Source: Candidatus Hydrothermarchaeota archaeon (GTDB lineage: Archaea > CAYFZR01). Taken from it: a DNA stretch of 64,000 bases. Positions 1 through 64,000 of the stretch are shown here, in pieces. How positions within the stretch are numbered: position 1 is the first letter of the stretch; each line of letters begins with the position of its first letter. A program made the translations under genes and the position numbers. Below the pieces are notes generated by a model. The model searched no databases. It saw nothing but the letters and a program-made list of their open reading frames with translations, and was not told where the DNA came from. Where the stretch lies: positions 8,021 to 72,020 of the forward strand of contig JBHIEG010000009.1 of NCBI GenBank assembly GCA_046760505.1, read 5' to 3'.

Positions 1-606
1 ACAGTTGGGGTATGTGTGATAGACATAGTTACAAGCAGGAACCCTGTTTTCGTTGTTGATGATGTGGAAGATCTGAAGGCAAAGTCAAGAATAAAAAGAG
101 ACATAACCGATATACCTATATTCATTGGTGCTGCCAGCCCTAAGATGATTAAACTAGCGAGTTCCATAGCAGATGGTGTTTTACTGAATTATGTGCATCC
201 TGATTTTGTTGAATGGGCCTTAAGATACTTCAAGAAAAAAAACTACGTTGGAGTTTATGGTCCATCTCTTATTTTGCCTGATAAAAAATACGAGGGTCAT
301 TTGAAAATTGCAGCATCTGTAGTTGCCTCGAGCGTTAGCAAGGAGATTCAGGAAGAATTTGATATGGAAGAAAGTATAGAAGACATTAAAAATATCATTT
401 TGAAGAAGAGGTACGGAGAATTAAAAAAATATAACAATTTTTTACTCGAGAAATTTACGATCTCTGGTGATATATCTGAAATCAGGAACAGGATAGATGA
501 ATTTAAAGATATGAAGGTTGATCAGGTAATTTTCGGAGGCCCGATGTGCGAGAACATAAATTCAATCAAACAACTTAAAGGATTGTTGAACGGTTCTTCG
601 CAATAA
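1..606 (+). CDS. LLM/Mer-like F420-dependent oxidoreductase, C-terminal part (5' truncated by window edge)
   Basis: IPIFIGAASPKMIKLASSIADGVLLN is typical of the Mer/LLM family; frame is open back to base 1. Confidence 0.75.
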   Translation, partial: TVGVCVIDIVTSRNPVFVVDDVEDLKAKSRIKRDITDIPIFIGAASPKMIKLASSIADGVLLNYVHPDFVEWALRYFKKKNYVGVYGPSLILPDKKYEGHLKIAASVVASSVSKEIQEEFDMEESIEDIKNIILKKRYGELKKYNNFLLEKFTISGDISEIRNRIDEFKDMKVDQVIFGGPMCENINSIKQLKGLLNGSSQ

Positions 607-670
607 TTTAACTATGATTTAACTGTTTAACTGTAATAATAATTTGTTACGAGAACTTATTTTTACTTCT

Positions 671-1267
671 TCATGATTTTTTAATAAGTCTGATGATCTC
701 TTTTCCCTTTTCATAGGCATCTTTCATGGCGGTTGGATGGTTTTCTATTTTCCCCAGCTTGTCCATGTTGTTGTAAAGGAGAGTATCTGTGAATTCCATG
801 TCTATAATGTCGAAAAAAGCTGTCACTGTCATTGTTGCGCCCATGAATACTTTATCGTAGTCCATGCCAGCAACAGATATAAAAAGTCCCTTTCTCCTTC
901 TTTTTTTCTCAGGAGATATGAAAGAATCCTTTAAAACGTATTTTTTTGCCCAGAAAACCTGACATCTGTCCATTAAGGCCTTCATCTTTGCTGGTATTCC
1001 AAGGGTCATAACTGGGGTTGCTAAAAATATGCTATCTGCTTCCTTTATTTTCTCGTAGATCTCATTCATATCATCTTTGATGGGGCATTCTCCGGTTTCA
1101 ATACAATCAAATATCTCTCCACAAGGTTCAATATTTTTAAAGGCGACGTATATTTTTTCCACTTTTGCTCCTTCGCTCTTCGCTCCTTCGATTGCTCTAT
1201 CCAAGAGCCTGTCTGTATTTCCACCCTTTCTTGGACTCCCTACTAACGCTAAGACTTTTATTTTCAT
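671..1267 (-). CDS. Iron-sulfur flavoprotein / NADPH-dependent FMN reductase (flavodoxin family)
   Basis: GSPRKGGNT, PCGEIFDCIETGECPIKDDM, TPV motifs. Confidence 0.85.
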   Translation of the reverse strand: MKIKVLALVGSPRKGGNTDRLLDRAIEGAKSEGAKVEKIYVAFKNIEPCGEIFDCIETGECPIKDDMNEIYEKIKEADSIFLATPVMTLGIPAKMKALMDRCQVFWAKKYVLKDSFISPEKKRRRKGLFISVAGMDYDKVFMGATMTVTAFFDIIDMEFTDTLLYNNMDKLGKIENHPTAMKDAYEKGKEIIRLIKKS

Positions 1268-1374
1268 TTGCACCAACGTTTTATAACTCGGTAGTTCATT
1301 TTAACTTATTTTGTTGTAATTTACCTTGATTCGACATATAAAGTATGACATAAAAAGACGGTATGAAAATAAAA

Positions 1375-2772
1375 CTATTCTGCGCAACAACTCATCTTCG
1401 TTACATCTCTTTTAAAAGATGTTGCAACCAGTTTTATTGCCTCCGCCATGGTTGGAAACACATGGACCGTATCGATGATGTCATCAATGGTTAGTTTATA
1501 CTTTACCGCGAGCACTCCTTCGTGTATCATTTCAGCAGCGAAGGGGGCAAGAATATGAATGCCGAGAATGCGTTTTGTGTCTCTCTCAATGACCATCTTT
1601 ATCAAACCTCTTGTGTCTTTAATGACGTTTGCCTTTGGAACAAGTTTCATAGGCAAAGTTTTGCATACGCAGTTGTAACCTTTTTCCAATGCTTCTTTAT
1701 CTGTTAATCCTACACTTGCTACTTGGGGAGATGTGAAAACTGCGTGAGGTATTGCAAAGTAATCCATCTTTATTCCTTTATTTTTTAAAGCATTTTCAGC
1801 CGCTATAGAGCCTTCTTTTGCTGCTGTGGTCTCGAGCATCGGCTTTCCAATCACGTCTCCTGCTGCATAAATGTGTTTAGCCGTAGTTTGCATCTCGTCG
1901 TTTACTACTATGGCTCCATTTTTGTCAACTTCAACACCAACCTTGTCTAAACCCAGGCCTTCTGTGTTTGGTTTTCTTCCCGTCGCCATAAGAATCTTTT
2001 CTCCCTTGAATTCTCTTTTTTCTCCTCTAACTTCCGCTTTAACTACTTTGCAATCCCCTTCCCTTCTTACGCTTTTGATCGTAACTCCAGTATGAATCTC
2101 TATCCCCTCCTCTTCAAGGTATTTTCTCAAAGCTATAGAGATCTCTGGCTCTTCATCAGGTAATATTAATGGGCTTCTCTGCAGCATCGTAACCTCAGTA
2201 CCAAAGTGAGCATACATCTGGGCGAACTCACATGCCAATGCTCTTCCTCCTATTATGATCATTGATTCCGGCAGTTCTTTAAGATCTAATGCTTCTACAT
2301 TTGTGAGGTAATCGATCTCTTCGATTCCCTTGATTTTCATGATGTTTGGCGAAGAACCTGTTGCTACTATAAATTTTTCCCCATAAAGCGTCTTTCCGTT
2401 TACCGAAACTTCATTTTTTGATGTAAAGAAAGCCCTTCCTCTAATCAAGGAGACTCCCGGGAGTGAATTTGCAACGTCAATGTACTTCTCCTTTCTCAAA
2501 TTCTTTACTAAATTATCTTTTTCGTGCATAACTCTACCGAAGTCTAAGGTTGATCTCACCTCCAACCCTCTAAGCCCGTGATTTTCATAGTAATGAATTT
2601 CTCCGACGTGAAGTAGGTGTTTCGTTGGTATGCAGCCCACATTAACGCATGTTCCCCCTATAACTCCTCTCTCTATCATCGCTATATTCGCTCCTAAATC
2701 AGATGCCTTTATTGCAGCTCCAAATGCAGCGGACCCGCTTCCTAGAATGATCAAATCATATTTTTCCATCAT
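1375..2772 (-). CDS. merA: Mercuric reductase (no N-terminal NmerA domain)
   Basis: GSGSAA FAD motif, GGTCVNVGCIP redox disulfide, C-terminal SCCAE cysteine pair. Confidence 0.93.
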   Translation of the reverse strand: MMEKYDLIILGSGSAAFGAAIKASDLGANIAMIERGVIGGTCVNVGCIPTKHLLHVGEIHYYENHGLRGLEVRSTLDFGRVMHEKDNLVKNLRKEKYIDVANSLPGVSLIRGRAFFTSKNEVSVNGKTLYGEKFIVATGSSPNIMKIKGIEEIDYLTNVEALDLKELPESMIIIGGRALACEFAQMYAHFGTEVTMLQRSPLILPDEEPEISIALRKYLEEEGIEIHTGVTIKSVRREGDCKVVKAEVRGEKREFKGEKILMATGRKPNTEGLGLDKVGVEVDKNGAIVVNDEMQTTAKHIYAAGDVIGKPMLETTAAKEGSIAAENALKNKGIKMDYFAIPHAVFTSPQVASVGLTDKEALEKGYNCVCKTLPMKLVPKANVIKDTRGLIKMVIERDTKRILGIHILAPFAAEMIHEGVLAVKYKLTIDDIIDTVHVFPTMAEAIKLVATSFKRDVTKMSCCAE

Positions 2773-2794
2773 TATACCTCAAATTAAATTATTT

Positions 2795-3382
2795 TCAATT
2801 AACTGATTTATCTTCTACTATTTCTGCCCTATATGGCTTGAACAAAGAAATAATTTCTTCTTTGGCTATTCTATCAGGATCATAGGTTACCTCTCCCTTT
2901 CCATCGTAATAACTCACCTCGGCTTTGATTATTCCTTCCTCTTTCTTCAATCTATCCTCTAAGATGGTCGCACAGGATGGGCAAGTCATTCCATCGACAC
3001 TTAAAACGATAATTCGCTGGTAGTGCTCTCTATCCCCTGGAGCAATTTCGCCTTCAAATTTAATGGCTGTAATTCTTGGAACGATTAAGAAAGTTATTAA
3101 TGTGTAGAAGGCCAAATATGTTATGAGAGTTGCGATAATAAATTTAACTCTGTTTCTCATTGTGCAACAACTTTTATTCTTCCTAAAGTACATTCCTATT
3201 GCGACTGCTAAAAAAACAAAACTCATAACGAGAAAATAGTTCTTGTATAGAGTGATTGTCAGCGCTGTTGTAACGCCGCCTATTCCAAGGATAACTATGA
3301 GTGCAGGAACGATACAACAAAGAACGGCGATTAGGCTTGATAGAGTACCCAAACCAACGGACCTAGGATCAATTTTAACTAT
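2795..3382 (-). CDS. MerT-like membrane transporter fused to an HMA (MerP-like) domain; start uncertain (ATA 3382 or TTG 3352)
   Basis: LCC in first TM, SCC in loop, three hydrophobic segments, GMTCPSC metal-binding motif; directly upstream of merA. Confidence 0.82.
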   Translation of the reverse strand: MVKIDPRSVGLGTLSSLIAVLCCIVPALIVILGIGGVTTALTITLYKNYFLVMSFVFLAVAIGMYFRKNKSCCTMRNRVKFIIATLITYLAFYTLITFLIVPRITAIKFEGEIAPGDREHYQRIIVLSVDGMTCPSCATILEDRLKKEEGIIKAEVSYYDGKGEVTYDPDRIAKEEIISLFKPYRAEIVEDKSVN

Positions 3383-3398
3383 GGAAAAACCTCCATGT

Positions 3399-3722
3399 TC
3401 AGCTCAATATTTCGCACGCTAGAATTTTCTCGAAGAGCGTTCTTACATGGTTGTCCGACAGTTTTAGTATTTCCTGAACTAAATCTCCATTTAGAGAATA
3501 GAGGATGAACTTTCCCTTTTTCTTTGTTTTCACCAAGCCGCAGTTCCTTAAACAAGCCAAGTGATGGGATATACTGCTCTGCTCTTTACCTGTCTCATCA
3601 CAGATATCAGTAACACTCATCCACCTATTTTTTCTCAAAGCCTCCAATATTTTTATCCTCGTTTCATCGCCCAAAGCCTTGAAAAATCTAGCCTTTGCCA
3701 ACGTTAGGTCTCCATCAAACAT
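3399..3722 (-). CDS. ArsR/SmtB metalloregulator of the mer operon
   Basis: FKALGDETRIKIL, QSSISHHLACLRNCGLV; first gene of the operon. Confidence 0.9.
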   Translation of the reverse strand: MFDGDLTLAKARFFKALGDETRIKILEALRKNRWMSVTDICDETGKEQSSISHHLACLRNCGLVKTKKKGKFILYSLNGDLVQEILKLSDNHVRTLFEKILACEILS

Positions 3723-3741
3723 ATGAAGATAGGTTCATATG
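3720..3741. promoter_or_regulatory. ArsR-type operator CATATGAA-N6-TTCATATG over the arsR start; TATA-like element at ~3745-3753 on the minus strand
   Basis: Perfect 8-6-8 inverted repeat catatgaa gatagg ttcatatg. Confidence 0.75.
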
Positions 3742-3771
3742 ATGTTATTTATATTTTTTTATTGTCAGTTA

Positions 3772-5028
3772 TTACTGTCTATAGGTAAGTATTCTAAGAA
3801 TAACCGTTAAATTTGAAATAACCGCTATGACTAGCAGGGAGAGTAATATCTGATTGAAGATTCCACCAAGCATTATTAGAAAAAGCCTCATGTCTCTTCT
3901 CATAATCAGGAAAAAGTTAAATCTATCTTTCTTTTCTATTAAATCAGCCCTTGCTGCTGAATAACTTATCATAAGGGATCCGATAATAGCAAATAGACCG
4001 GCTAAGAGTGTTATATCGGAGAAATTTCCTAGGATCATTCCTAAAATAATGGCAAAGTCTGCATATCTATCAAGAATAGAATCTAAGAAGGCGCCGAAAT
4101 TACTTTGAAGATTCTTTAGCCTCGCTATTTCTCCATCACAACCATCCACGATAGATGCGATCTGAGTCAAAATTCCTGCCAAGAAGTTTAGGGTAAGAAA
4201 GAATAAGTAAGCAGGCATCAATGAAAATATAAAACTTATTATGGTTAGTTGGTTTGGATTTATGTTGTATCTAACCAGAAATTTTGAAATTCTAGATGAT
4301 ATCTTTCTGTTTATATATTTAGAAACTGGACCGTCATCTTCCTTTACCAAAGAATTTTGTATGTAAATTTCTGCCTCCCTCAAGTCTTCTTCGGTATCTA
4401 TGTCTTTCCAGTAAAAATTCTCTATTTTAATTGCTCTCAGTTCTTTTTCCTTTATCAGCTCTTTCATTACATCCGAAATTGTAAAAATTTCCTTTTCTTT
4501 CGCTACTGTTGTTGTTATGTCAAATATATATGGCTGGCAAATGAACAATCCAGTGTCAATGGCGTTCCATTTTTCTATATTCTTTCCTATATCAAGAATA
4601 AAGTCCCCTTCAACATAAACCTTTGTTGCTTCTTCTTTTTCATTTATTTTTGAAACGAACAGAACGTTTTCTTTGTGTTTTTCTTTTAGAAAAGAGTATA
4701 TGCTTCTTTCAAAGTAATGATCTCCCATACAAATTAAAAAAGGCTCGTTTATAAGATCTCTCGTGAGATGCAAAGAATAACCATTTTCCCTCCAAGGATC
4801 TGGGTTATCAACATAAGTGATCTTTATTCCGAGTTTGCTTCCGTCTCCAAAGTAATCTTTTATGTTCTTCGAATCATCTGATATTACGATAATGAATTCA
4901 TCGATTGTTTCTCTAAGCGCTCTGAGTGTGTGTTCTAAAATAGGTAGTCCAAATAATCTTGCAAGCGGTTTCGGTACCTCGCCCTTAAACCTCTCGCCCT
5001 TGCCAGCAGCCAGTATAACTGCTTTCAA
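3772..5028 (-). CDS. Bifunctional inositol-1-phosphate cytidylyltransferase / di-myo-inositol phosphate phosphate synthase (IPCT/DIPPS)
   Basis: AVILAAGKGERF NTP-transferase domain plus DGCDGEIAR...GAFLDSILDRYAD CDP-alcohol motif; follows ino1. Confidence 0.88.
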   Translation of the reverse strand: MKAVILAAGKGERFKGEVPKPLARLFGLPILEHTLRALRETIDEFIIVISDDSKNIKDYFGDGSKLGIKITYVDNPDPWRENGYSLHLTRDLINEPFLICMGDHYFERSIYSFLKEKHKENVLFVSKINEKEEATKVYVEGDFILDIGKNIEKWNAIDTGLFICQPYIFDITTTVAKEKEIFTISDVMKELIKEKELRAIKIENFYWKDIDTEEDLREAEIYIQNSLVKEDDGPVSKYINRKISSRISKFLVRYNINPNQLTIISFIFSLMPAYLFFLTLNFLAGILTQIASIVDGCDGEIARLKNLQSNFGAFLDSILDRYADFAIILGMILGNFSDITLLAGLFAIIGSLMISYSAARADLIEKKDRFNFFLIMRRDMRLFLIMLGGIFNQILLSLLVIAVISNLTVILRILTYRQ

Positions 5029-6254
5029 CCAAGGTCCCCGTATACGTACTCGAGAGGTTCTTCATATTTTAAATTGGTTTTTTTACTCGAGTTAACCCAT
5101 TCAACAAGCTCCATAAACTGTTCATGAGTATTTACCTTTTTAGAGTCCATTGGGTCCTTGAAAAAGAATCCCATCTCCTTGATTACTCCATATTCGCCTC
5201 TGCGTTTCGCATACAACAATAGCCTTGCTATGTCTATGATGAGCGGTGCAGCGAGTATACAGTCTATGCCATCCCAGACAAACTGAAACTTCATTTTTGT
5301 GCCTAGAAAGCCCTTGAAATGTACGAAATCGAACGCAATTTTATTATCCACAAGGGAAGGAAATAGAGAGATCTCGCATATGCTGTGAGGAGAGTAACCT
5401 AGTATCGCTTCCAATACACTGTCTTTTGTTATTATCTTGCTTGTCTTGTTGTCTTGATGATCAAGTACTTTACCGTCGTCATCTCCTAAGATGTTAAAGC
5501 TCATCCAGCCTAGGATATCTAGGTTCCTGTAGAGAAACATAGGAACCAACGTGGTCTTGACAAGCGTTTCTCCTGTCTTTCCATCGTTCCCAGCGTGCGG
5601 AACTTTGTTTTCTAAAGCAAGTTTCTTTAATGCTGGCAAACTCGAACCAACACTAGGTGTAAAGTTTGCGTAGGGAATGCCGTTTTTTAATGCAGAATAA
5701 GCATATAGTGCGCTTGCTCTGATTTTTTCTTTTTTGTCCTCGTCCAACAATCTTTCGAAGTCGTCTGTCCTAATGTGATACTCCGGATCAATTTCTAATG
5801 GAGGCTCGGTGGAAGCTATGTTTATTATTACCGTGTCCTTCTTCTTAAACTTCTTCATATCACTCGATAGTATGTCCACGATCTCTCTAAGGGAGTAATC
5901 ATCTTCAAGTCCGCATGTTTCTCCAAGCGCTTTAATTCCCTGACCGCAATTTAACGCTGTTCCTTTTTTTGCTCTTACCTCAGAGAGGTCTTCTTTGACT
6001 TCCTCGAGTATTTCCATGTCGTAGTGTCTGTTTTGGTTCCAGTGCATCAAAGATGCCTCGTAGGCATTAAATCCCAGGTTTCTTATTTCATGCCCACCAA
6101 ATCGAAATTTCAGCGGAATTTTCTTTACGTTTGAGAACTGGGCTAATTCAGTAACCAAACCTGTTTTAGGTGCTATTCCCCTTTCAATTCCCTTTGCTCC
6201 TACCATCGTCGTGGTAGAGACTGCTCCATAAGCTCCTATCAACCATAGATCCAT
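5025..6254 (-). CDS. ino1: myo-inositol-1-phosphate synthase (start at ATG 6254)
   Basis: WLIGAYGAVST, GNDGKTGETLVK, NILGDDDG, DCILAAPLIID. Confidence 0.9.
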   Translation of the reverse strand: MDLWLIGAYGAVSTTTMVGAKGIERGIAPKTGLVTELAQFSNVKKIPLKFRFGGHEIRNLGFNAYEASLMHWNQNRHYDMEILEEVKEDLSEVRAKKGTALNCGQGIKALGETCGLEDDYSLREIVDILSSDMKKFKKKDTVIINIASTEPPLEIDPEYHIRTDDFERLLDEDKKEKIRASALYAYSALKNGIPYANFTPSVGSSLPALKKLALENKVPHAGNDGKTGETLVKTTLVPMFLYRNLDILGWMSFNILGDDDGKVLDHQDNKTSKIITKDSVLEAILGYSPHSICEISLFPSLVDNKIAFDFVHFKGFLGTKMKFQFVWDGIDCILAAPLIIDIARLLLYAKRRGEYGVIKEMGFFFKDPMDSKKVNTHEQFMELVEWVNSSKKTNLKYEEPLEYVYGDLG

Positions 6255-6343
6255 GTTCCCCACCCCTACCGTTATAAATTTAGAACGGTGTAAAAATTTA
6301 TATTGAACTTTCTTATATAAATATTTCTTTGAGGAATGAAGAT

Positions 6344-6916
6344 ATGTTGGATGAATCAAAAGAGCCAAAACAGGAAAGAATTAAGATATTAGAAAAGAAA
6401 GAGCAATATGAGGCTTTAAAAAACCCTACTAAGAAAAATATATTGAAAAAAATCTCAAAAAAGTCAAAAACGATAACAGAATTGGCTAGAGAGTTAAAAA
6501 TTCCAAAATCAGAAATAGCATATCATGTGAAGGGGCTTAGAAACAGTGGACTGATAAGACTGGAAAGAACAGAAGAAGACAAAAAGGGACTCAGAAAAAA
6601 GTACTATCTTTCAACTGCCCAAGTTTTTTTAACCAACGATGATGCACCCCAGATAGTAAAGGACGATCTGATTGCCCAGGCAGAGCTTTTTGTTATTGGA
6701 TATCTAGAAGGATTAAGGCATGTGAATAAGTTTGAAGAAGATATTTATGAAAAAATAAAAACAGAGGACCTTGCCGCAAGCGTGGTTAGGGAGTCTTTAC
6801 TTCTGAGTAAAGAACCACTCGAAGCCAAGCCTACTGTACTCGCCTCATTGTTCCGGAAGGCTCTCCAAAAAATCATTTCTCGAGATGAGAAGATTTCATA
6901 CTTACTGGATTTATAA
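6344..6916 (+). CDS. ArsR-like wHTH regulator with C-terminal extension, divergent from ino1
   Basis: ALKNPTKKNIL...TITELARELKIPKSEIAYHVKGL. Confidence 0.78.
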   Translation: MLDESKEPKQERIKILEKKEQYEALKNPTKKNILKKISKKSKTITELARELKIPKSEIAYHVKGLRNSGLIRLERTEEDKKGLRKKYYLSTAQVFLTNDDAPQIVKDDLIAQAELFVIGYLEGLRHVNKFEEDIYEKIKTEDLAASVVRESLLLSKEPLEAKPTVLASLFRKALQKIISRDEKISYLLDL

Positions 6917-7024
6917 ATAGAAGAAGATATATAAGACAATTTTATAAAATAATTTTAATAAACTAAATTAAACTAAATAAAAAGTTATGGAGTGTAGAAT
7001 AAAACTAAAATAAAGAGTGATCAG

Positions 7025-7531
7025 ATGAAAAGACAACACTACGGCAAGTATTCTCTTCTTGATGATAGTTTTAGAGGTATGTTGAGATCGCTGGAAGGAG
7101 AAAAAGTAGACCCTAAAGTGGCTAGAAACAGCTTAAATGCCTTGAGAGCTAGAATAGATCATATCGTGGGATTATATGAGGATTTAATGATAGAAGGAAG
7201 GGAAGAAATGAAGGAAAGAGCCAACCAGATAATCAAAGTTATGGATAATATGTTGAAGGAATTTGAAGGTATTGATGATTTGGTTCCTATGGACGGAACA
7301 TTAAGAGACCACCTCGTTCAGTTAAACGCTGCATTAGGGTCATTCGTGCTTTATGTTGGAAGAAGCGAGTTAGTAGATAAAGTCTCGGACAGATTGAGCT
7401 TACAGATATTATTAACTGAAAGTCTGAAAGGTATAGAAGATAGAATGAAAACAAAAATAGATGAGATGGAAAGTAGAATTAAAAAAATAGAAGAGGATAT
7501 TAGAAAGATCCGAAAAGAAATTAGTAAATGA
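7025..7531 (+). CDS. Hypothetical helical protein with C-terminal coiled coil
   Basis: 168-aa ORF, SD-like GAGTGA, heptad-rich C-terminus. Confidence 0.65.
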   Translation: MKRQHYGKYSLLDDSFRGMLRSLEGEKVDPKVARNSLNALRARIDHIVGLYEDLMIEGREEMKERANQIIKVMDNMLKEFEGIDDLVPMDGTLRDHLVQLNAALGSFVLYVGRSELVDKVSDRLSLQILLTESLKGIEDRMKTKIDEMESRIKKIEEDIRKIRKEISK

Positions 7532-7563
7532 ATTATTTAAAACTATAAGAAACTTAATAAAGA

Positions 7564-7830
7564 ATGTATATGCTGAAAGGTACTTACAGAGAAATAATGG
7601 AACTGTGTTATAGTAAAGGGGAAATCACTTCAAGAATCGTAGCAGAAAATGTATACAGTTATTTGGAGAAGAGAAAAGCTATGATCAACGCTTGTAGAGC
7701 ATTAAACTGGTTGTGTAAAAAAGGATTATTAGTAGAAGTGGATAAAGATATGGATATAAAAGTTTACGCGCCTGCTATCAGTAAAGAGAAATACAATAAA
7801 AGGGTAAGTGAAGGGTTATTGTTAGAATGA
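7564..7830 (+). CDS. Small winged-helix protein next to oriC
   Basis: EIMELCYSKGEITSRIVAE...RALNWLCKKGLL fits a wHTH pattern. Confidence 0.6.
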   Translation: MYMLKGTYREIMELCYSKGEITSRIVAENVYSYLEKRKAMINACRALNWLCKKGLLVEVDKDMDIKVYAPAISKEKYNKRVSEGLLLE

Positions 7831-8270
7831 GGTGACTGTTAAACTGTTTATAAATTAATAACAAATCCCACATTTCTTTAAATTCTTATGTTTCAAAGTT
7901 GATTAATCTATTTATAATCTATTATAATCTGTTACAATCATAGATAATACCCCTTTATTTCTAGTGGAATATTCATCGGAGGTTTGTATTTTATGTTTAC
8001 ATATCGCGTAAACAACTTGGAGTTATTAACATCTCCAGTGGAAACAAAGGACTCTTGACACTCATTTCTATTTTTCTAAATAGAAGTTTTTTTAAAATTT
8101 AAAGGAGATTTTCATCTTTTTAACACTATTTACTTTAAATCATAAACAATAATCTCAATCCAACTCTTTATCAGTATTATCTCCAATGGAAACAAAGGGG
8201 GTGCAGCTTTACATACATTAAATCTATATACTTCCTAACTTCCAGTGGAAAAGGGGGGAAGTGGTATATT
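7831..8270. other. Chromosomal replication origin (oriC) with four ORB elements and AT-rich tracts
   Basis: ORB matches at 7950-7969 (minus, TTCCACTAGAAATAAAGGGG), 8033-8050 (CTCCAGTGGAAACAAAGG), 8181-8201 (CTCCAATGGAAACAAAGGGGG), 8240-8258 (TTCCAGTGGAAAAGGGGGG); immediately upstream of cdc6. Confidence 0.92.
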
Positions 8271-8271
8271 G

Positions 8272-9465
8272 ATGAGAAGTCAAAGTACGTTAGAGGGTTT
8301 GTTTGAAAGAATCTACAAGACGAAAACAATTTTTAGAAATAAGGAAGCTTTAAGACATTCTTACACGCCAGAAAATCTCCCTCACAGAGACAATCAAATA
8401 AACCAACTTGCTACCATATTAGTTTCCGCTTTAAGGAAGGAAACACCCTCAAATATAATTATGTATGGTAAAACCGGAACAGGGAAGACCGCGGTTGTAA
8501 AATACGTGGGAAAAGAATTGGAAAAAATAAGCGCAAAGTATGACGCAAATGTTCATTTCATATACATGAACTGCGAGGTCGTGGATACTCAGTATAGGGT
8601 TCTTGCAAATCTATGCAATAACTTCTGCTCTGAAAAGGTTCCTCTTACTGGTTGGCCAACAGATCAGCTCTATTCTTTATTTATTAAAGAGATTGATACC
8701 GACTCCAAGGTAGTTGTGATTGTATTAGACGAAATTGATAAACTGGTTAAGAAAAGTGGTGATGATGTTTTATACAATTTGACTAGAAGCAATGATGATC
8801 TTAAAAATGCCAAAGCAAGTATTATAGGAATATCGAATGATCTGAAGTTCACTGAGTACCTAGATCCAAGAGTAATAAGTAGTTTGGGAGAAGAAGAGAT
8901 TATTTTCCCGCCCTATGACGCAATACAGTTAGAAGACATCTTAAAACAAAGAGTCTCAATAGCATTTAAGGAAGGAGTATTGGAGGAGACAGTAGTTCCT
9001 CTATGTGCAGCATACGCGGCAAGGGAGCACGGTGATGCAAGAAAAGCTCTAGATCTCCTAAGAGTTTCTGGTGAAATAGCTGAAAGAAAGGGAAATAGAA
9101 AGGTTACTGAAGAGGATGTGAGAATGGCAAAGGACAAGATTGAACAGGATAGAATAATCGAAGTAGTAAAGACTCTACCAAAACAATCAAAATTAATCTT
9201 ATACTCAATATTACAGCTGAAAAGAGAAGACGATAGACCTATAATGACCGGAGAGGTTTTTGAAGTTTACAGGGAGTTGTGCAAGAGGACATCACTAGAT
9301 GTTTTAACCCACAGAAGAGTTAGCGATCTCATATCCGAACTAGACATGCTCGGGATCATATCGGCTAAAGTAGTTAGTAAGGGAAGATACGGAAGAACAA
9401 AAGAGATTTATCTGACGATACCTTCTTATAGAATAAAAACCCTCCTCCAGGAGGAAATTCTTTAA
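8272..9465 (+). CDS. cdc6: Orc1/Cdc6 replication initiator
   Basis: LPHRDNQI, YGKTGTGKT Walker A, VLDEID Walker B, GDARKALDLLR, C-terminal SKGRYGRT wing. Confidence 0.97.
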   Translation: MRSQSTLEGLFERIYKTKTIFRNKEALRHSYTPENLPHRDNQINQLATILVSALRKETPSNIIMYGKTGTGKTAVVKYVGKELEKISAKYDANVHFIYMNCEVVDTQYRVLANLCNNFCSEKVPLTGWPTDQLYSLFIKEIDTDSKVVVIVLDEIDKLVKKSGDDVLYNLTRSNDDLKNAKASIIGISNDLKFTEYLDPRVISSLGEEEIIFPPYDAIQLEDILKQRVSIAFKEGVLEETVVPLCAAYAAREHGDARKALDLLRVSGEIAERKGNRKVTEEDVRMAKDKIEQDRIIEVVKTLPKQSKLILYSILQLKREDDRPIMTGEVFEVYRELCKRTSLDVLTHRRVSDLISELDMLGIISAKVVSKGRYGRTKEIYLTIPSYRIKTLLQEEIL

Positions 9466-9467
9466 AG

Positions 9468-10934
9468 ATGGATCAAACAAGCATAATACATTCTTTCCTA
9501 AAAGAAGGAGTGAACATACATCCGGATACCTTAAGAGAGATACAAAACTCAGAAAATCCGGAGTTATTGATTCAGAGTCTTTTGAGGAGGATAGCCAAAA
9601 CAGAGAAACCGCCTGTACTGCTTCCTGAACATCTCACTCCTGTAGAGAGAATAGAAAAAGACCTTTCTATAATCAAGAGTAAGGAGTTCTATCCTATAGC
9701 AAAAGATATTGAAGAAGATATAAAGATTATCTCCGATATCACAGGTAAATCTTTCTGCGAAGGAAAGATCGAGAACTTCGTAGAATTTTTTAATGACAGA
9801 TACAAGAAGATCTGTACGATCTTTAAAGAGAGAATTGATTTTAGGGATTTCATCCCTATTTCTCATGCAAAGCGGTTACCAGACAGGAGAGTGAGGGTAG
9901 TAGGTATGGTCTCCAGTATTTCGGAGACATCTAAAGGAAGAGTAATGATGAGTATAGAAGATCCTACAGGGACAATAAATGCAATTTTACCGAATCCTGG
10001 AGAAAAAGACTCTAAAATTGTAAATGATGAAGTCTTAGGATTGGAAGGCCATATAAATAGGGGCCTTTTTATTGTAGACAGATTTGCCAGACCAGACGTT
10101 CCTGTTAGAAAGACACATAAAAAGGTAGATGATCCTGTATCCGTTGTCTTGCTATCCGATCTTCATGTTGGAAGTAAAGAATTCTTGGAAAAAGAATTTT
10201 TAAGATTTTTAAGCTGGTTGAATGGAGGAATCGGCAGAGGAGACCAAAGAGCCCTTGCTGAAAGTGTAAAATACATTATCATTGCTGGGGATATCGTTGA
10301 CGGCATTGGAGTTTATCCGAATCAAGAAGAAGACCTCCTAATAGATGATGTCTCAGAGCAATACGATCAAGTGACAAGGCTGCTTTCTCATATTCCAGAG
10401 CATATAAGCATAATAATATCTCCGGGAAATCACGATGCCGTTAGATTTGCCGAACCCCAGCCTTCATTGCCAAGAGACATAGCAGGCGCTCTTTATGAGC
10501 TCCCAAATGTAACTATGGTTGGAAATCCCGCATACATTTCTCTTCATGGAATAAACTTCTTGATCTATCACGGCAGAAGCCTTGACGACATGGTGGCATC
10601 AATATCTGGATTGAGCTATCAGTCGCCTTCTGAGATCATGATTGAACTACTTAAAAGAAGACACCTTGCACCAATTTATGGCGAAAGAACATCTATTGCA
10701 CCTGAAAAGGAAGATTATTTGGTTATAGACAGGGTACCAGATGTATTTCATTCAGGACACATTCACACTGTAGGAGTCACAAACTACAGAGGAATATTGG
10801 TAGCAAACTCTGGGGCATGGCAGACCCAGACAGAATATCAGAGAACGTTAAACTTAATTCCGGATCCCTGCAGGGTTCCCGTGATAAATTTAAATACATT
10901 CCAAACAACCGTGATGAGGTTTAAATTTAACTAA
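9468..10934 (+). CDS. polB: DNA polymerase D small subunit DP1
   Basis: SDLHVGS, AGDIVDGIGVYP, PGNHD, YHGRS, HSGHIH phosphoesterase motifs; OB fold. Confidence 0.95.
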   Translation: MDQTSIIHSFLKEGVNIHPDTLREIQNSENPELLIQSLLRRIAKTEKPPVLLPEHLTPVERIEKDLSIIKSKEFYPIAKDIEEDIKIISDITGKSFCEGKIENFVEFFNDRYKKICTIFKERIDFRDFIPISHAKRLPDRRVRVVGMVSSISETSKGRVMMSIEDPTGTINAILPNPGEKDSKIVNDEVLGLEGHINRGLFIVDRFARPDVPVRKTHKKVDDPVSVVLLSDLHVGSKEFLEKEFLRFLSWLNGGIGRGDQRALAESVKYIIIAGDIVDGIGVYPNQEEDLLIDDVSEQYDQVTRLLSHIPEHISIIISPGNHDAVRFAEPQPSLPRDIAGALYELPNVTMVGNPAYISLHGINFLIYHGRSLDDMVASISGLSYQSPSEIMIELLKRRHLAPIYGERTSIAPEKEDYLVIDRVPDVFHSGHIHTVGVTNYRGILVANSGAWQTQTEYQRTLNLIPDPCRVPVINLNTFQTTVMRFKFN

Positions 10935-11151
10935 CGTTTTCTACGGGGGATATTACTGAAACGTTGTTTCCTCTTATCACGATGGTTCCCAATTCTGTCT
11001 CCCCCTCATCAGAGATCTCTGAAGTGTTCTCCAGTATGAGATTCATAAAATTGTCAAAGCCCTTAAGTTTACCGATGAAGCGCTGTCCCCATTTCAGCTC
11101 TACGCAAACTTTCTTATTTAGCCATAACTTCAAAAGATCGTCCGCATACAA
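10927..11151 (-). CDS. Sm-like (Lsm/SmAP) protein
   Basis: GKLKGFDNFMNLIL (Sm1) and IVIRGNNV (Sm2). Confidence 0.92.
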   Translation of the reverse strand: MYADDLLKLWLNKKVCVELKWGQRFIGKLKGFDNFMNLILENTSEISDEGETELGTIVIRGNNVSVISPVENVS

Positions 11152-11259
11152 TTAAATACCTCCGATGTATTCTATTACAATTGCTAGTATCCAAGAGACC
11201 ATGAAGACTAGCATAAGAATCGCAAACAATTTCTTCTTATTTAGTCTTAGTCTCTTCAC
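11152..11259 (-). CDS. Small 35-aa single-pass membrane protein (absent from ORF track)
   Basis: Manual translation MKRLRLNKKKLFAILMLVFMVSWILAIVIEYIGGI; fills the gap exactly and its stop abuts the Lsm start. Confidence 0.6.
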   Translation of the reverse strand: MKRLRLNKKKLFAILMLVFMVSWILAIVIEYIGGI

Positions 11260-12223
11260 TTCTTAACCCCGTAATAATGTCTTCTTCGAAGTTAAATAAA
11301 ACTTCCTCTTTCGATCCATGTTTCAAAAATAATATATTTTCTTCGATTATTTTCCCTACGCAAGAGGCTGAAAAACCTCCAGCTTTCAATATATCTATTA
11401 CCTTGGTAGTTTTTTCTGAATCACAGGTAAATATGAAGCCTGTTCCAGGATAGACTCTGACCCAGTCTTTCATTTCTACCTCTTTCGGGGCAGGAATTTT
11501 TTCTACCTCAACGTAGGCTCCTTTTCTGCTTGTTTCAAGGAGCATGCCTAAAGTTCCTAGAACGCCTGGATTACTTATATCCTTGCCTGAGCGAACGAGC
11601 GCCTTTTTCGCGAGTAATCTCAGAGAACCATACAACCTTGATATCTCTTCCTTTGATTTTTTTGTGGTAGAATCCCAGTTCAGCAACTTTGGATAGAATT
11701 TCCCATCTAAATCAATTGCAAATATAATGTCGTCACCTATCCTTGCAGAGGAACTCAGTATAATCTCTTCTTTTTTCAGTGTTCCTATGATTGCCACGTC
11801 TATTGAGTTGTACGGAGAATCAGGATGTATGTGTCCTCCTAGCATTGGAACATTAAATTTCGATACTCCATCTCTCATTCCCTCTATTGCCTTAAAGCAA
11901 AATCTCTCGTTTTGCATCGAAACAACATTTACCATACCTATTGGCTCTCCTCCCATGGCATATACGTCATTGACATTTACCAGTACTGCACAATAACCCG
12001 CCCACCAAGGATCCTTTTTAATTAATCTGTCCCAAACTCCATCTGCCGCAAAGACAAGTAAGTTTTCATCCAAATCGATAACAGCCGAATCTTCGCCAAA
12101 ATCTGCAATGATTCTATCAAAGGAACAATCAGCCTCTTTTAATATATCAACTATGTTGTGGATGGGTTTTTTTCTAAGTAAGCCTTCATACTCCCTTACT
12201 GCTCTCACAATATCTTCAAGCAT
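11237..12223 (-). CDS. AIR-synthase-related protein (methanogenesis marker 2 type)
   Basis: DFGEDSAVI, AADG, AVLVNVNDVYAMGG, GGHIHPD, GKDISNPG. Confidence 0.85.
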   Translation of the reverse strand: MLEDIVRAVREYEGLLRKKPIHNIVDILKEADCSFDRIIADFGEDSAVIDLDENLLVFAADGVWDRLIKKDPWWAGYCAVLVNVNDVYAMGGEPIGMVNVVSMQNERFCFKAIEGMRDGVSKFNVPMLGGHIHPDSPYNSIDVAIIGTLKKEEIILSSSARIGDDIIFAIDLDGKFYPKLLNWDSTTKKSKEEISRLYGSLRLLAKKALVRSGKDISNPGVLGTLGMLLETSRKGAYVEVEKIPAPKEVEMKDWVRVYPGTGFIFTCDSEKTTKVIDILKAGGFSASCVGKIIEENILFLKHGSKEEVLFNFEEDIITGLRSEETKTK

Positions 12224-12270
12224 AGAAATCGAACCTCTACGAGATAAAAATAAATAGGACTATATAATCT

Positions 12271-12786
12271 TTGCATGGTGAGATGATGAGAATATCCATG
12301 ACCTTAGAGTTGAAGGATGTGCCAGGACAGTTAGTATACGCCTTAGAACCAATTTCTAAGCATAGAGGAAATATAGTGTCAGTAGTCCATCTTAGGGATA
12401 AAAAAACTAGGAAAGAATATGTACCAGTGGAAGTTACCTTTGAGGTAGAAAACAGATCTCAGCTGAATAAAATAAAAAAAGGGTTAATTGATAGAAAGAT
12501 AAGGATAGCGAAGATAGGGGAAGAAAGAGGCGAGATAAAGATATCTGTGATTCTGATAGGGCACGTCGTAGACACCGACATCAGAGATACGATAGACAGG
12601 ATAAATGAAGTAGAAGGTGTTACAGTAGCAGACCTGGATTTAGAAATGCCAGATCCATTACAAGAATCATCCGCGCACATGACCATAGTTGGTCAATCAC
12701 AGGATTCTCTGAGAAATGCTTTGAAAGCTTTGGAGGAGGTTGCAGAAGAAAAAGACCTCCTAATAATTAAGTCACTGGAGAGTTAA
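12271..12786 (+). CDS. ACT-domain protein (allosteric partner of homoserine dehydrogenase)
   Basis: [27 protein letters not shown]; adjacent to hom. Confidence 0.85.
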
Positions 12787-12787
12787 A

Positions 12788-13807
12788 ATGAACATTGCCT
12801 TACTAGGTTTTGGAACCGTAGGTCAGGGGCTTGCCAAGGTAATAAAAGAAAAAAAGGAGACGCTAAAAAAGAGATATTCCATGGAAATAAATATAGTTGG
12901 AGTGGCTGATAGCAGTGGAGCAGCCCTGAATGAAAATGGATTAGACGTGGATATATTGTTAAAGTCAAAAGAAAAGGGATCTGTTTCGAACTACCCGAAA
13001 TTTGGTAGGGATCTCACAGGATCTGAACTGATAAAGGAGTCCAATGCTGATTTAATAGTTGAGGCAACTCCAACGAATATATCTGATGGAGAACCCGGAA
13101 ATACGCATATAAGATGTGCGCTAAAGGAAAAAATGCATGTCGTAACATCCAATAAAGGACCACTAGCATTGTTCTTTTCAGATCTAGTTGGGCTGGCAGA
13201 AAGAAACAAGGTAGAATTTAGATATGAAGCCTCAGTTGGAGGAGCAATGCCGATTATAAATCTAGCTAGGGAGACACTGGCGGGAAACGAGATTCTTGCT
13301 ATAGTGGGAATATTGAATGGAACGACCAATTACATACTAACAAGAATGTTAAAGGAAGAGGAACCTTTTTCTTATATTTTGAAGGAGGCCCAAGAATTGG
13401 GTATCGCAGAGGCAGATCCGACCTTAGATATTTCTGGCGTTGATACGGCTTGTAAGCTGGTAATCTTGGCAAATACTCTAATGAATATGAAGCAAAGTTA
13501 TAGAGATGTTAAGGTGGAAGGAATAACAAGAATAACTCCAGAAGCGATGGAACTTGCATGGAAGAATGGTTATGTGATCAAGTTGATCGGAGAGGCAAGA
13601 AACTCGAATTTGGAAGTAGGTCCAAGATTGGTTCCTGCTCACCATCCTCTTTCGGTAGAGGGAACACTAAATGTTGCCATGTTGGAAACAGACCTTGCTG
13701 GAGAAGTTACCGTTGTAGGTAGAGGGGCTGGACAAAAAGAGACTTGCAGCGCGTTGCTGAGTGACATCATCGCCATTCACAAAAAAATGCTAAGCGAGAT
13801 ACGATAA
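12788..13807 (+). CDS. hom: Homoserine dehydrogenase
   Basis: [40 protein letters not shown]. Confidence 0.95.
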
Positions 13808-13856
13808 GTTTTTGTATTTTTTTAATTGTTTACACAATATGTAAACATACCAAAAA

Positions 13857-14684
13857 TCAAACCAATTTTATTATGATTTTCTTATGCTCCACGCCTAAAC
13901 TCTCTGCAACTGAGAGACACTTTGCCTTCAGAACATACAGAAGCCTGCCGGAGAGTTTTCCCTCGCACTCCGAGAGAACTTCATAGTTTCCCATCCCCTT
14001 GCTTATAATAAGATCGGCTTCTCCAAATAACTTTAAAAAATCTTTATCAGCCTCTTCAAAGTTTACTCCAACGGATTTTCCAGCAGATAAAACAGGAGCG
14101 TCTGTAAATTCTTTTACTTCTTCAATCGTCACATCGTTTATTACAGGAACCTCTTTTGCTGCAATAAAGACCTCTTTATCTCTTTTTTTCAGCTCTTCTA
14201 TGAGGAGGAGATCGAATATGAATTCTCCTGCATTGTCTGTAAGAAACAATATTTTCTGAGAGTTTTCGATTTTGTCTATAATCAGATCCGGAACAGGAAT
14301 GTCCTTTCTCAAAGAGTTCTCAATCGATTCTAACGCAAACTCGTGCCCTAGAACACCAAACTCTATTGCGTTTGCAGAGGCTGAAAGAGAAATTAACTCA
14401 TTGAGGTTTCTGTACTTAATGTTCTTGGAGATTTCTAGGGCTATTTTATTGGTAATTTCTTTCAGTTCTTTGTATGGATCAGGATTCTTTGTAACTTCTT
14501 TTATGATCCTATCCCTCATTGTTCCTAGGTGTGCAGGTACCTTGTCCCTAGAAATATTATTTGACAGAAATGCGGTAAACCTTTTTAAGATTTCAAAGTG
14601 CAAGTTTTCGTCTTCAGTTGCAAGTTCACCCTCTATTATAGCCCTTCTTATCAAACACGATATGCATCTTGGTTTTATCTTCAT
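13857..14684 (-). CDS. DUF89/ARMT1-like damage-control phosphatase
   Basis: PRCISC, DPYKELK, DNAGE, SKGMGNYE, KAKC. Confidence 0.9.
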   Translation of the reverse strand: MKIKPRCISCLIRRAIIEGELATEDENLHFEILKRFTAFLSNNISRDKVPAHLGTMRDRIIKEVTKNPDPYKELKEITNKIALEISKNIKYRNLNELISLSASANAIEFGVLGHEFALESIENSLRKDIPVPDLIIDKIENSQKILFLTDNAGEFIFDLLLIEELKKRDKEVFIAAKEVPVINDVTIEEVKEFTDAPVLSAGKSVGVNFEEADKDFLKLFGEADLIISKGMGNYEVLSECEGKLSGRLLYVLKAKCLSVAESLGVEHKKIIIKLV

Positions 14685-14708
14685 GATCACACCTCTAAAA
14701 TGTAAAAA

Positions 14709-15788
14709 TTAGGTAGACTTCTTCATAGCCTTTAAAACCTCTTGCATACCCTCTTTGGCGTCTAGATTCTCCTGATCAATCTTCAAAGCCATTTCAAATG
14801 ATTTAAGGGCTTCTTCATACATTCCCAAATCTTTCAGAGAATAACCTTTGCTGGACCATGCATCAGAAAGGTTTGGTTTCAGTTCCAAAGCTTTATCGAA
14901 GCATTTTATTGATTCACCAAGCATTTCCAAGGAGTATAGAGCAACACCCTTGCTGAACCATGCTATTTCATCTTCAGGATCTAATTCTATGGCTTTGTCA
15001 AAACATTCTAATGCCTCTTCGTACCTGCACTGGTTTAGGAGGTAAGTTCCTTTGTTCTTCCACGCATGAGTATAGTTGGGGTTTATTTCCAGGGCCTTAT
15101 CGTATGATTCAATACATCTCTCATCTCCTTTACTATAGAGAGTCAGACCCCTATAGTTCCATGCCTCAGCATCTTTGGGATCAAGTTCTAGTGCTCTCTC
15201 AAAACTTGTCAGCGCCTGAGTTAGCATTCCCTGATTGAGCAAAACGAGCCCCTTACCCTTCCAAGCCAACCCGTACTCCGGATTTATCTTTATGGCTTGC
15301 TCATAGCATTTCACCGATTCGTCTAATCTTCCTAGGTTGTAGAGAGCATATCCCTTACTGCTCCATGATCTGTAGTTATCGGGATTTAACTCCAATGCCT
15401 TGTCATAACAAATCAGAGACTCGTCATATCTTCCCAACTCTTGGAGAGAATCTCCCTTATCTCGCCATGCGTTAGCATAGTTTGAATCTATTTCTATTGC
15501 TTTTTCATAACAATCCAGTGCTTCTCCTAATTTACCCAGAAAATGAAGTGAGATACCTTTATTATACCAGGCTTTAGCATTCTCTGGATTTATATTAATT
15601 ACCCTTTCGTAGCATTCTATTGCTTCTTCATACTTTCCTATAACGAGAAAAGTTTCTCCTTTGTAGTTCCAAGCCTCTTCATCTTCAGGATTCAATTCTA
15701 TGGCTTTATCAAAGCATTTTATTGCCTCATCATAATTTTCCCTTCCATAAAGGGAGATGCCCTTATCCTTCCAATTTTTTACTTTCAT
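14709..15788 (-). CDS. Tetratricopeptide repeat protein (~10 TPRs)
   Basis: 34-aa repeats AWxxKG...EAxxCxDKAxELxP. Confidence 0.92.
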   Translation of the reverse strand: MKVKNWKDKGISLYGRENYDEAIKCFDKAIELNPEDEEAWNYKGETFLVIGKYEEAIECYERVININPENAKAWYNKGISLHFLGKLGEALDCYEKAIEIDSNYANAWRDKGDSLQELGRYDESLICYDKALELNPDNYRSWSSKGYALYNLGRLDESVKCYEQAIKINPEYGLAWKGKGLVLLNQGMLTQALTSFERALELDPKDAEAWNYRGLTLYSKGDERCIESYDKALEINPNYTHAWKNKGTYLLNQCRYEEALECFDKAIELDPEDEIAWFSKGVALYSLEMLGESIKCFDKALELKPNLSDAWSSKGYSLKDLGMYEEALKSFEMALKIDQENLDAKEGMQEVLKAMKKST

Positions 15789-15798
15789 CGAGATCACC

Positions 15799-16443
15799 TC
15801 AAAGTTCACTCAACATCCTCTGACAAATACGCCTTAAGGAATGACTCGGAGGAATAGGATTGAAGTAAGGTTTACACTTTCCCTTCTTTATCATGCTCAG
15901 TACTTCGTCTTCATTGTTTGCCTCCAACAAGGTAAACCCTCTGCCTACCTCGTCTAGGAAATGAGCATCGCTTCCTCCAGTCATAGGCAGTTTGTTTTTT
16001 CTTGCATAAAGGGTTGAGAAAAAATTGTTTATACGAAAGAAATCTTTTGAATTATGTGTTTCTATAGCATCAATGTTTATTTTTCCTATACGGTGGAGTA
16101 GACTTTTTCTTAGAAGAGAATAGGGATGTGGAGCGATTTTTAATCCGTTTTGTTTTTCTATCTCATCCTCTATTTCCTTTAGGCCCAGATTATTGTTTAT
16201 TTCTTCGTATATTCCTAAAGCAATTAAGTGACCACTCTTGGTGGATAACTCTACTCCCGGCACGACGATTAGACCTTCAAAATCTTTTTTAAGTTTGATC
16301 GCCTCTAATGAACCCTTTAACGAGTTATGATCTGCTATACAAATTCCATCTAAGCCTATTTTCTTACAAACCTTCAATATTTCCCTTACCTTAGTGCGTG
16401 AATCGCTTGAATAGATACTGTGTACATGGAGATCATACCTCAT
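15799..16443 (-). CDS. PHP-domain phosphoesterase
   Basis: DLHVHS, ADHN, APHP, GGSDAH. Confidence 0.9.
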   Translation of the reverse strand: MRYDLHVHSIYSSDSRTKVREILKVCKKIGLDGICIADHNSLKGSLEAIKLKKDFEGLIVVPGVELSTKSGHLIALGIYEEINNNLGLKEIEDEIEKQNGLKIAPHPYSLLRKSLLHRIGKINIDAIETHNSKDFFRINNFFSTLYARKNKLPMTGGSDAHFLDEVGRGFTLLEANNEDEVLSMIKKGKCKPYFNPIPPSHSLRRICQRMLSEL

Positions 16444-17018
16444 TTTAACATCCTCACACCGTACCACATTCTCTGAATCATTGTGAAGTAAGCTAGTAGA
16501 ACAACCAGAAGCACGCCTATGCTCAACTCATCTATAATAGAAAATAAAACAATTATCAGAATTCTTTCAGCCCTTTCTCCCAGTCCAATTCCGGTTTTTT
16601 CTATTCCAAGCGCATCAAGCTTGGCTCTCGTATAACTGACCATTATGGAGGCATGTAACGCTAAAGCACCCCATACAAATCCAGGTATTCCCAAGAAGCC
16701 AGATATTCCACCAACTATTATGCCAATAAATACCAAGCCCTCAACTATCTTGTCCAGAACAGAGTCAATGAAAGATCCAAGAGAAGTTGCTTTTTTTAAA
16801 AATCTTGCCAGAGAACCATCGATAACATCTAAAGAAGCGGAAATAAGAAGCATAATCCCACCGATTAATTCTAAGTTTACTGCATAGCAGTAACTTGCAA
16901 ATAGACCAAATACTAGCGTTAGAACAGTCAATAAATTTGGAGTTATCCCAATTCTCGCAAGCAAGGGCATTAAAGGTTCGAGATATGCTTCTACTTCTTC
17001 CCTATATTTTCCAATCAT
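16440..17018 (-). CDS. CDP-alcohol phosphatidyltransferase (archaetidylinositol phosphate synthase-like)
   Basis: TPNLLT, DVIDGSLAR, GSFIDSVLDK, VSYTRAK, ERAER. Confidence 0.88.
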   Translation of the reverse strand: MIGKYREEVEAYLEPLMPLLARIGITPNLLTVLTLVFGLFASYCYAVNLELIGGIMLLISASLDVIDGSLARFLKKATSLGSFIDSVLDKIVEGLVFIGIIVGGISGFLGIPGFVWGALALHASIMVSYTRAKLDALGIEKTGIGLGERAERILIIVLFSIIDELSIGVLLVVLLAYFTMIQRMWYGVRMLK

Positions 17019-17052
17019 GATTTAAAGTATATCAAGAATATTTAAATAAGGT

Positions 17053-18594
17053 GTGATTATGAGGATCTTAGCAGTAACCGGACAATTTGCTAAGGAAGAT
17101 GTAAGGAGATTTTCAAAGGATTATGACGTAGATGTTATTGATTTGCCTGTAACAGTTGCGGCGTTCCTGACACCAAAAAAAATAGCCTCTTATCTAAAAC
17201 AAAAAGACGTTACAAGGTACGATTTTTTGCTGACCCCTGGTTTGGTCAGGGGAGACGTTGGATATATAGAAAGGGAGCTAGGCATTCCAACCTACAAGGG
17301 ACCTAGAACTGCTGCAGATTTACCTGTTTTGTTGAGTTTAATAGAAAGATTCAAAAAGGTAAAATTATCGAAAACAGTTCCTGCATGTGTATTTATAAAA
17401 GAGAAACTCGAAAAAGAGATAAAAAAAGAAATAGACAGGTACAGAGAAGACAGGGAATTAATAAACAATCTTCTGGGTAGAGAAGGTAATTTTTTAATCA
17501 AAGACTTGCCATTAGGCAAAGATTTTCCAATGAGGGTGCTAGCAGAGGTTGTAAATGCCCCAATTCTAAAGAAAAGAGAGCTTATAGCGAAAGTAGAGTA
17601 TTATATTTCCAATGGAGCCGACATGATAGATTTAGGTATGATTGCAGGGGAAGATTATGCGAAGAAGGCCGGAAAACTCGTAAAGATAGTTAAGGATAAT
17701 TTTGATTGTCCGGTCAGTATAGATTCAATGAACCCTGAAGAAATATGGTCTGGGGTAAATAAAGGTGCTGATTTAGTATTAAGCGGAGACAAAAGCAATC
17801 TGGATGATCTCAGTGGTATTGATGTTCCAGTGGTCATAGTTCCAACAGACTACTCTAGGGAATACGTGCCCCATAAATTTGAGGAGAGGATTAAATTGCT
17901 AAAAGAGAACATAGATATTGCCTTGAGGAATAAAATTTTTCCTATAGCAGACCCACTTTTGGATCCAATTCATTCTACGAGTCTAAGTGAGTCTATAGCA
18001 ACATGTGTTTTATTTAGAAGAGAATTTAAAAACATTCCTTTATTTTTTGGTTTAGGAAATGTTACAGAATTGTTAGATGCCGATTCCCCGGGTGCAACCG
18101 CTGTTCTAGCGGGAATAGCCTCTGAACTGGACGCTTGCATACTATTTGCTCCAGAGGCAAGTGATAAGACAAGAAAAAATATAAGAGAACTTTCTATCGC
18201 ATCAAAGATGATGTTTATATCAAAAATAAGGAGGTCTCCACCAAAAGACATAGGAATAGATTTGCTAACGATAAAAGAAAAAAGAAAAAAAGGAGAAACA
18301 CTTGATATTGATGTAACAAAGGTAGAAGCAAAAGAGAAGAAAGGATACAGACTGGATCCTGCAGGTATTTTTAGAATAATCGTAGACAACCGTATAAGGG
18401 CGATACACTTCCTTAACGGCAAGCCTACGCTAGAAATAGTGGGAGAAAATGCCAAGGAGATATGCGACGAAATAATGAGGAGAAATTTAGTATCAATGTT
18501 AGATCATGCTTTTTACTTGGGAAGAGAACTTTGTAAAGCAGAGATAGCCTTAAAATTAGATAAAAGTTATATCCAGGACCTTCCTCTCTTCTGA
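17053..18594 (+). CDS. Dihydropteroate synthase-like protein with C-terminal DUF4346
   Basis: GADMIDLG, VSIDS, GLGNVTELLDADSPG, DPAGIF...HAFYLGRELCKAE. Confidence 0.85.
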   Translation: MIMRILAVTGQFAKEDVRRFSKDYDVDVIDLPVTVAAFLTPKKIASYLKQKDVTRYDFLLTPGLVRGDVGYIERELGIPTYKGPRTAADLPVLLSLIERFKKVKLSKTVPACVFIKEKLEKEIKKEIDRYREDRELINNLLGREGNFLIKDLPLGKDFPMRVLAEVVNAPILKKRELIAKVEYYISNGADMIDLGMIAGEDYAKKAGKLVKIVKDNFDCPVSIDSMNPEEIWSGVNKGADLVLSGDKSNLDDLSGIDVPVVIVPTDYSREYVPHKFEERIKLLKENIDIALRNKIFPIADPLLDPIHSTSLSESIATCVLFRREFKNIPLFFGLGNVTELLDADSPGATAVLAGIASELDACILFAPEASDKTRKNIRELSIASKMMFISKIRRSPPKDIGIDLLTIKEKRKKGETLDIDVTKVEAKEKKGYRLDPAGIFRIIVDNRIRAIHFLNGKPTLEIVGENAKEICDEIMRRNLVSMLDHAFYLGRELCKAEIALKLDKSYIQDLPLF

Positions 18595-18599
18595 AATTT

Positions 18600-19433
18600 C
18601 TATATCCAAAAATCATCGACATCTTTAATTTTTTTCCAGTTATCAAAGGATGAAGTCCAAACTAAATCGTGTACGGTTAATCTACCTTCTCTTATCCACT
18701 CCTTAACAGTCTTTAGATCAACAGGACCATACTTTCTTCCTTCTTTAAAAACATACCAAGTTTGAGGCTTTTCTGGTTTTTTTACGGAATCCCTGATTTT
18801 TTGTACAATTATTGCATCATCTTTTTCGAGATAGGTCCATGGCTCTCTCACCTTCCAGGTGATCTTTCCGCATATCGGGGGCTCAGGATAGGCTCCAGGA
18901 TCATACAATCTATAACCCATGAATTCGGTTGGCTCCTCTTGATAACAAGACCGAACCGCTTCCCTTATCACATCAGGGCTTCCTTCGTTTAGAAGATCGA
19001 TTAAAGTTATTTGATTCCTGAACCTTTCGATGGCTTCTATTTTTACATTATAGAGAAAAGGGGTTGGGGCTTCTGTACCAATTATTTTTCTTTTTTTGTC
19101 CACTCCGTTTTTTATAAAGGCTATAAAAGCATCTCCTGTTAGATGTCCCAAAGATTCTCTTCCGCAGAGAATTATGTATCGGATGTTGGGGTTCGCCACC
19201 ACGTTTGTTATGATCTTTTCTATTCCTATGTTTTCTGTTTGTAACATTCCGGCCAATGCTGCGCCAGTTTCTATAGAAACCCTGACGATTTCTTCTAGAT
19301 ATAGAGGTATTTCTGTGTCCCATGTATTGAGAATCGCAACAACAGCCACGGGAGAATAATCGTTTCCTCTCAGATATCTTCCTTCTTCGGGAGGGTAATC
19401 TGGACAGGGCTTTACCTTCAGTATCTCCTCCAC
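18600..19433 (-). CDS. MtrA/MtxA-like corrinoid protein with C-terminal GYF_2-like domain
   Basis: TENIGIEKIITNVVANPNIRYIILCGRESLGH; tail WYV..GRKYGP...WIREGRL...LVW. Confidence 0.8.
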   Translation of the reverse strand: MEEILKVKPCPDYPPEEGRYLRGNDYSPVAVVAILNTWDTEIPLYLEEIVRVSIETGAALAGMLQTENIGIEKIITNVVANPNIRYIILCGRESLGHLTGDAFIAFIKNGVDKKRKIIGTEAPTPFLYNVKIEAIERFRNQITLIDLLNEGSPDVIREAVRSCYQEEPTEFMGYRLYDPGAYPEPPICGKITWKVREPWTYLEKDDAIIVQKIRDSVKKPEKPQTWYVFKEGRKYGPVDLKTVKEWIREGRLTVHDLVWTSSFDNWKKIKDVDDFWI

Positions 19434-19580
19434 CTATATCTTTTCTTTAATTAATTTTACTTAAGACTTACAAGTGGTTAAGATCTTTCGTAACTAAAAT
19501 CATGGATAAGAGTCCTTGCATGATTTTTACGGTAAAAAAGGAGCAAAGATCACCGATGTAGATCTTTTGTTAAAAGAAGT

Positions 19581-19796
19581 TTAGCACTTTTCTGTCTCTA
19601 TATATTCTAATTTCAAGACTCCGTTCTTACATCCTTCAACACATATGGTACACATATCTCGCTGGCAGCATTTTTCAACATCGACCTTGAATTCTATACC
19701 ATCGTACTCAATAGCCCCTAGAGGACATGTGTTTACACAAATCATGCACATGCTGCAATTTTTTTTGTCAGTTAACCTTGGTATGGCAACTTCCAT
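19581..19796 (-). CDS. 4Fe-4S dicluster ferredoxin
   Basis: CSMCMICVNTCP and CCQRDMCTICVEGC. Confidence 0.85.
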   Translation of the reverse strand: MEVAIPRLTDKKNCSMCMICVNTCPLGAIEYDGIEFKVDVEKCCQRDMCTICVEGCKNGVLKLEYIETEKC

Positions 19797-19806
19797 TTAA
19801 TTAGCC

Positions 19807-20466
19807 TCATGGCACCTCTTTTTTGTGGAGGATCCAAGGGATCGTAATACTGAGTATGTATTCTCCCCATTCCTCAGAAATCCTTAATGCTTCTTTTATA
19901 TTCTCAATAAATTCTTTGTAGTCATTTTTTTCAAAAGATTTGACCGAATCATCTGTTTTTTTATCTAAAATCTCTAAATATCCTATGGATTTCTCACACC
20001 AGTTTTTTGAAGGAGCTATCTTTTTTGAATTTTCGATCTGACTCTTTAAAATATTTAGAAGTGATTTCATGATGTTTTCTTTGAGTATATCTTCCTTGAA
20101 GGTTTCTAGGATTTCCAATATACACTTTAGGGAGGTAGAAATACTGGTGTTCCTGATTAAAAGAGATTGCATTCTTTCCCATGTCATAGCTGTTTTCACC
20201 TTTAATTCGTGGGCTCGCTCTACCATGCTTCTTAGTTTGTCTGCATCTGGAACTCCAACAATTGCTAGTTTATTGTCTATCGCAATGCTGGGTACTCCAG
20301 GTATTCCATATTCCATTGCTTTTTTCTGACCCTTTTCCGTGGCTGTGTTTAATAAAACATACTCCAGTTTATCAGACATCTCATTGGCTATCTCTTTTAC
20401 CACGTCCTCTGCATATGGACAGTATGGACATGTGGGCGAGATAAATAGTTCGAGCAATACCTTCAC
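19807..20466 (-). CDS. Thioredoxin (CPYC) fused to unknown helical domain; true start GTG 20466
   Basis: FISPTCPYCP, GVPSIAID; SD AGGTGG upstream; the longer ORF call overlaps the opposite-strand gene. Confidence 0.8.
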   Translation of the reverse strand: MKVLLELFISPTCPYCPYAEDVVKEIANEMSDKLEYVLLNTATEKGQKKAMEYGIPGVPSIAIDNKLAIVGVPDADKLRSMVERAHELKVKTAMTWERMQSLLIRNTSISTSLKCILEILETFKEDILKENIMKSLLNILKSQIENSKKIAPSKNWCEKSIGYLEILDKKTDDSVKSFEKNDYKEFIENIKEALRISEEWGEYILSITIPWILHKKEVP

Positions 20467-20554
20467 GACTACCACCTTCTGTTCATATTTATTGAACAAT
20501 AGTGAATTAGGATAAGTATTTATACTTTCCCCCTTAGATAACTTTGTGATCTTT

Positions 20555-21025
20555 ATGACCGAGCTATCTCCCTTAAGCATATTGATGAAACTTCCCAAGA
20601 CTAATTGTAAAAAGTGTGGATTACCAACATGCATGGCCTTCGCAGTCTCATTGATCCAAAGGAAGAAGGAGTTGGAAGAATGTACTCCCTTGTTCGAAGA
20701 TGCTAAGTACGCTAAGAACAGGGAAGAATTACAGGAGATGTTAAAACCCCTCAAAGAAGTAAGTACAGAAACCGGTTTGATAGTTAACGAAGATCTGTGC
20801 TTTGGATGTGGAAACTGCGTTATAGCATGTCCAGTTAATGTGGCGGAAGAGCCTTACAGGGTAGGACAGGGAAAAGGACCCCAATCTGATAAGTATATAT
20901 TACACACTGAAGATGGCGTTGTAAAAGCTATAAATGTAAAATCCTGCAGACGCTTTGGTGAACACAGAGTTTTGTGCGAGGCATGTATTGTAACTTGTCC
21001 AAGCAAAGCCATAAAGTTTGTTTGA
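20555..21025 (+). CDS. FwdH-like Fe-S protein (FeS_4 domain plus ferredoxin)
   Basis: LPKTNCKKCGLPTCMAFA, CFGCGNCVIACP, CEACIVTCP. Confidence 0.8.
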   Translation: MTELSPLSILMKLPKTNCKKCGLPTCMAFAVSLIQRKKELEECTPLFEDAKYAKNREELQEMLKPLKEVSTETGLIVNEDLCFGCGNCVIACPVNVAEEPYRVGQGKGPQSDKYILHTEDGVVKAINVKSCRRFGEHRVLCEACIVTCPSKAIKFV

Positions 21026-21034
21026 GGTCTCTTT

Positions 21035-22108
21035 ATGGAGGTAATTTGTTCAGGATGCAGTTGCTTGTGCGACGACATTGAAATAAAAGGCACCGTCTTC
21101 TGGAATGCTTGCAGAAAAGGAACCGGGAGACTTAAGCCGGTAGAAGGAGAAACCGATGTTAAAAAAATAAATGAGGCGATAGATCTCTTAAATTCTTCTA
21201 AAAAAATAGGAATCTACGGTGGTGCAAACCTGTCTAACGAAGGAATAAAAATCCTATTCGATCTAGCAGAAAACCTAGGAGCTATTTTTTGGAACAGAGA
21301 TTTAATCCAAAGAAATTTGTTTTTGAAAGCGTACGAAGAATGGGAAATCGCAAAACTTGACGAAATAAAGGATTATGGAAGATTTATTATGTGCTGGGGA
21401 TCGGATAACATGAACACTCATCCAAGGCTTTTGAGCAGGTACATTTACTTTACTCATGGAGAAAAGACCCCAAAAGGCTATGAAGACAGGATCTTAGTTC
21501 CAATAGACATCGAATTAACCCCAACAGCAGTTATTTCATTGCCATACTACGTCAAATTGAAGAAAGGAACCATATCTGAGATAGAGAAAGCGGACAAAAA
21601 GGAGACTAAATTGGTTAAACATGCTCTAGAGAAGGCTGAACACAGGTATATTATAATTGGAGAGAGAATAATAGAAGAGGAAGACGAACTGGATAGGTTC
21701 ATAAAAGAGTACGAAATGAAGGTTTTGCCCTTAGCGCATGGATTCAACCACTACTCATTGTTTGAAGAACTCTTGAAAAGAACAAAGAATATCTCTCCCT
21801 ATGACTTTGAAAACAAAGAGATAGCTAAAGAGTACAAAGTTGATGTACTCTTGATTGTGGGGGGAAATCCTTTTGCAAAGGTGCCTGACTCGCAAGAATG
21901 GGCTGAAAAAATTATAACACTAGATCCTTTCAGATCATACACCGCGTTGAAATCAGAAGTCTGGATAAAGAGTGCACTTAATGGAGTTTGTGTATCGACA
22001 AATGCAAAAAGAATGGATGGGGAGGATGTTTCCATAGAGGCATTGTATCAAGGAAAGTTGCTCTCTGATGAGGAGATTCTCAGGAGTATTTTGGAGGGAA
22101 CCACATGA
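21035..22108 (+). CDS. Formylmethanofuran dehydrogenase subunit B-like (degenerate)
   Basis: CSGCSCLCDDI..NACRKG, WGSDNMNTHPRLLSRY, RMDG, SDEEIL. Confidence 0.75.
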   Translation: MEVICSGCSCLCDDIEIKGTVFWNACRKGTGRLKPVEGETDVKKINEAIDLLNSSKKIGIYGGANLSNEGIKILFDLAENLGAIFWNRDLIQRNLFLKAYEEWEIAKLDEIKDYGRFIMCWGSDNMNTHPRLLSRYIYFTHGEKTPKGYEDRILVPIDIELTPTAVISLPYYVKLKKGTISEIEKADKKETKLVKHALEKAEHRYIIIGERIIEEEDELDRFIKEYEMKVLPLAHGFNHYSLFEELLKRTKNISPYDFENKEIAKEYKVDVLLIVGGNPFAKVPDSQEWAEKIITLDPFRSYTALKSEVWIKSALNGVCVSTNAKRMDGEDVSIEALYQGKLLSDEEILRSILEGTT

Positions 22109-22428
22109 GAATTAGCGTGTTTGTTGGAGATTATGTATTCCAAACTGCAAGGGACGCCTTGAGTAAAGATTACGTTGATTCCTCTGCCATATGTATATTA
22201 AGCGAAGAAACCGCAAAGAAATTAAATGTTAAAGGCGAAGATAGAGTTGAACTAAATATTAACGGAAAATCACTGGTTTTAAAGGTAAAGATAACTGAAA
22301 GAAAAGTAGATTATGCTTTTGTCCCGCTAAGCCCATGGATCGTGGATTTGGTAACGCAGGAACAGATAGAAAAAGGATTTATTTCAGATATCCAAAAAAC
22401 CACAAGGGAGATTGAGCCGTTACCTTAA
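22105..22428 (+). CDS. Formylmethanofuran dehydrogenase subunit D-like
   Basis: AICILSEETAKKLNVKGEDRV...AFVPLSPW; overlaps the fwdB-like stop. Confidence 0.7.
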   Translation: MRISVFVGDYVFQTARDALSKDYVDSSAICILSEETAKKLNVKGEDRVELNINGKSLVLKVKITERKVDYAFVPLSPWIVDLVTQEQIEKGFISDIQKTTREIEPLP

Positions 22429-22511
22429 GATTCCAACTTTATTTTTTACTCAGTACCTAATCCGTTTTTTAAATAATAATTTGATGCAGTTTTTAGCTTT
22501 TAAATATCCAT

Positions 22512-22583
22512 TTATTTCCCACGTCTTCTTTTTCTTTTTCTCTTTTGCCTCCTCTGTCTCTTCTTCTTCCATTTTTTTCTCAA
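22512..22583 (-). CDS. rpl41e: Ribosomal protein eL41 (L41e), 23 aa, absent from ORF track
   Basis: TTG start, [23 protein letters not shown] resembles eL41 MRAKWRKKRMRRLKRKRR; SD GAGGGGT upstream. Confidence 0.85.
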   Translation of the reverse strand: MRKKWKKKRQRRQKRKRKRRRGK

Positions 22584-22698
22584 GGCGACCCCTCTGAATT
22601 CAAAAAATTTTCCAGGTATTATAAAAATTACGCAAAGAATACATTAATTTTGTATGGCTAGGAACTTATAAGTAATCAGGTATAAACTAATCTAAGAT

Positions 22699-23961
22699 AT
22701 GAAAAGGGTGAGTTTGCTACCTGGAGAGTATTTAACCATAGAGGGAGCTGCAAGATTAAACATAAAAGAAGGTGAAGTTTTAATCGGTGAAAAGGAATAT
22801 TTTGAAGGTGAAGAATACATAATTTTGCGTGGCGATAAGATCTTTGTTAAAGCGATGAAAGAATCAACTCTAGAAATATTTCTAGGCACTGGTGGTTCTA
22901 TAAAAAAAGTTGAGCAGGTAATACCAGAGAGTTGGGTTAAAGCGGCTAAAGCAATCTTAGATCATGAAAAACCATGCGTGTCCATGATAGTTGGAGGAGT
23001 GGATACAGGAAAGACAACTTTAACTACTTATATCGCAAATCAATGTTTTGAAAACAACTTAAGGACGATAGTTATAGATGCCGACCTTGGACAATCCAGT
23101 ATAGGACCTCCAACCACGATTTCTTTGGGAATCGTGAATAGGAAAATAAGCAGATTGTCCGATTTGAACATGGAAAGCGGATTCTTTGTAGGTTCTACTT
23201 CTCCAAATCACCATTTATTACAGTGCATATCTGGTTTAAGGTTGCTTCTAGACAAGGCACTTCAGCTCAAAGGAGATGTGATACTGATAGATACATCTGG
23301 AATGATATCGGGAGGTCCTGGAAGGGCTTTAAAGATTCATAAAACCATGCTAATAAAGCCAAATTTCTTATTTATTCTCAGAAAAGGGAAAGAACTGGAT
23401 TACCTCATTAATATATTTCGAAATATAAATGTTCGCCCGCTAGAAGTACCAGAAGAAGTCAGGGGAACATCTAGAGAAGAAAGGAGATTTTTCAGGGAAT
23501 TGGCATTCAGAAACTACTTCTCAAATGCCAGAGAAATAGAATTTGATCTGAAAAAAGTAAAGGTTATTGGAACATTTTTTGGCACAGGCACCGTTGATGA
23601 AGAAATGAAATACAAAATCTCTTCATTCTTTAAGGAAAAAATAAATTATTGTGAGAATTTGGGTGAAGGGTATTTAATTGTAACTGAAAAACCTAGGCAA
23701 GGAAGAGTTAGAAACGATTTTGATAGGCAGTTTAAAGTTTTAGAAAAAGGTTTTGAAGAGCAAATTCTCGTTGGATTGTTGGACGGAGATCAAGAACTTC
23801 TAGATCTAGGAATAATGAGAAGAATTGACTATTCAAATAAAAAAGCATATGTTTACTCCCCGACTATCGATCCTGATAAAATCAATACGATAAAGTTGGG
23901 TTCAATAAGGATAAAAGAGGATGGAAAGGAAATAGGCTTCATTCCTTTGGGTAGTTTTTGA
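22699..23961 (+). CDS. Clp1/Grc3/Nol9-family polynucleotide 5'-kinase
   Basis: GGVDTGKTT, DADLGQSSIGPP, IDTSG, RTSREERRFFRE lid. Confidence 0.9.
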   Translation: MKRVSLLPGEYLTIEGAARLNIKEGEVLIGEKEYFEGEEYIILRGDKIFVKAMKESTLEIFLGTGGSIKKVEQVIPESWVKAAKAILDHEKPCVSMIVGGVDTGKTTLTTYIANQCFENNLRTIVIDADLGQSSIGPPTTISLGIVNRKISRLSDLNMESGFFVGSTSPNHHLLQCISGLRLLLDKALQLKGDVILIDTSGMISGGPGRALKIHKTMLIKPNFLFILRKGKELDYLINIFRNINVRPLEVPEEVRGTSREERRFFRELAFRNYFSNAREIEFDLKKVKVIGTFFGTGTVDEEMKYKISSFFKEKINYCENLGEGYLIVTEKPRQGRVRNDFDRQFKVLEKGFEEQILVGLLDGDQELLDLGIMRRIDYSNKKAYVYSPTIDPDKINTIKLGSIRIKEDGKEIGFIPLGSF

Positions 23962-24969
23962 TCAAGGACCTTCCATGTAGTCGTATAGGTCCCCATCAAC
24001 TCTTTCCTCGTAGATTATATTCTTATCTTTGATTAATTCTATTCTGAATAGATTTGACTTGTACCATCTTTTGGTTGGCTCCGGGACTTCTTCAGAAACG
24101 CCTTCTCCCCTATATAATTTGGCAATCTCTGGATAAAGTTCGTACGTGCTGAAGTTTCTTCTTATATCGGTAACTACGAATCCCATGTCCATTAAAGATT
24201 TTTCTACAAAATACCATCTTGAAAGAGGCGCATCTGTGAAGGTCATTGAGAAGTATCCGGAACCTTCCTCCTTTAAGCATTCTAATCCTCTACATACAAA
24301 CAAAGTTAGTGCAATCGCTGTATCAGGAGGATCTGTGGTAAAACAATCGAATTTATCTCTCAGATCTCTAGGAATCGGATCTCTAAGGTCAAATCTAATG
24401 GTTTTAATTCCAAGTTCCTGATCGTTTATGAATTCCAATATCCTTTCGTCAATATCTATTGCTGTCACTTTCTTTGCCAAGCCAGTCATTGCAATCGCTA
24501 TGCTTACAAGATCATCGTCTCCCAAAACGATGATGTTCTTTCCATCTATATCTCCATAGTTGAGCATGAATAAAACCCTTGCAATTGTGGAATCTGTAGT
24601 TATGAATGATTGATCGTATTCAGGCACGTTGTAAGGTCTGTTTCTAGAAATTTCCTCGAATTCTTTAAGAAAATCATCATCGATTGCTATTCCTCTTCCA
24701 TCACACTCTGGACAAACTTTATCTCCCACTTCTTTTACACCTAATTCTTCCGCAAAATTCTCTCCCTCTTTAGTAAGAGAGAATCTATAATTATTCTCGT
24801 CAACGTAACCATTTTTTCTAAGGATCTTGAGTGTTTTTGTTAGTTCTCGCATTGGTACTGCGGAAAATGAGGCAATCTCCCAAATATCCAAATCTTTTTT
24901 AAGCAGAGCCCTCAAAATTTCTCTAACATATCTCATTCTTGTTACTCCCATCTCTCTTATCGTCTTCAC
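23962..24969 (-). CDS. bpsA: Branched-chain polyamine synthase (N4-bis(aminopropyl)spermidine synthase)
   Basis: CPECDGRG, EYDQ, LGDDDLVSIA, DIDER, TDPP. Confidence 0.85.
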   Translation of the reverse strand: MKTIREMGVTRMRYVREILRALLKKDLDIWEIASFSAVPMRELTKTLKILRKNGYVDENNYRFSLTKEGENFAEELGVKEVGDKVCPECDGRGIAIDDDFLKEFEEISRNRPYNVPEYDQSFITTDSTIARVLFMLNYGDIDGKNIIVLGDDDLVSIAIAMTGLAKKVTAIDIDERILEFINDQELGIKTIRFDLRDPIPRDLRDKFDCFTTDPPDTAIALTLFVCRGLECLKEEGSGYFSMTFTDAPLSRWYFVEKSLMDMGFVVTDIRRNFSTYELYPEIAKLYRGEGVSEEVPEPTKRWYKSNLFRIELIKDKNIIYEERVDGDLYDYMEGP

Positions 24970-25165
24970 CTCCGGTGTGATAATTTAGCCTAGATTATTG
25001 CTTTTCGTTTTTGGTCGATAAAACTTATGGTGTATTTCAAGATTTAATCAAAAATGTAAAAAAAGTCTACAAGGTTTTTTAAGCAAAAAAAACATTTTGA
25101 CACTTTCCTGTTAAGAATAGAGCCGAATAGAAAAGTTTATATCTTTAAAGTTACACTTCATATTT

Positions 25166-25333
25166 GCCCCAAGCAGATCGGGAAAACTTGCGACGAGGTG
25201 AACCGCTCAGCATCGAGAATTCGATGTTGAACGGGGTGGTAGTTGCAAGAACGATACCACGATGCAAAGAACCAGTTGAAAAACTGGGGAAGGTGTCGGT
25301 GGCCAGTATCGAAGTACCGAGACTGCTTGGGGC
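25166..25333 (+). ncRNA. Candidate structured non-coding RNA of unknown family (~168 nt)
   Basis: GC-rich island; 11-bp terminal helix GCCCCAAGCAG/CTGCTTGGGGC, two nested arms, upstream BRE/TATA (gaaaagtttata ~25130-25141), downstream T6. Confidence 0.72.
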
Positions 25334-25339
25334 TTTTTT
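25334..25339 (+). terminator. Oligo-T terminator after the ncRNA candidate
   Basis: TTTTTT directly after the closing helix. Confidence 0.55.
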
Positions 25340-25365
25340 ATTGTTTCTTCTAACTTATTGATAGT

Positions 25366-26157
25366 TTAATTTTTCAAAGCACTTGCAAGCGCAACAGCAT
25401 TTTCGTAGTTTGGGCTTACTCTGGAGGTATCGACGAACACCCTGTCTATGTTTACTACTGGAGCGCCAAAGCCCTTTCCTCCCCCTAAAAGGACTAGGGT
25501 TCTGAAGATAAGGTTTCCTGTTATTCCATCTGGCACTATAATAATGTTAGCCTCTTTCACTGCATCTTCTATAAGTATTTCATAGTGCTTGCAATCCACC
25601 TTTTCTTTTAGTATGCTAGCCAGATATTCGCCTTCCATCAATGTTTTATCAACTCTTTCGTCTCTTCCCAAGTCCTGCTTCCTACCTCCAGATATTATAC
25701 CAACCCTTGGCTTTATATCGATTTTTTTTGCAATCTCTGCTCCGAATTCCACGAATTCTAATTTCTCCAAAGGTGTTCTGCCTTCATCTATTCCGACCGG
25801 GGCAAGAAAAAAATATCTGTCCTTTGGAGTACCCAGCAAAGCCATTCTCAATATTTTCGGATAATATTTTTTAAGGAAAGATAACGTATCGCTAGCGGGT
25901 AGAGACCCCCTCACTGCTCCCTCTACATCTCCCTTCATCAACAACTCTATCAGAGTCAAACATGGGTCATCGCTCACTATAGTTTCGACAAGCCTAGATT
26001 TTTTTTGAGAAACCAAAACCACGTCAGCATATCCTTTTTCGATTGCGCTAATCGCCTTTTCTTCAGCTCTTTCAAAATATCCTTTTTTTTCTGTTCCCGC
26101 TCCTAAGGCTATTCTAGCCTTATTCCTTTTTGCCATTTCGTATATTTTTTGGATCAT
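25366..26157 (-). CDS. mtxX: MtxX / methanogenesis marker 4 protein
   Basis: [44 protein letters not shown]. Confidence 0.87.
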
Positions 26158-26174
26158 GCTAGAAATTGATGGGA

Positions 26175-26852
26175 TTAGATAATATCTTTTTCGAGATTTG
26201 ATGTTATTTCTCTAATTTCATTCAATTTTTTTTCTAAGTATTCAATGACTTCTTCATCTGTTAAATCGGGAAAACTTTCGTAGAAACTTGCGACTGCAAA
26301 AAATGGTCTGTCATCTGATATTAAATTTACAATTTCATCTGCTTCAGGCTCAACAACCTCAATTGCTCTTGCAGAGGCAGTAGGAACTGCTATTATTATC
26401 TTTCTGGGGTTAAACTTTTTCAAATATTTTAAAGCCGCGAGCATAGTAAAGCCGCTTGCCAGTCCATCATCCACAACTATGACATTCTTGCCAGTTATTT
26501 CAGGGAATGGTTTTTCTTTACGATATTTTTTTATCCTCCTACTCACTTCCATCATTACCTTTCTTGCCAAGAATTCGATTTCTCTTGGTTCTAGTCTTAA
26601 GTAAGAGACAAGGGGTTCATTAAGAACTATTGTTCCATCTGCGGTTACAGCCCCAAATCCTGCCTCAGGATCACTTGGTATGGGAATCTTCCTTACGACT
26701 ACAACATCCAAAGGCGCGTTAATCTTTTTTGAAATTCTGTAGGCTACTGGGACTCCACCCCGGGGTATGGCTAAAACTATTGCATCCTCCTTATATTCAG
26801 CCAATTTTTCCCCGAGTATTTTCCCGGCTTCCTCTCTATCTTTAAATATCAT
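26175..26852 (-). CDS. Phosphoribosyltransferase
   Basis: FKDREEAG, LAIPRGGVP, VVDDGLASGFT. Confidence 0.9.
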   Translation of the reverse strand: MIFKDREEAGKILGEKLAEYKEDAIVLAIPRGGVPVAYRISKKINAPLDVVVVRKIPIPSDPEAGFGAVTADGTIVLNEPLVSYLRLEPREIEFLARKVMMEVSRRIKKYRKEKPFPEITGKNVIVVDDGLASGFTMLAALKYLKKFNPRKIIIAVPTASARAIEVVEPEADEIVNLISDDRPFFAVASFYESFPDLTDEEVIEYLEKKLNEIREITSNLEKDII

Positions 26853-27126
26853 ATTCCAGATCTTTCTTTTACTACTTTCTTTAAAAATGCATTACTATAC
26901 AAACATGCTTCAGATATATCTGAGCTGATGTATTCTATAAAAATAAGAAATATTATAAAAAATTATAAAAAAATAGGTGGGGAGGGTGTGGGGCTAAGGC
27001 AGGCGATATAAATGTGTGTTAACCATAAAATAAATTCTTCCTATACATTTTTGCTAAGAATTCGTGAAAATCTGTTCAGATCAATTTTAATTTTCGACCC
27101 CTCAGAGGGCAACAATTATCTAAGGA

Positions 27127-28275
27127 TTACCTAAAGAAGTACAAAAGCAAACTTATTGCTCTTTCAAACAGCGACATTTCTTCTTTCGATCTTACAATAA
27201 ATTTAATTTGGAAGTCTTTTCCAACACCTTCATTGCTTTTCAAACTTGCAGTAAAATCGTACTCACCTAAGAATGGAGGGGGGATATTTAATTTAACCAA
27301 AAAGTATTCTGTCTTATTTGATTCTAAAATTAAGCTCTCAGGCTCAATTTTAACTATCCACTTCCTTAATTCCGGAGGAAATTCTAGGGTTACATTGTGC
27401 AAGGGCTCTTTTTTTATTTTGCTTTTCATAGATACCGGTATTTTAATATTTACCTCCTCACCTTGGTAAACTTCTACTGGTTCTTTAAGATCCACAATGA
27501 TTTTCCTATCATCTACCACTTTTTTACCCACATATTTCTTCCCATCTTCAATGTTTTCTTTCAATTCTTCGAGGCTGTTACCAACCGCGAAAATTACAGG
27601 AATCTCAAATTCCTTTATTACATTTTTAGCATCCCACTGAAGGGCAATTGCTGGGTCGTCTATGTTTGTTTTGAGAGCGTTGTTAAGACTGTCATTTTTT
27701 ATATGAAGCCATAGTTTGGAGTAAGGAGTGCTTAAGTCATGCCTTGATGGTTTTATGGGAGATGAAATACCAACGTAGGTTTTCTCGTGTATATAAGCGA
27801 TATCGTTTAATTCGTCATATTTTCCATAATCAAAGTTTACTGTGGCATCTACATCGAAATCTACTCCCTGATAGAACTTTATCGATTCTAAAGGTCTTTT
27901 TGGAACTATTTTATAACTTATTATGAGCCACTTTCTGTCTGGCGGCAAAAAGATATTCCTTTCAACTGATATTTCGTCGTCTGAAAAGATGGATCTGGTT
28001 TTGTTTATTATGTTTCCTTTCAAAACCCTTAGATTTTTTAAAGGATAAGTATTCTCAGACGTATAGATCTTTTTTCCGTATCTTATGCAGAATCTCTCCA
28101 AATAAAGGTGATCCGCATTTCTATAAAATAAATTTGTTGAAGATCCTAGGCTCGCTTCCAACTTCATAACATCGTTGGAAACGATGAGTTCTTCTTTTTT
28201 CAAAATTTCTGGTTTCTGAGAGAAGCCAATTATAATTATAGTGGTTAGCAGAGATACAATCACCAAATTTCTCAT
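27127..28275 (-). CDS. Secreted/surface protein of unknown function
   Basis: N-terminal signal-like segment, beta-rich body, hydrophobic C-terminus. Confidence 0.65.
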   Translation of the reverse strand: MRNLVIVSLLTTIIIIGFSQKPEILKKEELIVSNDVMKLEASLGSSTNLFYRNADHLYLERFCIRYGKKIYTSENTYPLKNLRVLKGNIINKTRSIFSDDEISVERNIFLPPDRKWLIISYKIVPKRPLESIKFYQGVDFDVDATVNFDYGKYDELNDIAYIHEKTYVGISSPIKPSRHDLSTPYSKLWLHIKNDSLNNALKTNIDDPAIALQWDAKNVIKEFEIPVIFAVGNSLEELKENIEDGKKYVGKKVVDDRKIIVDLKEPVEVYQGEEVNIKIPVSMKSKIKKEPLHNVTLEFPPELRKWIVKIEPESLILESNKTEYFLVKLNIPPPFLGEYDFTASLKSNEGVGKDFQIKFIVRSKEEMSLFERAISLLLYFFR

Positions 28276-28284
28276 TGTAACACC

Positions 28285-28749
28285 TTATAAATTTAAATCT
28301 CTCTCCACTACGTTCTTTTCTTTTCTATATTGGATCAATTTAGCCTTTATATTATCGTTGAAAAGGGCAAGTATTTTTACTGCCAGGAGAGAAGCGTTTT
28401 CCGCGTTATCTATACCTACAACTCCCACTGGGATCCCTCTTGGCATCTGGACCATGGAGAGTAATGAATCAATGCCCAGTAAATTAGAAGAAACTGGAAG
28501 CCCGATTACAGGCTTCAACGTCTTTGATGCAACTATTCCCGGAAGATGAGCAGACATTCCTGCCACGCATATGTAAATCATTGTCCCCTTGCTCTCTGCG
28601 TAATCAATCAACTTATCCAACTCTTCGGGAGATCTGTGAGCAGAAACAATATTTAGAGAATAATTAAGATCAAATTTCTTTAAAATTGAAGAAATCTTCT
28701 TTCCAACTTCCAAATCACTTTTACTTCCAAGTATTACGCAAACATCCAT
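28285..28749 (-). CDS. purE: N5-CAIR mutase / AIR carboxylase
   Basis: GSKSD, SAHRSP, AGMSAHLPG, VQMPRGIPV. Confidence 0.95.
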   Translation of the reverse strand: MDVCVILGSKSDLEVGKKISSILKKFDLNYSLNIVSAHRSPEELDKLIDYAESKGTMIYICVAGMSAHLPGIVASKTLKPVIGLPVSSNLLGIDSLLSMVQMPRGIPVGVVGIDNAENASLLAVKILALFNDNIKAKLIQYRKEKNVVERDLNL

Positions 28750-28771
28750 TAGGACACCAATTTAATTCTAT

Positions 28772-29128
28772 CTATTCTAGCAACTCACTCATTCTTTTAT
28801 ACATGTCTTCTAAATTTTCTTTCATCTTCTTCTTTATTCCTTCTTCAGGAGATGCGTAGTACTTATAGTAGTAACCGCCCTCATCTTTGGATAGTGATTT
28901 CCTGTAGGCTAACCCCTTACTCACTAAATTTTGAAGTATCCTTTGTGCGCTACTTCTATTTCTATTTATACTTTCAGCCAAACTCTTTACATCCTTAGAT
29001 CCTTCTCTCAATGCAAAGTAGGCTTCTATTTCAATGGGCCTTAGATCTAGTAGACATTGCATTGCGTCTCTCAAAGTTAGATCACGATTGCTAATTATTG
29101 ATCGTAAATCTTCAAATCCCATGAACAT
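28772..29128 (-). CDS. TrmB-like HTH transcriptional regulator
   Basis: LAESINRNRSSAQRILQNL..GGYYYKY. Confidence 0.8.
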   Translation of the reverse strand: MFMGFEDLRSIISNRDLTLRDAMQCLLDLRPIEIEAYFALREGSKDVKSLAESINRNRSSAQRILQNLVSKGLAYRKSLSKDEGGYYYKYYASPEEGIKKKMKENLEDMYKRMSELLE

Positions 29129-29184
29129 TTTTTCCTTCTTTTAATAAAAAAACCTTTTGATCATAGTTCATTTTCCTCTGGATA

Positions 29185-30372
29185 TTAAACTTTAAATGAG
29201 CAAACTTGTTTGAACTCAGCCAGAGGCTCTCCTAATGCACATTCTTCGATTTTTTGGAGAACTTCCATCCCTCTGTAGGTGTAAGGAACTTCTCTGGGAT
29301 TGGAAAGAATGAAGGTTCGATCTTTGGCAAGGATCTTGAAGTATCTGGAATTTTTTATCTGGACCGCTTTTACCTCCTTACATGATGTGTTAAGTGTATA
29401 GCCTCCTCCATGAGGCAGAACGTTCACATATTTGATGAATTCCTCAAGACCTAACTCTTCCGCCCTTTCTTGAAATCTTAGTCGCTCAACGGTTCCTTGT
29501 GAAAGATTTGGATAGCCCCTTATCAATATAACTGGAAGATCCCATCCTAGGGCAAGAGGAAATAAGGGAGCATTTAGGCTACAAGTTGACTTATCGGTGG
29601 AATCGTAAACTCCAAGGCGCATAACATTTGCATCGAATAATCCCTGATGAATGGGATTACATATAATATTGCAGTCTCCGAATATCTCTGCTAGGAGAAG
29701 TTTTCTTTTTTTCTCTGAAAATGCCTCAAGTTTTCTGTATTGATTGTAGTACTTCTTCGCCTCTTTTCCTTCCAAAACATAGCATTTTCCGAATGGAGTT
29801 TCTTCCCATGTACCCTCGTAGTTTTCAAAATTATAGAGTAGATGTTTTATTTCAGAAGCAGATGTATGAATCAAGGCTAGTAAAGACCCTTCTGGGATGC
29901 TATCTAACCTAGACCATTTAACCGAAAGAACTTCTATGAAGTGGTTTCCTTTGTTTAAGTCCCATTTGATGGAAACTCCATTTACACATAAGTCCATTTT
30001 CTTTGTTTCGTATATCATTTCGAGTATCTCTGCATCAGACAGCGCTTCATTCAAAATGGCTAAAATCATTCCACAAGCATTTGGCCTAACCTCTGGAAAA
30101 ATGATTTTGTCATATTTTTTTCCTGGCCAGTGGATGATACACCCATATCCAAAGCCGCTCATCCATCTATCATAGTTCCTCGTTATCGTTGCATCAGGTC
30201 CGAGAAGTGAGAAAGTTTCAGTTTTATCGATACCGTAACTTCTGAGGACATGGATAATTTTTGCTATTCCGTATCTCATATTCAAGTAAGAAAGTGTGGA
30301 AGCAGTATCGCCTAGACCAAGGGAAAAAATTCTTTTTTCAGATTCTTTAAGGAGTTCTTCTTCCCCAAGCAA
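29185..30372 (-). CDS. Divergent RtcB-like protein
   Basis: Ordered motifs NACGM, GNHFIE, IHTS, IHQG, PHGGG parallel RtcB DIGCG, GNHF, HSGS, HN, HGAGR. Confidence 0.6.
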   Translation of the reverse strand: MLGEEELLKESEKRIFSLGLGDTASTLSYLNMRYGIAKIIHVLRSYGIDKTETFSLLGPDATITRNYDRWMSGFGYGCIIHWPGKKYDKIIFPEVRPNACGMILAILNEALSDAEILEMIYETKKMDLCVNGVSIKWDLNKGNHFIEVLSVKWSRLDSIPEGSLLALIHTSASEIKHLLYNFENYEGTWEETPFGKCYVLEGKEAKKYYNQYRKLEAFSEKKRKLLLAEIFGDCNIICNPIHQGLFDANVMRLGVYDSTDKSTCSLNAPLFPLALGWDLPVILIRGYPNLSQGTVERLRFQERAEELGLEEFIKYVNVLPHGGGYTLNTSCKEVKAVQIKNSRYFKILAKDRTFILSNPREVPYTYRGMEVLQKIEECALGEPLAEFKQVCSFKV

Positions 30373-30441
30373 TGTTAGTCCTCTTTGCTGAACTTGAGCC
30401 CAACTAAAACTATTTAAAGTTTATCTCTCAATAAGGCTTAC

Positions 30442-31287
30442 ATGGGTGATAATGACATTCCAGAGAGAATCAAGAGACTTTTGATCACATATGATGACTT
30501 GGTTAGTGAACTAAAAGAATTTTCTGGATTAAATTTAGATTTTTACCCTTCTTTGCCTAAAGATATTCCCGTAGTTCGCATAGGAAACTCAAACAAAGTC
30601 ATCATGTTTGTCGCGAGGATCCATGGAGACGAACCTACAGGCACAGAAGCGTGTAGGTGGTTTATCAGAAGTAAAGAGCCTAATGACTTTGCTTATGTCC
30701 TCTTTCCTCTAGTGAACACATACGGGTGTGAATATAACAAGAGAGAAAACATCCATAACATAGACATTACTCGAGATTTTATGGTAAGCAAGGAGTTTGA
30801 AACACTTGCTTTAAAAAATGCGATAGAAAAATTTAAGCCAAGATTTATATTGGACCTACATAACACCAACTTTCTGACACCCCTCTCGAAGAATCCAAGA
30901 GGATATCTTCAACCCGCTAACGACAATGAATCTATCAGGGCGGCATTGCAAATTAAGAGTTACCTAGATAAACACGGCTTATCGAATCTTATTAGGAAAG
31001 ATATGCTTCCAGAATGTTTTCTAAATCCAAAAGGAGGCAAACACACAAATTACAAGAAGATAGATGACGGTGTATTCGTGAGATATAAGGGTGAAACAGG
31101 TTTCAAGGAATACACAATGAAGTTGGGAATTCCCCATATATGCGTAGAATCTCCTGCTAAAACAAAGAATTTCTTCTTTAGAGAAAAGGAAGAAATAGAG
31201 AGATATGAAAAGAATTTCAAGAGCTATGTGAATTTCCATTATCTCAGCATGCTTGGTGTGATAGAATATCTCAAGGCAAGGAGGTAG
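30442..31287 (+). CDS. M14-family zinc carboxypeptidase/deacylase
   Basis: IHGDEP, PLVNTYG, RENIHNIDITRDF, LDLH, CVES. Confidence 0.85.
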   Translation: MGDNDIPERIKRLLITYDDLVSELKEFSGLNLDFYPSLPKDIPVVRIGNSNKVIMFVARIHGDEPTGTEACRWFIRSKEPNDFAYVLFPLVNTYGCEYNKRENIHNIDITRDFMVSKEFETLALKNAIEKFKPRFILDLHNTNFLTPLSKNPRGYLQPANDNESIRAALQIKSYLDKHGLSNLIRKDMLPECFLNPKGGKHTNYKKIDDGVFVRYKGETGFKEYTMKLGIPHICVESPAKTKNFFFREKEEIERYEKNFKSYVNFHYLSMLGVIEYLKARR

Positions 31288-31291
31288 TAAG

Positions 31292-32836
31292 ATGGACATC
31301 ACTGATCTGTCCATCGAGTTGTACGAGTCACATCAAAGAATGATCAATTCAGAAAAGAAAAATTTCGTGAAAGAGGTTGAGAGTTTTCAGAAATATCTTG
31401 ATAAAATCAGCGAGATATTTGGTATTGATCAATACAATCTCGCAAGATACGGGTATTTTTTGGACATGAGATTGATGAGAGAGACCTACTTGGAATTACT
31501 TGAGGAAAGACCAGATATCGCAGAAGTAAGAAAGAGTGAAAATTTACCCGTTCTTATGAGCGTAGATATGATGGATTGTGGCGGTAAGATAGCAGTGATA
31601 GAAACAAACGGATTTACTTGCAGGGGATTCAGTTGCGGGGATGTTGAGATGATTGTTAGTTCTCTAAAAAATGTACTCAAAGATGGAAAGGTTACATTTG
31701 CAATCGGATATCCATTTGAGGAAGGAAAATCAAGAAAATCTGATGACCTTGTATACGAAAAAATATTGTACTGCGGTGCATTGGCTAAGAAGATGAGAGA
31801 ACATGGAAAGAAGGTAAAAGTTGAGAAATTTGATGATAGAATAGATAGTGGTAGAATAAATAATGACTTTGATATACTGATGCTCTTGATACCAAAAAAC
31901 ATGTCAGAGAATTTTGAGATAAGAGATAACCGAGTCTTTCTTGAAAATGTAAGAATCGACTTCATATCTGATAACATAGCAAGGACAAGAAACGAATTGG
32001 TAGACTATGTAATTAACATCAATCCCAATGGTAAGATTTCAGACAGCAAGCATCTAACATATAAGGCAGTCGAAAGTTTTTTAAAATCTTTGAAAAGAAA
32101 GTCTCCAGTCCATGCTCTTTACTCTCATCGAATAAATGTCAAAGAATTAGGTGACAAAGAAATTAGAGAAGAAGTTAAGAAAGCTACAAGGAATATTCTT
32201 GCCATGGGGAGAAATATCCTTGTAAAACCAGATAAGGGGTCTGGTGGTGGCGGTATCTTTGTTTGCAGTACCGAAGAGGAAGTTTTTGAGAGAATTAAAT
32301 TAGCAGAGCCCTATGCACCCGATGGAAATATTTTAATAATGGAATGTGCGCCCGTAGTTCCAGTGGATCTTGATTTGGATGTAGGTAAGATTAGGTCTGG
32401 AGATTTGCTTGAAAAGGTAATCAGAGAGATCCATCAACACGCTCTGGAAGAAGGTATTCCTGAGAACTTTTTAAAAGGCAAACATGCGGTAGATTTCAGA
32501 TTCTATGTTGTATGTCTGAAAGGGAAAGAAATAATCGAAAAATACGGTGTAAAGAAAATTAACGGAGAAAGTTTTTATTTGGCCCCTCTTGCAGCAATTC
32601 TCAGGATGGCTCCAGGAATCTGGATTGATGATTCGAAGTTTTTGGTAGAAGATCCAACAATAATAAAGACCAATATCAGCCAAGAAGTGAAAGATAAGGG
32701 TGCAAAGGTAGAACACGGCATACTTAGATTTTTTGTCCCCTTCAAAGAAATCCTTGAAGCATTCAACTATAGAGAGAGATATAAAGACTTTATGATTGCT
32801 TCTTTCGATGCGGTAAAGGCAACGATTTATTACTAG
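31292..32836 (+). CDS. ATP-grasp ligase, apparently circularly permuted
   Basis: SVD...VIETNG precedes LVKPDKGSGGGGI and DFRFYV. Confidence 0.65.
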   Translation: MDITDLSIELYESHQRMINSEKKNFVKEVESFQKYLDKISEIFGIDQYNLARYGYFLDMRLMRETYLELLEERPDIAEVRKSENLPVLMSVDMMDCGGKIAVIETNGFTCRGFSCGDVEMIVSSLKNVLKDGKVTFAIGYPFEEGKSRKSDDLVYEKILYCGALAKKMREHGKKVKVEKFDDRIDSGRINNDFDILMLLIPKNMSENFEIRDNRVFLENVRIDFISDNIARTRNELVDYVININPNGKISDSKHLTYKAVESFLKSLKRKSPVHALYSHRINVKELGDKEIREEVKKATRNILAMGRNILVKPDKGSGGGGIFVCSTEEEVFERIKLAEPYAPDGNILIMECAPVVPVDLDLDVGKIRSGDLLEKVIREIHQHALEEGIPENFLKGKHAVDFRFYVVCLKGKEIIEKYGVKKINGESFYLAPLAAILRMAPGIWIDDSKFLVEDPTIIKTNISQEVKDKGAKVEHGILRFFVPFKEILEAFNYRERYKDFMIASFDAVKATIYY

Positions 32837-32855
32837 CCATTTTTTTAATCCTAAA

Positions 32856-33674
32856 TCAGGATTCTTTAGCTATTTCCCAGAGCATATCCCAGAAAAGCAT
32901 GAAAGACTTTGCAAAGCTGTCATTTTCAAAATATAATCCTGTGACATTCAAGAGAGCATCACCCTTTATTCCTGGCAAACAAATGAATATAGCCTTTGAA
33001 TCCACGAGAGTTATCTTAATGGGGGGCATTATCCCTTCTTTTTCTCCAAACCTTATGAGGGGAGATATAGTTCTAATTATTCCCTCTTTTTTGAGTTTTT
33101 CAAGATCTTTCTCATCGAGACTATCAGGGATGATAGGTCTTTTGCGAGCCACTATCTTGACCCTGGCATTTCTATCTTTTTTTTCCATGATGATATTTTC
33201 TATGATTTTAAATTCGTTTCTAAGGAAGTATCCATTGACAATTCGAATCTCTTTTTTCGCGCTCCTTAATATTTCTTCCAATTTTATTAGATAATTCTGT
33301 TCTCCGCTGACTATCCAGACAGTTGTTTCCTCTTCTCGAGTCTCCCTTCTCTTCAAGTAGATCTGGTTGATATAGGGTATAATTTGATCACTCATTTCTT
33401 GAAGTTCATTTGATCTCGTTAGAACAAAGTTCTTCAGCGCGTTATTTGGATCAAGCGCTCGGAAGACTTTAGGTCTTTTGTACTGTACTTCAAGCAGCCC
33501 CCACTTCGTAAGTTTATCCAGGGCTTCGTAGACTTTTGGACGGGAAAAACCTGATAGTTTGCTCAGTTCTCCAGCTGTGGCCTGATTTCGCGATAGTAGT
33601 AGGAGATATGTCTTTGTCTCTGCTTCTGTCATTCCCAAATCCTGCAGTTGCCTTTGAATTTCATGCAACTTCAT
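32856..33674 (-). CDS. TrmB-family regulator
   Basis: LGMTEAETKTYL, SRPKVYEAL, C-terminal PLD-like effector domain. Confidence 0.88.
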   Translation of the reverse strand: MKLHEIQRQLQDLGMTEAETKTYLLLLSRNQATAGELSKLSGFSRPKVYEALDKLTKWGLLEVQYKRPKVFRALDPNNALKNFVLTRSNELQEMSDQIIPYINQIYLKRRETREEETTVWIVSGEQNYLIKLEEILRSAKKEIRIVNGYFLRNEFKIIENIIMEKKDRNARVKIVARKRPIIPDSLDEKDLEKLKKEGIIRTISPLIRFGEKEGIMPPIKITLVDSKAIFICLPGIKGDALLNVTGLYFENDSFAKSFMLFWDMLWEIAKES

Positions 33675-33778
33675 TGACCTCACCATTAATGTTGTCAAGT
33701 AAGTTGTTTACAATAGAAAGGTTTATAAGTTTCTTTATATATAAACTTGACTGGCTAATTAAAAAAGGAGCACTGAAG

Positions 33779-34699
33779 TTGCGAGCCATAGTTGAGACCT
33801 TCAACTTAACAAAGGAGTTCAACGGACTTATTGCAGTAGATAATATAAACTTTAAAATAAAAAAAGGCGAGATATTCGGTTTACTAGGACCTAATGGTGC
33901 AGGAAAATCCACCCTAGTTAATATGCTTTGCTGTTTGTTGAAACCTACGAGAGGGACCGCTAGAATAGCCGGAATAGACATATTGGAGGAACCAGAGGCG
34001 GTAAAGTCAGTGATAGGGGTAGTTCCCCAAGAACATTGCTTGTATGATAATCTCACGCTGTATGAAAATCTTGATTTTATGGCAGAGATGTACGAGATTC
34101 CAAAAGAAAAGAGAAAATTACTGATAAAACAAGCCCTTGATTTAATGTTCCTTTATGAGAGGAGAAATGATCCTATAGGAACATTCTCCGGGGGAATGAA
34201 GCAAAGATCGAACATAGCAAGTGGCTTGATCAATGAACCTGAGATACTTTTTCTAGACGAGCCTACTACAGGTATTGATCCTCAAAATAGACAGGCAATC
34301 TGGGATTTCATAAGAAGACTCAACCAAGAGGAAGGAGTTACCATTTTTATAACCACACATTACATGGACGAGGCAGATCTTCTCTGCGATCGCGTCGCCA
34401 TAATGGATCATGGCAAAATCATAGCCTTAGATACTCCTAGAGAGCTAAAGGGCTTACTAAAAGGAGACATCATTGAGATAGAATCTGATATAATCGATAT
34501 AGACCTAATTAAATCTTTAGAAGGCGTTAGCGAGATCATTGAAACTAAACCTGCAAAAATCATCGTTGAAGATGCAGATTCCGTTTTGCCCGATATAATA
34601 AAAAATGTTCCAAATATAAAATCCATTAGAGTAGAAAAACCAACTTTGCAGGACGTATTCTTGAAATTGACAGGAAGGGAGCTTCGGGACCGTGCGTGA
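33779..34699 (+). CDS. ABC-2 exporter ATP-binding protein
   Basis: GPNGAGKST, FSGGM, LDEPT, TTHYM. Confidence 0.93.
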   Translation: MRAIVETFNLTKEFNGLIAVDNINFKIKKGEIFGLLGPNGAGKSTLVNMLCCLLKPTRGTARIAGIDILEEPEAVKSVIGVVPQEHCLYDNLTLYENLDFMAEMYEIPKEKRKLLIKQALDLMFLYERRNDPIGTFSGGMKQRSNIASGLINEPEILFLDEPTTGIDPQNRQAIWDFIRRLNQEEGVTIFITTHYMDEADLLCDRVAIMDHGKIIALDTPRELKGLLKGDIIEIESDIIDIDLIKSLEGVSEIIETKPAKIIVEDADSVLPDIIKNVPNIKSIRVEKPTLQDVFLKLTGRELRDRA

Positions 34700-34726
34700 T
34701 ATAAAATTTCAAAACTGGGAGATCTC

Positions 34727-35866
34727 ATGAGTCTTAAAAGGGATTTGCATCATGCAAAAACTATAGCGAAAAAAGACCTGCGAGAACTGAGCAAAGTCCC
34801 CCATGTGTATATCGCCTTAACGCTCTTTCCACTAATAATGGTATCAATAATAGCTTGGGGGTTTGGTGGAGATATAGATCATATAAAGGTAGCATTTGTT
34901 GACGAGGATAGTACTGCTATTTCCATTGACTTAATGGAAGAATTTCAGAGTTCCAAAATCTTAGACGTCATAGAAGTTAATGGAGTGGATCAGGCAAGAA
35001 AGATGCTGGAAGACGAGAGAGTATTTGGAGTCATAGTTATTCCCGAAGGATTTGGTAAGAATTTTGAAGAGTCCCGGTACAAGATTGATCTATATCTAGA
35101 TGGATCGCGGTACACCATAATGAACATAATCTCCAGAGAAGTAGAAAGAATAACATCCGCGTATGCGAGCGGTATATCACTGGAAATTTTATCAAAATAC
35201 CATGAGGATCCTGAAGTTATTTTCAAACCAGTTGATCTCCAAAAAGACTATCTCTTCGGCGGTAATTCGGAGTATCTCGATTTTATAATTCCCGGAGGAA
35301 TCGCGTTTGCCATTGCAGTTGGAGTGATGCTCAGGATGGGGGATATGATTGTAAGAGAGAGGGAGAGAGGCACAATCCAAAGGATTTTAATCACTCCCGC
35401 TACCAATAGAGCGATAATCCTCGGCAAAACTCTTTCAAGTTTGGCAATAGATATTCCTCGTGCTTTCATAGTAACTATCCTTGCATTCATGATTTTTCCC
35501 ATTTATCTCAGGGGTAGCTTCTTTTCCTTAATGGTAATCGAGTTTCTGGAAATCCTCATATTCATAGGAATCGGATTCATGATTTCTAGTAGAATAAAAT
35601 CCATGGCGGAGTACATACCCATTGCATTGCCCTTAACCATACCTCCAGCATTTATTTCCGGTGTTTTTTTCCCGATAGAGGCCCTTCCATGGATTTTAAA
35701 CAAATTCGCTTATTTATTGCCCCTAACGTATGTGGCCCATGCTTTAAGAGAAATAACAATAAAGGGCTATGGACTCTCTATGATCATGACTGATGTTACC
35801 GCTCTTTCAATATACGCGATTATAGCAATGGGACTTGGAGTATTAACATTCCAGAGAGAAGTTTGA
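34727..35866 (+). CDS. ABC-2 exporter permease
   Basis: RERERGT..ILITP..IILGK, LPLTY, multiple TMs. Confidence 0.92.
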   Translation: MSLKRDLHHAKTIAKKDLRELSKVPHVYIALTLFPLIMVSIIAWGFGGDIDHIKVAFVDEDSTAISIDLMEEFQSSKILDVIEVNGVDQARKMLEDERVFGVIVIPEGFGKNFEESRYKIDLYLDGSRYTIMNIISREVERITSAYASGISLEILSKYHEDPEVIFKPVDLQKDYLFGGNSEYLDFIIPGGIAFAIAVGVMLRMGDMIVRERERGTIQRILITPATNRAIILGKTLSSLAIDIPRAFIVTILAFMIFPIYLRGSFFSLMVIEFLEILIFIGIGFMISSRIKSMAEYIPIALPLTIPPAFISGVFFPIEALPWILNKFAYLLPLTYVAHALREITIKGYGLSMIMTDVTALSIYAIIAMGLGVLTFQREV

Positions 35867-35877
35867 GGTGATAATAT

Positions 35878-37437
35878 ATGAGGAAAACATATTTTTTGAT
35901 AATTACAATAATCTTAATATCTCAAATAGGATTTTCTCAAATATCTGGGAGAATTTGCTGTCCTGAGCCGGAGATAGAGGGAGGAATAAAACAGGAAACC
36001 TCAGGACCTTTTGCAATTACACTCGTTACATCTGATCCTTCTCCAATAAGACCTGGAGACAGGGACGTACAACTGAATATCTGGATTGAGTACAGAGAAG
36101 AGAGAACTATAGAGGATTTGAGCGTTCAATTGGCTATAGATAAACCGTTTTCTCTAGCAAGAAAAGGTGGCTCTTTGGCGTATATCGGCATGCTTGGACA
36201 GTACGGAGAAGGAAAATGCGAGTTTTACGTAAACGTTGATGAATCCGCTATATCCAACGTTTATGAATTGGAACTTTTATTTTCTTATTTAAAGGACGGC
36301 GAAAGAGTTTTTTCAAAAGAAAAAGTAAAGATACCTGTAGAAGGAAAGGCAGAGATAGTTTTAACGAATTTAAAAACAGAGCCCGAGACAGTTTCACCGG
36401 GAGAAAGCGCATTGGTTTCCATGAGCATAGAAAATAGTGGAACCGGAGATGCAAGAAGTTTCTGGATTGTATTGGAGCCAGAATATCCTTTTACAGTAGA
36501 TAAGAATGAATACTACTTAGGAACATTAAATCCCGGCGAGAAGAATGATTTAAAATTTTTACTATACGTAGACGATCTGGCAGAAGAAAAGACCTATCCA
36601 TTGAATTTAGATATAAGATACGAAGACGAATCCGGAGGTATACACGAAGCAACACGAAGGATGGGTATTTCTGTTCAAGAAAAAGATTCTCTGATGGTAG
36701 AAAAAACCATTACCGACCCAAAAAAAATAAAACCCGGAGATGAAAATGTCCTGTTGAAAATTTTTATTGTAAATGCTGGTGGAAAAATTCTAAAAAACGT
36801 GGATGCCAAACTATTAACTTTTGAAGGAATAAAACCTTCTTGGACTGGGGCAGAAAGGAAATTCCTAGGAAATTTATTACCCTATCACTCAGCGGAATGC
36901 GATTTCTATTTGGACATAGATGATGACATGAAATCAGGCATATATCCCCTTAAACTTGAATTAGTTTACAGTGGAGGGAGCACTACAAAAGTAATACAGA
37001 CCAAGGTCTCTGCTCACGCAAGATTTGAGATAGGAAACTTAACACATAACAAGGCGGTTCAGGGCGGCTCAGTCAAGATCCATATCCCAGTAAAAAATGT
37101 TGGAGATGAAAAAGCAGAATCTGTTAAAGTACAGCTAAAAACACCAAATTATTTCACAGGATACAAAACGAGTTATCTTGGAACAATAGGACCAGGAGAG
37201 AGCGATACCGCTGTTTTTGATCTAGATATCGACAAAGAGGCGGAACCAGATGAGTACCTGATAGATGTAAAGATATTCTGGGACGAGGATGAGGAAAGAT
37301 ACACGGATACAGAGACCTTCTCCTTGCGCGTATACAAGAGCTGGATGAGAATGTATCTTTTTTTGGTACTTACTATACTCGTTATTTTGCTTATAAGCGT
37401 GGCTATAAAGGTAAAAAAACAGAGAAAGGAGGAGTAA
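35878..37437 (+). CDS. COG1361 S-layer-family protein
   Basis: Signal peptide, repeated NxGxxxA / YLGTLxPGE Ig-like units, C-terminal TM. Confidence 0.82.
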   Translation: MRKTYFLIITIILISQIGFSQISGRICCPEPEIEGGIKQETSGPFAITLVTSDPSPIRPGDRDVQLNIWIEYREERTIEDLSVQLAIDKPFSLARKGGSLAYIGMLGQYGEGKCEFYVNVDESAISNVYELELLFSYLKDGERVFSKEKVKIPVEGKAEIVLTNLKTEPETVSPGESALVSMSIENSGTGDARSFWIVLEPEYPFTVDKNEYYLGTLNPGEKNDLKFLLYVDDLAEEKTYPLNLDIRYEDESGGIHEATRRMGISVQEKDSLMVEKTITDPKKIKPGDENVLLKIFIVNAGGKILKNVDAKLLTFEGIKPSWTGAERKFLGNLLPYHSAECDFYLDIDDDMKSGIYPLKLELVYSGGSTTKVIQTKVSAHARFEIGNLTHNKAVQGGSVKIHIPVKNVGDEKAESVKVQLKTPNYFTGYKTSYLGTIGPGESDTAVFDLDIDKEAEPDEYLIDVKIFWDEDEERYTDTETFSLRVYKSWMRMYLFLVLTILVILLISVAIKVKKQRKEE

Positions 37438-37530
37438 AGGCACTCAAATTTATAGATACCATCAACCCTAATCACCATTTATTTTACATTTGAAAAAAGA
37501 TTAAATATTACTAAAACAAGAGATGCACTC

Positions 37531-37827
37531 ATGTCTGGCGCGGTTAAAAAATACCATGAGATCTACAACAACCTGTTCAGAAGCAAATATACGGGCTTAG
37601 CGCTCTTAATACTAATTGAAAATGAAGGTAAACTTGAAAGACCAAAATTACGTAAGCTCGTTGAATGTAGAGATTTTAACAGATATGTAATGATTCCTCT
37701 CCTAGATAATGAATACATAGAAGTGGTTCAGGATAAAAGCAAGTATCCATACAAAACCTACGTAGCGCTAACCGATAAGGGAAGGAAAATTGCAGAAAAG
37801 GTAAAGTCATGCATCGATGAGTTCTAG
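37531..37827 (+). CDS. Small winged-helix protein
   Basis: C-terminal ALTDKGRKIAE wing motif. Confidence 0.65.
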   Translation: MSGAVKKYHEIYNNLFRSKYTGLALLILIENEGKLERPKLRKLVECRDFNRYVMIPLLDNEYIEVVQDKSKYPYKTYVALTDKGRKIAEKVKSCIDEF

Positions 37828-37871
37828 ATGTTCTTAACCAAGTTTAACGAACTAGATCAGGAGGTAAAAAT

Positions 37872-39059
37872 TTGGCTGTTGAATTGAAGAAGGGAGTCTA
37901 CTGGGTAGGTGCCATAGACTGGAATATAAGGGATTTCCATGGATATTTAACTCCAAAAGGAACCACATACAACGCGTATCTTATTGTAGATGACAAAATA
38001 ACGCTTGTTGATACGGTAAGGCATGGATTCTTTGATGAAATGCTTAGGAGGATCAAAGAAATTGTTGATCCCAGAGAAATCGATTTTGTAGTTTCTAATC
38101 ATGTTGAAAAAGATCATTCAGGCTCTCTAATCGACATAATGAGATTGGCCAAAAATGCAGAAATTTATGCCACGAGAAAAGGGAAAGATGGCCTAATAAA
38201 ATACTACAAAAAAGATTGGCCTTTCAACATTGTTAAAACAGGAGACGAATTAGATATAGGCAAAAAAACCCTGATGTTCATCGAGGCGCCGATGTTGCAT
38301 TGGCCAGATAGTATGTTCACATACATAAAGGAGGATCATATTCTACTGCCAAACGATGCGTTTGGACAACATGTAGCGAGTCATCAAAGGTTTGATGATG
38401 AAGTAGACGTTATGGAAGACGCAGCCACCTATTATGCAAACATACTAATGCCTTTTGCTCCTATGATACTTAGGAAAATAGAAGAAGTGGTATATCTAGG
38501 AATCAAAATAGATATGATAGGACCAAGTCACGGGATAATATGGCGGAAGGAACCAGATAAAATAATCAAGGCATACGTTGATTGGAGCAAAGGAATCACA
38601 AGAGATAAGATCATAATCGTCTACGATACCATGTGGGGGAGCACAGAAAAAATAGCCAGATCAATCCTTCGAGGAATAAAAAGAGAAGGAATAGAGGCCA
38701 AATTGTTGAAGCTGAGAGAGAATCACAGGAGTTATGTTGTAAGAGAAGTTCTTGATTCTAAGGTAGTTTTGGTTGGCTCGCCAACAATTAACAATGGAAT
38801 TTTCCCTACGGTAGCAGATTTCATCACCTATCTTAAGGGCTTGAAACCCAAAAAGAAAATTGGAGCTTCTTTTGGTTCCTACGGCTGGGGAGGTGGCGCA
38901 TGTAATATTTTAAACAAAGAATTAAGAGAAATGGGTTTTGAAGTTTTAGATGCAAATCTAGAGTTTAAATACGCTCCGGATGAAAGTGAATTGCAGAAAT
39001 GCGTTGATTTTGGAAGAGAACTTGTAAAAAAGATGAGCACTCATATACCCAGCAATTAA
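37872..39059 (+). CDS. fprA: Flavodiiron protein (A-type flavoprotein)
   Basis: GTTYNAY, HVEKDH, HWPD, DAFGQH, TMWGSTE, GSYGWGGG. Confidence 0.95.
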   Translation: MAVELKKGVYWVGAIDWNIRDFHGYLTPKGTTYNAYLIVDDKITLVDTVRHGFFDEMLRRIKEIVDPREIDFVVSNHVEKDHSGSLIDIMRLAKNAEIYATRKGKDGLIKYYKKDWPFNIVKTGDELDIGKKTLMFIEAPMLHWPDSMFTYIKEDHILLPNDAFGQHVASHQRFDDEVDVMEDAATYYANILMPFAPMILRKIEEVVYLGIKIDMIGPSHGIIWRKEPDKIIKAYVDWSKGITRDKIIIVYDTMWGSTEKIARSILRGIKREGIEAKLLKLRENHRSYVVREVLDSKVVLVGSPTINNGIFPTVADFITYLKGLKPKKKIGASFGSYGWGGGACNILNKELREMGFEVLDANLEFKYAPDESELQKCVDFGRELVKKMSTHIPSN

Positions 39060-39198
39060 TAAACAATTTTGAAAGAACATTGAAGAGTTAAATACGAATT
39101 GAGGCGTATTGTGCAGTAAATATGACTAATTTCGTACAGAAATTTATATAAATCACAATAATTTATATGGAAATTCGTATAAATTTAGGGGGAATTGT

Positions 39199-39702
39199 AT
39201 GGAGAAAATCGAAGAAAAATTGCAAACCGCCTTTGCAGGAGAGAGCCAAGCAAACAGGAAGTATCTTGCATACTCAAAGAAAGCGGATGAAGAGGGCTAC
39301 AAGCAAATTGCAAGGTTATTCCGTGCAGTTGCAGCAGCAGAGACAATTCACGCGCATAACCATTTAAGAATAATGGGAGGCATCAAAACTACAGAAGAGA
39401 ATTTGAAGGCAGCGATAGAGGGCGAACACTACGAGTTTACGAAAATGTACCCAGAGTTTATAGAACAAGCAAATAAAGAGAGCAAAAAAAGAGCGGCTAG
39501 AAGTTTTGAGTGGGCAAACGAGGTAGAGAAAGTACATGGAGAGCTTTACTCCAAGTACCTCGAGAGGCTAAAGGCAGGCGAGAAATTTGAAGAGGAGGAC
39601 TTCTATGTTTGTGAGGTTTGTGGCTATACTGGAGAGGGAGAAACACCAGATAAATGCCCTGTATGCAGAGCTGTTAAAGAAAAATTTATGAAAATTGAAT
39701 AA
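39199..39702 (+). CDS. rbr: Rubrerythrin
   Basis: AFAGESQANRKY, ETIHA, EKVH, CEVCG...CPVC. Confidence 0.95.
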   Translation: MEKIEEKLQTAFAGESQANRKYLAYSKKADEEGYKQIARLFRAVAAAETIHAHNHLRIMGGIKTTEENLKAAIEGEHYEFTKMYPEFIEQANKESKKRAARSFEWANEVEKVHGELYSKYLERLKAGEKFEEEDFYVCEVCGYTGEGETPDKCPVCRAVKEKFMKIE

Positions 39703-39729
39703 TTTAGTGAAAATAGGATAGGGGTTTTT

Positions 39730-39894
39730 ATGGCAGAAAAATGGAGATGTACGATATGTGAATATGTCTATGATCCTGAAGAAGGGGATCCAGACGGCGG
39801 AATAGAAGCAGGCGTTAAATTCGAAGATTTACCAGGAGATTGGACCTGTCCTGTTTGTGGAGCATCAAAAGATATGTTTGAAAAAATCGAGTAA
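39730..39894 (+). CDS. Rubredoxin (54 aa, absent from ORF track)
   Basis: Manual translation [54 protein letters not shown]. Confidence 0.95.
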
Positions 39895-39903
39895 GGTGAT
39901 AAA

Positions 39904-40281
39904 ATGGAAGAAAAATCTTGTGGAGAAAATCTCTTTTGTGGTTTGAATAAACCTGCGAATATAAAAAGTATGAGCGATTTGGAGAAAAAACATACTCCAG
40001 TAATCGAGTCACCATCTAGGGTAAAAAAAGAAGAAGTATTCGAGGTTAGCGTAGAGATTGGAAAACTCCTAAAGCATCCAAACGAAATAGGACATTTTAT
40101 CCAGTGGATAGAACTTTACTGTGGAGATACTTTTCTAACGAGAGTTGATTTAACTCCTGAATTTACTGAACCAAAGATTACTGTTCCAGTACGTTTAACT
40201 CATGCTCATCCATTGAGAGCGATAGGAAGATGCAACCTCCACGGTCTTTGGGAGAATACCAAAGAAATTAATGTAGAATAA
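39904..40281 (+). CDS. sor: Superoxide reductase (neelaredoxin type)
   Basis: EKKHTP, HPNEIGHFIQWI, CNLHG. Confidence 0.92.
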   Translation: MEEKSCGENLFCGLNKPANIKSMSDLEKKHTPVIESPSRVKKEEVFEVSVEIGKLLKHPNEIGHFIQWIELYCGDTFLTRVDLTPEFTEPKITVPVRLTHAHPLRAIGRCNLHGLWENTKEINVE

Positions 40282-40307
40282 TCTTGAGGAAATTCTAAGT
40301 GATTAGC

Positions 40308-40730
40308 ATGAAGATAAATAAGGAAAAATTAGTAGAGTTGCTCAACGATGATCTCTCGTGGGAATATACAGCGTTGGTACAGTATGTGCAACACAGTGGA
40401 GTCATGACAGGCGCAGAATATGGGGACATTGTGAAAGAGATTAAAATTCATGCTACCGAGGAACTTCAGCATGCCTTAATATTGGTGGACCAGATCGATT
40501 ATTTGGGGGGTACACCAACCGCCAAAGTATATCTTGCCAAAACATCACGGGATCCGAGGGAGATGTTGCAACAAGATTTAGATGGTGAAGAAGACGCAAT
40601 AAGAAGATATAGAGAAAGAATAGAGCAGGCAGAAGAGCTTAAAGAATTTGCATTGGCCCAAAAACTCCGTGAAATATTGACTATGGAACAGGAACACGCC
40701 ATGGATCTTAAATTTGCTTTGGGGAGGTAG
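40308..40730 (+). CDS. Ferritin-like (bacterioferritin/DPSL-type) protein
   Basis: EYTALVQY, EELQHA, LGGTP, EQEHA ferroxidase ligands. Confidence 0.87.
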   Translation: MKINKEKLVELLNDDLSWEYTALVQYVQHSGVMTGAEYGDIVKEIKIHATEELQHALILVDQIDYLGGTPTAKVYLAKTSRDPREMLQQDLDGEEDAIRRYRERIEQAEELKEFALAQKLREILTMEQEHAMDLKFALGR

Positions 40731-40805
40731 TGTACAACCTCATTTTTTTTCTTACTATTTTCTCTGATATCTAACTTTACGAGACTGCTCAAAATTTAAA
40801 AAAAG

Positions 40806-41630
40806 ATGGTGAAAGAGATTAAAATCCAAGATCCATTTGCTAGGTTAAAGAAGGTAATAACTTCTCCTCCTTTATACCTCAGACCAGAGCCTATAGATGA
40901 GATATCTAGCAAGTGGTCTAGGATAGGCGATTTTGATAAAAATTTGGCGTTGGAGCAATATGAGAACTTTGTTGATACATTGAAATCTGAGGGAGTGAAA
41001 GTTAAAATTTTAGAACCTTCTCCTGTAAAATGGAATCAAACATTTGTCAGAGACGTGGGATTTTCCTTAAAAAATGGAGTAATCATAGGAAGAATGAAAG
41101 AACATGGAAGAATGGGGGAGGAAGATCTTCTGATGAAGTTTTTAAAACTTATAGACATACCTGTAATCCATAGGGTAGAGAGGGGATTTTTGGAAGGCGG
41201 GGACATCCTTTTTATAAACGAGAAAGTATTCATTGGTCATGGGAACAGAACAGATCACGAGGGTATAAGAGAGATTAAAGATTTTTTAGGTGATTTGGAG
41301 ATAGATACCATTCATCTGAAGAAAGAATTTGTTCATTTGGATTTGGCTATGAATGTGGTAGATGATTCAACCATCTTGATGTTTCCAAACGCTTTTCATG
41401 CGGAAATTAAAATTTCTGACTGGAACACCATACTCGCAAGCGAAAAAGAATACCTTACTATTCCAGCAAATGTATTACTTCTTAGAGAAGGGAAGGTAAT
41501 AGCATCAGAGGAGAATCATCTTACAAATAAACTGCTGGAAAAAGAGGGAATAGATGTAGTTAGGGTAGAAATCAACGAAATTCTAAAAGCAGGTGGAGGT
41601 CCAAGGTGTCTAACCTTTCCAATATATTGA
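40806..41630 (+). CDS. Amidinotransferase / DDAH / arginine deiminase family protein
   Basis: FVRD, LEGGD, HLD, GGGPRCLT. Confidence 0.88.
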   Translation: MVKEIKIQDPFARLKKVITSPPLYLRPEPIDEISSKWSRIGDFDKNLALEQYENFVDTLKSEGVKVKILEPSPVKWNQTFVRDVGFSLKNGVIIGRMKEHGRMGEEDLLMKFLKLIDIPVIHRVERGFLEGGDILFINEKVFIGHGNRTDHEGIREIKDFLGDLEIDTIHLKKEFVHLDLAMNVVDDSTILMFPNAFHAEIKISDWNTILASEKEYLTIPANVLLLREGKVIASEENHLTNKLLEKEGIDVVRVEINEILKAGGGPRCLTFPIY

Positions 41631-41736
41631 GGATAATCAGCTCAAGTTTTAACTTCATTCATTTTATTTCTCCATTGCCGCAAAATAGAGAGGATCTCGC
41701 TTCGAAGTGTTAAAGCGATGTACTATCTATAAGGAG

Positions 41737-42150
41737 TTATATGAAGAGATTAATCTCTGAGTCTTTGGCGGTATTGATGTAGGTTCCGATACCTGCTACT
41801 TCTACATCATCGACGAAATCTTCTTTTTTAATACCCATTATCTCCATGGACATATCGCAAGCAATCATCTTTACACCAAGCTCTCTAAGATCATCAAACT
41901 GCTCTTGTAAGAGTGGAACATTTTTTTCTTTCATTTTCTTTTTCATAAATCTACTTCCAATGCCGAGATAATCTTTTTTTGAAAGAGTTATGTTTTTGAG
42001 TCCATCTTTCTTAATCGCTTCTAATCCCCAAAATGTAAAGAATATTGTTACGTCCATTCCGAATGAAGCCGCGCCATTTGCTATATTGAATGCGGCATAC
42101 ACTCTCTCAAAATCATTACTAGAACATATAATTGTAAGTTTTTTCGCCAT
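41737..42150 (-). CDS. DsrE2/DsrE-like protein
   Basis: FFTFWGL, IACDMSMEIMG. Confidence 0.88.
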   Translation of the reverse strand: MAKKLTIICSSNDFERVYAAFNIANGAASFGMDVTIFFTFWGLEAIKKDGLKNITLSKKDYLGIGSRFMKKKMKEKNVPLLQEQFDDLRELGVKMIACDMSMEIMGIKKEDFVDDVEVAGIGTYINTAKDSEINLFI

Positions 42151-42387
42151 TTACTCACCTGTTTTTTTAATTATGATCTTCCAACCACCTTCGGGAAGAT
42201 CTAATATTTCTAAGACGGTATTCCCGGATTCTTTCATTGCAAGGGGCAATTCTTTCCTAGAGATATCGTGATCTATTAGTATTTCAAGAATGTCGCCATG
42301 ATTCATCTTAATCAACTTCTTTCTTGCTTCTACAAGTGGTTTTGGGCACAAGAGTCCTTTTGCATCCACGAAAAATGTGTTGGGCAT
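42151..42387 (-). CDS. TusA-family sulfur carrier
   Basis: DAKGLLCPKP. Confidence 0.9.
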   Translation of the reverse strand: MPNTFFVDAKGLLCPKPLVEARKKLIKMNHGDILEILIDHDISRKELPLAMKESGNTVLEILDLPEGGWKIIIKKTGE

Positions 42388-42396
42388 GGAACCACA

Positions 42397-42834
42397 TTAA
42401 AACGTCAATATCAGATTGTGATTCTCTATTTCCTTTACGAGTTCTCTATTTTCTATGAGTTTTACTCCATCTATCAAATCTTCGATGGATAACCCCCTTT
42501 TCTCAAGGGAGGATTTCAATGCATACAGAGTTCCTTGCAATTCGAGGAAATCTGATATGATTTCTAGGTTATTTGGTAAATGTATATCCTCTGGATTTTG
42601 ATGTTTTACTGCGCAATATACTCCGTCGCCCATTAAGATTATGGTAGCTTTCTGTTGTTTTGCGATAGCGGCATTTCCCACGTATATGGAGCCAAGAACA
42701 TCATCGATGTATCCATATGTTCCATGCGTGATAAGTATAAGCAAAGAAGGTACATCTCTCGTGGGTGGCGCTATTTTATCCAAATCTATAGTGCTCAAAT
42801 CTGGCTCGCATTCATCACAATATTCTTCCTCCAT
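42397..42834 (-). CDS. DsrF/TusC-like protein
   Basis: HGTYG, MGDGVY, SLEKRGL without an active-site Cys. Confidence 0.78.
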   Translation of the reverse strand: MEEEYCDECEPDLSTIDLDKIAPPTRDVPSLLILITHGTYGYIDDVLGSIYVGNAAIAKQQKATIILMGDGVYCAVKHQNPEDIHLPNNLEIISDFLELQGTLYALKSSLEKRGLSIEDLIDGVKLIENRELVKEIENHNLILTF

Positions 42835-42838
42835 ACTC

Positions 42839-43435
42839 TCACCCCGGAAAACTAATGGATTGATGAGACTCTTTTAGCCAATATATGAGATCGTAAAGTC
42901 CTACAAGGGGCAAATCCCCAACGATCACATCTTGTGTGAGTCCTCTAGCCTCTGCACATCTGGCGCATACTTTAATGTTGACTCCTTTTTCTATCATCTT
43001 CTTGAAGTGTTCTTCGATGTTTGGAAAATTCTTTGGGTTTTGTTTTTTGTGGGGAGCCCATACACCATCTATGTAAAGATAGAGATTTACATTGTACCCT
43101 TTCTCCCTGGCTTTTAGGGCGAGATTTAGAGCCACATCTGTATATTCAGATATGTAAGGACCTCTATTTAGCACTACTGTTAAAGTTTTCGCTTTTTTCT
43201 TTAAATAGATCTTTATCGCTTCTTCCGATTTTTCAATTCCTAAAACTTCATGTTTTTGATCTTTCGCCCATTCAGATATGTTATCAGGTGCATCTGGGTC
43301 TGTAGTGATTATTTCTAAAATATCTCCATGATTTAGTTTTTCTATCTCGGTTTTTGTAATAACTAGAGGATAGGGACACTTCTTTCCTCTAACGTCTATC
43401 GAACGAGTAGGTTTTATTTCATCCATATTCTTCAC
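42839..43435 (-). CDS. TusA-DsrE(TusD) fusion
   Basis: DVRGKKCPYP then RGPY..YIDGV..VCARCAEARGL. Confidence 0.85.
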   Translation of the reverse strand: MKNMDEIKPTRSIDVRGKKCPYPLVITKTEIEKLNHGDILEIITTDPDAPDNISEWAKDQKHEVLGIEKSEEAIKIYLKKKAKTLTVVLNRGPYISEYTDVALNLALKAREKGYNVNLYLYIDGVWAPHKKQNPKNFPNIEEHFKKMIEKGVNIKVCARCAEARGLTQDVIVGDLPLVGLYDLIYWLKESHQSISFPG

Positions 43436-44308
43436 CTAAAAGAGCAAAACCCTATCCCATTGCTCCATAATCAAATCAACTAGATCATCGTAGGGTCTTT
43501 CCGTAATTTTTATGTTCTCCATTAGCATTTCTTTAATTAAACCATTGGCTTTGAGATGTGGATCACTTGCTGTGATCTCTCCTCCTTTTTCCAGAAAGGT
43601 TTTAAGCAGAGGCTCAATCTGTGATCCCTTCTTTGCAGTCCAGACGCCATCACTTAGAAGAAAAATTTCTGCTCCATTTTCCTCTTTGAGTAAGTCAACC
43701 GCTAACATCAAAGCATTTTCTATATTCTCGTTATTAAAAGGAGGTTTTGTAATTATTATCCCAATTTTGTTCTTCTTCTTACCCAAAATCTCATCTATAA
43801 TCTCTATAACTTCCTCCGGAGATAAAACTCCTTCTATTGCTTTTCCATTGAAAATGGAAGTGGGTGCTTTGATTATTCCTCTCTTCTCAGCCTCAGGAGA
43901 TGGAAAAGAGAGTAACTTTACCGTGATGTTTTCTTTTTTATCGTAAATAGCCTCAAAAATGTTCTTAGTTAGTGTTTGGCATCTCTTTCCTGGAGGTACA
44001 TTTCTAAAGATCTCTATCAATATTCCTTTTTCTTCCAAGGCTTTTCTAACTTCCATTGCATGTTTTATTTTTTCTATGAGTTCTTCCTCGCTCGGTACGC
44101 CAACTATAACCAGTTTATTATCTATTGCTATGGATGGAGTTCGAGTGACACCATATCTTGCTGCTTTTATTTTTCCTTCTTCTTCGTCGGTGCTTATTTC
44201 CACGTATTCTACCTCTGGCATCTCACCTACTACTTTTTCTATGATTTCTTTTGCGTATGGACAATCGCGACATTTTGAGGCTGTGAACAACTCTAATAGA
44301 ACTTTCAT
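43436..44308 (-). CDS. Tandem thioredoxin-fold domains fused to a DsrH/DsrE-like domain
   Basis: CRDC...RTPSIAID; second Trx-like unit GKRC...KAPT; FLLSDGV...YDDLVDLIM. Confidence 0.72.
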   Translation of the reverse strand: MKVLLELFTASKCRDCPYAKEIIEKVVGEMPEVEYVEISTDEEEGKIKAARYGVTRTPSIAIDNKLVIVGVPSEEELIEKIKHAMEVRKALEEKGILIEIFRNVPPGKRCQTLTKNIFEAIYDKKENITVKLLSFPSPEAEKRGIIKAPTSIFNGKAIEGVLSPEEVIEIIDEILGKKKNKIGIIITKPPFNNENIENALMLAVDLLKEENGAEIFLLSDGVWTAKKGSQIEPLLKTFLEKGGEITASDPHLKANGLIKEMLMENIKITERPYDDLVDLIMEQWDRVLLF

Positions 44309-44371
44309 TTGTATCTCCATGGAAGCTGCTATTTTTCTATAATTTTACCTTATGAATCATATGCAAGCAAC

Positions 44372-44492
44372 TATAAATATTTTACCACCAATAAGTGGTG
44401 TTACTTTGAAATAAATAAATCCTAGAGATAGAGTGTAATAAGTCCAATAAATCTAAAATTTAACACCACTTTCCAGTGGTAAAATATTTATA
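44372..44492. promoter_or_regulatory. Two inverted 32-bp operator+TATA modules of divergent promoters
   Basis: 44461-44492 TAACACCACTTTCCAGTGGTAAAATATTTATA vs reverse complement of 44372-44403 TAACACCACTTATTGGTGGTAAAATATTTATA (28/32 identical). Confidence 0.8.
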
Positions 44493-44550
44493 TAATTAGT
44501 AGGAGAATAGTACAAGCCTAGAGAAAGGTTAACAATCAACCGGTGGGAAA

Positions 44551-45294
44551 ATGGATATTGAAGAATCGTTAGTCCAGTTAGGTCTAAACAGATATGAGGT
44601 CAAGACCTATCTTGCAATACTAAAAAGTTCGGAGATATCTGCACCTTCAATAAGCAATATTTCTGGAGTTCCGTTTTCAAGGATATATGATACTCTTTCG
44701 AGTTTAGAAAGAATAGGTCTGGTAGAATGTAAGTTGCAAAGACCTAAACTCTATCGCGCAAGCGATCCAAGCATTGCCATTGAAAATTTACTCAAAAATT
44801 TGGAGAAGAAGCAGAAAAAAGAATTGGAATATAAGAGCCGAATTGCAAAGAAGATTCTTCCATCTTTGGTAGAAATTTACAACGAAAAATCTGAGGCGGA
44901 TGAAACAATATGGACGATTCGAGGAAATGAAAATGTTATGAAAAAGATTGATGAGATAGTTCCAAAGACAAGAGAAATTCTTAGAATTGCAGGAAAAAAA
45001 CCATTTTTCATGTTAGAATGTGGTGAGGTGGTTGAAAAGGCGGCTCTTAAGGGAGTCAAGATTAAGGCCATTGGAGAGTTCAATCCTGAGTGCATCGAAC
45101 TCCTTAATCGCATTCATGCTAAATACAAAGAGTTTCAATTCATGTATCAGTATCTCTTAATAGGAGATGAGAAGTTTGTACTTATCGTTGTCCACGATCA
45201 AAGTGGAATTCCTCTTGGAATATATAGTGAAAACGCTGATTTTGTCAAAGCAAATTTAGAACTGTTTGAGCGCATGTGGAAGGAGATAGAATAA
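44551..45294 (+). CDS. TrmB-family regulator
   Basis: LGLNRYEVKTYL, VPFSRIYDTL, RPKLY. Confidence 0.9.
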   Translation: MDIEESLVQLGLNRYEVKTYLAILKSSEISAPSISNISGVPFSRIYDTLSSLERIGLVECKLQRPKLYRASDPSIAIENLLKNLEKKQKKELEYKSRIAKKILPSLVEIYNEKSEADETIWTIRGNENVMKKIDEIVPKTREILRIAGKKPFFMLECGEVVEKAALKGVKIKAIGEFNPECIELLNRIHAKYKEFQFMYQYLLIGDEKFVLIVVHDQSGIPLGIYSENADFVKANLELFERMWKEIE

Positions 45295-45461
45295 CATTGG
45301 CACACCTTTTTTAGGCTAAATCATACGAAAGTGATGGAAAGAAAAACTTTTTTCGTTATTTAACAAAATAATAGATGATTAGATATGATTGGAGAAGAAG
45401 TTGAAAAAACTGTTAGGGTTAGACTAAGGACTGTCGCCAATATCGATAAGGGGAATTTTCT

Positions 45462-47306
45462 ATGAATGTTAAGGTCTATAGTTTATCCACTTGTCCTTAT
45501 TGTAGATTAGTAGAGAGTTTTTTGAACACTCATGGAGTAAAATATGAGAGAATAATGATAGACGAACTCAAGGGAGAGGAACAGAAAAAGGCAATCGCAG
45601 AGGCCTATCGTTTAAGCGGTCAGAGAAGCTTTCCTGTTACTCGTATAAACGAGAAAACAATTATCGGCTTCGACGAGTCAATGTTAACGAAGGCTTTAGG
45701 CCTTAAGGAAAAGGAAGTTGACCTATCAACACGAATAGATGAGGAAAAAAAGACAGATATCCAGCAATACTATGATCTCATAAGAAAAGATGCTGAGAAA
45801 ACCGGATACATCTTAAATCCAAATAGAGAATTTGTAGACATGATATTGTTGGGCCTTCTAGAAAATAGAGAACGCTATGGCTATGCCACCTGCCCCTGTA
45901 GATTGGCTAGCGGAAAAATAGAAGAGGACAATGAGATAATCTGTCCATGCACAAACAGAGATCTTTATCTCCAAAGATATGATCGTTGTCTCTGCGGACT
46001 TTATGTCACCGAGAATTACAACCCGTATGATCCCACGAGCCCTTTTTGCCTCGCAGAGTATCATGAAGAAATGCTAGAACACGATGTTTCTACTCCAACT
46101 TACGTTAAGGTATTTGGTTACTCTATGATGGGCGTTAACGAAGAAAGCATCAAAAATAACTTCAAACAGGTGGTAAGTTCATGTGAATTAAACCCGGAAT
46201 ATATAAGATGGAGAGAGAAGGATGCTTTAATTTCTAAAATCTTTGAAGATAGATACCGAGTAACTTTAAAAATGAATATCTCCAGAGATTTTTATACCTA
46301 TCAGGTGTGGGCAATCTCAGTGAAAGAATCGCCATCTGAAATATTCAATTTAATAGATCTCTTTGCCTCACTGGATTTCTCTTGGAATCACAATCAATTA
46401 TTTGCTTTAGATATCCTTTTGAATGAGAAGGATTTTTTCGATGAAAACCTAGATGATCTCCTACCAAAATCAGATAGGGTTGGAAGCAAACTCCGTGACG
46501 GTATTTGGATAATGACCAGCGACCAAGAAAAGAGGATAGGAAGGGAAAGATATATCGTCACTCCCATTCGAGGAGATATCGTTGAGGATATAATAACCAT
46601 AGAATCCAGTTATCACCTCTTAAATCTAGAGAAGCAAAAATATACTCTGATATCCGATCGTTTGAGTCGAATCGAGGATGAAACAGTATCTAAATTGGGA
46701 TCTATAAGCATAAGCCTACCCAAAGCAAGCCACGAACTCCTAAAGGACTGGATGCATGAAATTAGCAACAGTTTCTCTGAGATAGCAGGCATTACTGAGG
46801 AGGTGAACCACCACTATCTCGATGCAACATCACATAGAGATAGCTTAAAATCGATATTCGAAGAGTGGAATGAAAGTACCATAGACAATCTTCCATTGAT
46901 CTCATCTTCCATTCTAAGCAAGGTTAGGGATATCGAGAGAGATTACGAAAGACTGTACAATAGAATAGATGGCATACGCAAGGAAATGGAAGACACTATC
47001 AATATTTTAAGAACAAAAATAGATTTGATTCAACAGAAACAGAGTTTTGACCTCCAGAAAAGTATGCATGTTACTACACAGACACAACTGGATCTACAGA
47101 AAGCGGTCAAAGGAGTGTATGTATTTTTAGTGGCATTTTATTTCACTGAACTTGCAAGAATAGTTTTCGAGGCAATGGAAGCGAGAGGAATAATTCATAT
47201 TGCACCCTCCATACCAACTGCCTTGTTCATTCCGGTGGCGCTTTTTTTGGGATGGTTACTATCGATGAAGACAGAAAAATTGATCAGAAGGAAAAGGGAG
47301 CATTGA
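45462..47306 (+). CDS. Glutaredoxin + ferredoxin:thioredoxin reductase catalytic domain + DUF3422/CorA-like membrane domain fusion
   Basis: TCPYC..SFPV; YGYATCPCR, ICPC, RCLCGLY; coiled coil and two C-terminal TMs. Confidence 0.75.
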   Translation: MNVKVYSLSTCPYCRLVESFLNTHGVKYERIMIDELKGEEQKKAIAEAYRLSGQRSFPVTRINEKTIIGFDESMLTKALGLKEKEVDLSTRIDEEKKTDIQQYYDLIRKDAEKTGYILNPNREFVDMILLGLLENRERYGYATCPCRLASGKIEEDNEIICPCTNRDLYLQRYDRCLCGLYVTENYNPYDPTSPFCLAEYHEEMLEHDVSTPTYVKVFGYSMMGVNEESIKNNFKQVVSSCELNPEYIRWREKDALISKIFEDRYRVTLKMNISRDFYTYQVWAISVKESPSEIFNLIDLFASLDFSWNHNQLFALDILLNEKDFFDENLDDLLPKSDRVGSKLRDGIWIMTSDQEKRIGRERYIVTPIRGDIVEDIITIESSYHLLNLEKQKYTLISDRLSRIEDETVSKLGSISISLPKASHELLKDWMHEISNSFSEIAGITEEVNHHYLDATSHRDSLKSIFEEWNESTIDNLPLISSSILSKVRDIERDYERLYNRIDGIRKEMEDTINILRTKIDLIQQKQSFDLQKSMHVTTQTQLDLQKAVKGVYVFLVAFYFTELARIVFEAMEARGIIHIAPSIPTALFIPVALFLGWLLSMKTEKLIRRKREH

Positions 47307-47377
47307 AAATGTTAGGCGCCATCTTTATATAGGTGTAAAAATTCTCCCCAATTATACAAAAAATTCGAGGTGATTGC

Positions 47378-47557
47378 ATGCCTCCAGTTGTAGATCATGA
47401 AAAATGCGATGGCGATGGAATTTGCGTGGATGTATGTCCAACTGAAGTATTTGAACTTGAAGAAGGAAAATCCATTGTTGCACGTCCAGAAGAATGTATA
47501 GAATGCGAAGTGTGCGTTGATGAATGCCCTCAAGGAGCGATAACCTTAGAAGAATGA
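47378..47557 (+). CDS. Dicluster ferredoxin (59 aa, absent from ORF track)
   Basis: MPPVVDHEKCDGDGICVDVCP...ECIECEVCVDECPQGAITLEE; SD GAGGTGA. Confidence 0.93.
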   Translation: MPPVVDHEKCDGDGICVDVCPTEVFELEEGKSIVARPEECIECEVCVDECPQGAITLEE

Positions 47558-47766
47558 AATTTGAAGGGATAATAAGCACAATAACCTGTTCGATGGACAG
47601 TTTTTAATTACTACTCATCCTTCCTTTCCTTAATGGATTCAGAAAATTACCTTTTTCACAAAAACCTAACATATCAGTTAGTGCTAGTGTTACGTAAGGT
47701 TAAGACAAAAAACTTTTAAAACATCTACGCAAACTATTTTCGAACAAATTTCCGAGAGAAAAGATA

Positions 47767-48009
47767 ATGAAAAGAAATTTAAAGCCAGATAGATCAATAG
47801 ATCTAATTGGATTATACTGTCCAGTTCCAATTCTTAAGACAAGGGAAGCATTAGATGAGATGAAGGTAGGGGAAATCCTAGAGGTTCTCGCCGATGACCC
47901 GGCTGCAGAAGAGGACTTAATTCGTTTCGCAAAAAGAACAGGACAAGAACTTCTTGAAATAAAAAAGGAAGATGAGATCATTCGTTTCCTCTTCAAGAAA
48001 GCAAAATAG
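47767..48009 (+). CDS. TusA-family sulfur carrier
   Basis: DLIGLYCPVP, LADDPAA. Confidence 0.92.
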   Translation: MKRNLKPDRSIDLIGLYCPVPILKTREALDEMKVGEILEVLADDPAAEEDLIRFAKRTGQELLEIKKEDEIIRFLFKKAK

Positions 48010-48030
48010 AATAAAAAGGAGTTGTTATTC

Positions 48031-48402
48031 ATGCCTGAACATAGAAAGAAAATAATGTATGTACAAACAAGTGGAGTAAATACTCCAGAAAGACTATATT
48101 CTCCATTTATACTGGCACAAACAGCCAAAACAATGGATATCGATGCCATTATTTATTTCCTAGGTATGGGAGTTACCGTTCTTAAGAAAGGAGAGGCTGA
48201 AAAAATAAAACTTGGCAGTTTTCCCAGTCTTAAAGAGGTGATAGACCAAACCATCAAAATGGGTATTGAGTTCTATGTATGTGAACAGAGTACTCAGCTT
48301 TTGAACATGGAGAGAGGAGATTTTATAGAGGGGACTAAGATAGTCGGAGCAGCCACCTTGAATGATCTTGTGTTGGAAGTAGATGGAGTAATGTGGTTTT
48401 AG
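48031..48402 (+). CDS. DsrE-family protein
   Basis: SPFILA, YVCEQS, VGAAT. Confidence 0.85.
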   Translation: MPEHRKKIMYVQTSGVNTPERLYSPFILAQTAKTMDIDAIIYFLGMGVTVLKKGEAEKIKLGSFPSLKEVIDQTIKMGIEFYVCEQSTQLLNMERGDFIEGTKIVGAATLNDLVLEVDGVMWF

Positions 48403-48416
48403 AGGGAAATGGAAAA

Positions 48417-49577
48417 ATGAAAAAAGTATACATGGACTATGCTGCATCTTCTCCAACGGATCCGCGTGTTATTGAAGCAATGATTCCGTACTACATCGAG
48501 AAGTATGGAAATCCATCATCAATATACTCATTTGCCCATGAAGACAAATTAGCGGTAGAAGAATCTAGAAAAAAGGTGGCAGAACTCATTGGAGCTAGAG
48601 ACGATGAGATTATCTTTACTTCAGGCGCAACTGAGAGTATTAACTTGGCTTTAAAGGGAGTAGCCTACAGAAATAAAGAGAAAGGAAACCATATCATTAC
48701 CTCAAAAATAGAGCATATTTCAGTTCTGAACACATGCAAGTATTTGCAGAGAGAAGGCTTCAAGGTCTCGTATATCCCGGTAGACGAATATGGAACGGTT
48801 GATGTGGAGAAGTTAAAGGAGGAGATATCAGATAAAACCATACTCATTTCTATCATGTATGCTAACAACGAGATAGGGACAATACAACCAATTAGGGAGA
48901 TAGGAGAGATAGCCAGTGACAAGGGAATTTATTTCCATGTTGACTCGGTTTCTTCCTTGGGGAAGGTACCAATAGATGTTGTAAGAGAGAATATAGATTT
49001 GTTATCGATGTCATCGAACGATATCTACGGTCCTAAAGGTAAAGGAGCCTTGTATATTAAAAAAGGAACTAAAATAGTTCCCATTTTACATGGGGGTGGA
49101 CAGGAACACGGTTTGAGATCCGGTACCGAAGACGTTCCAGGCATTGTTGGTATGGGTAAGGCTGCTGAAATTATGAAAGAAGAGATGGAAGAGGAGAGTA
49201 AAAGGCTGAAAAAATTGAGAGATATGATAATTAAAGGCGCCACTGAGAGCATAGACCATTGCTATCTAAATGGTCATCCAACAAATAGACTTCCAAACAA
49301 TGTAAATCTTAGGTTTAACTACATAGAAGGAGAGTCTTTAATTCTGAGCCTCGATATGTATGGAATTTATGCTTCTACAGGCTCTGCATGTACTTCGAAG
49401 ACTTTAGAGCCTTCTCACGTTCTTATTGGAATAGGATTGTCACATGAACTGGCACATGGATCGCTACAACTCACGCTTGGAAAATCGAATGATGAAGGGG
49501 ATGTCAAATATTTTTTAGAAGTTCTGCCAGAAGTAGTGAGCAAGTTAAGAGAACTGTCTCCATTAACACCGAGGTGA
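48417..49577 (+). CDS. iscS: Cysteine desulfurase IscS/NifS-like (SSND at the usual PLP-lysine motif)
   Basis: YMDYAAS, FTSGATES, RSGTE, STGSACTS; upstream of iscU. Confidence 0.9.
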   Translation: MKKVYMDYAASSPTDPRVIEAMIPYYIEKYGNPSSIYSFAHEDKLAVEESRKKVAELIGARDDEIIFTSGATESINLALKGVAYRNKEKGNHIITSKIEHISVLNTCKYLQREGFKVSYIPVDEYGTVDVEKLKEEISDKTILISIMYANNEIGTIQPIREIGEIASDKGIYFHVDSVSSLGKVPIDVVRENIDLLSMSSNDIYGPKGKGALYIKKGTKIVPILHGGGQEHGLRSGTEDVPGIVGMGKAAEIMKEEMEEESKRLKKLRDMIIKGATESIDHCYLNGHPTNRLPNNVNLRFNYIEGESLILSLDMYGIYASTGSACTSKTLEPSHVLIGIGLSHELAHGSLQLTLGKSNDEGDVKYFLEVLPEVVSKLRELSPLTPR

Positions 49578-49581
49578 TTTA

Positions 49582-49959
49582 ATGTATAGCGAAAAAGTGA
49601 TGGAACACTTCAGAAATCCTCGAAACGTAGGAGTAATTCCAGACGCGGATGGAGTAGGAACAGTGGGAAATCCCGTTTGTGGAGATCTCATGAGCGTCTA
49701 CATAAAAGTAGAGAATAATATTCTAAAAGACGTTAAATTCCAGACTTTTGGATGCGGCGCAGCAATAGCCACAAGCAGCATGATTACCGAATTAGCAAAA
49801 GGAAAAACCATAGATGAGGCGCTAAAAATCACAAAAAAAGATGTTGCAGAAGCTTTAGAAGGTTTACCCCCAGTAAAAATGCATTGTTCTAATCTTGCTG
49901 CAGATGCATTGCATGCTGCAATAGAAGATTATAAGAAGAAAAGATCTCAGGAGAGTTGA
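49582..49959 (+). CDS. iscU: Fe-S scaffold IscU/NifU
   Basis: GNPVCGD, FGCGAAIA, PPVKMHCS. Confidence 0.96.
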   Translation: MYSEKVMEHFRNPRNVGVIPDADGVGTVGNPVCGDLMSVYIKVENNILKDVKFQTFGCGAAIATSSMITELAKGKTIDEALKITKKDVAEALEGLPPVKMHCSNLAADALHAAIEDYKKKRSQES

Positions 49960-49963
49960 TAAG

Positions 49964-50113
49964 GTGGCTTGTGAATTTTGTAGTAAGGAAATCCTTCCAG
50001 AAGATTGTCTCTTCGCCCTACATAAGAAGATTATAGATGATAAGGAATACGTTTTTTGCTGCTCAATTTGTCTTGAAGCCTTTGAAAAGAAAGAAAAAGG
50101 GGTGAAAGAATGA
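49964..50113 (+). CDS. TRASH/YHS-like metal-binding protein (49 aa, absent from ORF track)
   Basis: MACEFCSKEILPEDCLFALHKKIIDDKEYVFCCSICLEAFEKKEKGVKE; ATGA overlap with the next gene. Confidence 0.8.
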   Translation: MACEFCSKEILPEDCLFALHKKIIDDKEYVFCCSICLEAFEKKEKGVKE

Positions 50114-50340
50114 AAGAAGAAGTAGAAAAAGTAATCAATGAATACATCAGACCAAGCCTCAAAGCAGACGGAGGAGACATAGAATTAGTCGATATAGACG
50201 AGAAAAACGATATCGTAAAGGTAAGATTGGTTGGAGCCTGTGCTGGCTGTCCAATGTCTCAATTTACTGCTCTTAATGTGGTAGAGAGTACACTGAAAAG
50301 GTTTGTTAAGGATACTATAATAGTGGAGACCGTTATTTAG
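50110..50340 (+). CDS. Nfu/NifU-C Fe-S carrier
   Basis: IRPSLKADGGDIE, GACAGCPMS. Confidence 0.92.
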   Translation: MKEEVEKVINEYIRPSLKADGGDIELVDIDEKNDIVKVRLVGACAGCPMSQFTALNVVESTLKRFVKDTIIVETVI

Positions 50341-50349
50341 CAAATATAT

Positions 50350-50988
50350 TTACATCGGGTATCTGACATCGTAAAAAGGCTTTTCCAAGTCCTCAATTAT
50401 TTTAGAAGGTATATCCACGACTTTTTTAGACTTCTTAATCAAAACGTGATCGCTCGTTGCGATACATTCAAAACTCAAAAGGTCCCTATCACAATGTTTT
50501 GACGTGATTGCAGTGCCATTTAAACCTTTTTTCTCTATAAAATCTTTTACCTTGCTCGACAGTTCTCCGCTCTTTCTGACAGGACTATCAAAAACAAAAA
50601 CTACTTCTCTTGGAGGATAATGACTCAAGACATCTAAAATGAGATTCATTGCCTTCATTGTATATTCATTTATCCTATACTTTCCAAAAGAGGCTTCAAC
50701 GTCCCTTATGAATGAGTCATCGCATTTTATTAAAGGTCTATCCATTAGTATGCACTCCGTGGTGATCAAAACGTTATATCCATCGATCCCTAAATTTAAG
50801 TTCTCTAATTCATTCATTTTTATGCGCCTTTTGCAAAGCAATTCTGCCTCTTTCTTAGAAAATACAGCTCTAGCAAGAAGATTTCTTTCCTTCGGTGAAA
50901 GCATATGGTGATCTGAAACGAACTTTAGGGCGCTTTTCTTCTTGTAACCATGATTTAAAAGAAATCTAAGCTCATTGGCAGCTTTCAA
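50350..50988 (-). CDS. DUF434 family protein
   Basis: LRFLLNHGY, IDGYNVLIT, DSFIRD, SGEL, ATSD. Confidence 0.82.
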   Translation of the reverse strand: MKAANELRFLLNHGYKKKSALKFVSDHHMLSPKERNLLARAVFSKKEAELLCKRRIKMNELENLNLGIDGYNVLITTECILMDRPLIKCDDSFIRDVEASFGKYRINEYTMKAMNLILDVLSHYPPREVVFVFDSPVRKSGELSSKVKDFIEKKGLNGTAITSKHCDRDLLSFECIATSDHVLIKKSKKVVDIPSKIIEDLEKPFYDVRYPM

Positions 50989-50992
50989 TACT

Positions 50993-53860
50993 TTATTCCA
51001 TGTAAATTGCTGGTTTAAATGGTTTTGCGTGTTTTCTCTTATTTTTTGGGTCATATGCTTCTTCTTCCGTAACAATATGGATATTTGTTTTTGTTTGATC
51101 TGATAAAAAGTCTTTCGATTCCCACAAAATGTCTTTTTCTTCTAGAGAAAAATCTAGGATTTTTTTAATTCTCTCGGGATGCATCTTGTTTACTTCATCT
51201 ATGATGAGCAAGGCAAATTTTTTTATTTCTTCTGTATAACTCTTCAATTCTTCATCTTTTTTAAAGGCATCCAAAATTTTAGGAAACTCTATCTTTCCTT
51301 TCAGTCTTTCTTTCAGCATTACTCGGTAGACCTTGTCTTTCCATGGCGGAGCCAGATATATGTAGGTGTTTTTTGGCGTTATATTTGTTATTTTAAGTAT
51401 GGCTTCTATATCCGCCATGAGATTATCAATATATTCTTCTGCCAATTCTACATTGTAATCAATTAGTTTTTCATCAACTTTTGGCCATTCCGCGTTGAAT
51501 ACAAAACCTGAGTTACCCATTCTCTCCCATAACTCCTCACACATATGGGGTATGAATGGAGCAAGCAATCTTATCCAGACATTCATTACCCGCATTAGCA
51601 CTTCTTTGTTTGGCTTTTTTGCTCTTCTTAAATATCTCCTAACATCGCGCATCAAAGAAAAGAAAGACTCTTGAACCGCTCTTCTTGTTTGAAAAGAGTT
51701 CAATGAGTTTGTTGTCTCTCTTATCCTTTCCTGAAGTCTACTTAGTAGCCATCTATCTATAGATCTAACCTCGTCTTCATATGAATCCATGTCTATGATA
51801 TCGTTGGCAAGTTTCCAGAATCTCTGAAGATTTTGCTCCATGGATCTTATTTGCCTCTCCTGCCAGTCGAAGTCTTGCCATGGATCTGCTGAGAACATCA
51901 GGTACATTCTTGTGGTATCTCCTCCATACCTCTCCAAGGCATCTTGGAACAGGATTACGTTTCCTTTGGACGATGACATTTTTTCTCCTTCTAAAAGACC
52001 TATTCCAAAGACCACAATCCCACGGGGCCAGTTTTCTTCAGGGAATATCGCGGTATGGTGAAAGATGTGGAATGAGAGGTGGTTTCCTATCAAATCCTTT
52101 GCGGAGAATCTTATGTTCACCGGATACCAGTAGGTGAATTCTCTTCTCATCGCCTTCAATGCGTGGATGCTTATGTTTTTTTTCTCTGAGATTTCTTCAG
52201 GGGAGCCTAAACCAAAGAAAATATAATCGAATACATTATCGTCAAGTTGGTCTGGACTCAGGTTTTTTATTATGTGGGATATGGTGTAGTAAGCCATGTA
52301 GACAGTAGAATCGCTCAGAGGCTCTACTATCCAGTTTAAATCCCAAGGTATCCTTGTTCCAAGACCGATCTTCCTAGCGCAGGCCCAGTCATTCAGCCAG
52401 TCTATTACATAGAGAAAGTTTGCTCTCACTTCCTCAGGTACAATTATCATCTGGTTAAGACATTTTCTCGCTGATTCCTTCCACTCTTTATCGGAGTACT
52501 TCAGAAACCACTGATCGCTCAATAGCTTAACCAAACACTTTGTGCCGCATCTGCATATTACAGGCTTTTCTGAGAAATCCCACATTAAATTGGCTTTATT
52601 TTCTTTTATAAAATCGTTTTTGACCATTTCTCTTGCTTCAAATACGCTATAATTACCATATTTTGGAATATTTCCTAGCATACGCCCTTTTGCAAATTCA
52701 ATTCTGTATATTTCTTCTGTCAATTCTTCTAATTTTTTATCATTCTGATCATTTACGTTGTATTTTTCTACGATCTCTTTTGCAGGATATTCTCCGTAAC
52801 CCTCTACTTCTATGAGAGAAATAGGTTCTATTTGACTCACATCAATATTGTATTCTTCAAGAAAAGAAGAATCATCTTTCAATTGTTTCAACGCGACGTA
52901 ATCATAGGGTGCATGAGCAGGAACGCTCATTACTATGCCGCTAGCATAATCAGGATCCACGAAGGAGGCGGGGAGTATAATTAACTGATTACCAAGAGCA
53001 GGATTCTTTGCGTATTTTCCAACAAGAACTTTTCCGCTTATGATTTTTTCTTTATGGACATTATATCCCTGTTCTTTAAGTTTTTCCACTGATTCTTCGC
53101 TTATTATCCACTTTTCCCCGTCTACATCTGCGACAATGTAATCAATATCGGGTCTAACCCACAGATTTGTGGCACCAAAAACTGTTTCTGGTCTTAAGGT
53201 TCCGCATGGAATCTTGTAATCATTGTACTCAAATTTTAGTAGGGTAAATGCTAATATGTTGGCTTCTTCACCTTCCAGTAGATCGTGATCTCCTACAGGA
53301 TTTTTGTCATTTGGACACCATTTTACCGGGTGCTCTCCCCTAGCAACATATCCTTTCTCTCTTAATTTTCTAAACTGCCATTCTATGAATTTATTGTACT
53401 GAGGATCAGTTGTAGTGAATTCTCTTCTCCAATCTATAGAGTAACCAATTCTGTTCATGTTATTCTTGTATTCCCTGCAGAAATATTCCACAATCTTGTG
53501 CGGATTGGTAAACATGGACAGAGTCTTTTCATCAACCCGGTAGAGATCTTTGTAGAGACTTAATACACTTTGATCTCCTCGCTGAAACCTACTTGCAATT
53601 CCAACTACCGGTGCACCAGTAACGTGCCAAGCCATTGGAAACAATACATTGTAACCCTGCATTCTTTTAAAACGGGCGATTACATCAGGTACGGTATATG
53701 TTCTCCCATGTCCTACATGCATTGAACCGGATGGATAGGGGTAGGCAACAGTGATGTAGAACTTTGGTTTTTCTTGGGGCTTTGAATGGTGAAGACCTTC
53801 CTTTTTCCAAATCTCTTGCCATTTTGCTTCGAATTCTCTCCACTCTGACATGACTTTCAC
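50993..53860 (-). CDS. leuS: Leucine-tRNA ligase (archaeal type)
   Basis: [31 protein letters not shown]. Confidence 0.97.
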
Positions 53861-56544
53861 TCCAGAATCGTGCGAAGGTATGATAGAATATCTTTCAGCG
53901 CATCATCTTCCCATTTTTTCACACTTCCTTTGGCAAGATTCTTTTTTCCGCCTCCTCCGCCACCCATTCTTGAGGTAATCTCCTTAATTAAATCGTTCGC
54001 GCTTACATCAATGGATTCTCCAACGCTTACAACTACATAATTTTTGGGATTTCTTAGAATTGATATCGTATCTCTTCTTTTATTCATCATCTGAATAGCT
54101 GTTTTTTCAAGTTCTTTGTCGGATAAATCAAGTTTTTCTTTTATTACCAATGATTTCCCTATTTTTTCTCCTTTTTTCACAAGTTCTTCGACTTTCAGAG
54201 AAGCTAATTCTTCTTGGAGTCTCTCAACGTCCTTTTTAAGTTCCTTCCATTCCGTAAAGAAACGTCTAGCGGTTTCTGGAGTTTGCGTTATGGGTACCTT
54301 AAAAATACCTGCAGTGCTTTCCAGAGTTTCTTCCAATTCTTGAATCTGCTCTATGGCAGGCAGTCCTGCTGAAAACTCAAATCTTTCAACGCCGTCTTGG
54401 ATTCTTTCATTTCTTATTATTTTGATAGTCCCAATCTCTCCGGTATAATCTACATGTGTTCCAGCACAAGCCTGAGCATCTACGTTGTTGATTTCTAGGA
54501 TGCGTATGTTCTTTCCCGGAACAACTCCTCCCTGATACAATCTAAATCCATATTTCTTTTCAGCCTGATTTCTTTCCATCCAAATCTTACGTACTGGCAG
54601 GTTTTTCATAACGTATTCATTTGCAAGCCTTTCGATTTGTCTTAATTGTTGTTTGGTAACTCGTTGGTAGTGTGTTAAATCAATTCTGGCGCTTTTCTCT
54701 CCTTTTTGGGCTCCAGCCTGCCAGATGTGATTTCCTAATACATTTCTTGCAGCAGCCATTACCAAATGAGTGGCAGTGTGATGCCTAACGTGAGCCAATC
54801 TTCTCTCTTTATTTATTTTACCAAGAATCTCTCCGTATTCGACTTTTCCTCTTATCCTATGCACGACCACATTCTTTACCTTTTGTACATCTATGACTTC
54901 TACTTCCCTACCGTTTTGTTCGAAGTAACCTGTGTCGCATGGTTGACCTCCTCCCTCTGGATAGAAGTACGTCTTATCTAGTATGACAAAATCCCCTTCT
55001 AGTCCAATTACGTTTGCTTTGAATTCGAAAACATTTGGATCTTTGTAAAATAGTAATTCTGTAGGCGGGTATTCTTTAATCTCAATTTTTTCTTCCTTTA
55101 TTTCTTCCTCTCTTTTTTGATGGAGCTCCGCTACCTTGGCATAAAAATCGTCAGGAATATTTACTTCTATATCATCCTTTGCAATTTCCCTAACTATCTC
55201 CGGAGGTATTCCCTGCGAGTCATATAGATTTATAAGTGTGGTGACATCTAACTCCTTTTTACCTCTCTTTTTGATAGCACTGACTGTTCTTAAAACGAGC
55301 CTTTCTCCTCTCTTCAAAGTTTCTTTATATCTTTTTTCTTCTACGTTTACCTCATCCAGTATGGTGTCCATGTTTTCTATTAATTCTGGAAAACTGGAAC
55401 CTAAGTACTCTATTTGCATCGCCACGATCTCAGAGAAAGAGAGATCCAACTCTAATTCTTTTAGAAATCTTAAGGCACGTCTCAATACGAGTCTTGCCAG
55501 ATAACCTTCTCTAACATTGGAAGGGACTATTCCATCTCCAAACATGAATGATATACATCTTGAGTGGTCTGCTAGTGTATAAATCGATTCTAGTGGCTCC
55601 ATTATTTTTGATAGTTCGACAACGTCGATCCCGATTTTTTCTGCTACCTTTTTTCTTAATTTTCGCACGTCTGCGAGTGTCATTATGTCCATCAGACCAG
55701 CTAATTTAGCGTGTTCGATTACGATATCCTTTTCTTCCTTTACTCCAGCCAATTTTTTTAATTTAACAAGAAAAGCATCGAAAACAGCATCATATGCGGT
55801 AGGAGTACCTTGAGAAACCCACGTAAATCTTTCCAGGCCGTAGCCAGTATCAACGACCTTCATGTCCATCTCACGATATTCTCCGTTTATGGGCCCCTCA
55901 TACTGCATAAAAACTAAGGTGGCTAATTCTGCGCCATCTACTATAGCCTCAAAACACGGGCCTGCGTTGCCACCACCCTCCCACCATTCCTCTATATAAG
56001 TAATCCTTTCTGGCTTTACTCCTAGTCTGTCTGTTAAAAGTTCGTGACACAGCCTAACCGTATCATCTTTGAAGTAAATGTAGCGATCCTTTGTGTTAAA
56101 TGCATGATGTGCCATCATCTCAAATAGGGTGAAATGTCTTCCAGTTCTTCCCACGTTGTCTATGTCATTCAATCTTATACTTGGCTGAGACATGGTAAGG
56201 GGATTATACGGTGGATCGACCTCTCCGGATAAGACCCATGGCTGGAAACATGCTATTGATGCTATGGTCAGTAGAATATCATCTCTCCATCTTGCAACAA
56301 CAGGGTATCTATTTATTCTCGTATGATCGTTATCTTCGAAAAATTTGAGGTACTCTTCTCTCATCCTATGCAAGCTATAAGGTTTCTTCATGGGACTATT
56401 CTCTATAAATGTATATTCGTCGCAGGGCGGCTCACCGCATGTTTTTCTTTCGGGAACCAGCGTCCAGAACGCTCTCTTACAACTCTCGCACTCCTTTCTG
56501 ACGAAGTCCAGTTCTCTAAATAATTCGACTTCGTATTCGCTCAA
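53857..56544 (-). CDS. alaS: Alanine-tRNA ligase (TTG start 56544)
   Basis: [30 protein letters not shown]. Confidence 0.97.
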
Positions 56545-56575
56545 AAAAATTCCTCCGAAGTTTGAGGAAGAGGAT

Positions 56576-56887
56576 TTAGCCAAATAGCGCGGCTAATCCT
56601 GCTGCTACTTCTTCCTCTTCTTTTTCCTCCTCCTCTTTCTTTTTCTTTTCTTCTTTCTTTTCTTTCACTTCTGCTTTTTCTTCCGGACGAGGAATCTCTA
56701 CGGTAGGAACCGTTGTGACGGATTCTATTGCTTTATCTATGTCAACATCTTCTAGTGCGGCTACCAAAGACTTTATTCTGGCATCGTTTGGCTCAATGCC
56801 TGCACCTTCTAAAACTTTTTTAACGTTGTCTTCGTTGATCTCTTTTTTCGCAGAGTGTAACAGCATAGCAGCATAAATGTATTCCAA
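56576..56887 (-). CDS. rpl12p: Ribosomal stalk protein P1 (L12p), TTG start
   Basis: [11 protein letters not shown]...acidic tail GLAALFG; SD GGAGGTGA. Confidence 0.96.
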
Positions 56888-56899
56888 AATTCTCACCTC

Positions 56900-57895
56900 C
56901 TAACCAAAGAGTGCTGAAAGACCAGAAGCTACCTTATCTTCCTCTTCTTTTTCTACTTTCTTTTCTTCCACCTTCTTTTCCTCTTTCGAGACCTCTTTTC
57001 TAGTCAAAATGGACTTTAGATGATCTGGTAGGGCATCAGGCTTTTTGCTTGCCAAGAAGGATACGAGGTTAAGGGCTCTTAGATAAACATTTGATATCAT
57101 TGTACCCATGGTTTCCTTTGTAGGTATACCTGCGTTTAAAGAGAGATTTCTTGCATTAAGGAATGCGTTTTTCAGTAAAATTTCTGTGGTGTATCTGGTT
57201 GGTATACACGCGTTGATTGAGAGATTTAATCCGCTTGAGAAGCAATCCCTTATCTTTGCAACGATTTCTTCAGTATCTACGTGAAGGTGTTCAGGAGCCA
57301 ATATAGAACCATCTTCATAAACCGCGAGCAAATCTAATCCAACTTCCATAGGCTCAATTCCCAGTCGATTCAGGACGTTGGCTATGAGAGGGGTAACCTT
57401 CATCCCTTTTTTCAGAACAACTGTATCCTCCGTAATTACGATTTTACCTTTTTGAATCTCGATAGGCAAACCAGCTCTCTGAAACTCTCCTAAAATAGGT
57501 CCAGGTGGAAATGGAGTTTCTCCTTTGGGGACTACTATATCATTGGGGGCTACCTGTCCTACCTTTGCAGAAGCAGTCGTCTTGTTCTTTTGTATCACCC
57601 TGTATAACTTGAATGGACTCATATTTGTAAATATGAATCCTGGACGCCCTTTCATGTAATCAGATAATTCTTTTATGTGATCATTTCCCTTGGAAACTTC
57701 GTTTAGGGCGATATTCATTAGAGATTTTTTAGAAATCCTCAATAGTGCTTGCCCTGTCAGCTCGCTCCTTATCCTTTGAAGTTGTCTTGCGGGTATGTTT
57801 CCAACATCTACGACTCCTATTACAGGCCATCGTTTCAATTCGTTCTTTAGTTTTTCTACTTCTTTGATTTTCCACTCAGTGACCATCTTTTCCAC
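56900..57895 (-). CDS. rpl10: Ribosomal protein uL10 (P0)
   Basis: WKIKEV, TPFPPGP, GLSALFG tail. Confidence 0.96.
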   Translation of the reverse strand: MEKMVTEWKIKEVEKLKNELKRWPVIGVVDVGNIPARQLQRIRSELTGQALLRISKKSLMNIALNEVSKGNDHIKELSDYMKGRPGFIFTNMSPFKLYRVIQKNKTTASAKVGQVAPNDIVVPKGETPFPPGPILGEFQRAGLPIEIQKGKIVITEDTVVLKKGMKVTPLIANVLNRLGIEPMEVGLDLLAVYEDGSILAPEHLHVDTEEIVAKIRDCFSSGLNLSINACIPTRYTTEILLKNAFLNARNLSLNAGIPTKETMGTMISNVYLRALNLVSFLASKKPDALPDHLKSILTRKEVSKEEKKVEEKKVEKEEEDKVASGLSALFG

Positions 57896-58534
57896 CTATT
57901 TTACCTTTATCGGTGCGCCCATTGTTGTTTTGATGAAGATATTTTTGATGTGATGAGAACCTTTTTCAAGCTTGCGCTCTATTGCGCTGATCACTGCCTC
58001 ACAGTTTTCAGAAATTTTGTCATCATCCATTTCTTCGGTTCCAACTGGCACGCTTATCACCGGCTGATCTTTCATCTTTATTCTAACTGTCCTACTGTAT
58101 CTATCAAACAAGGGCTTTAGATCTGCAGTAGGAGGTATTGGTTTGGCCATCTTTCCTCTAGGACCAAGGACAGGACCTAATATCTTACCGACCATCGGCA
58201 TCATATCTGCCTGAGCAATAAAGAAATCATATTTCTTCGCTATTTCCTTACATAATCTTCTATTTTTCTGAAGTTCCTTTAATTTCTCCTTTGTGATTAC
58301 CATGTCTGTGAAATCTCTTGCCTTCATCGCCAAATCACCATCTGCTATGACACCTATTTTTACTGGTTTTCCTTTTCCATGTGGAAGAACTAATTCCTCA
58401 TTAATCCTGTTTTTGGGGTTATTGAGATCAATTTCTTTGAGAGATATAGTAATATCTATGCTCTGTGTAAAATTTCGCTTTTTTGAGTTTTCCTTCGCTT
58501 TTTTAATGCCTTCAACGATCTTTGATCGATCCAT
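57896..58534 (-). CDS. rpl1: Ribosomal protein uL1
   Basis: KRNFTQS, LGPRGKM, KTTMG. Confidence 0.97.
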   Translation of the reverse strand: MDRSKIVEGIKKAKENSKKRNFTQSIDITISLKEIDLNNPKNRINEELVLPHGKGKPVKIGVIADGDLAMKARDFTDMVITKEKLKELQKNRRLCKEIAKKYDFFIAQADMMPMVGKILGPVLGPRGKMAKPIPPTADLKPLFDRYSRTVRIKMKDQPVISVPVGTEEMDDDKISENCEAVISAIERKLEKGSHHIKNIFIKTTMGAPIKVK

Positions 58535-58536
58535 TT

Positions 58537-59019
58537 TCAGAGCTCCCGTATCTCATATAATCCTTCATCTATTTCTTTCTGTACTTCCCTTGGATCTTTG
58601 CCCTCTACGGTAATTCCCATGCTGACACATGTCCCGATTACTTCCTTAACCGCTTTTTTCAGGTCGTGTGAAAGCAAGTCTCCCATCTTCATCTTCGCAA
58701 TCTTGGTAACTTGTTCTATTTTAAGATTACCAACTTTCTTTTCAAGAGGGTGTTCAGATCCCTTTTCTAAACCTAGTTCTTTTTTTATGAGTGCGGTGCA
58801 TGGGGGTGTACCAACACTTATCTCAAATTCCTTTGTTTTTTTATCAACGATGATTTTTACAGGAACTTTCATGCCTTCAAAGTCTTTTGTAACTTCATTT
58901 ATTCTTTTTACCGCCTCTCCGATGTTAATACCCATCGGACCCAGTGAAGGACCCAAAGGCGGACCTGGAGAAGCCTTTCCGCCATCTACTAGGACTTCTA
59001 GGATTTCTTTGTCCTTCAA
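58537..59019 (-). CDS. rpl11: Ribosomal protein uL11
   Basis: [19 protein letters not shown]. Confidence 0.97.
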
Positions 59020-59471
59020 CCTTTTCCCTCCTTTGATAGGACTCTTACATGATCTCCTCGAACAGTAACCGGTATTGAAACCGTTGCCTCTAGCAATTCT
59101 ACCGTTATTTCACCTTTTCCTTCATCAAACCTCACTACTTTCGCTTTTTCACCTTTGAATGGGCCAGCAATGAGTTCTACAATGTCTCCATTTTCAACAC
59201 CCGCTATAGCGGGCTTTGGCTCCAGGAAATGTTTAATCTCTTCAATAGATACTGATTCTGGTAGAACTCCCCTGACGTGGGGCACACCAGCCACTCCACT
59301 CTCAATGATACCCTGATTCTCGGCTTCAACGAAGATGTATCCTTTCAATTCTTCTGGAACCAGTATTGCCTTGATATCGATTTTGTATCTTCTCATTTTA
59401 GCGGCTATAAGTTCTGCCACATTTTTTTCTTGACCAATCGTCGTTCTTAGGGGAAATAGCTGTGTTTCCAT
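59016..59471 (-). CDS. spt5: Transcription elongation factor Spt5/NusG
   Basis: [30 protein letters not shown]. Confidence 0.96.
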
Positions 59472-59475
59472 TTTA

Positions 59476-59646
59476 TCATCCACTTGTAATTTGTACAATC
59501 ATCCTGACGATAAATCCTATTGCACCGATCAGTATTATACCAAAGCCGGTAATCTTAGATACGTTTGCGAACTCAAATCTGTTCGGACGTCTCGCTATCC
59601 TCAGGACTCTAACATATTCCCTGAAGATCTCCCTAACCTTTGCCAA
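59476..59646 (-). CDS. secE: Protein translocase SecE/Sec61-gamma (56 aa, absent from ORF track)
   Basis: MAKVREIFREYVRVLRIARRPNRFEFANVSKITGFGIILIGAIGFIV; canonical ftsZ-secE-spt5 order. Confidence 0.95.
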   Translation of the reverse strand: MAKVREIFREYVRVLRIARRPNRFEFANVSKITGFGIILIGAIGFIVRMIVQITSG

Positions 59647-60765
59647 TTATTCCACCCGCTTAAGACCAAGCCAGGTGCCTATGTCAGCTTCTCCAACCAA
59701 ATGTTCTTCTTCATAGATATCGCGATATTTCACCCCAGTCACAACAACCATTGTCCTTACGTTTCTATCCATAGAAGGATCAATTTGAGCTCCCCAGATT
59801 ATGGTGGCCTCTGGATCTAACTTACTGGCAACAACGTTGATTATTTTTTCTGATTCTTCCACGGAGAGGTCATCGCCACCGGTAATATTAATAAGAGCAC
59901 CCTTTGCTCCTGAGATGTCTATGTCCAATAATGGACTTACGATTGCTTTGTTTACGGAGTCAAGAGCCCTGTTGTCTGAATCAGAATCTCCTATGCCCAT
60001 CATCGCTAATCCTCCATCCTTTACCACCGCTTTTACATCTGCGAAGTCTAGGTTTACTAGTCCTGGCTTTGTAATCATCTCGGTAATCCCCTTCACTGCT
60101 TGCATCAGAATTTCGTCAGCCACCTTGAAAGCCGCGTTTATTGGAAAATTTGGCACAATTTTTAGGAGTTTGTCGTTAGGTATGACAATTGCAGTATCTA
60201 CAACTTTCATAAGTTTTGATAATCCTTCTTGAGCATTTCTTTTTCTTACGATACCTTCTATGGTAAATGGGAGGGTTACAACCGCTACTGTAAGTGCTCC
60301 TAACTTCTTCGCTATTTGCGCTATGATTGGGGCAGAACCTGTTCCTGTTCCACCACCCAATCCGCAGGTGACGAATACCATGTCTGAACCTTGTAATAGT
60401 GCTTTTATCTCTGGTTCATTCTCCTTTGCGGCTTCTTCTCCTAAAAGAGGGACATTTCCTGCACCAAGTCCCTGAGTTACTTCTCTTCCAATGAGAAGCT
60501 TGTGATGAGACTTTGTGTACAAAAGATCCTGTGCATCCGTATTGATACAGATCGTTTCTGCTCCCTCAATCCCAGCCTCCATAATCCTTGTTACTGTGTT
60601 TCCTCCTGCGCCCCCGGTTCCTACTACAGATATGTTTGTCTTGAGTTTAGTTAGCAAGTCCTCTAGTTCTTCATCAATTGGATCAAATTTTTTCTCTCGT
60701 GCCTCCTTTTTTTCTCTGGTTTCATCCTCAATCCTCTTCATCACGTCCTCAACGATCTTTTCCAA
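59647..60765 (-). CDS. ftsZ: Cell division protein FtsZ (FtsZ1)
   Basis: [21 protein letters not shown]. Confidence 0.97.
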
Positions 60766-60875
60766 TTTACGACCTCCAGAATTTATTTTTTATTATCGTA
60801 TAAATTATCTTGGTTTTAGTTGGATATTTTGTGTGCAGAAATAAATATTCTTTCATTGCAAGCCACACTTTTCCC

Positions 60876-61673
60876 TTAGTTCTCAGAGCTTCTAATATCT
60901 CTTTCTCTTATCACCTCTACACCCAGTTTGTCACACATATTCAAAATCTTTTTCCTCTCCATGCTTCTCATTCCTTTCCAGTCAAGTATGACTTTGTTAA
61001 TATTTTCTACATTCCTATGAAGAACTTCCTCAAATACTTTTTCAGTGATGTCTCCTAATAGATAAGAAGGCAATATATGACCGACTGCGATTTTCGTATT
61101 TAAAACGATTCTAGTATGAGTAGGAGCATAGTGAGGACCGCCTATACCTAAATAAGAATCAAATTTAACATCTCTCGTAGCATCCATTATGGCGTGGGAG
61201 ACAACCTCGCATGCTTTGAGATCGCTCCAGGCTTCCAGATCACTTCCAATTTCAATGAAAGTTACTGGCTTTTCCAGAGTACTTGGACCATGATGTGTGG
61301 CCTCTAATGATACTAGATAGTTGAGGTTTAATTCACTCCTTAATTCATGAAGTTTCATTATAGCGAGTTTAATTGAAGATGGATCTGCGATACCAAACTG
61401 GTTTATATTTCCCGGTGCGTGGACCGTTAGACAAGGTATTTTTTTCTTACTTTCGTGTCTAGAGGCAAAAATCCATGTTTTAGGCATGAAATATTTTTCT
61501 AGGTGATTTGCTTTTGTTAGTTCTTCTCTTGTTGTTATTATCATTGTATCTCCAAGTATGTAAGTTGGAAAACCCTCAAATTCTCCCTCTTTTTCAAATG
61601 GGAAGTGTTCTATGAGAGATTCCAAAATGTTCATACTGGCTCTATCAACCGAGGAAGTCACTACAATCTTCAT
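60876..61673 (-). CDS. dtdA: D-aminoacyl-tRNA deacylase (archaeal DTD2)
   Basis: SRHES, LTVH, EATHHGP, IEIGS, GGPHY. Confidence 0.92.
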   Translation of the reverse strand: MKIVVTSSVDRASMNILESLIEHFPFEKEGEFEGFPTYILGDTMIITTREELTKANHLEKYFMPKTWIFASRHESKKKIPCLTVHAPGNINQFGIADPSSIKLAIMKLHELRSELNLNYLVSLEATHHGPSTLEKPVTFIEIGSDLEAWSDLKACEVVSHAIMDATRDVKFDSYLGIGGPHYAPTHTRIVLNTKIAVGHILPSYLLGDITEKVFEEVLHRNVENINKVILDWKGMRSMERKKILNMCDKLGVEVIRERDIRSSEN

Positions 61674-62535
61674 CTCTTTCCCTCAGAAAGCTAAGTACTT
61701 CACTCAGAGTCGGTGAGTTTCTTGCACCGATTTTTGTTGTTTTGAGTGCTGCACATGCATTTGCAAGTTTCAGGGCTTTTTTCACGTCATAGTTTAGTAT
61801 TCCATATATAAAGCCAGCGGCAAATGAATCTCCTGCCCCTGTTGTATCAACAACCTCTACTTCGTACCCCTTACAACGTATGGTTTCCTTTCCGATCAAA
61901 AGACTTCCCTGTTTACCCAAGGTAATGATGAACTCGGATCTGTATCTCTTAGCTTCTTCCAAATTTTCTCCAAATAATTTTAAAGCCTCTCCTTTGTTCA
62001 GAAAAACATATTTGCAGTAGTTGAATATGTCTTCTATGTAATCTAGCCCAAAATCAACCATTATACTTCCCGGCGAATAGCTTAACTTTCCACAATATTT
62101 ACAAACCTTCATGATGATATCTCTCTCAACGCTTGCTACGTGAATCCAGTCAAAAAGGGACAAAAAATCCTTGTTCAAGTCGTCCGGATTCAGATTTTTA
62201 TTTGCCCCCCGATATGCAAACATTCTGTTTTCTCCAGTTTTGTCGACTAATACTACTACGAGACCGGATTTTCCCTCCACATTTTTTAGATAGGATGTAT
62301 CGACCTTGTTTCTATCCAATTCTTTTTTAAGAAGATCTCCATATACGTCATTTCCAACTGCTCCGAAAAAACTAACATTCATTCCTAATTTACTTAAAGC
62401 AACCGCGAAATTTGCGGCAGAACCTCCATGCATTTCGTAAAGATCTTTTATAAGTACTTCGCTGTCTAACTCGGGAAAGTCTTCTATTTGAACAACGATA
62501 TCTATATTTAGAGAGCCTATTGAAAGGACCCGCAT
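61645..62535 (-). CDS. PfkB-family carbohydrate/nucleoside kinase
   Basis: GGSAANFA, DTTGAGDSF. Confidence 0.92.
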   Translation of the reverse strand: MRVLSIGSLNIDIVVQIEDFPELDSEVLIKDLYEMHGGSAANFAVALSKLGMNVSFFGAVGNDVYGDLLKKELDRNKVDTSYLKNVEGKSGLVVVLVDKTGENRMFAYRGANKNLNPDDLNKDFLSLFDWIHVASVERDIIMKVCKYCGKLSYSPGSIMVDFGLDYIEDIFNYCKYVFLNKGEALKLFGENLEEAKRYRSEFIITLGKQGSLLIGKETIRCKGYEVEVVDTTGAGDSFAAGFIYGILNYDVKKALKLANACAALKTTKIGARNSPTLSEVLSFLRERDEDCSDFLG

Positions 62536-62694
62536 GGAAAAAATAAGGGAGGATAACTTAAAGTTTTTACCTTCACAGATACTACTTCAATAAAGGTGTA
62601 TCTTTCAAGACAAAATTCTTTTATATTAGTTAACAAGATTAGTGAAAAAGTCGAATGTAAGGATGGCGCCATCAGCGCCGAAGGAGGATAGAAA

Positions 62695-63060
62695 ATGGCG
62701 CGAGTCATTAGGACCACAAACCCTCTGTTAAAGGACACAATAATAAAACTTGAAAAGATTTCTAAGGAAAATAGTGTAAATATCTGGAGAGATCTGGCAG
62801 AGAGACTGAAAAAACCCAGGAGAATGAGGGCTGAAGTAAATTTAAGCAAGATAAACCGATACAGCAAGCCAAACGATACTGTAGCGGTTCCCGGGAAAGT
62901 TCTTGGGAGCGGTTCAATTTCGCATCCGGTTAGTGTTGGAGCATTTGGTTTTTCAAAGAGTGCCATCGAGAAGATTAAAGATTCCGGAGGAGAATGCCTC
63001 TCTTTGGTGGAACTCGCGAAAAAAAATCCTAAGGGTACCGGTGTAATAATTATGGAGTGA
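62695..63060 (+). CDS. rpl18e: Ribosomal protein eL18
   Basis: TNP, VNLSKINR, VPGKVLGSG. Confidence 0.96.
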   Translation: MARVIRTTNPLLKDTIIKLEKISKENSVNIWRDLAERLKKPRRMRAEVNLSKINRYSKPNDTVAVPGKVLGSGSISHPVSVGAFGFSKSAIEKIKDSGGECLSLVELAKKNPKGTGVIIME

Positions 63061-63064
63061 TACT

Positions 63065-63490
63065 ATGATAATAGACGGCGAAAGACATGTTCTTGGAAGG
63101 CTTGCAAGCTTCGTTGCCAAGAGACTTCTGGAAGGAGAAAAGATACAGGTGATAAACGCTGAAAAGATAGTTATTACTGGAAAGAAGGAAACAATCTTAA
63201 GAGAGTACAAAGAGTTAATGAATAAAAAGAATATAGATAGTTACAAAAAAGGACCACACAGGCCGAAAAAACCAGATGGATTGTTTAGAAGAACGGTAAG
63301 GGGAATGCTGCCTTACAAGAAAGAAAGAGGGAGAAAAGCATTGAAAGGATTAAAAGTATATGTAGGTACCCCAAGAGAATTTGAAGGAAAAGAAGTAAGG
63401 AGAGTAGATGAGGCTGACGCAATAAAGCTGGGAAGAACAAAGTTAATAACCCTTGGAGAGTTATGCAAACTCCTCGGATCAGATAGGTGA
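63065..63490 (+). CDS. rpl13: Ribosomal protein uL13
   Basis: [14 protein letters not shown]. Confidence 0.96.
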
Positions 63491-63497
63491 TAATATC

Positions 63498-63902
63498 ATG
63501 AGTAAAAATATTGTAATTTCAGTTGGAAAGAGAAAGACATCAATTGCAAGGGCGGTTATAAGAAAAGGTAATGGAAGAATAAGGATAAATAAGATACCCG
63601 TCCAATTAATAGAGCCTGAATTAGCTAGATTAAATGTAATGGAACCTGTATTACTGGCTAAAGACGTAGTAAATAACGTAGACATAGACGTGAACGTAAG
63701 GGGTGGAGGGGTTATGTCGAGAGCAGAGGCTTGCAAAGTTGCCATTGCTAGAGGATTAGTGGATTGGACAAACGATATTTCACTAAAGAACACTTTCTTG
63801 GAGTACGATAGAAATCTACTAATATGGGATAAAAGGAGGACAGAACCAAAGAAATATGGGGGGAGAAAGGCTAGGGCAAGGAGACAAAAATCATATAGGT
63901 GA
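63498..63902 (+). CDS. rps9: Ribosomal protein uS9
   Basis: [20 protein letters not shown]. Confidence 0.97.
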
Positions 63903-63906
63903 TCAA

Positions 63907-63984
63907 GGGGCCGTGGGGTAGTTTGGTCCATCCTCTCGGACTGGGGGTCCGGTGACTCGAGTTCAAATCTCGGCGGCCCCACCA
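63907..63984 (+). tRNA. tRNA-Pro(GGG), CCA encoded
   Basis: Acceptor GGGGCCG/CGGCCCC-A-CCA, anticodon loop CT-GGG-GG, T-loop TTCAAAT. Confidence 0.95.
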
Positions 63985-64000
63985 CGACCTTCTAAAAGGT

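Follow-up and report, generated by a model that had tools for sequence, protein, structure and literature searches.

A candidate structured RNA gene of no known family in a genus of uncultured hydrothermal-vent archaea

The stretch of DNA analyzed here, 64,000 nt long and called the window in what follows, very probably contains a real structured RNA gene that belongs to no known family and is read from the + strand. The element spans positions 25166-25333 and has a length of about 168 nt, or about 168-174 nt for the predicted transcript with its short U tail. We lean, with some reserve, towards a fuller statement: that this is a single-copy and independently transcribed gene of a stable noncoding RNA, which would act in trans as the RNA of a ribonucleoprotein by means of docking sites. 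We read it as a new stable RNA that is restricted to one genus and may serve as a protein-binding scaffold; taken by itself, the scaffolding mechanism is a tentative proposal. An earlier reading of the window, made from the letters and their open reading frames (the sequence-only reading), had proposed a stable trans-acting RNA, possibly of a new archaeal class. Its interpretation is supported by the present analysis, in which the putative class comprises two distinct sequences, both of a single genus.

Genomic setting and gene signals

The element lies between bpsA (23962-24969; Pfam BpsA_C, E 4.8e-73) and mtxX (25366-26157; NCBIfam TIGR03270 Mmp4/MtxX, 233.8 bits for a cut-off of 190), both encoded on the - strand. 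It forms an island with a G+C content of 0.51 (150-nt segment 25175-25324), while the remaining segments of this length in 23000-27500 have about 0.27-0.44. A sister species of the same genus (G001, the genome of the window being G000) carries a copy of the RNA directly upstream of bpsA, in synteny with the window, on a contig that ends about 180 nt after the RNA. At this contig end (L003:1800-1868, about 120 nt downstream of the RNA) there are two G-rich direct repeats (ATGGGGGTG..AGAGAGGGGGT..), which are probably the reason for the break in the assembly.

Archaeal promoters follow a consensus in which a BRE precedes a TATA box. Such a core promoter is present on the + strand upstream of the element, at 25129-25143, where the BRE-like purine-rich AGAAAAG is followed by the TATA box TTTATATC (25136-25143). 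It includes the string gaaaagtttata (25130-25141) and is conserved in G001. The 3' end of the TATA box is 22 nt before G25166, which is the first base of the helix that joins the ends of the RNA (P1) and the predicted transcription start. In the RNase P RNA gene of this organism, AAAGTTCTTATATC also ends 22 nt before the mature 5' end, and the TATA sequence (AAAGTTcTTATATC) is nearly identical to that of the element, with equal spacing. The SRP RNA and 5S genes of this genome have TATA-like boxes 21-22 nt upstream. Hence, the promoter of the element fits the stable-RNA promoters of the organism in both geometry and sequence.

At the other end of the element, a T6 run (25334-25339, + strand) comes directly 3' of P1, and in G001 a T6 run follows after one A. 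Oligo-T is generally known to stop the archaeal RNA polymerase, just as the promoter geometry used above is general knowledge, and the run is a likely terminator of this kind. Since the start is at the first base of P1 and the T6 right after its last one, the predicted primary transcript is the folded unit with a short U tail. The sequence-only reading had noted the promoter and the T run as signals of a gene of its own, which agrees with the spacing found at the RNase P RNA gene. It had also argued from the lack of a same-strand gene downstream; the ORFs of at least 200 aa are indeed all on the - strand as far as 28275, with only short overlapping frames otherwise, and we rejected a riboswitch or another cis-acting leader on the + strand on these grounds.

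Farther upstream, about 52-69 nt before the predicted start, there is an imperfect palindrome, TTGACA-N6-TGTTAA (25097-25114, + strand), which is perfect in G001 (TTGACA-N6-TGTCAA) and may be a binding site for a regulator. We found only one other site with the pattern TTGACA-N6-TGTYAA elsewhere in the genome (C11:37434-37451; controls 1+1), and no regulon is evident. A direct repeat, GAATAGA x2, adjoins the palindrome at 25115-25131. The region from about -123 to -31 upstream of the RNA aligns with G001, and positions 24975-25042 do not.

Two other observations concern the stable RNAs of this genome and the neighborhood of mtxX. An 18-nt motif, CACGACCTTCTRAAAGGT, which contains a small hairpin (ACCTT-CTRA-AAGGT), occurs directly 3' of the tRNA gene of the window (63907-63981) and of the RNase P RNA gene, with sites at 63982-64000 of the window, G000:C11:16834-16851, and G000:C33:17004-17043. 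When up to 2 mismatches are allowed, the genome has 4 copies and the reversed-pattern control has none. Stable RNAs may share this motif as a signal for termination or for the processing of their 3' ends, or it may be a small repeat; it is absent at the new RNA. On the side of mtxX, the same genome encodes MtxX/Mmp4 (233.8 bits) together with a pterin-binding protein (17053-18594) and a protein in which an MtrA-like part is fused to a GYF domain (18600-19433). MCR_alpha (PF02249) has no match in this assembly, which is rated 100% complete with 5.67% contamination. The lineage may thus have an mtx-type methyltransferase system without methyl-coenzyme M reductase, as far as its gene content can tell.

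Predicted structure of the RNA

The sequence-only reading had claimed an RNA structured beyond chance, and the folding energies bear this out. The minimum free energy (MFE) of 25160-25340 (181 nt) is -80.3 kcal/mol, against -48.1 +/- 3.8 kcal/mol for 200 dinucleotide-preserving shuffles (z = -8.4), none of which is as good. The helices, motifs, promoter, and T6 run that it had listed are each found where it had placed them. The fold is a three-way junction, with the 11-bp helix P1 joining the ends and two long arms, P2 and P3, all described here on the + strand. P1 is rich in G+C and pairs GCCCCAAGCAG (25166-25176) with CUGCUUGGGGC (25323-25333); two C>U changes in G001 turn pairs of this helix into G-U pairs. 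Next to it comes a composite of helix and motif whose strands are 25178-25184 and 25313-25320. The helix, P1b, pairs UCGG (25178-25181) with CCGA (25317-25320), and the motif consists of a GAA half (25182-25184) and an AGUA half (25313-25316), within GGAA at 25181-25184 and AGUAC at 25313-25317. This AGUA/GAA motif resembles the sarcin-ricin or loop-E consensus, and we read it as a putative motif of that type.

Arm P2 (25187-25249) begins with an 8-bp stem, in which CUUGCGAC (25187-25194) pairs with GUUGCAAG (25242-25249), and continues with a purine-rich internal loop, GAGGUGAA/GGUGGUA. In its distal part, CCG and CGG enclose a 10-bp hairpin, UCAGCAUCGA-GAAU-UCGAUGUUGA, whose GAAU cap is GAGA in G001. 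This distal hairpin is the most variable part of the RNA between the two species, with indels, and appears to behave like a spacer.

Arm P3 (25252-25311) contains, from base to tip, the helix P3a (CGAUAC, 25252-25257, with GUAUCG, 25306-25311), the loop CA/GUGGCCA, the helix P3b (CGAUGC, 25260-25265, with GUGUCG, 25293-25298), the loop AAAGAA/GGAAG, and the hairpin P3c (CCAGUU-GAAA-AACUGG, 25272-25287). The hairpin had been correctly described before, but the single GAUACC/GGUGUC helix that was said to enclose it gives way to the two nested 6-bp helices P3a and P3b, which are preferred by the MFE, by RNAalifold, and by the sister species, where the last pair of the single helix is lost. The count of three G-U pairs given by the sequence-only reading also has to be revised, as the consensus structure has seven in the window copy.

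The unpaired segments of the RNA are nearly all purines and are located within the internal loops and the AGUA/GAA motif. Reading the element by eye against the consensus definitions, we found no K-turn, no BHB (the motif of splicing or circularization), and no 11-nt GNRA-receptor motif.

Proposed function

The mechanism that we propose would start with the BRE and TATA box setting the start of transcription at the first base of the G+C-rich P1, and with the oligo-T stopping it right after P1. The transcript would fold from P1 through the 4-bp helix and the AGUA/GAA motif into the three-way junction with its two arms, one of them capped by GAAA. The clamping of the ends by P1 would make the RNA long-lived at high temperature, while the AGUA/GAA motif and the internal loops would be docking sites for one or several proteins, or for tertiary contacts. 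The RNA would then act in trans as part of a stable ribonucleoprotein, and neither as an antisense regulator nor as a cis element.

We favor protein binding because the unpaired bases are almost all purines in conserved internal loops and in the AGUA/GAA motif and do not form an accessible antisense seed, and because the most variable part of the RNA is the spacer-like distal hairpin of P2. The purine-rich conserved loops, which take the place of exposed seeds with pyrimidines, point weakly to protein binding. The comparison is based on two distinct sequences and one strain SNP from a single genus, and loop conservation at 84-91% identity says little. We identified neither a partner protein nor a defined protein-binding motif for the element.

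The main rival to protein binding is a regulatory decoy. More generally, the RNA could be a trans-acting regulator and not a scaffold, which we regard as unlikely: either a base-pairing sRNA, or a decoy that copies the Shine-Dalgarno (SD) sequence and titrates the 3' end of the 16S rRNA or the 30S subunit with its GAGGUGA (25195-25201). Regulation is indeed suggested by the free-standing position of the gene, by its own promoter, and by the conserved palindrome upstream of it. The GAGGUGA is on the 5' side of the internal loop of P2, is conserved in both species, and is identical to ribosome-binding sites upstream of several genes of the window (for example before the ATG at 35878), such as GAGGTGAT and GGAGGT; an SD-like 4-mer is found at -20..-3 in 21 of the 55 long ORFs of the window. 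There are also four copies of GGUG in or beside loops of the RNA.

However, the unpaired bases are, with few exceptions, purines of the internal loops, and there is no long accessible seed. The sole notable antisense match covers 20 of 22 nt, between RNA positions 25279-25300 and G000:C106:1267-1288, and lies inside a 362-aa ORF with an E of about 0.1; we judged it to be at the level of chance and rejected it as a target. Four GGUG in 168 nt are about what chance would give in a purine-rich RNA, by an estimate and not a computation, and the presence of GAGGUGA in the P2 loop could be a coincidence of the same kind. The assembly lacks the 16S 3' end, so that the anti-SD sequence is taken to be the generally known one, and archaea are not known to have an SD-decoy RNA of this kind.

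Comparison with known RNA families

We searched Rfam 15 (4227 models) at the gathering score and then permissively, with E<=10. At the gathering score, the whole window gives only the tRNA at 63907-63981 and nothing at the RNA element. With E<=10, the only match in 25000-25450 is a 19.9-bit snoRNA match in the A+T-rich spacer on the - strand, and the G001 copy gives three matches of 10.7-16.4 bits (E 2.7-3.7), which are far below the cut-offs and of which none is credible. In line with the sequence-only reading, which had recognized no family, none of the 4227 Rfam families accounts for the RNA in either species, even at E<=10.

That reading had also set the element apart from RNase P RNA, SRP RNA, and tRNA, and this separation holds. 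At E<=10, the locus has no match to RNase P RNA (RF00373), to 5S rRNA (RF00001), or to Archaea_SRP (RF01857). The RNase P RNA gene of the genome is on another contig (G000:C11:16852-17172, 198.5 bits), as is a full-length SRP RNA (C2:21290-21606, 196.6 bits, 317 model positions), and the 5S rRNA gene is likewise on a contig other than that of the element (C18:27672-27792, 89.1 bits). A tRNA, tmRNA, or tRNA-like gene was rejected, as ARAGORN reports 0 genes in 24900-25600 and no tRNA model matches there. We also rejected an archaeal H/ACA guide sRNA. In such guides, a hairpin contains a pseudouridylation pocket, its upper stem holds a K-turn or K-loop, and an ACA box follows immediately 3' of its lower stem. 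Here, no ACA comes after GUUGCAAG (25242-25249), which is followed by AAC, or after GUAUCG (25306-25311), which is followed by AAGUA; neither arm shows, by reading, a 3-nt bulge with a tandem G-A/A-G arrangement, and there is no Rfam H/ACA match.

Several known RNAs resemble the element in part. 5S rRNA shares the terminal helix, the three-way junction, the two arms, and the AGUA/GAA motif of the loop-E or sarcin-ricin type, but it has about 120 nt, whereas the element has 168 nt and carries the motif in the end helix and not in an arm. In the S domain of SRP RNA (helices 5, 6, and 8), the closing helix likewise carries a non-canonical internal loop and leads into a three-way junction, from which two side-by-side arms extend with GNRA-type tetraloops and purine-rich internal loops. 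Its role as a scaffold for proteins would be shared by the element if our proposal is correct; in contrast, the element has no Archaea_SRP match, in agreement with the sequence-only reading, which had seen no helix-8 motifs in it. Riboswitches are similar in size, in their multi-stem junctions, and in their conserved internal loops, but the element has no same-strand gene 3' of it on the + strand, its T6 follows directly after the closing helix, and it matches no riboswitch family.

The closest likeness in genomic setting that we considered is with the Hgc RNAs of Methanocaldococcus jannaschii, which are reportedly orphan ncRNA genes found as G+C-rich islands in A+T-rich hyperthermophilic archaea. 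Like them, the element is a structured island rich in G+C (about 50%) in a stretch of about 27-44% G+C, stands free between protein genes of a vent archaeon, and has its own promoter and no known function. Unlike them, it has no Rfam match at E<=10, a search that presumably included the Hgc families, and its three-way junction with clamped ends is peculiar to it.

One may ask if the element belongs to a known family but has diverged very far from it, such as an accessory SRP-S-domain-like RNA, a 5S-like RNA, or another stable RNA that the covariance models no longer reach. The architecture loosely resembles 5S rRNA and the SRP S domain, and the divergence could be large in a lineage as isolated as this one (nearest 16S 83%). 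We nevertheless consider this decidedly unlikely. No family was found at E<=10 with permissive filters in either species, while the canonical RNase P, 5S, and SRP RNAs are detected normally, which means that the models work in this lineage. In the opposite direction, a covariance model of the new RNA (R1) run without filters inside the RNase P, 5S, and SRP RNA genes found nothing, with a best score below 7 bits.

Conservation, probable selection on the fold, and functional strand

The RNA with its promoter is 82.7% identical between the two species, against 76.0% for the flanking coding DNA. Of the 23 substitutions in the span from P1 to P1, 10 affect the 106 columns that are paired in the consensus, and the other 13 are among the 62 columns that are unpaired and free of gaps. 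All 10 changes at paired columns keep a standard pair (8 pairs changed on one side through G-U, and 1 pair changed on both sides from G-C to A-U), a count that is partly circular because the consensus structure was derived from the same two sequences. The compensatory G-C to A-U pair is in arm P2 (columns 32/91), and arm P3 has three wobble-compatible changes in G001. One further substitution, U>C at alignment column 56 in G001, breaks a pair of the MFE fold of the window copy itself. Near the junction, G001 has gained 3 nt (AGA) on the 5' side and 1 nt (C) on the 3' side, by which P1b becomes UCGGG/CCCGA with both GAA and AGUA kept. As the insertions lengthen P1b and keep the motif, the indels at the junction compensate each other.

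A permutation test based on energy, which is independent of the consensus structure, supports selection on the structure as far as two sequences allow. When the real substitutions are put on the window sequence, the MFE is -71.4 kcal/mol, against -55.2 +/- 5.4 kcal/mol for substitutions of the same types placed at random, and only 1 of 300 random placements is as low. The pairs of the window-only MFE fold that are broken in G001 number 5, for 8.0 expected at random (P = 0.05, or P = 0.16 when conditioned on the paired or unpaired class). The sequence-only reading had named covariation among homologs as a check, and this one fared unevenly: the one homolog changes in ways that keep the pairing on the + strand, but 221 of 500 shuffles reach the observed covariation score, a control that has no statistical power with only two distinct sequences.

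A strain variant was also observed in run X4, with four base differences and one 1-nt deletion within 25000-25500 (25069, 25085, 25144, 25156, and 25310). Four of the five are in the spacer or the promoter and none is in the 3' end of mtxX. The one in the RNA, C25310T, changes a G-C pair of P3a into G-U.

These data bear on the possibility that the element has no function and is a G+C-rich palindromic relic, or a remnant in decay, that folds by chance. The RNA is found in one genus only and the comparative data are of low statistical power, both of which would suit a relic. Against this, the fold has a z of -8.4, the element is conserved above the flanking coding DNA, its substitutions preserve the fold in a way matched by 1 of 300 random placements, and both species retain a consensus promoter, correctly spaced, as well as a terminator. 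We give a lack of function a slim chance.

The strand was assigned on similar grounds. All 53 consensus pairs are standard on the + strand in both species, as opposed to 46 of 53 (window) and 44 of 53 (G001) on the - strand, and the G001 copy has an MFE of -74.7 kcal/mol on + for -52.9 kcal/mol on -. On the evidence of these sequences, the functional strand is +, as had been proposed before from the G-U pairs and the GNRA loop.

The reverse assignment, in which the - strand element would be a structure of the 3' UTR or terminator of mtxX, or a riboswitch-like 5' leader of bpsA (196 nt further on), appears highly improbable to us. The reverse complement does fold well (-65.8 kcal/mol, z = -7.3), the order on that strand is mtxX, element, bpsA, and the element adjoins bpsA in G001 too. 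However, 7 of 53 pairs in the window and 9 of 53 in G001 become A-C mismatches on the - strand, where the G001 copy loses 22 kcal/mol, and the C>U or A>G differences between the species keep pairing only on the + strand, for which the BRE/TATA and the T6 are also positioned. T-runs terminate transcription, and a transcript leading into bpsA would be stopped by the T8 (25086-25093) and T7 (25056-25062) runs of the - strand between the element and the gene. The last alternative, a small protein encoded by the 65-aa ORF with a TTG start whose open frame spans the element (25164-25361), can be practically dismissed, as it has no Pfam match, indels of 3, 1, 2, and 1 nt separate the two species within the frame, and the ORFs that G001 has in this region, 1361-1555 (+) and 1491-1730 (-) of L003, are not equivalent to it.

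Distribution

The phylum consists of only two genomes in the taxonomy used, G000 and G001, both of one genus. In a comparison with 150 other archaeal genomes, the nearest 16S shows 83% identity over 766 nt and is in a family of genomes of 1.8-2.2 Mb that all have bpsA. BpsA proteins outside the genus are at most 40% identical. Within the 2.17-Mb assembly, the element is single-copy by BLAST, and the covariance model finds one copy too. This single copy answers the suggestion, raised by the sequence-only reading as a check, of a MITE or dispersed repeat, which we rejected.

Outside the genus, none of the following searches found a homolog. A BLAST search with the 181-nt stretch against 61 genomes and the 2 genomes of the phylum gave, beyond the genus, only short matches of 23-28 nt in three genomes (G014, G032, and G043; E 0.002-0.01) and no homolog. 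With R1 and stricter filters, 151 archaeal genomes were searched and the 149 outside the genus contain none; a match in G052 (E 0.25, 17.2 bits) was rejected as chance, as it falls within a 382-aa ORF and many of its pairs are non-standard. Default filters gave 0 matches in the 5 genomes that are nearest by 16S or by BpsA. With the filters off, R1 was run on 25 of the 28 bpsA loci outside the genus (L084-L108, with L109-L111 excluded), where the best E is 0.27 and no homolog was found.

Pattern scans of further collections recovered only the G001 form of the RNA. In metagenomes, 65 loci carry the pattern and R1 matches only 1 of them (L031), with the same sequence as in G001. In genome contigs, 3 loci carry it and again R1 matches only 1 (L081, a MAG of an uncultured archaeon), also identical to the G001 copy. 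Viral contigs gave 2 pattern matches, neither matched by R1, phage records gave no match to the RNA, and plasmids gave only one match, of 38 nt, with an E of 0.5. The DNA runs in which the locus occurs are hydrothermal-vent metagenomes of one study; four runs were compared, and the DNA of the window may derive from three of them. Among the collections searched, the RNA thus appears to be restricted to one genus of uncultured hydrothermal-vent archaea. A literature search, done by topic because the sequence itself is not searchable in this way, gave no description that can be linked to the element, which is not proof that it is unpublished.

Significance

New classes of sizeable and highly structured ncRNAs are seldom found, and apart from the universal RNAs and the guide RNAs, archaea have few known ones. 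The candidate described here combines clean gene signals with an intricate fold, whose ends are clamped, whose three-way junction has a loop-E-like motif, and which includes a GNRA cap, and it is found in a lineage that has no cultured member. Being compact, it lends itself well to structure determination. In a bolder and more speculative version of our proposal, it could be the first representative of a class of stable structured RNA confined to a phylum-level vent lineage, at the core of a novel ribonucleoprotein; the boldest forms of this idea would have it act on the translation apparatus as an SD mimic through its GAGGUGA, or be catalytic. If expressed, the RNA would mark an unknown ribonucleoprotein or RNA function that is specific to this lineage.

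Follow-up and report, generated by a model that had tools for sequence, protein, structure and literature searches.

The gene at 45462..47306 (+ strand) of the window, the whole 64,000-nucleotide stretch of archaeal DNA that was analysed, encodes a 614-aa protein that runs from a glutaredoxin (Grx)-like domain through an Fe-S domain of the ferredoxin:disulfide reductase (FDR) type and a linker to a DUF3422 membrane module. The favoured reading, to which a probability of roughly 0.4 is given, is that of a sensor-effector: the Fe-S/dithiol head would control, through its own redox state, how active an oligomeric pore formed by DUF3422 is. The open reading frame was present as described, with no stop codon or frame change inside, and its domain order follows from the ORF list and Pfam.

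The Grx-like domain (residues ~3-80, 45468..45701, +; PF00462 and Foldseek) carries the active site C11-P-Y-C14. It is followed by the FDR/FTR-catalytic-like domain (residues 104-187, 45771..46022, +; PF02943) with the motifs CPC (144-146), CPC (161-163) and CLC (176-178), and by a flexible linker (residues 190-209, 46029..46088, +), which has a pLDDT below 50 in the AlphaFold2 model, falls in gapped, unconserved columns of alignment A1 and differs in length and sequence between relatives. The DUF3422 module opens with a predicted cytoplasmic alpha/beta domain (residues ~210-368, 46089..46565, +; structure models) and continues with a helical bundle and stalk of three long helices (residues 371-550, 46572..47111, +; models and conservation). 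TM1 (residues 551-572, 47112..47177, +; hydropathy) runs on from the stalk helix and is separated by a short outer loop (residues 573-582, 47178..47207, +; hydropathy and charge) from TM2 (residues 583-602, 47208..47267, +; hydropathy and conservation), after which comes a basic C-terminal tail of net charge +4 by charge count (47268..47303, +). The preliminary description of this gene had named the Grx, FTR-type and DUF3422 domains and two terminal TMs; each of the three domains scored above its Pfam cut-off, and hydropathy gave two hydrophobic C-terminal segments, ~551-572 and ~580-602.

That description had also left room for a chimeric assembly without counterparts in relatives and had proposed to check continuity across the junction. 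The junction was found uninterrupted, without joints or gaps, in one contig in each of the four separately assembled runs (4/4), which belong to one study, possibly the source of the DNA analysed; the single difference, at position 46145, is synonymous. The fusion recurs in 21 full-length relatives and in 25 loci, many of them close kin, from Planctomycetota, Nitrospirota, one Deltaproteobacteria record and one archaeon. The near-full-length loci number 24 in four lineages, and 14 of the 132 genomes of one planctomycete class contain the fusion. An assembly chimera is thus ruled out, and independently so because the fusion is conserved in other phyla; together with the intact reading frame these counts leave practically no room for a fused read-through of two genes. 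In a quick tree 12 of the 14 fusion rows fell into one group (SH-aLRT 94), compatible with a single origin for the main fusion group. The design is rare but conserved. Word-indexed homologue searches with the C-terminal region and with A2 returned 5 and 10 proteins, respectively, and no new architectures. No publication on a Grx-FDR-DUF3422 fusion was found in the literature search, the matches being general thioredoxin-system papers.

The redox head

The Grx domain was matched by PF00462 over residues 3-66 with 42.3 bits (cut-off 22.9) and the FDR domain by FeThRed_B, PF02943, over residues 104-187 with 71.3 bits (cut-off 22). None of the NCBIfam Grx equivalog models reached its cut-off, the best being the YruB family with 53.6 vs 88.55. 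The thioredoxin-type fold of the Grx domain was recognised by Foldseek in 3ic4 (TMt 0.81, rmsd 1.0) and 5cax (TMt 0.80-0.81). In A1, the 24-row alignment used for this count, conservation reaches 90 % or more at each of the eight redox cysteines, C11, C14, C144, C146, C161, C163, C176 and C178, so that the CPYC site and the complete CPC/CPC/CLC set noticed at the outset hold across the relatives.

The head matched 7PWE (E 1.2e-30 over residues 3-185; Foldseek E 3e-13) and 4TPU (E 5.4e-21), and the six FDR cysteines align with those of 7pwe and 4tpu. No paper on structure 7PWE was found in the literature search and its identity was taken from the title of the PDB entry. The third motif, CLC here, is CYC, CFC or CLC in relatives (A1) and CYC in both 7pwe and 4tpu. 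Plant FTR has a CHC motif with His, plus a separate variable subunit. The plant-type His was not present in the fusion protein or in its relatives in A1, and since CLC stands in place of CHC the domain was assigned to the FDR type and not to the plant-type FTR. C144, C161, C163 and C176 are presumably the [4Fe-4S] ligands, by homology to FTR. FDRs are Fe-S enzymes and kin of FTRc, according to PMC6262447 and PMC7278568.

The DUF3422 membrane module

Membership of DUF3422, proposed earlier for the C-terminal part, was confirmed: PF11902 matched residues 266-601 with 61.2 bits (cut-off 25), and the match spans positions 71-411 of the 418 in the profile. The fusion is the only DUF3422 protein in this genome. 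AlphaFold2 placed an alpha/beta domain at ~210-368 and four helices at 371-421, 424-469, 491-575 and, nearest the C-terminus, 583-613; modelled alone, the C-terminal part had a pLDDT of 89.6. Within the family, conservation peaks where the stalk meets TM1 (R517, T518, Q527, Q532, T538, Q542, Q546). These polar residues, most of them at helical-wheel angles of 200-280 degrees, form a stripe leading into Y560 and F569 of TM1, both 92 % conserved, and P591 of TM2 is 97 % conserved. The outer loop, scored as residues 570-582, has a net charge of -1, and because the C-terminal tail is basic (+4) the positive-inside rule predicts that both termini are cytoplasmic. No literature on DUF3422, PF11902, IPR021830 or COG4949 was found in searches of main article texts.

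In the DUF3422 module, Cys occurs in at most 5 of the 38 rows of any column. The preliminary description had proposed a redox-gated channel; in its simplest form, gating by a disulfide of the channel itself, this idea lost ground, since a module devoid of conserved Cys offers such gating no target.

The module had further been assigned a CorA/DUF3422 architecture. Part of this stood: besides DUF3422 membership, the modelled build resembles that of CorA and Mrs2 by Foldseek. As in CorA-type proteins, the chain ends in a pair of TM helices, and a long stalk helix runs directly into the first of them, as seen from hydropathy and the models. Foldseek returned 56 matches at E <=1e-3, and 26 of the 27 listed were CorA or Mrs2 (best E 2.1e-5, probability 0.97-1.0, ~400-470 alignment columns, TM only 0.16-0.38); the sole other match among those listed was YwmB (2fpn), at rank 41. 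In VIA searches, where the alignment covered only the helical bundle, CorA 8zah_B gave Z 12.6 (rmsd 2.4, 119 residues) and ZntB 3nvo Z 12.3, and the wide VIA-align search gave CorA-family chains 8q8q, 4ev6 and 7nh9 with Z 11.5, 11.0 and 10.6; Z values of 10-12.6 for CorA-family chains are within helical-bundle noise, as spectrin-like or designed bundles reach 13.1. The alpha/beta domain, by contrast, was aligned by VIA not with the CorA N-domain but with YwmB (Z 8.1) and with the N-domain of spermine synthase (Z 9.9).

Kinship with CorA gained no support from the sequences. At the aligned place, the outer end of TM1, G[MVIL]N occurred in 0 of 38 rows, and GLN was seen elsewhere in the tail in 3 of 38. 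CorA PF01544 did not match the fusion protein in Pfam at E <=0.1, profile A2 retrieved no CorA from the PDB, and a comparison by hhalign with the CorAs of the same genome, represented by a profile of only 3 rows, yielded a probability of 3.8 %. The DUF3422 module is thus at most CorA-like in its modelled build and might, at most, work like CorA.

Gene context

A 59-aa 2x[4Fe-4S] ferredoxin (Fer4, 53.8 bits) is encoded 71 nt downstream of the fusion at 47378..47557 (+), and no T-run lies between the two genes. The preliminary description had proposed it as a possible feeder of the fusion. However, the same ferredoxin gene is also the first of a block continuing at 47767..49959 (+) with TusA, DsrE, an IscS/NifS-like cysteine desulfurase and IscU (Pfam), found in the same order in the second archaeal locus, L001, and a ferredoxin-motif ORF within 3 kb was present in 1 of the 25 related loci, again L001 and in the same position, which makes it a neighbour of the fusion in two archaeal genomes only. 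It is a possible electron donor. Seven TusA/DsrE/DsrH-type domains and IscS/IscU are found within 6 kb in the window. Upstream, at 37872..40730 (+), Pfam identified a flavodiiron protein (ODP + flavodoxin, FprA), rubrerythrin, a desulfoferrodoxin-type SOR and a ferritin-like protein, and L001 has the same oxidative-stress block upstream of its fusion. Both blocks are context, and their functional tie to the fusion is putative.

Elsewhere this genome encodes a separate soluble Grx + FDR pair and two canonical CorA proteins (264 and 260 bits); the fusion is therefore an additional, specialised device. An in-frame TGA/TAG in a paralogous Grx was considered as a candidate selenocysteine site, and the TGA=U reading and the ORF list resolved it into two ordinary overlapping genes in different frames.

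A half-ferritin/Zn-ribbon gene adjoins the fusion in 20 of the 23 loci with an upstream flank, in three phyla, and the bacterial partner, a protein of 116 aa, carries CxxC..CxxC. This partner gene is missing in L001, L008 and L024, and it was found neither in the window (tblastn, best E 0.11) nor in the genome (one query). At single loci the fusion has a PerR-like regulator, hemerythrin and catalase nearby (L002) or a histidine kinase and a GGDEF response regulator upstream (L004).

Sister architectures were also found. DUF3422 is fused to plain, N-terminal 2x[4Fe-4S] ferredoxin domains in P0039 and P0047, and the Grx-FDR unit to a MarR DNA-binding domain in P0057, which at sequence level looks like a redox input unit being combined with various outputs. 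The closest DUF3422 genes of the stand-alone kind adjoin genes for HD_5, di-iron ODP, Rrf2, cysteine desulfurase, DsrE and Hcp; HD_5 was found in 3 of 7 metagenome loci (L030, L031 and L033), three of the other four being truncated or devoid of an upstream flank.

Possible function and relation to known systems

According to the sensor-effector reading, the fusion would be a single inner-membrane protein with its N- and C-termini both facing the cytoplasm. The head would be an archaeal/bacterial FDR-type enzyme with its own glutaredoxin-like acceptor, and electrons would pass from reduced ferredoxin through the [4Fe-4S] cluster and the C146/C178 disulfide to C11/C14 of Grx. A disordered linker of ~20 residues would join it to a DUF3422 module built like a subunit of a CorA-type channel, with an alpha/beta domain, a bundle, a stalk helix leading to TM1, and TM2. 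The head may report oxidant damage or the state of the pool of ferredoxin and thiols. The substrate of the pore would probably be a cation, with iron or some other divalent metal the likeliest, and its passage would belong to a response comprising oxidative stress, iron and Fe-S repair. Counted in favour of this reading were the catalytic domains and cysteines, the topology charges, the CorA-like build in Foldseek, the polar stalk-TM1 stripe, the one-group tree, the ferredoxin-DUF3422 and Grx-FDR-MarR fusions, the half-ferritin neighbours, the stress genes of L002, the two archaeal blocks, the neighbours of stand-alone DUF3422 genes, and the two CorA genes and soluble Grx + FDR pair that the genome has besides the fusion. 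Against it count the missing GxN and profile link to CorA, VIA Z values within helical noise, an alpha/beta domain that does not superpose on that of CorA, a membrane module with no conserved Cys, a half-ferritin partner missing here and at three other loci, the indirect nature of all arguments from gene context, and a variable disordered linker, which would suit an enzyme on a tether no less than an allosteric gate.

An alternative, tentative but quite conceivable, is a membrane-tethered reductase, in which DUF3422 would be an oligomeric anchor or scaffold and the head would swing and reduce client disulfides or persulfides at the membrane. The clients would be the half-ferritin/Cys4 partner in bacteria and, here, the TusA/DsrE/IscS relay or peroxide-detoxifying enzymes. 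Besides the disordered, variable linker, the lack of conserved Cys in the membrane module, the CxxC..CxxC of the conserved bacterial partner and the density of sulfur-relay domains around the gene all agree with a tethered enzyme, as does the statement in PMC6262447 that FDR enzymes serve dedicated small thiol proteins. A mere anchor, however, leaves unexplained why conservation is strongest at the stalk-TM1 junction with its polar stripe and why plain ferredoxin-DUF3422 fusions exist; moreover, the genome already has a soluble Grx + FDR pair, and the proposed half-ferritin client is missing here.

The Fe-S head could also sense oxidants or oxygen while DUF3422 signals, with no transport, to HD-GYP-type enzymes or regulators. 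The HD_5 genes beside stand-alone DUF3422, the kinase and GGDEF regulator of L004 and the Grx-FDR-MarR fusion point in this direction, but neither the fusion protein nor its neighbours in the window contain a signalling output domain and the signalling neighbours are not conserved across fusion loci, which makes this explanation improbable. An ordinary Mg2+ channel of the CorA family carrying a redox domain by chance is less credible still and must be regarded as very improbable: CorA/Mrs2 chains were indeed the top Foldseek matches, but GxN and PF01544 are missing, the hhalign probability is low, and the genome already has two true CorAs.

DUF3422 is a widespread membrane family, for which a conserved fusion to a ferredoxin-driven thiol reductase may provide the first testable functional handle. 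The independent ferredoxin-domain fusions and the recurrent presence of di-iron, peroxide and Fe-S genes nearby also point to a redox-linked action at the membrane, and the design, present here in an uncultured hydrothermal-vent archaeon, suggests that the cell redox state acts on a membrane pore. If the channel reading were true, a redox-gated branch would be added to CorA-like channels. It would also show metal handling coupled to oxidative stress in anammox relatives, Nitrospirota and a deep-branching vent archaeon. A bolder proposal is rather unlikely: DUF3422 proteins would be a new family of CorA-shaped 2-TM oligomeric cation channels lacking GxN, and the fusion would be the first channel on which the redox state of ferredoxin and thiols acts directly, by way of an Fe-S disulfide-reductase head. 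Strict anaerobes could then close or open a route for iron or divalent metals only seconds after meeting an oxidant.

Among known systems, the closest to the head is 7PWE, a glutaredoxin/ferredoxin:disulfide reductase fusion of Desulfotalea psychrophila with the same order of Grx and FDR and identical CPC-x14-CPC-x12-CxC spacing. It has Tyr as the middle residue of CxC where Leu is found here, and it is a soluble protein of 196 aa, whereas the present fusion has 425 more residues, the linker and the DUF3422 membrane module. Together with relatives of ~200 aa it bears out the earlier statement that soluble Grx-FTR-like fusions exist. The FDR of Methanosarcina acetivorans (4TPU) has the PF02943 domain and six Cys in common with the head, but bears a rubredoxin domain and lacks Grx. 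The catalytic subunit of plant/cyanobacterial FTR (e.g. 7BZK, 1DJ7) also belongs to PF02943 and matches the head weakly (E 1.5e-3); unlike the fusion, neither it nor 4TPU is membrane-bound.

On the membrane side, MbfA acts as an iron exporter in peroxide/iron stress. Its erythrin ferritin-like part is joined to a VIT1 membrane domain, so that a di-iron half-ferritin element is likewise paired with a membrane element, by analogy only: the similarity of the bacterial partner genes to the erythrin region of MbfA is weak (E 0.0025) and falls far short of the cut-off, the membrane fold is different, and the ferritin element is a separate gene, missing in this archaeon. The CorA/Mrs2/ZntB channels, termed the '2-TM-GxN' family in PMC6972854 and PMC11919701, resemble the fusion in its predicted topology: a cytoplasmic domain is followed by a long stalk helix that passes into TM1 and by TM2, the C-terminal tail is basic, and the two termini lie on the inner side; the fusion differs from them in having no GxN, no sequence or profile similarity and a different-looking alpha/beta domain. 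Stand-alone DUF3422 proteins (PF11902; ~420-460 aa, mostly from Pseudomonadota) lack the redox head, and the nearest of them (P0022, P0023 and P0027) are 33-38 % identical to the module described here, with a structural match in the Atlas at TM 0.80.

The fusion gene and its relatives

The ORF at 45462-47306 (+) encodes, without interruption, a 614-aa protein in which three Pfam domains pass the curated thresholds: Glutaredoxin at residues 3-66 (42.3 bits), FeThRed_B at residues 104-187 (71.3 bits) and DUF3422 at residues 266-601 (61.2 bits), the last matching positions 71-411 of a 418-position profile. NCBIfam matches to Grx (glutaredoxin)-like and FtrB-like models were all sub-threshold. Hydropathy revealed two hydrophobic segments, at ~551-572 and 580-602, and the ORF list, Pfam and hydropathy bore out in every particular the preliminary description of the ORF, its domains, motifs and two TMs. 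A Shine-Dalgarno-like GGGG precedes the ATG, and a T-run 3' of the preceding TrmB-family gene suggests that the ORF has a promoter region of its own. The TM1-TM2 loop is weakly acidic (net charge -1) and the tail after TM2 basic (+4). Under the positive-inside rule, the established basis for reading membrane topology, the cytoplasm is thus the predicted location of both termini and of the redox head, the side on which ferredoxin is found.

The region 45400-47600 lay within a single contig, with no joints or gaps, in all four runs of one study of hydrothermal-vent metagenomes, possibly the source of the window's own DNA. The sole difference among the runs was G for A at 46145 in one of them, a synonymous change (GAA to GAG, Glu228). 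Searching 5.8 billion protein clusters and scoring 8000 candidates yielded 24 proteins, 21 of them full-length relatives (612-669 aa, coverage at least 98 %, identity 35-74 %). All three precomputed Pfam domains were present in 20 of these; the 21st, P0003, was without the Grx call only and carries a CYRC motif at the aligned place. Related loci, sought with one genome per species, numbered 25, distributed by record title as follows: one in an uncultured archaeon (74 % identity), one in a 'Deltaproteobacteria' record, 14 in Planctomycetota (Brocadiaceae and relatives) and nine in Nitrospirota. All spanned the near-whole protein except one contig-end fragment. The unbroken junction and the recurrence of the fusion in these relatives and loci exclude a chimeric assembly, so the fusion claimed originally is genuine, and an artefact, the least probable of the alternatives, is effectively excluded.

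A full-length copy was found in 14 of the 132 genomes of the planctomycete class around the L013 locus, and the archaeal phylum and class of the source genome, represented in the species-level genome set by two genomes of one genus, have the gene in both. A search of 1.84 billion representatives gave 1136 proteins at E <= 1e-3, and among the best 150 listed about six were fusions of Grx, FDR (ferredoxin:disulfide reductase) and DUF3422 (P0001, P0015, P0025, P0026 and the divergent P0036 and P0038). The remaining entries were stand-alone DUF3422 proteins (~420-460 aa), soluble Grx-FDR proteins (~200 aa) and proteins consisting of FDR or Grx alone. The design is rare yet conserved. In a quick, unrooted maximum-likelihood tree built from 38 rows of the DUF3422 module, 12 of the 14 Grx-FDR fusions formed one group (SH-aLRT 94), in which the archaeal pair was sister to ten bacterial rows; P0036 and P0038 occupied a long branch at an unresolved fork beside it. 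The tree is compatible with, but does not prove, a single origin followed by spread between phyla.

The redox head

Cysteines C11, C14, C144, C146, C161, C163, C176 and C178 are each at least 90 % conserved in a 24-row alignment. The best solved relative of the head was 7PWE, a glutaredoxin/ferredoxin disulfide reductase fusion protein of Desulfotalea psychrophila (E 1.2e-30, residues 3-185), whose CPC-x14-CPC-x12-CxC spacing is identical, followed by the Methanosarcina acetivorans FDR 4TPU (E 5.4e-21). Plant-type ferredoxin:thioredoxin reductase (FTR) chains matched weakly (E 1.5e-3 and worse). Plant FTR has His between the last two cysteines, unlike the fusion, which has Leu, and its relatives, which have Tyr, Phe or Leu; for these reasons the Fe-S domain is assigned from its sequence to the FDR type. 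By homology to FTR we take C144, C161, C163 and C176 to be the cluster ligands and C146-C178 the redox disulfide. FDRs are described as archaeal and bacterial Fe-S enzymes that have the FTR catalytic subunit as a relative and dedicated thioredoxin-like proteins as partners (PMC6262447, PMC7278568).

A soluble Grx-like and FDR pair is encoded ~4 kb before the window start on the same contig (L042:1172-1794, minus strand). The Grx-like gene (93 aa, CIFC) and the FDR gene (114 aa, CPC..CPC..CLC) overlap by 4 nt and are translationally coupled, and the FDR product is 56 % identical to fusion residues 100-186. With this soluble pair on the same contig, the membrane fusion is an additional, specialised copy of Grx-FDR. 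The pair is present in the archaeal sister genome too.

The DUF3422 membrane module

An AlphaFold2 model of the C-terminal 410 residues, built from the 38-row alignment (pLDDT 89.6, pTM 0.75), comprised an alpha/beta domain, helices 371-421 and 424-469, a ~95-residue helix (480-574) running into TM1, and TM2. In the full-length model linker residues 190-209 had pLDDT below 50 and the placement of the head relative to the module was uncertain (pTM 0.53). Foldseek against the PDB gave 56 matches to the module model at E <= 1e-3, and CorA or Mrs2 accounted for 26 of the 27 rows listed (best E 2.1e-5, probability 0.97-1.0, ~400-470 alignment columns), with low TM-scores of 0.16-0.38; the sole other row was YwmB (2fpn) at rank 41. 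A second look with VIA-align gave as its best matches Campylobacter CorA 8zah_B (Z 12.6; 119 residues at rmsd 2.4) and ZntB 3nvo (Z 12.3), in alignments limited to the helical bundle (model residues 182-320), while the alpha/beta domain paired with YwmB (Z 8.1) and, at a higher score, the spermine synthase N-domain (Z 9.9). In a VIA-align search independent of Foldseek unrelated helical proteins reached Z 13.1, against 11.5, 11.0 and 10.6 for CorA-family chains.

Pfam gave no PF01544 match in the fusion, a profile search of the PDB found no CorA, and with the genome's own CorA proteins, in an alignment of only three rows, hhalign returned 3.8 %. The GxN signature, which defines the '2-TM-GxN' family (PMC6972854), was at the aligned place in none of the 38 rows. 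Thus, of the proposed CorA/DUF3422-like module, the DUF3422 match and CorA-type architecture stand and kinship with CorA does not follow from these searches; the modelled module is built in the manner of a CorA-type subunit, with homology to CorA and channel function both putative.

Conservation in the DUF3422 family peaks at the stalk-TM1 junction (89 % for R517 and T518; 71-82 % for Q527, Q532, T538, Q542 and Q546), and Y560 and F569 (92 %) and P591 (97 %) are conserved in the TMs. Since that junction is the best conserved and the conserved polar residues lie mostly on one helical face, a pore or tight oligomer interface is favoured. The genome has two canonical CorA genes elsewhere, so the role of housekeeping Mg2+ channel does not fall to the fusion protein, and an ordinary Mg2+ CorA is effectively excluded.

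Gene context and possible function

In both archaeal genomes the fusion sits between an oxidative-stress block (flavodiiron protein, rubrerythrin, superoxide reductase, ferritin-like protein) upstream and a sulfur/Fe-S assembly block (ferredoxin, TusA, DsrE, cysteine desulfurase, IscU) downstream. A sulfur-relay block with a TrmB-family regulator is inserted at 41737-45294: DsrE_2 (41737-42150, -), DsrE/DsrH (42397-42834, -), a TusA-DsrE fusion (42839-43435, -), a 294-aa Thioredoxin_3 and DsrH/TusB fusion (43436-44320, -) and the regulator itself (44551-45294, +). It is absent from the sister locus, L001, which has a DUF5714/MbdU-like gene in its place. The suggested feeding of the head by the adjacent ferredoxin agrees with the adjacency in two archaeal genomes and finds no counterpart in the other loci: of the 25, the archaeal sister is the only one where a ferredoxin-motif ORF lies within 3 kb. 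The window's ferredoxin may be as much a member of the Fe-S assembly block as a companion of the fusion gene. A 241-aa DUF434 and DUF5616 protein (50350-51075, -) lies between the IscU and leucyl-tRNA synthetase genes and overlaps the 3' end of the synthetase ORF as listed.

The steady bacterial neighbour (L002-L025; e.g. L004:5614-5964) is a 116-119 aa protein. Its ferritin-like half has two helices and an ExxH motif and gave EncFtn/erythrin-like matches that were all below cut-offs; the C-terminal part is a CxxC..CxxC ribbon. It adjoins the fusion in 20 of the 23 loci with upstream flank (Planctomycetota, Nitrospirota and the Deltaproteobacteria record), being absent beside L001, L008 and L024, and one query did not find it in the archaeal genome that holds the window. 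Among Planctomycetota it is 82-91 % identical, the fusion proteins differing more. A second half-ferritin of ~78 aa, often upstream, accompanies it in 11 loci, and the pair may be a split mini-rubrerythrin. At L002 a PerR-like regulator precedes the cassette, and hemerythrin and catalase genes are close by. In Nitrospirota the fusion is inserted into a histidine-biosynthesis operon, where it separates hisF-like from hisIE-like genes, with the partner in L018:3963-8542 and without it in L008:3292-8627; such a two-gene cassette indicates that partner and fusion travel together.

The nearest stand-alone DUF3422 genes were examined in seven metagenome loci, several truncated. HD_5 (HD-GYP-like) genes adjoin them in cassettes L030:795-4344, L031:2508-6058 and L033:3694-5856, and di-iron ODP genes (metallo-beta-lactamase fold) occur in the first two. 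Further neighbours are an Rrf2 regulator (L030), cysteine desulfurase and DsrE_2 (L031) and a hybrid-cluster protein (L035). The common theme of oxygen, peroxide, iron and Fe-S stress is circumstantial, many loci being kin.

The best reading of the whole mechanism, to which we give a probability of about 0.4, is that a redox-responsive head controls a cation-handling DUF3422 pore. Reduced ferredoxin would hold the cluster, disulfide and Grx dithiol of the head in the reduced state; exposure to oxidant or an oxidised ferredoxin pool would alter the head and, through it, the activity of a putative oligomeric pore handling a cation, probably iron or another divalent metal, in oxidative stress and Fe-S repair. 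The module has no conserved cysteine (no column with Cys in more than 5 of the 38 rows), so judging by the alignment the head cannot gate it by reducing a conserved intramolecular disulfide; either the module senses the head's redox-dependent conformation or the head reduces another nearby target.

The latter would make the protein a membrane-tethered reductase with the half-ferritin partner or sulfur-relay/persulfide carriers as clients, the main rival, which we consider somewhat less likely than the pore reading; that the protein is a sensor that transports nothing is improbable. The variable, disordered linker argues for such a tethered enzyme. The exchange of parts favours a sensor-effector design: DUF3422 also occurs joined to plain 2x[4Fe-4S] ferredoxin domains (in P0039 and P0047, which the quick tree puts in separate subclades), and Grx-FDR also to the DNA-binding domain MarR (P0057, 341 aa) and to rubredoxin (P0044, P0032), in the orders Grx-FDR-rubredoxin and rubredoxin-Grx-FDR.

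Databases name such proteins 'DUF3422 family protein' or 'ferredoxin-thioredoxin reductase catalytic subunit/glutaredoxin', and no paper on the fusion, DUF3422 or 7PWE was found among the openly accessible main texts searched. The fusion is an FDR/Grx redox module, of a known kind, joined to a DUF3422 membrane module that shares the architecture of a CorA-type subunit but is without its GxN, a profile link to it or a match in the alpha/beta domain.
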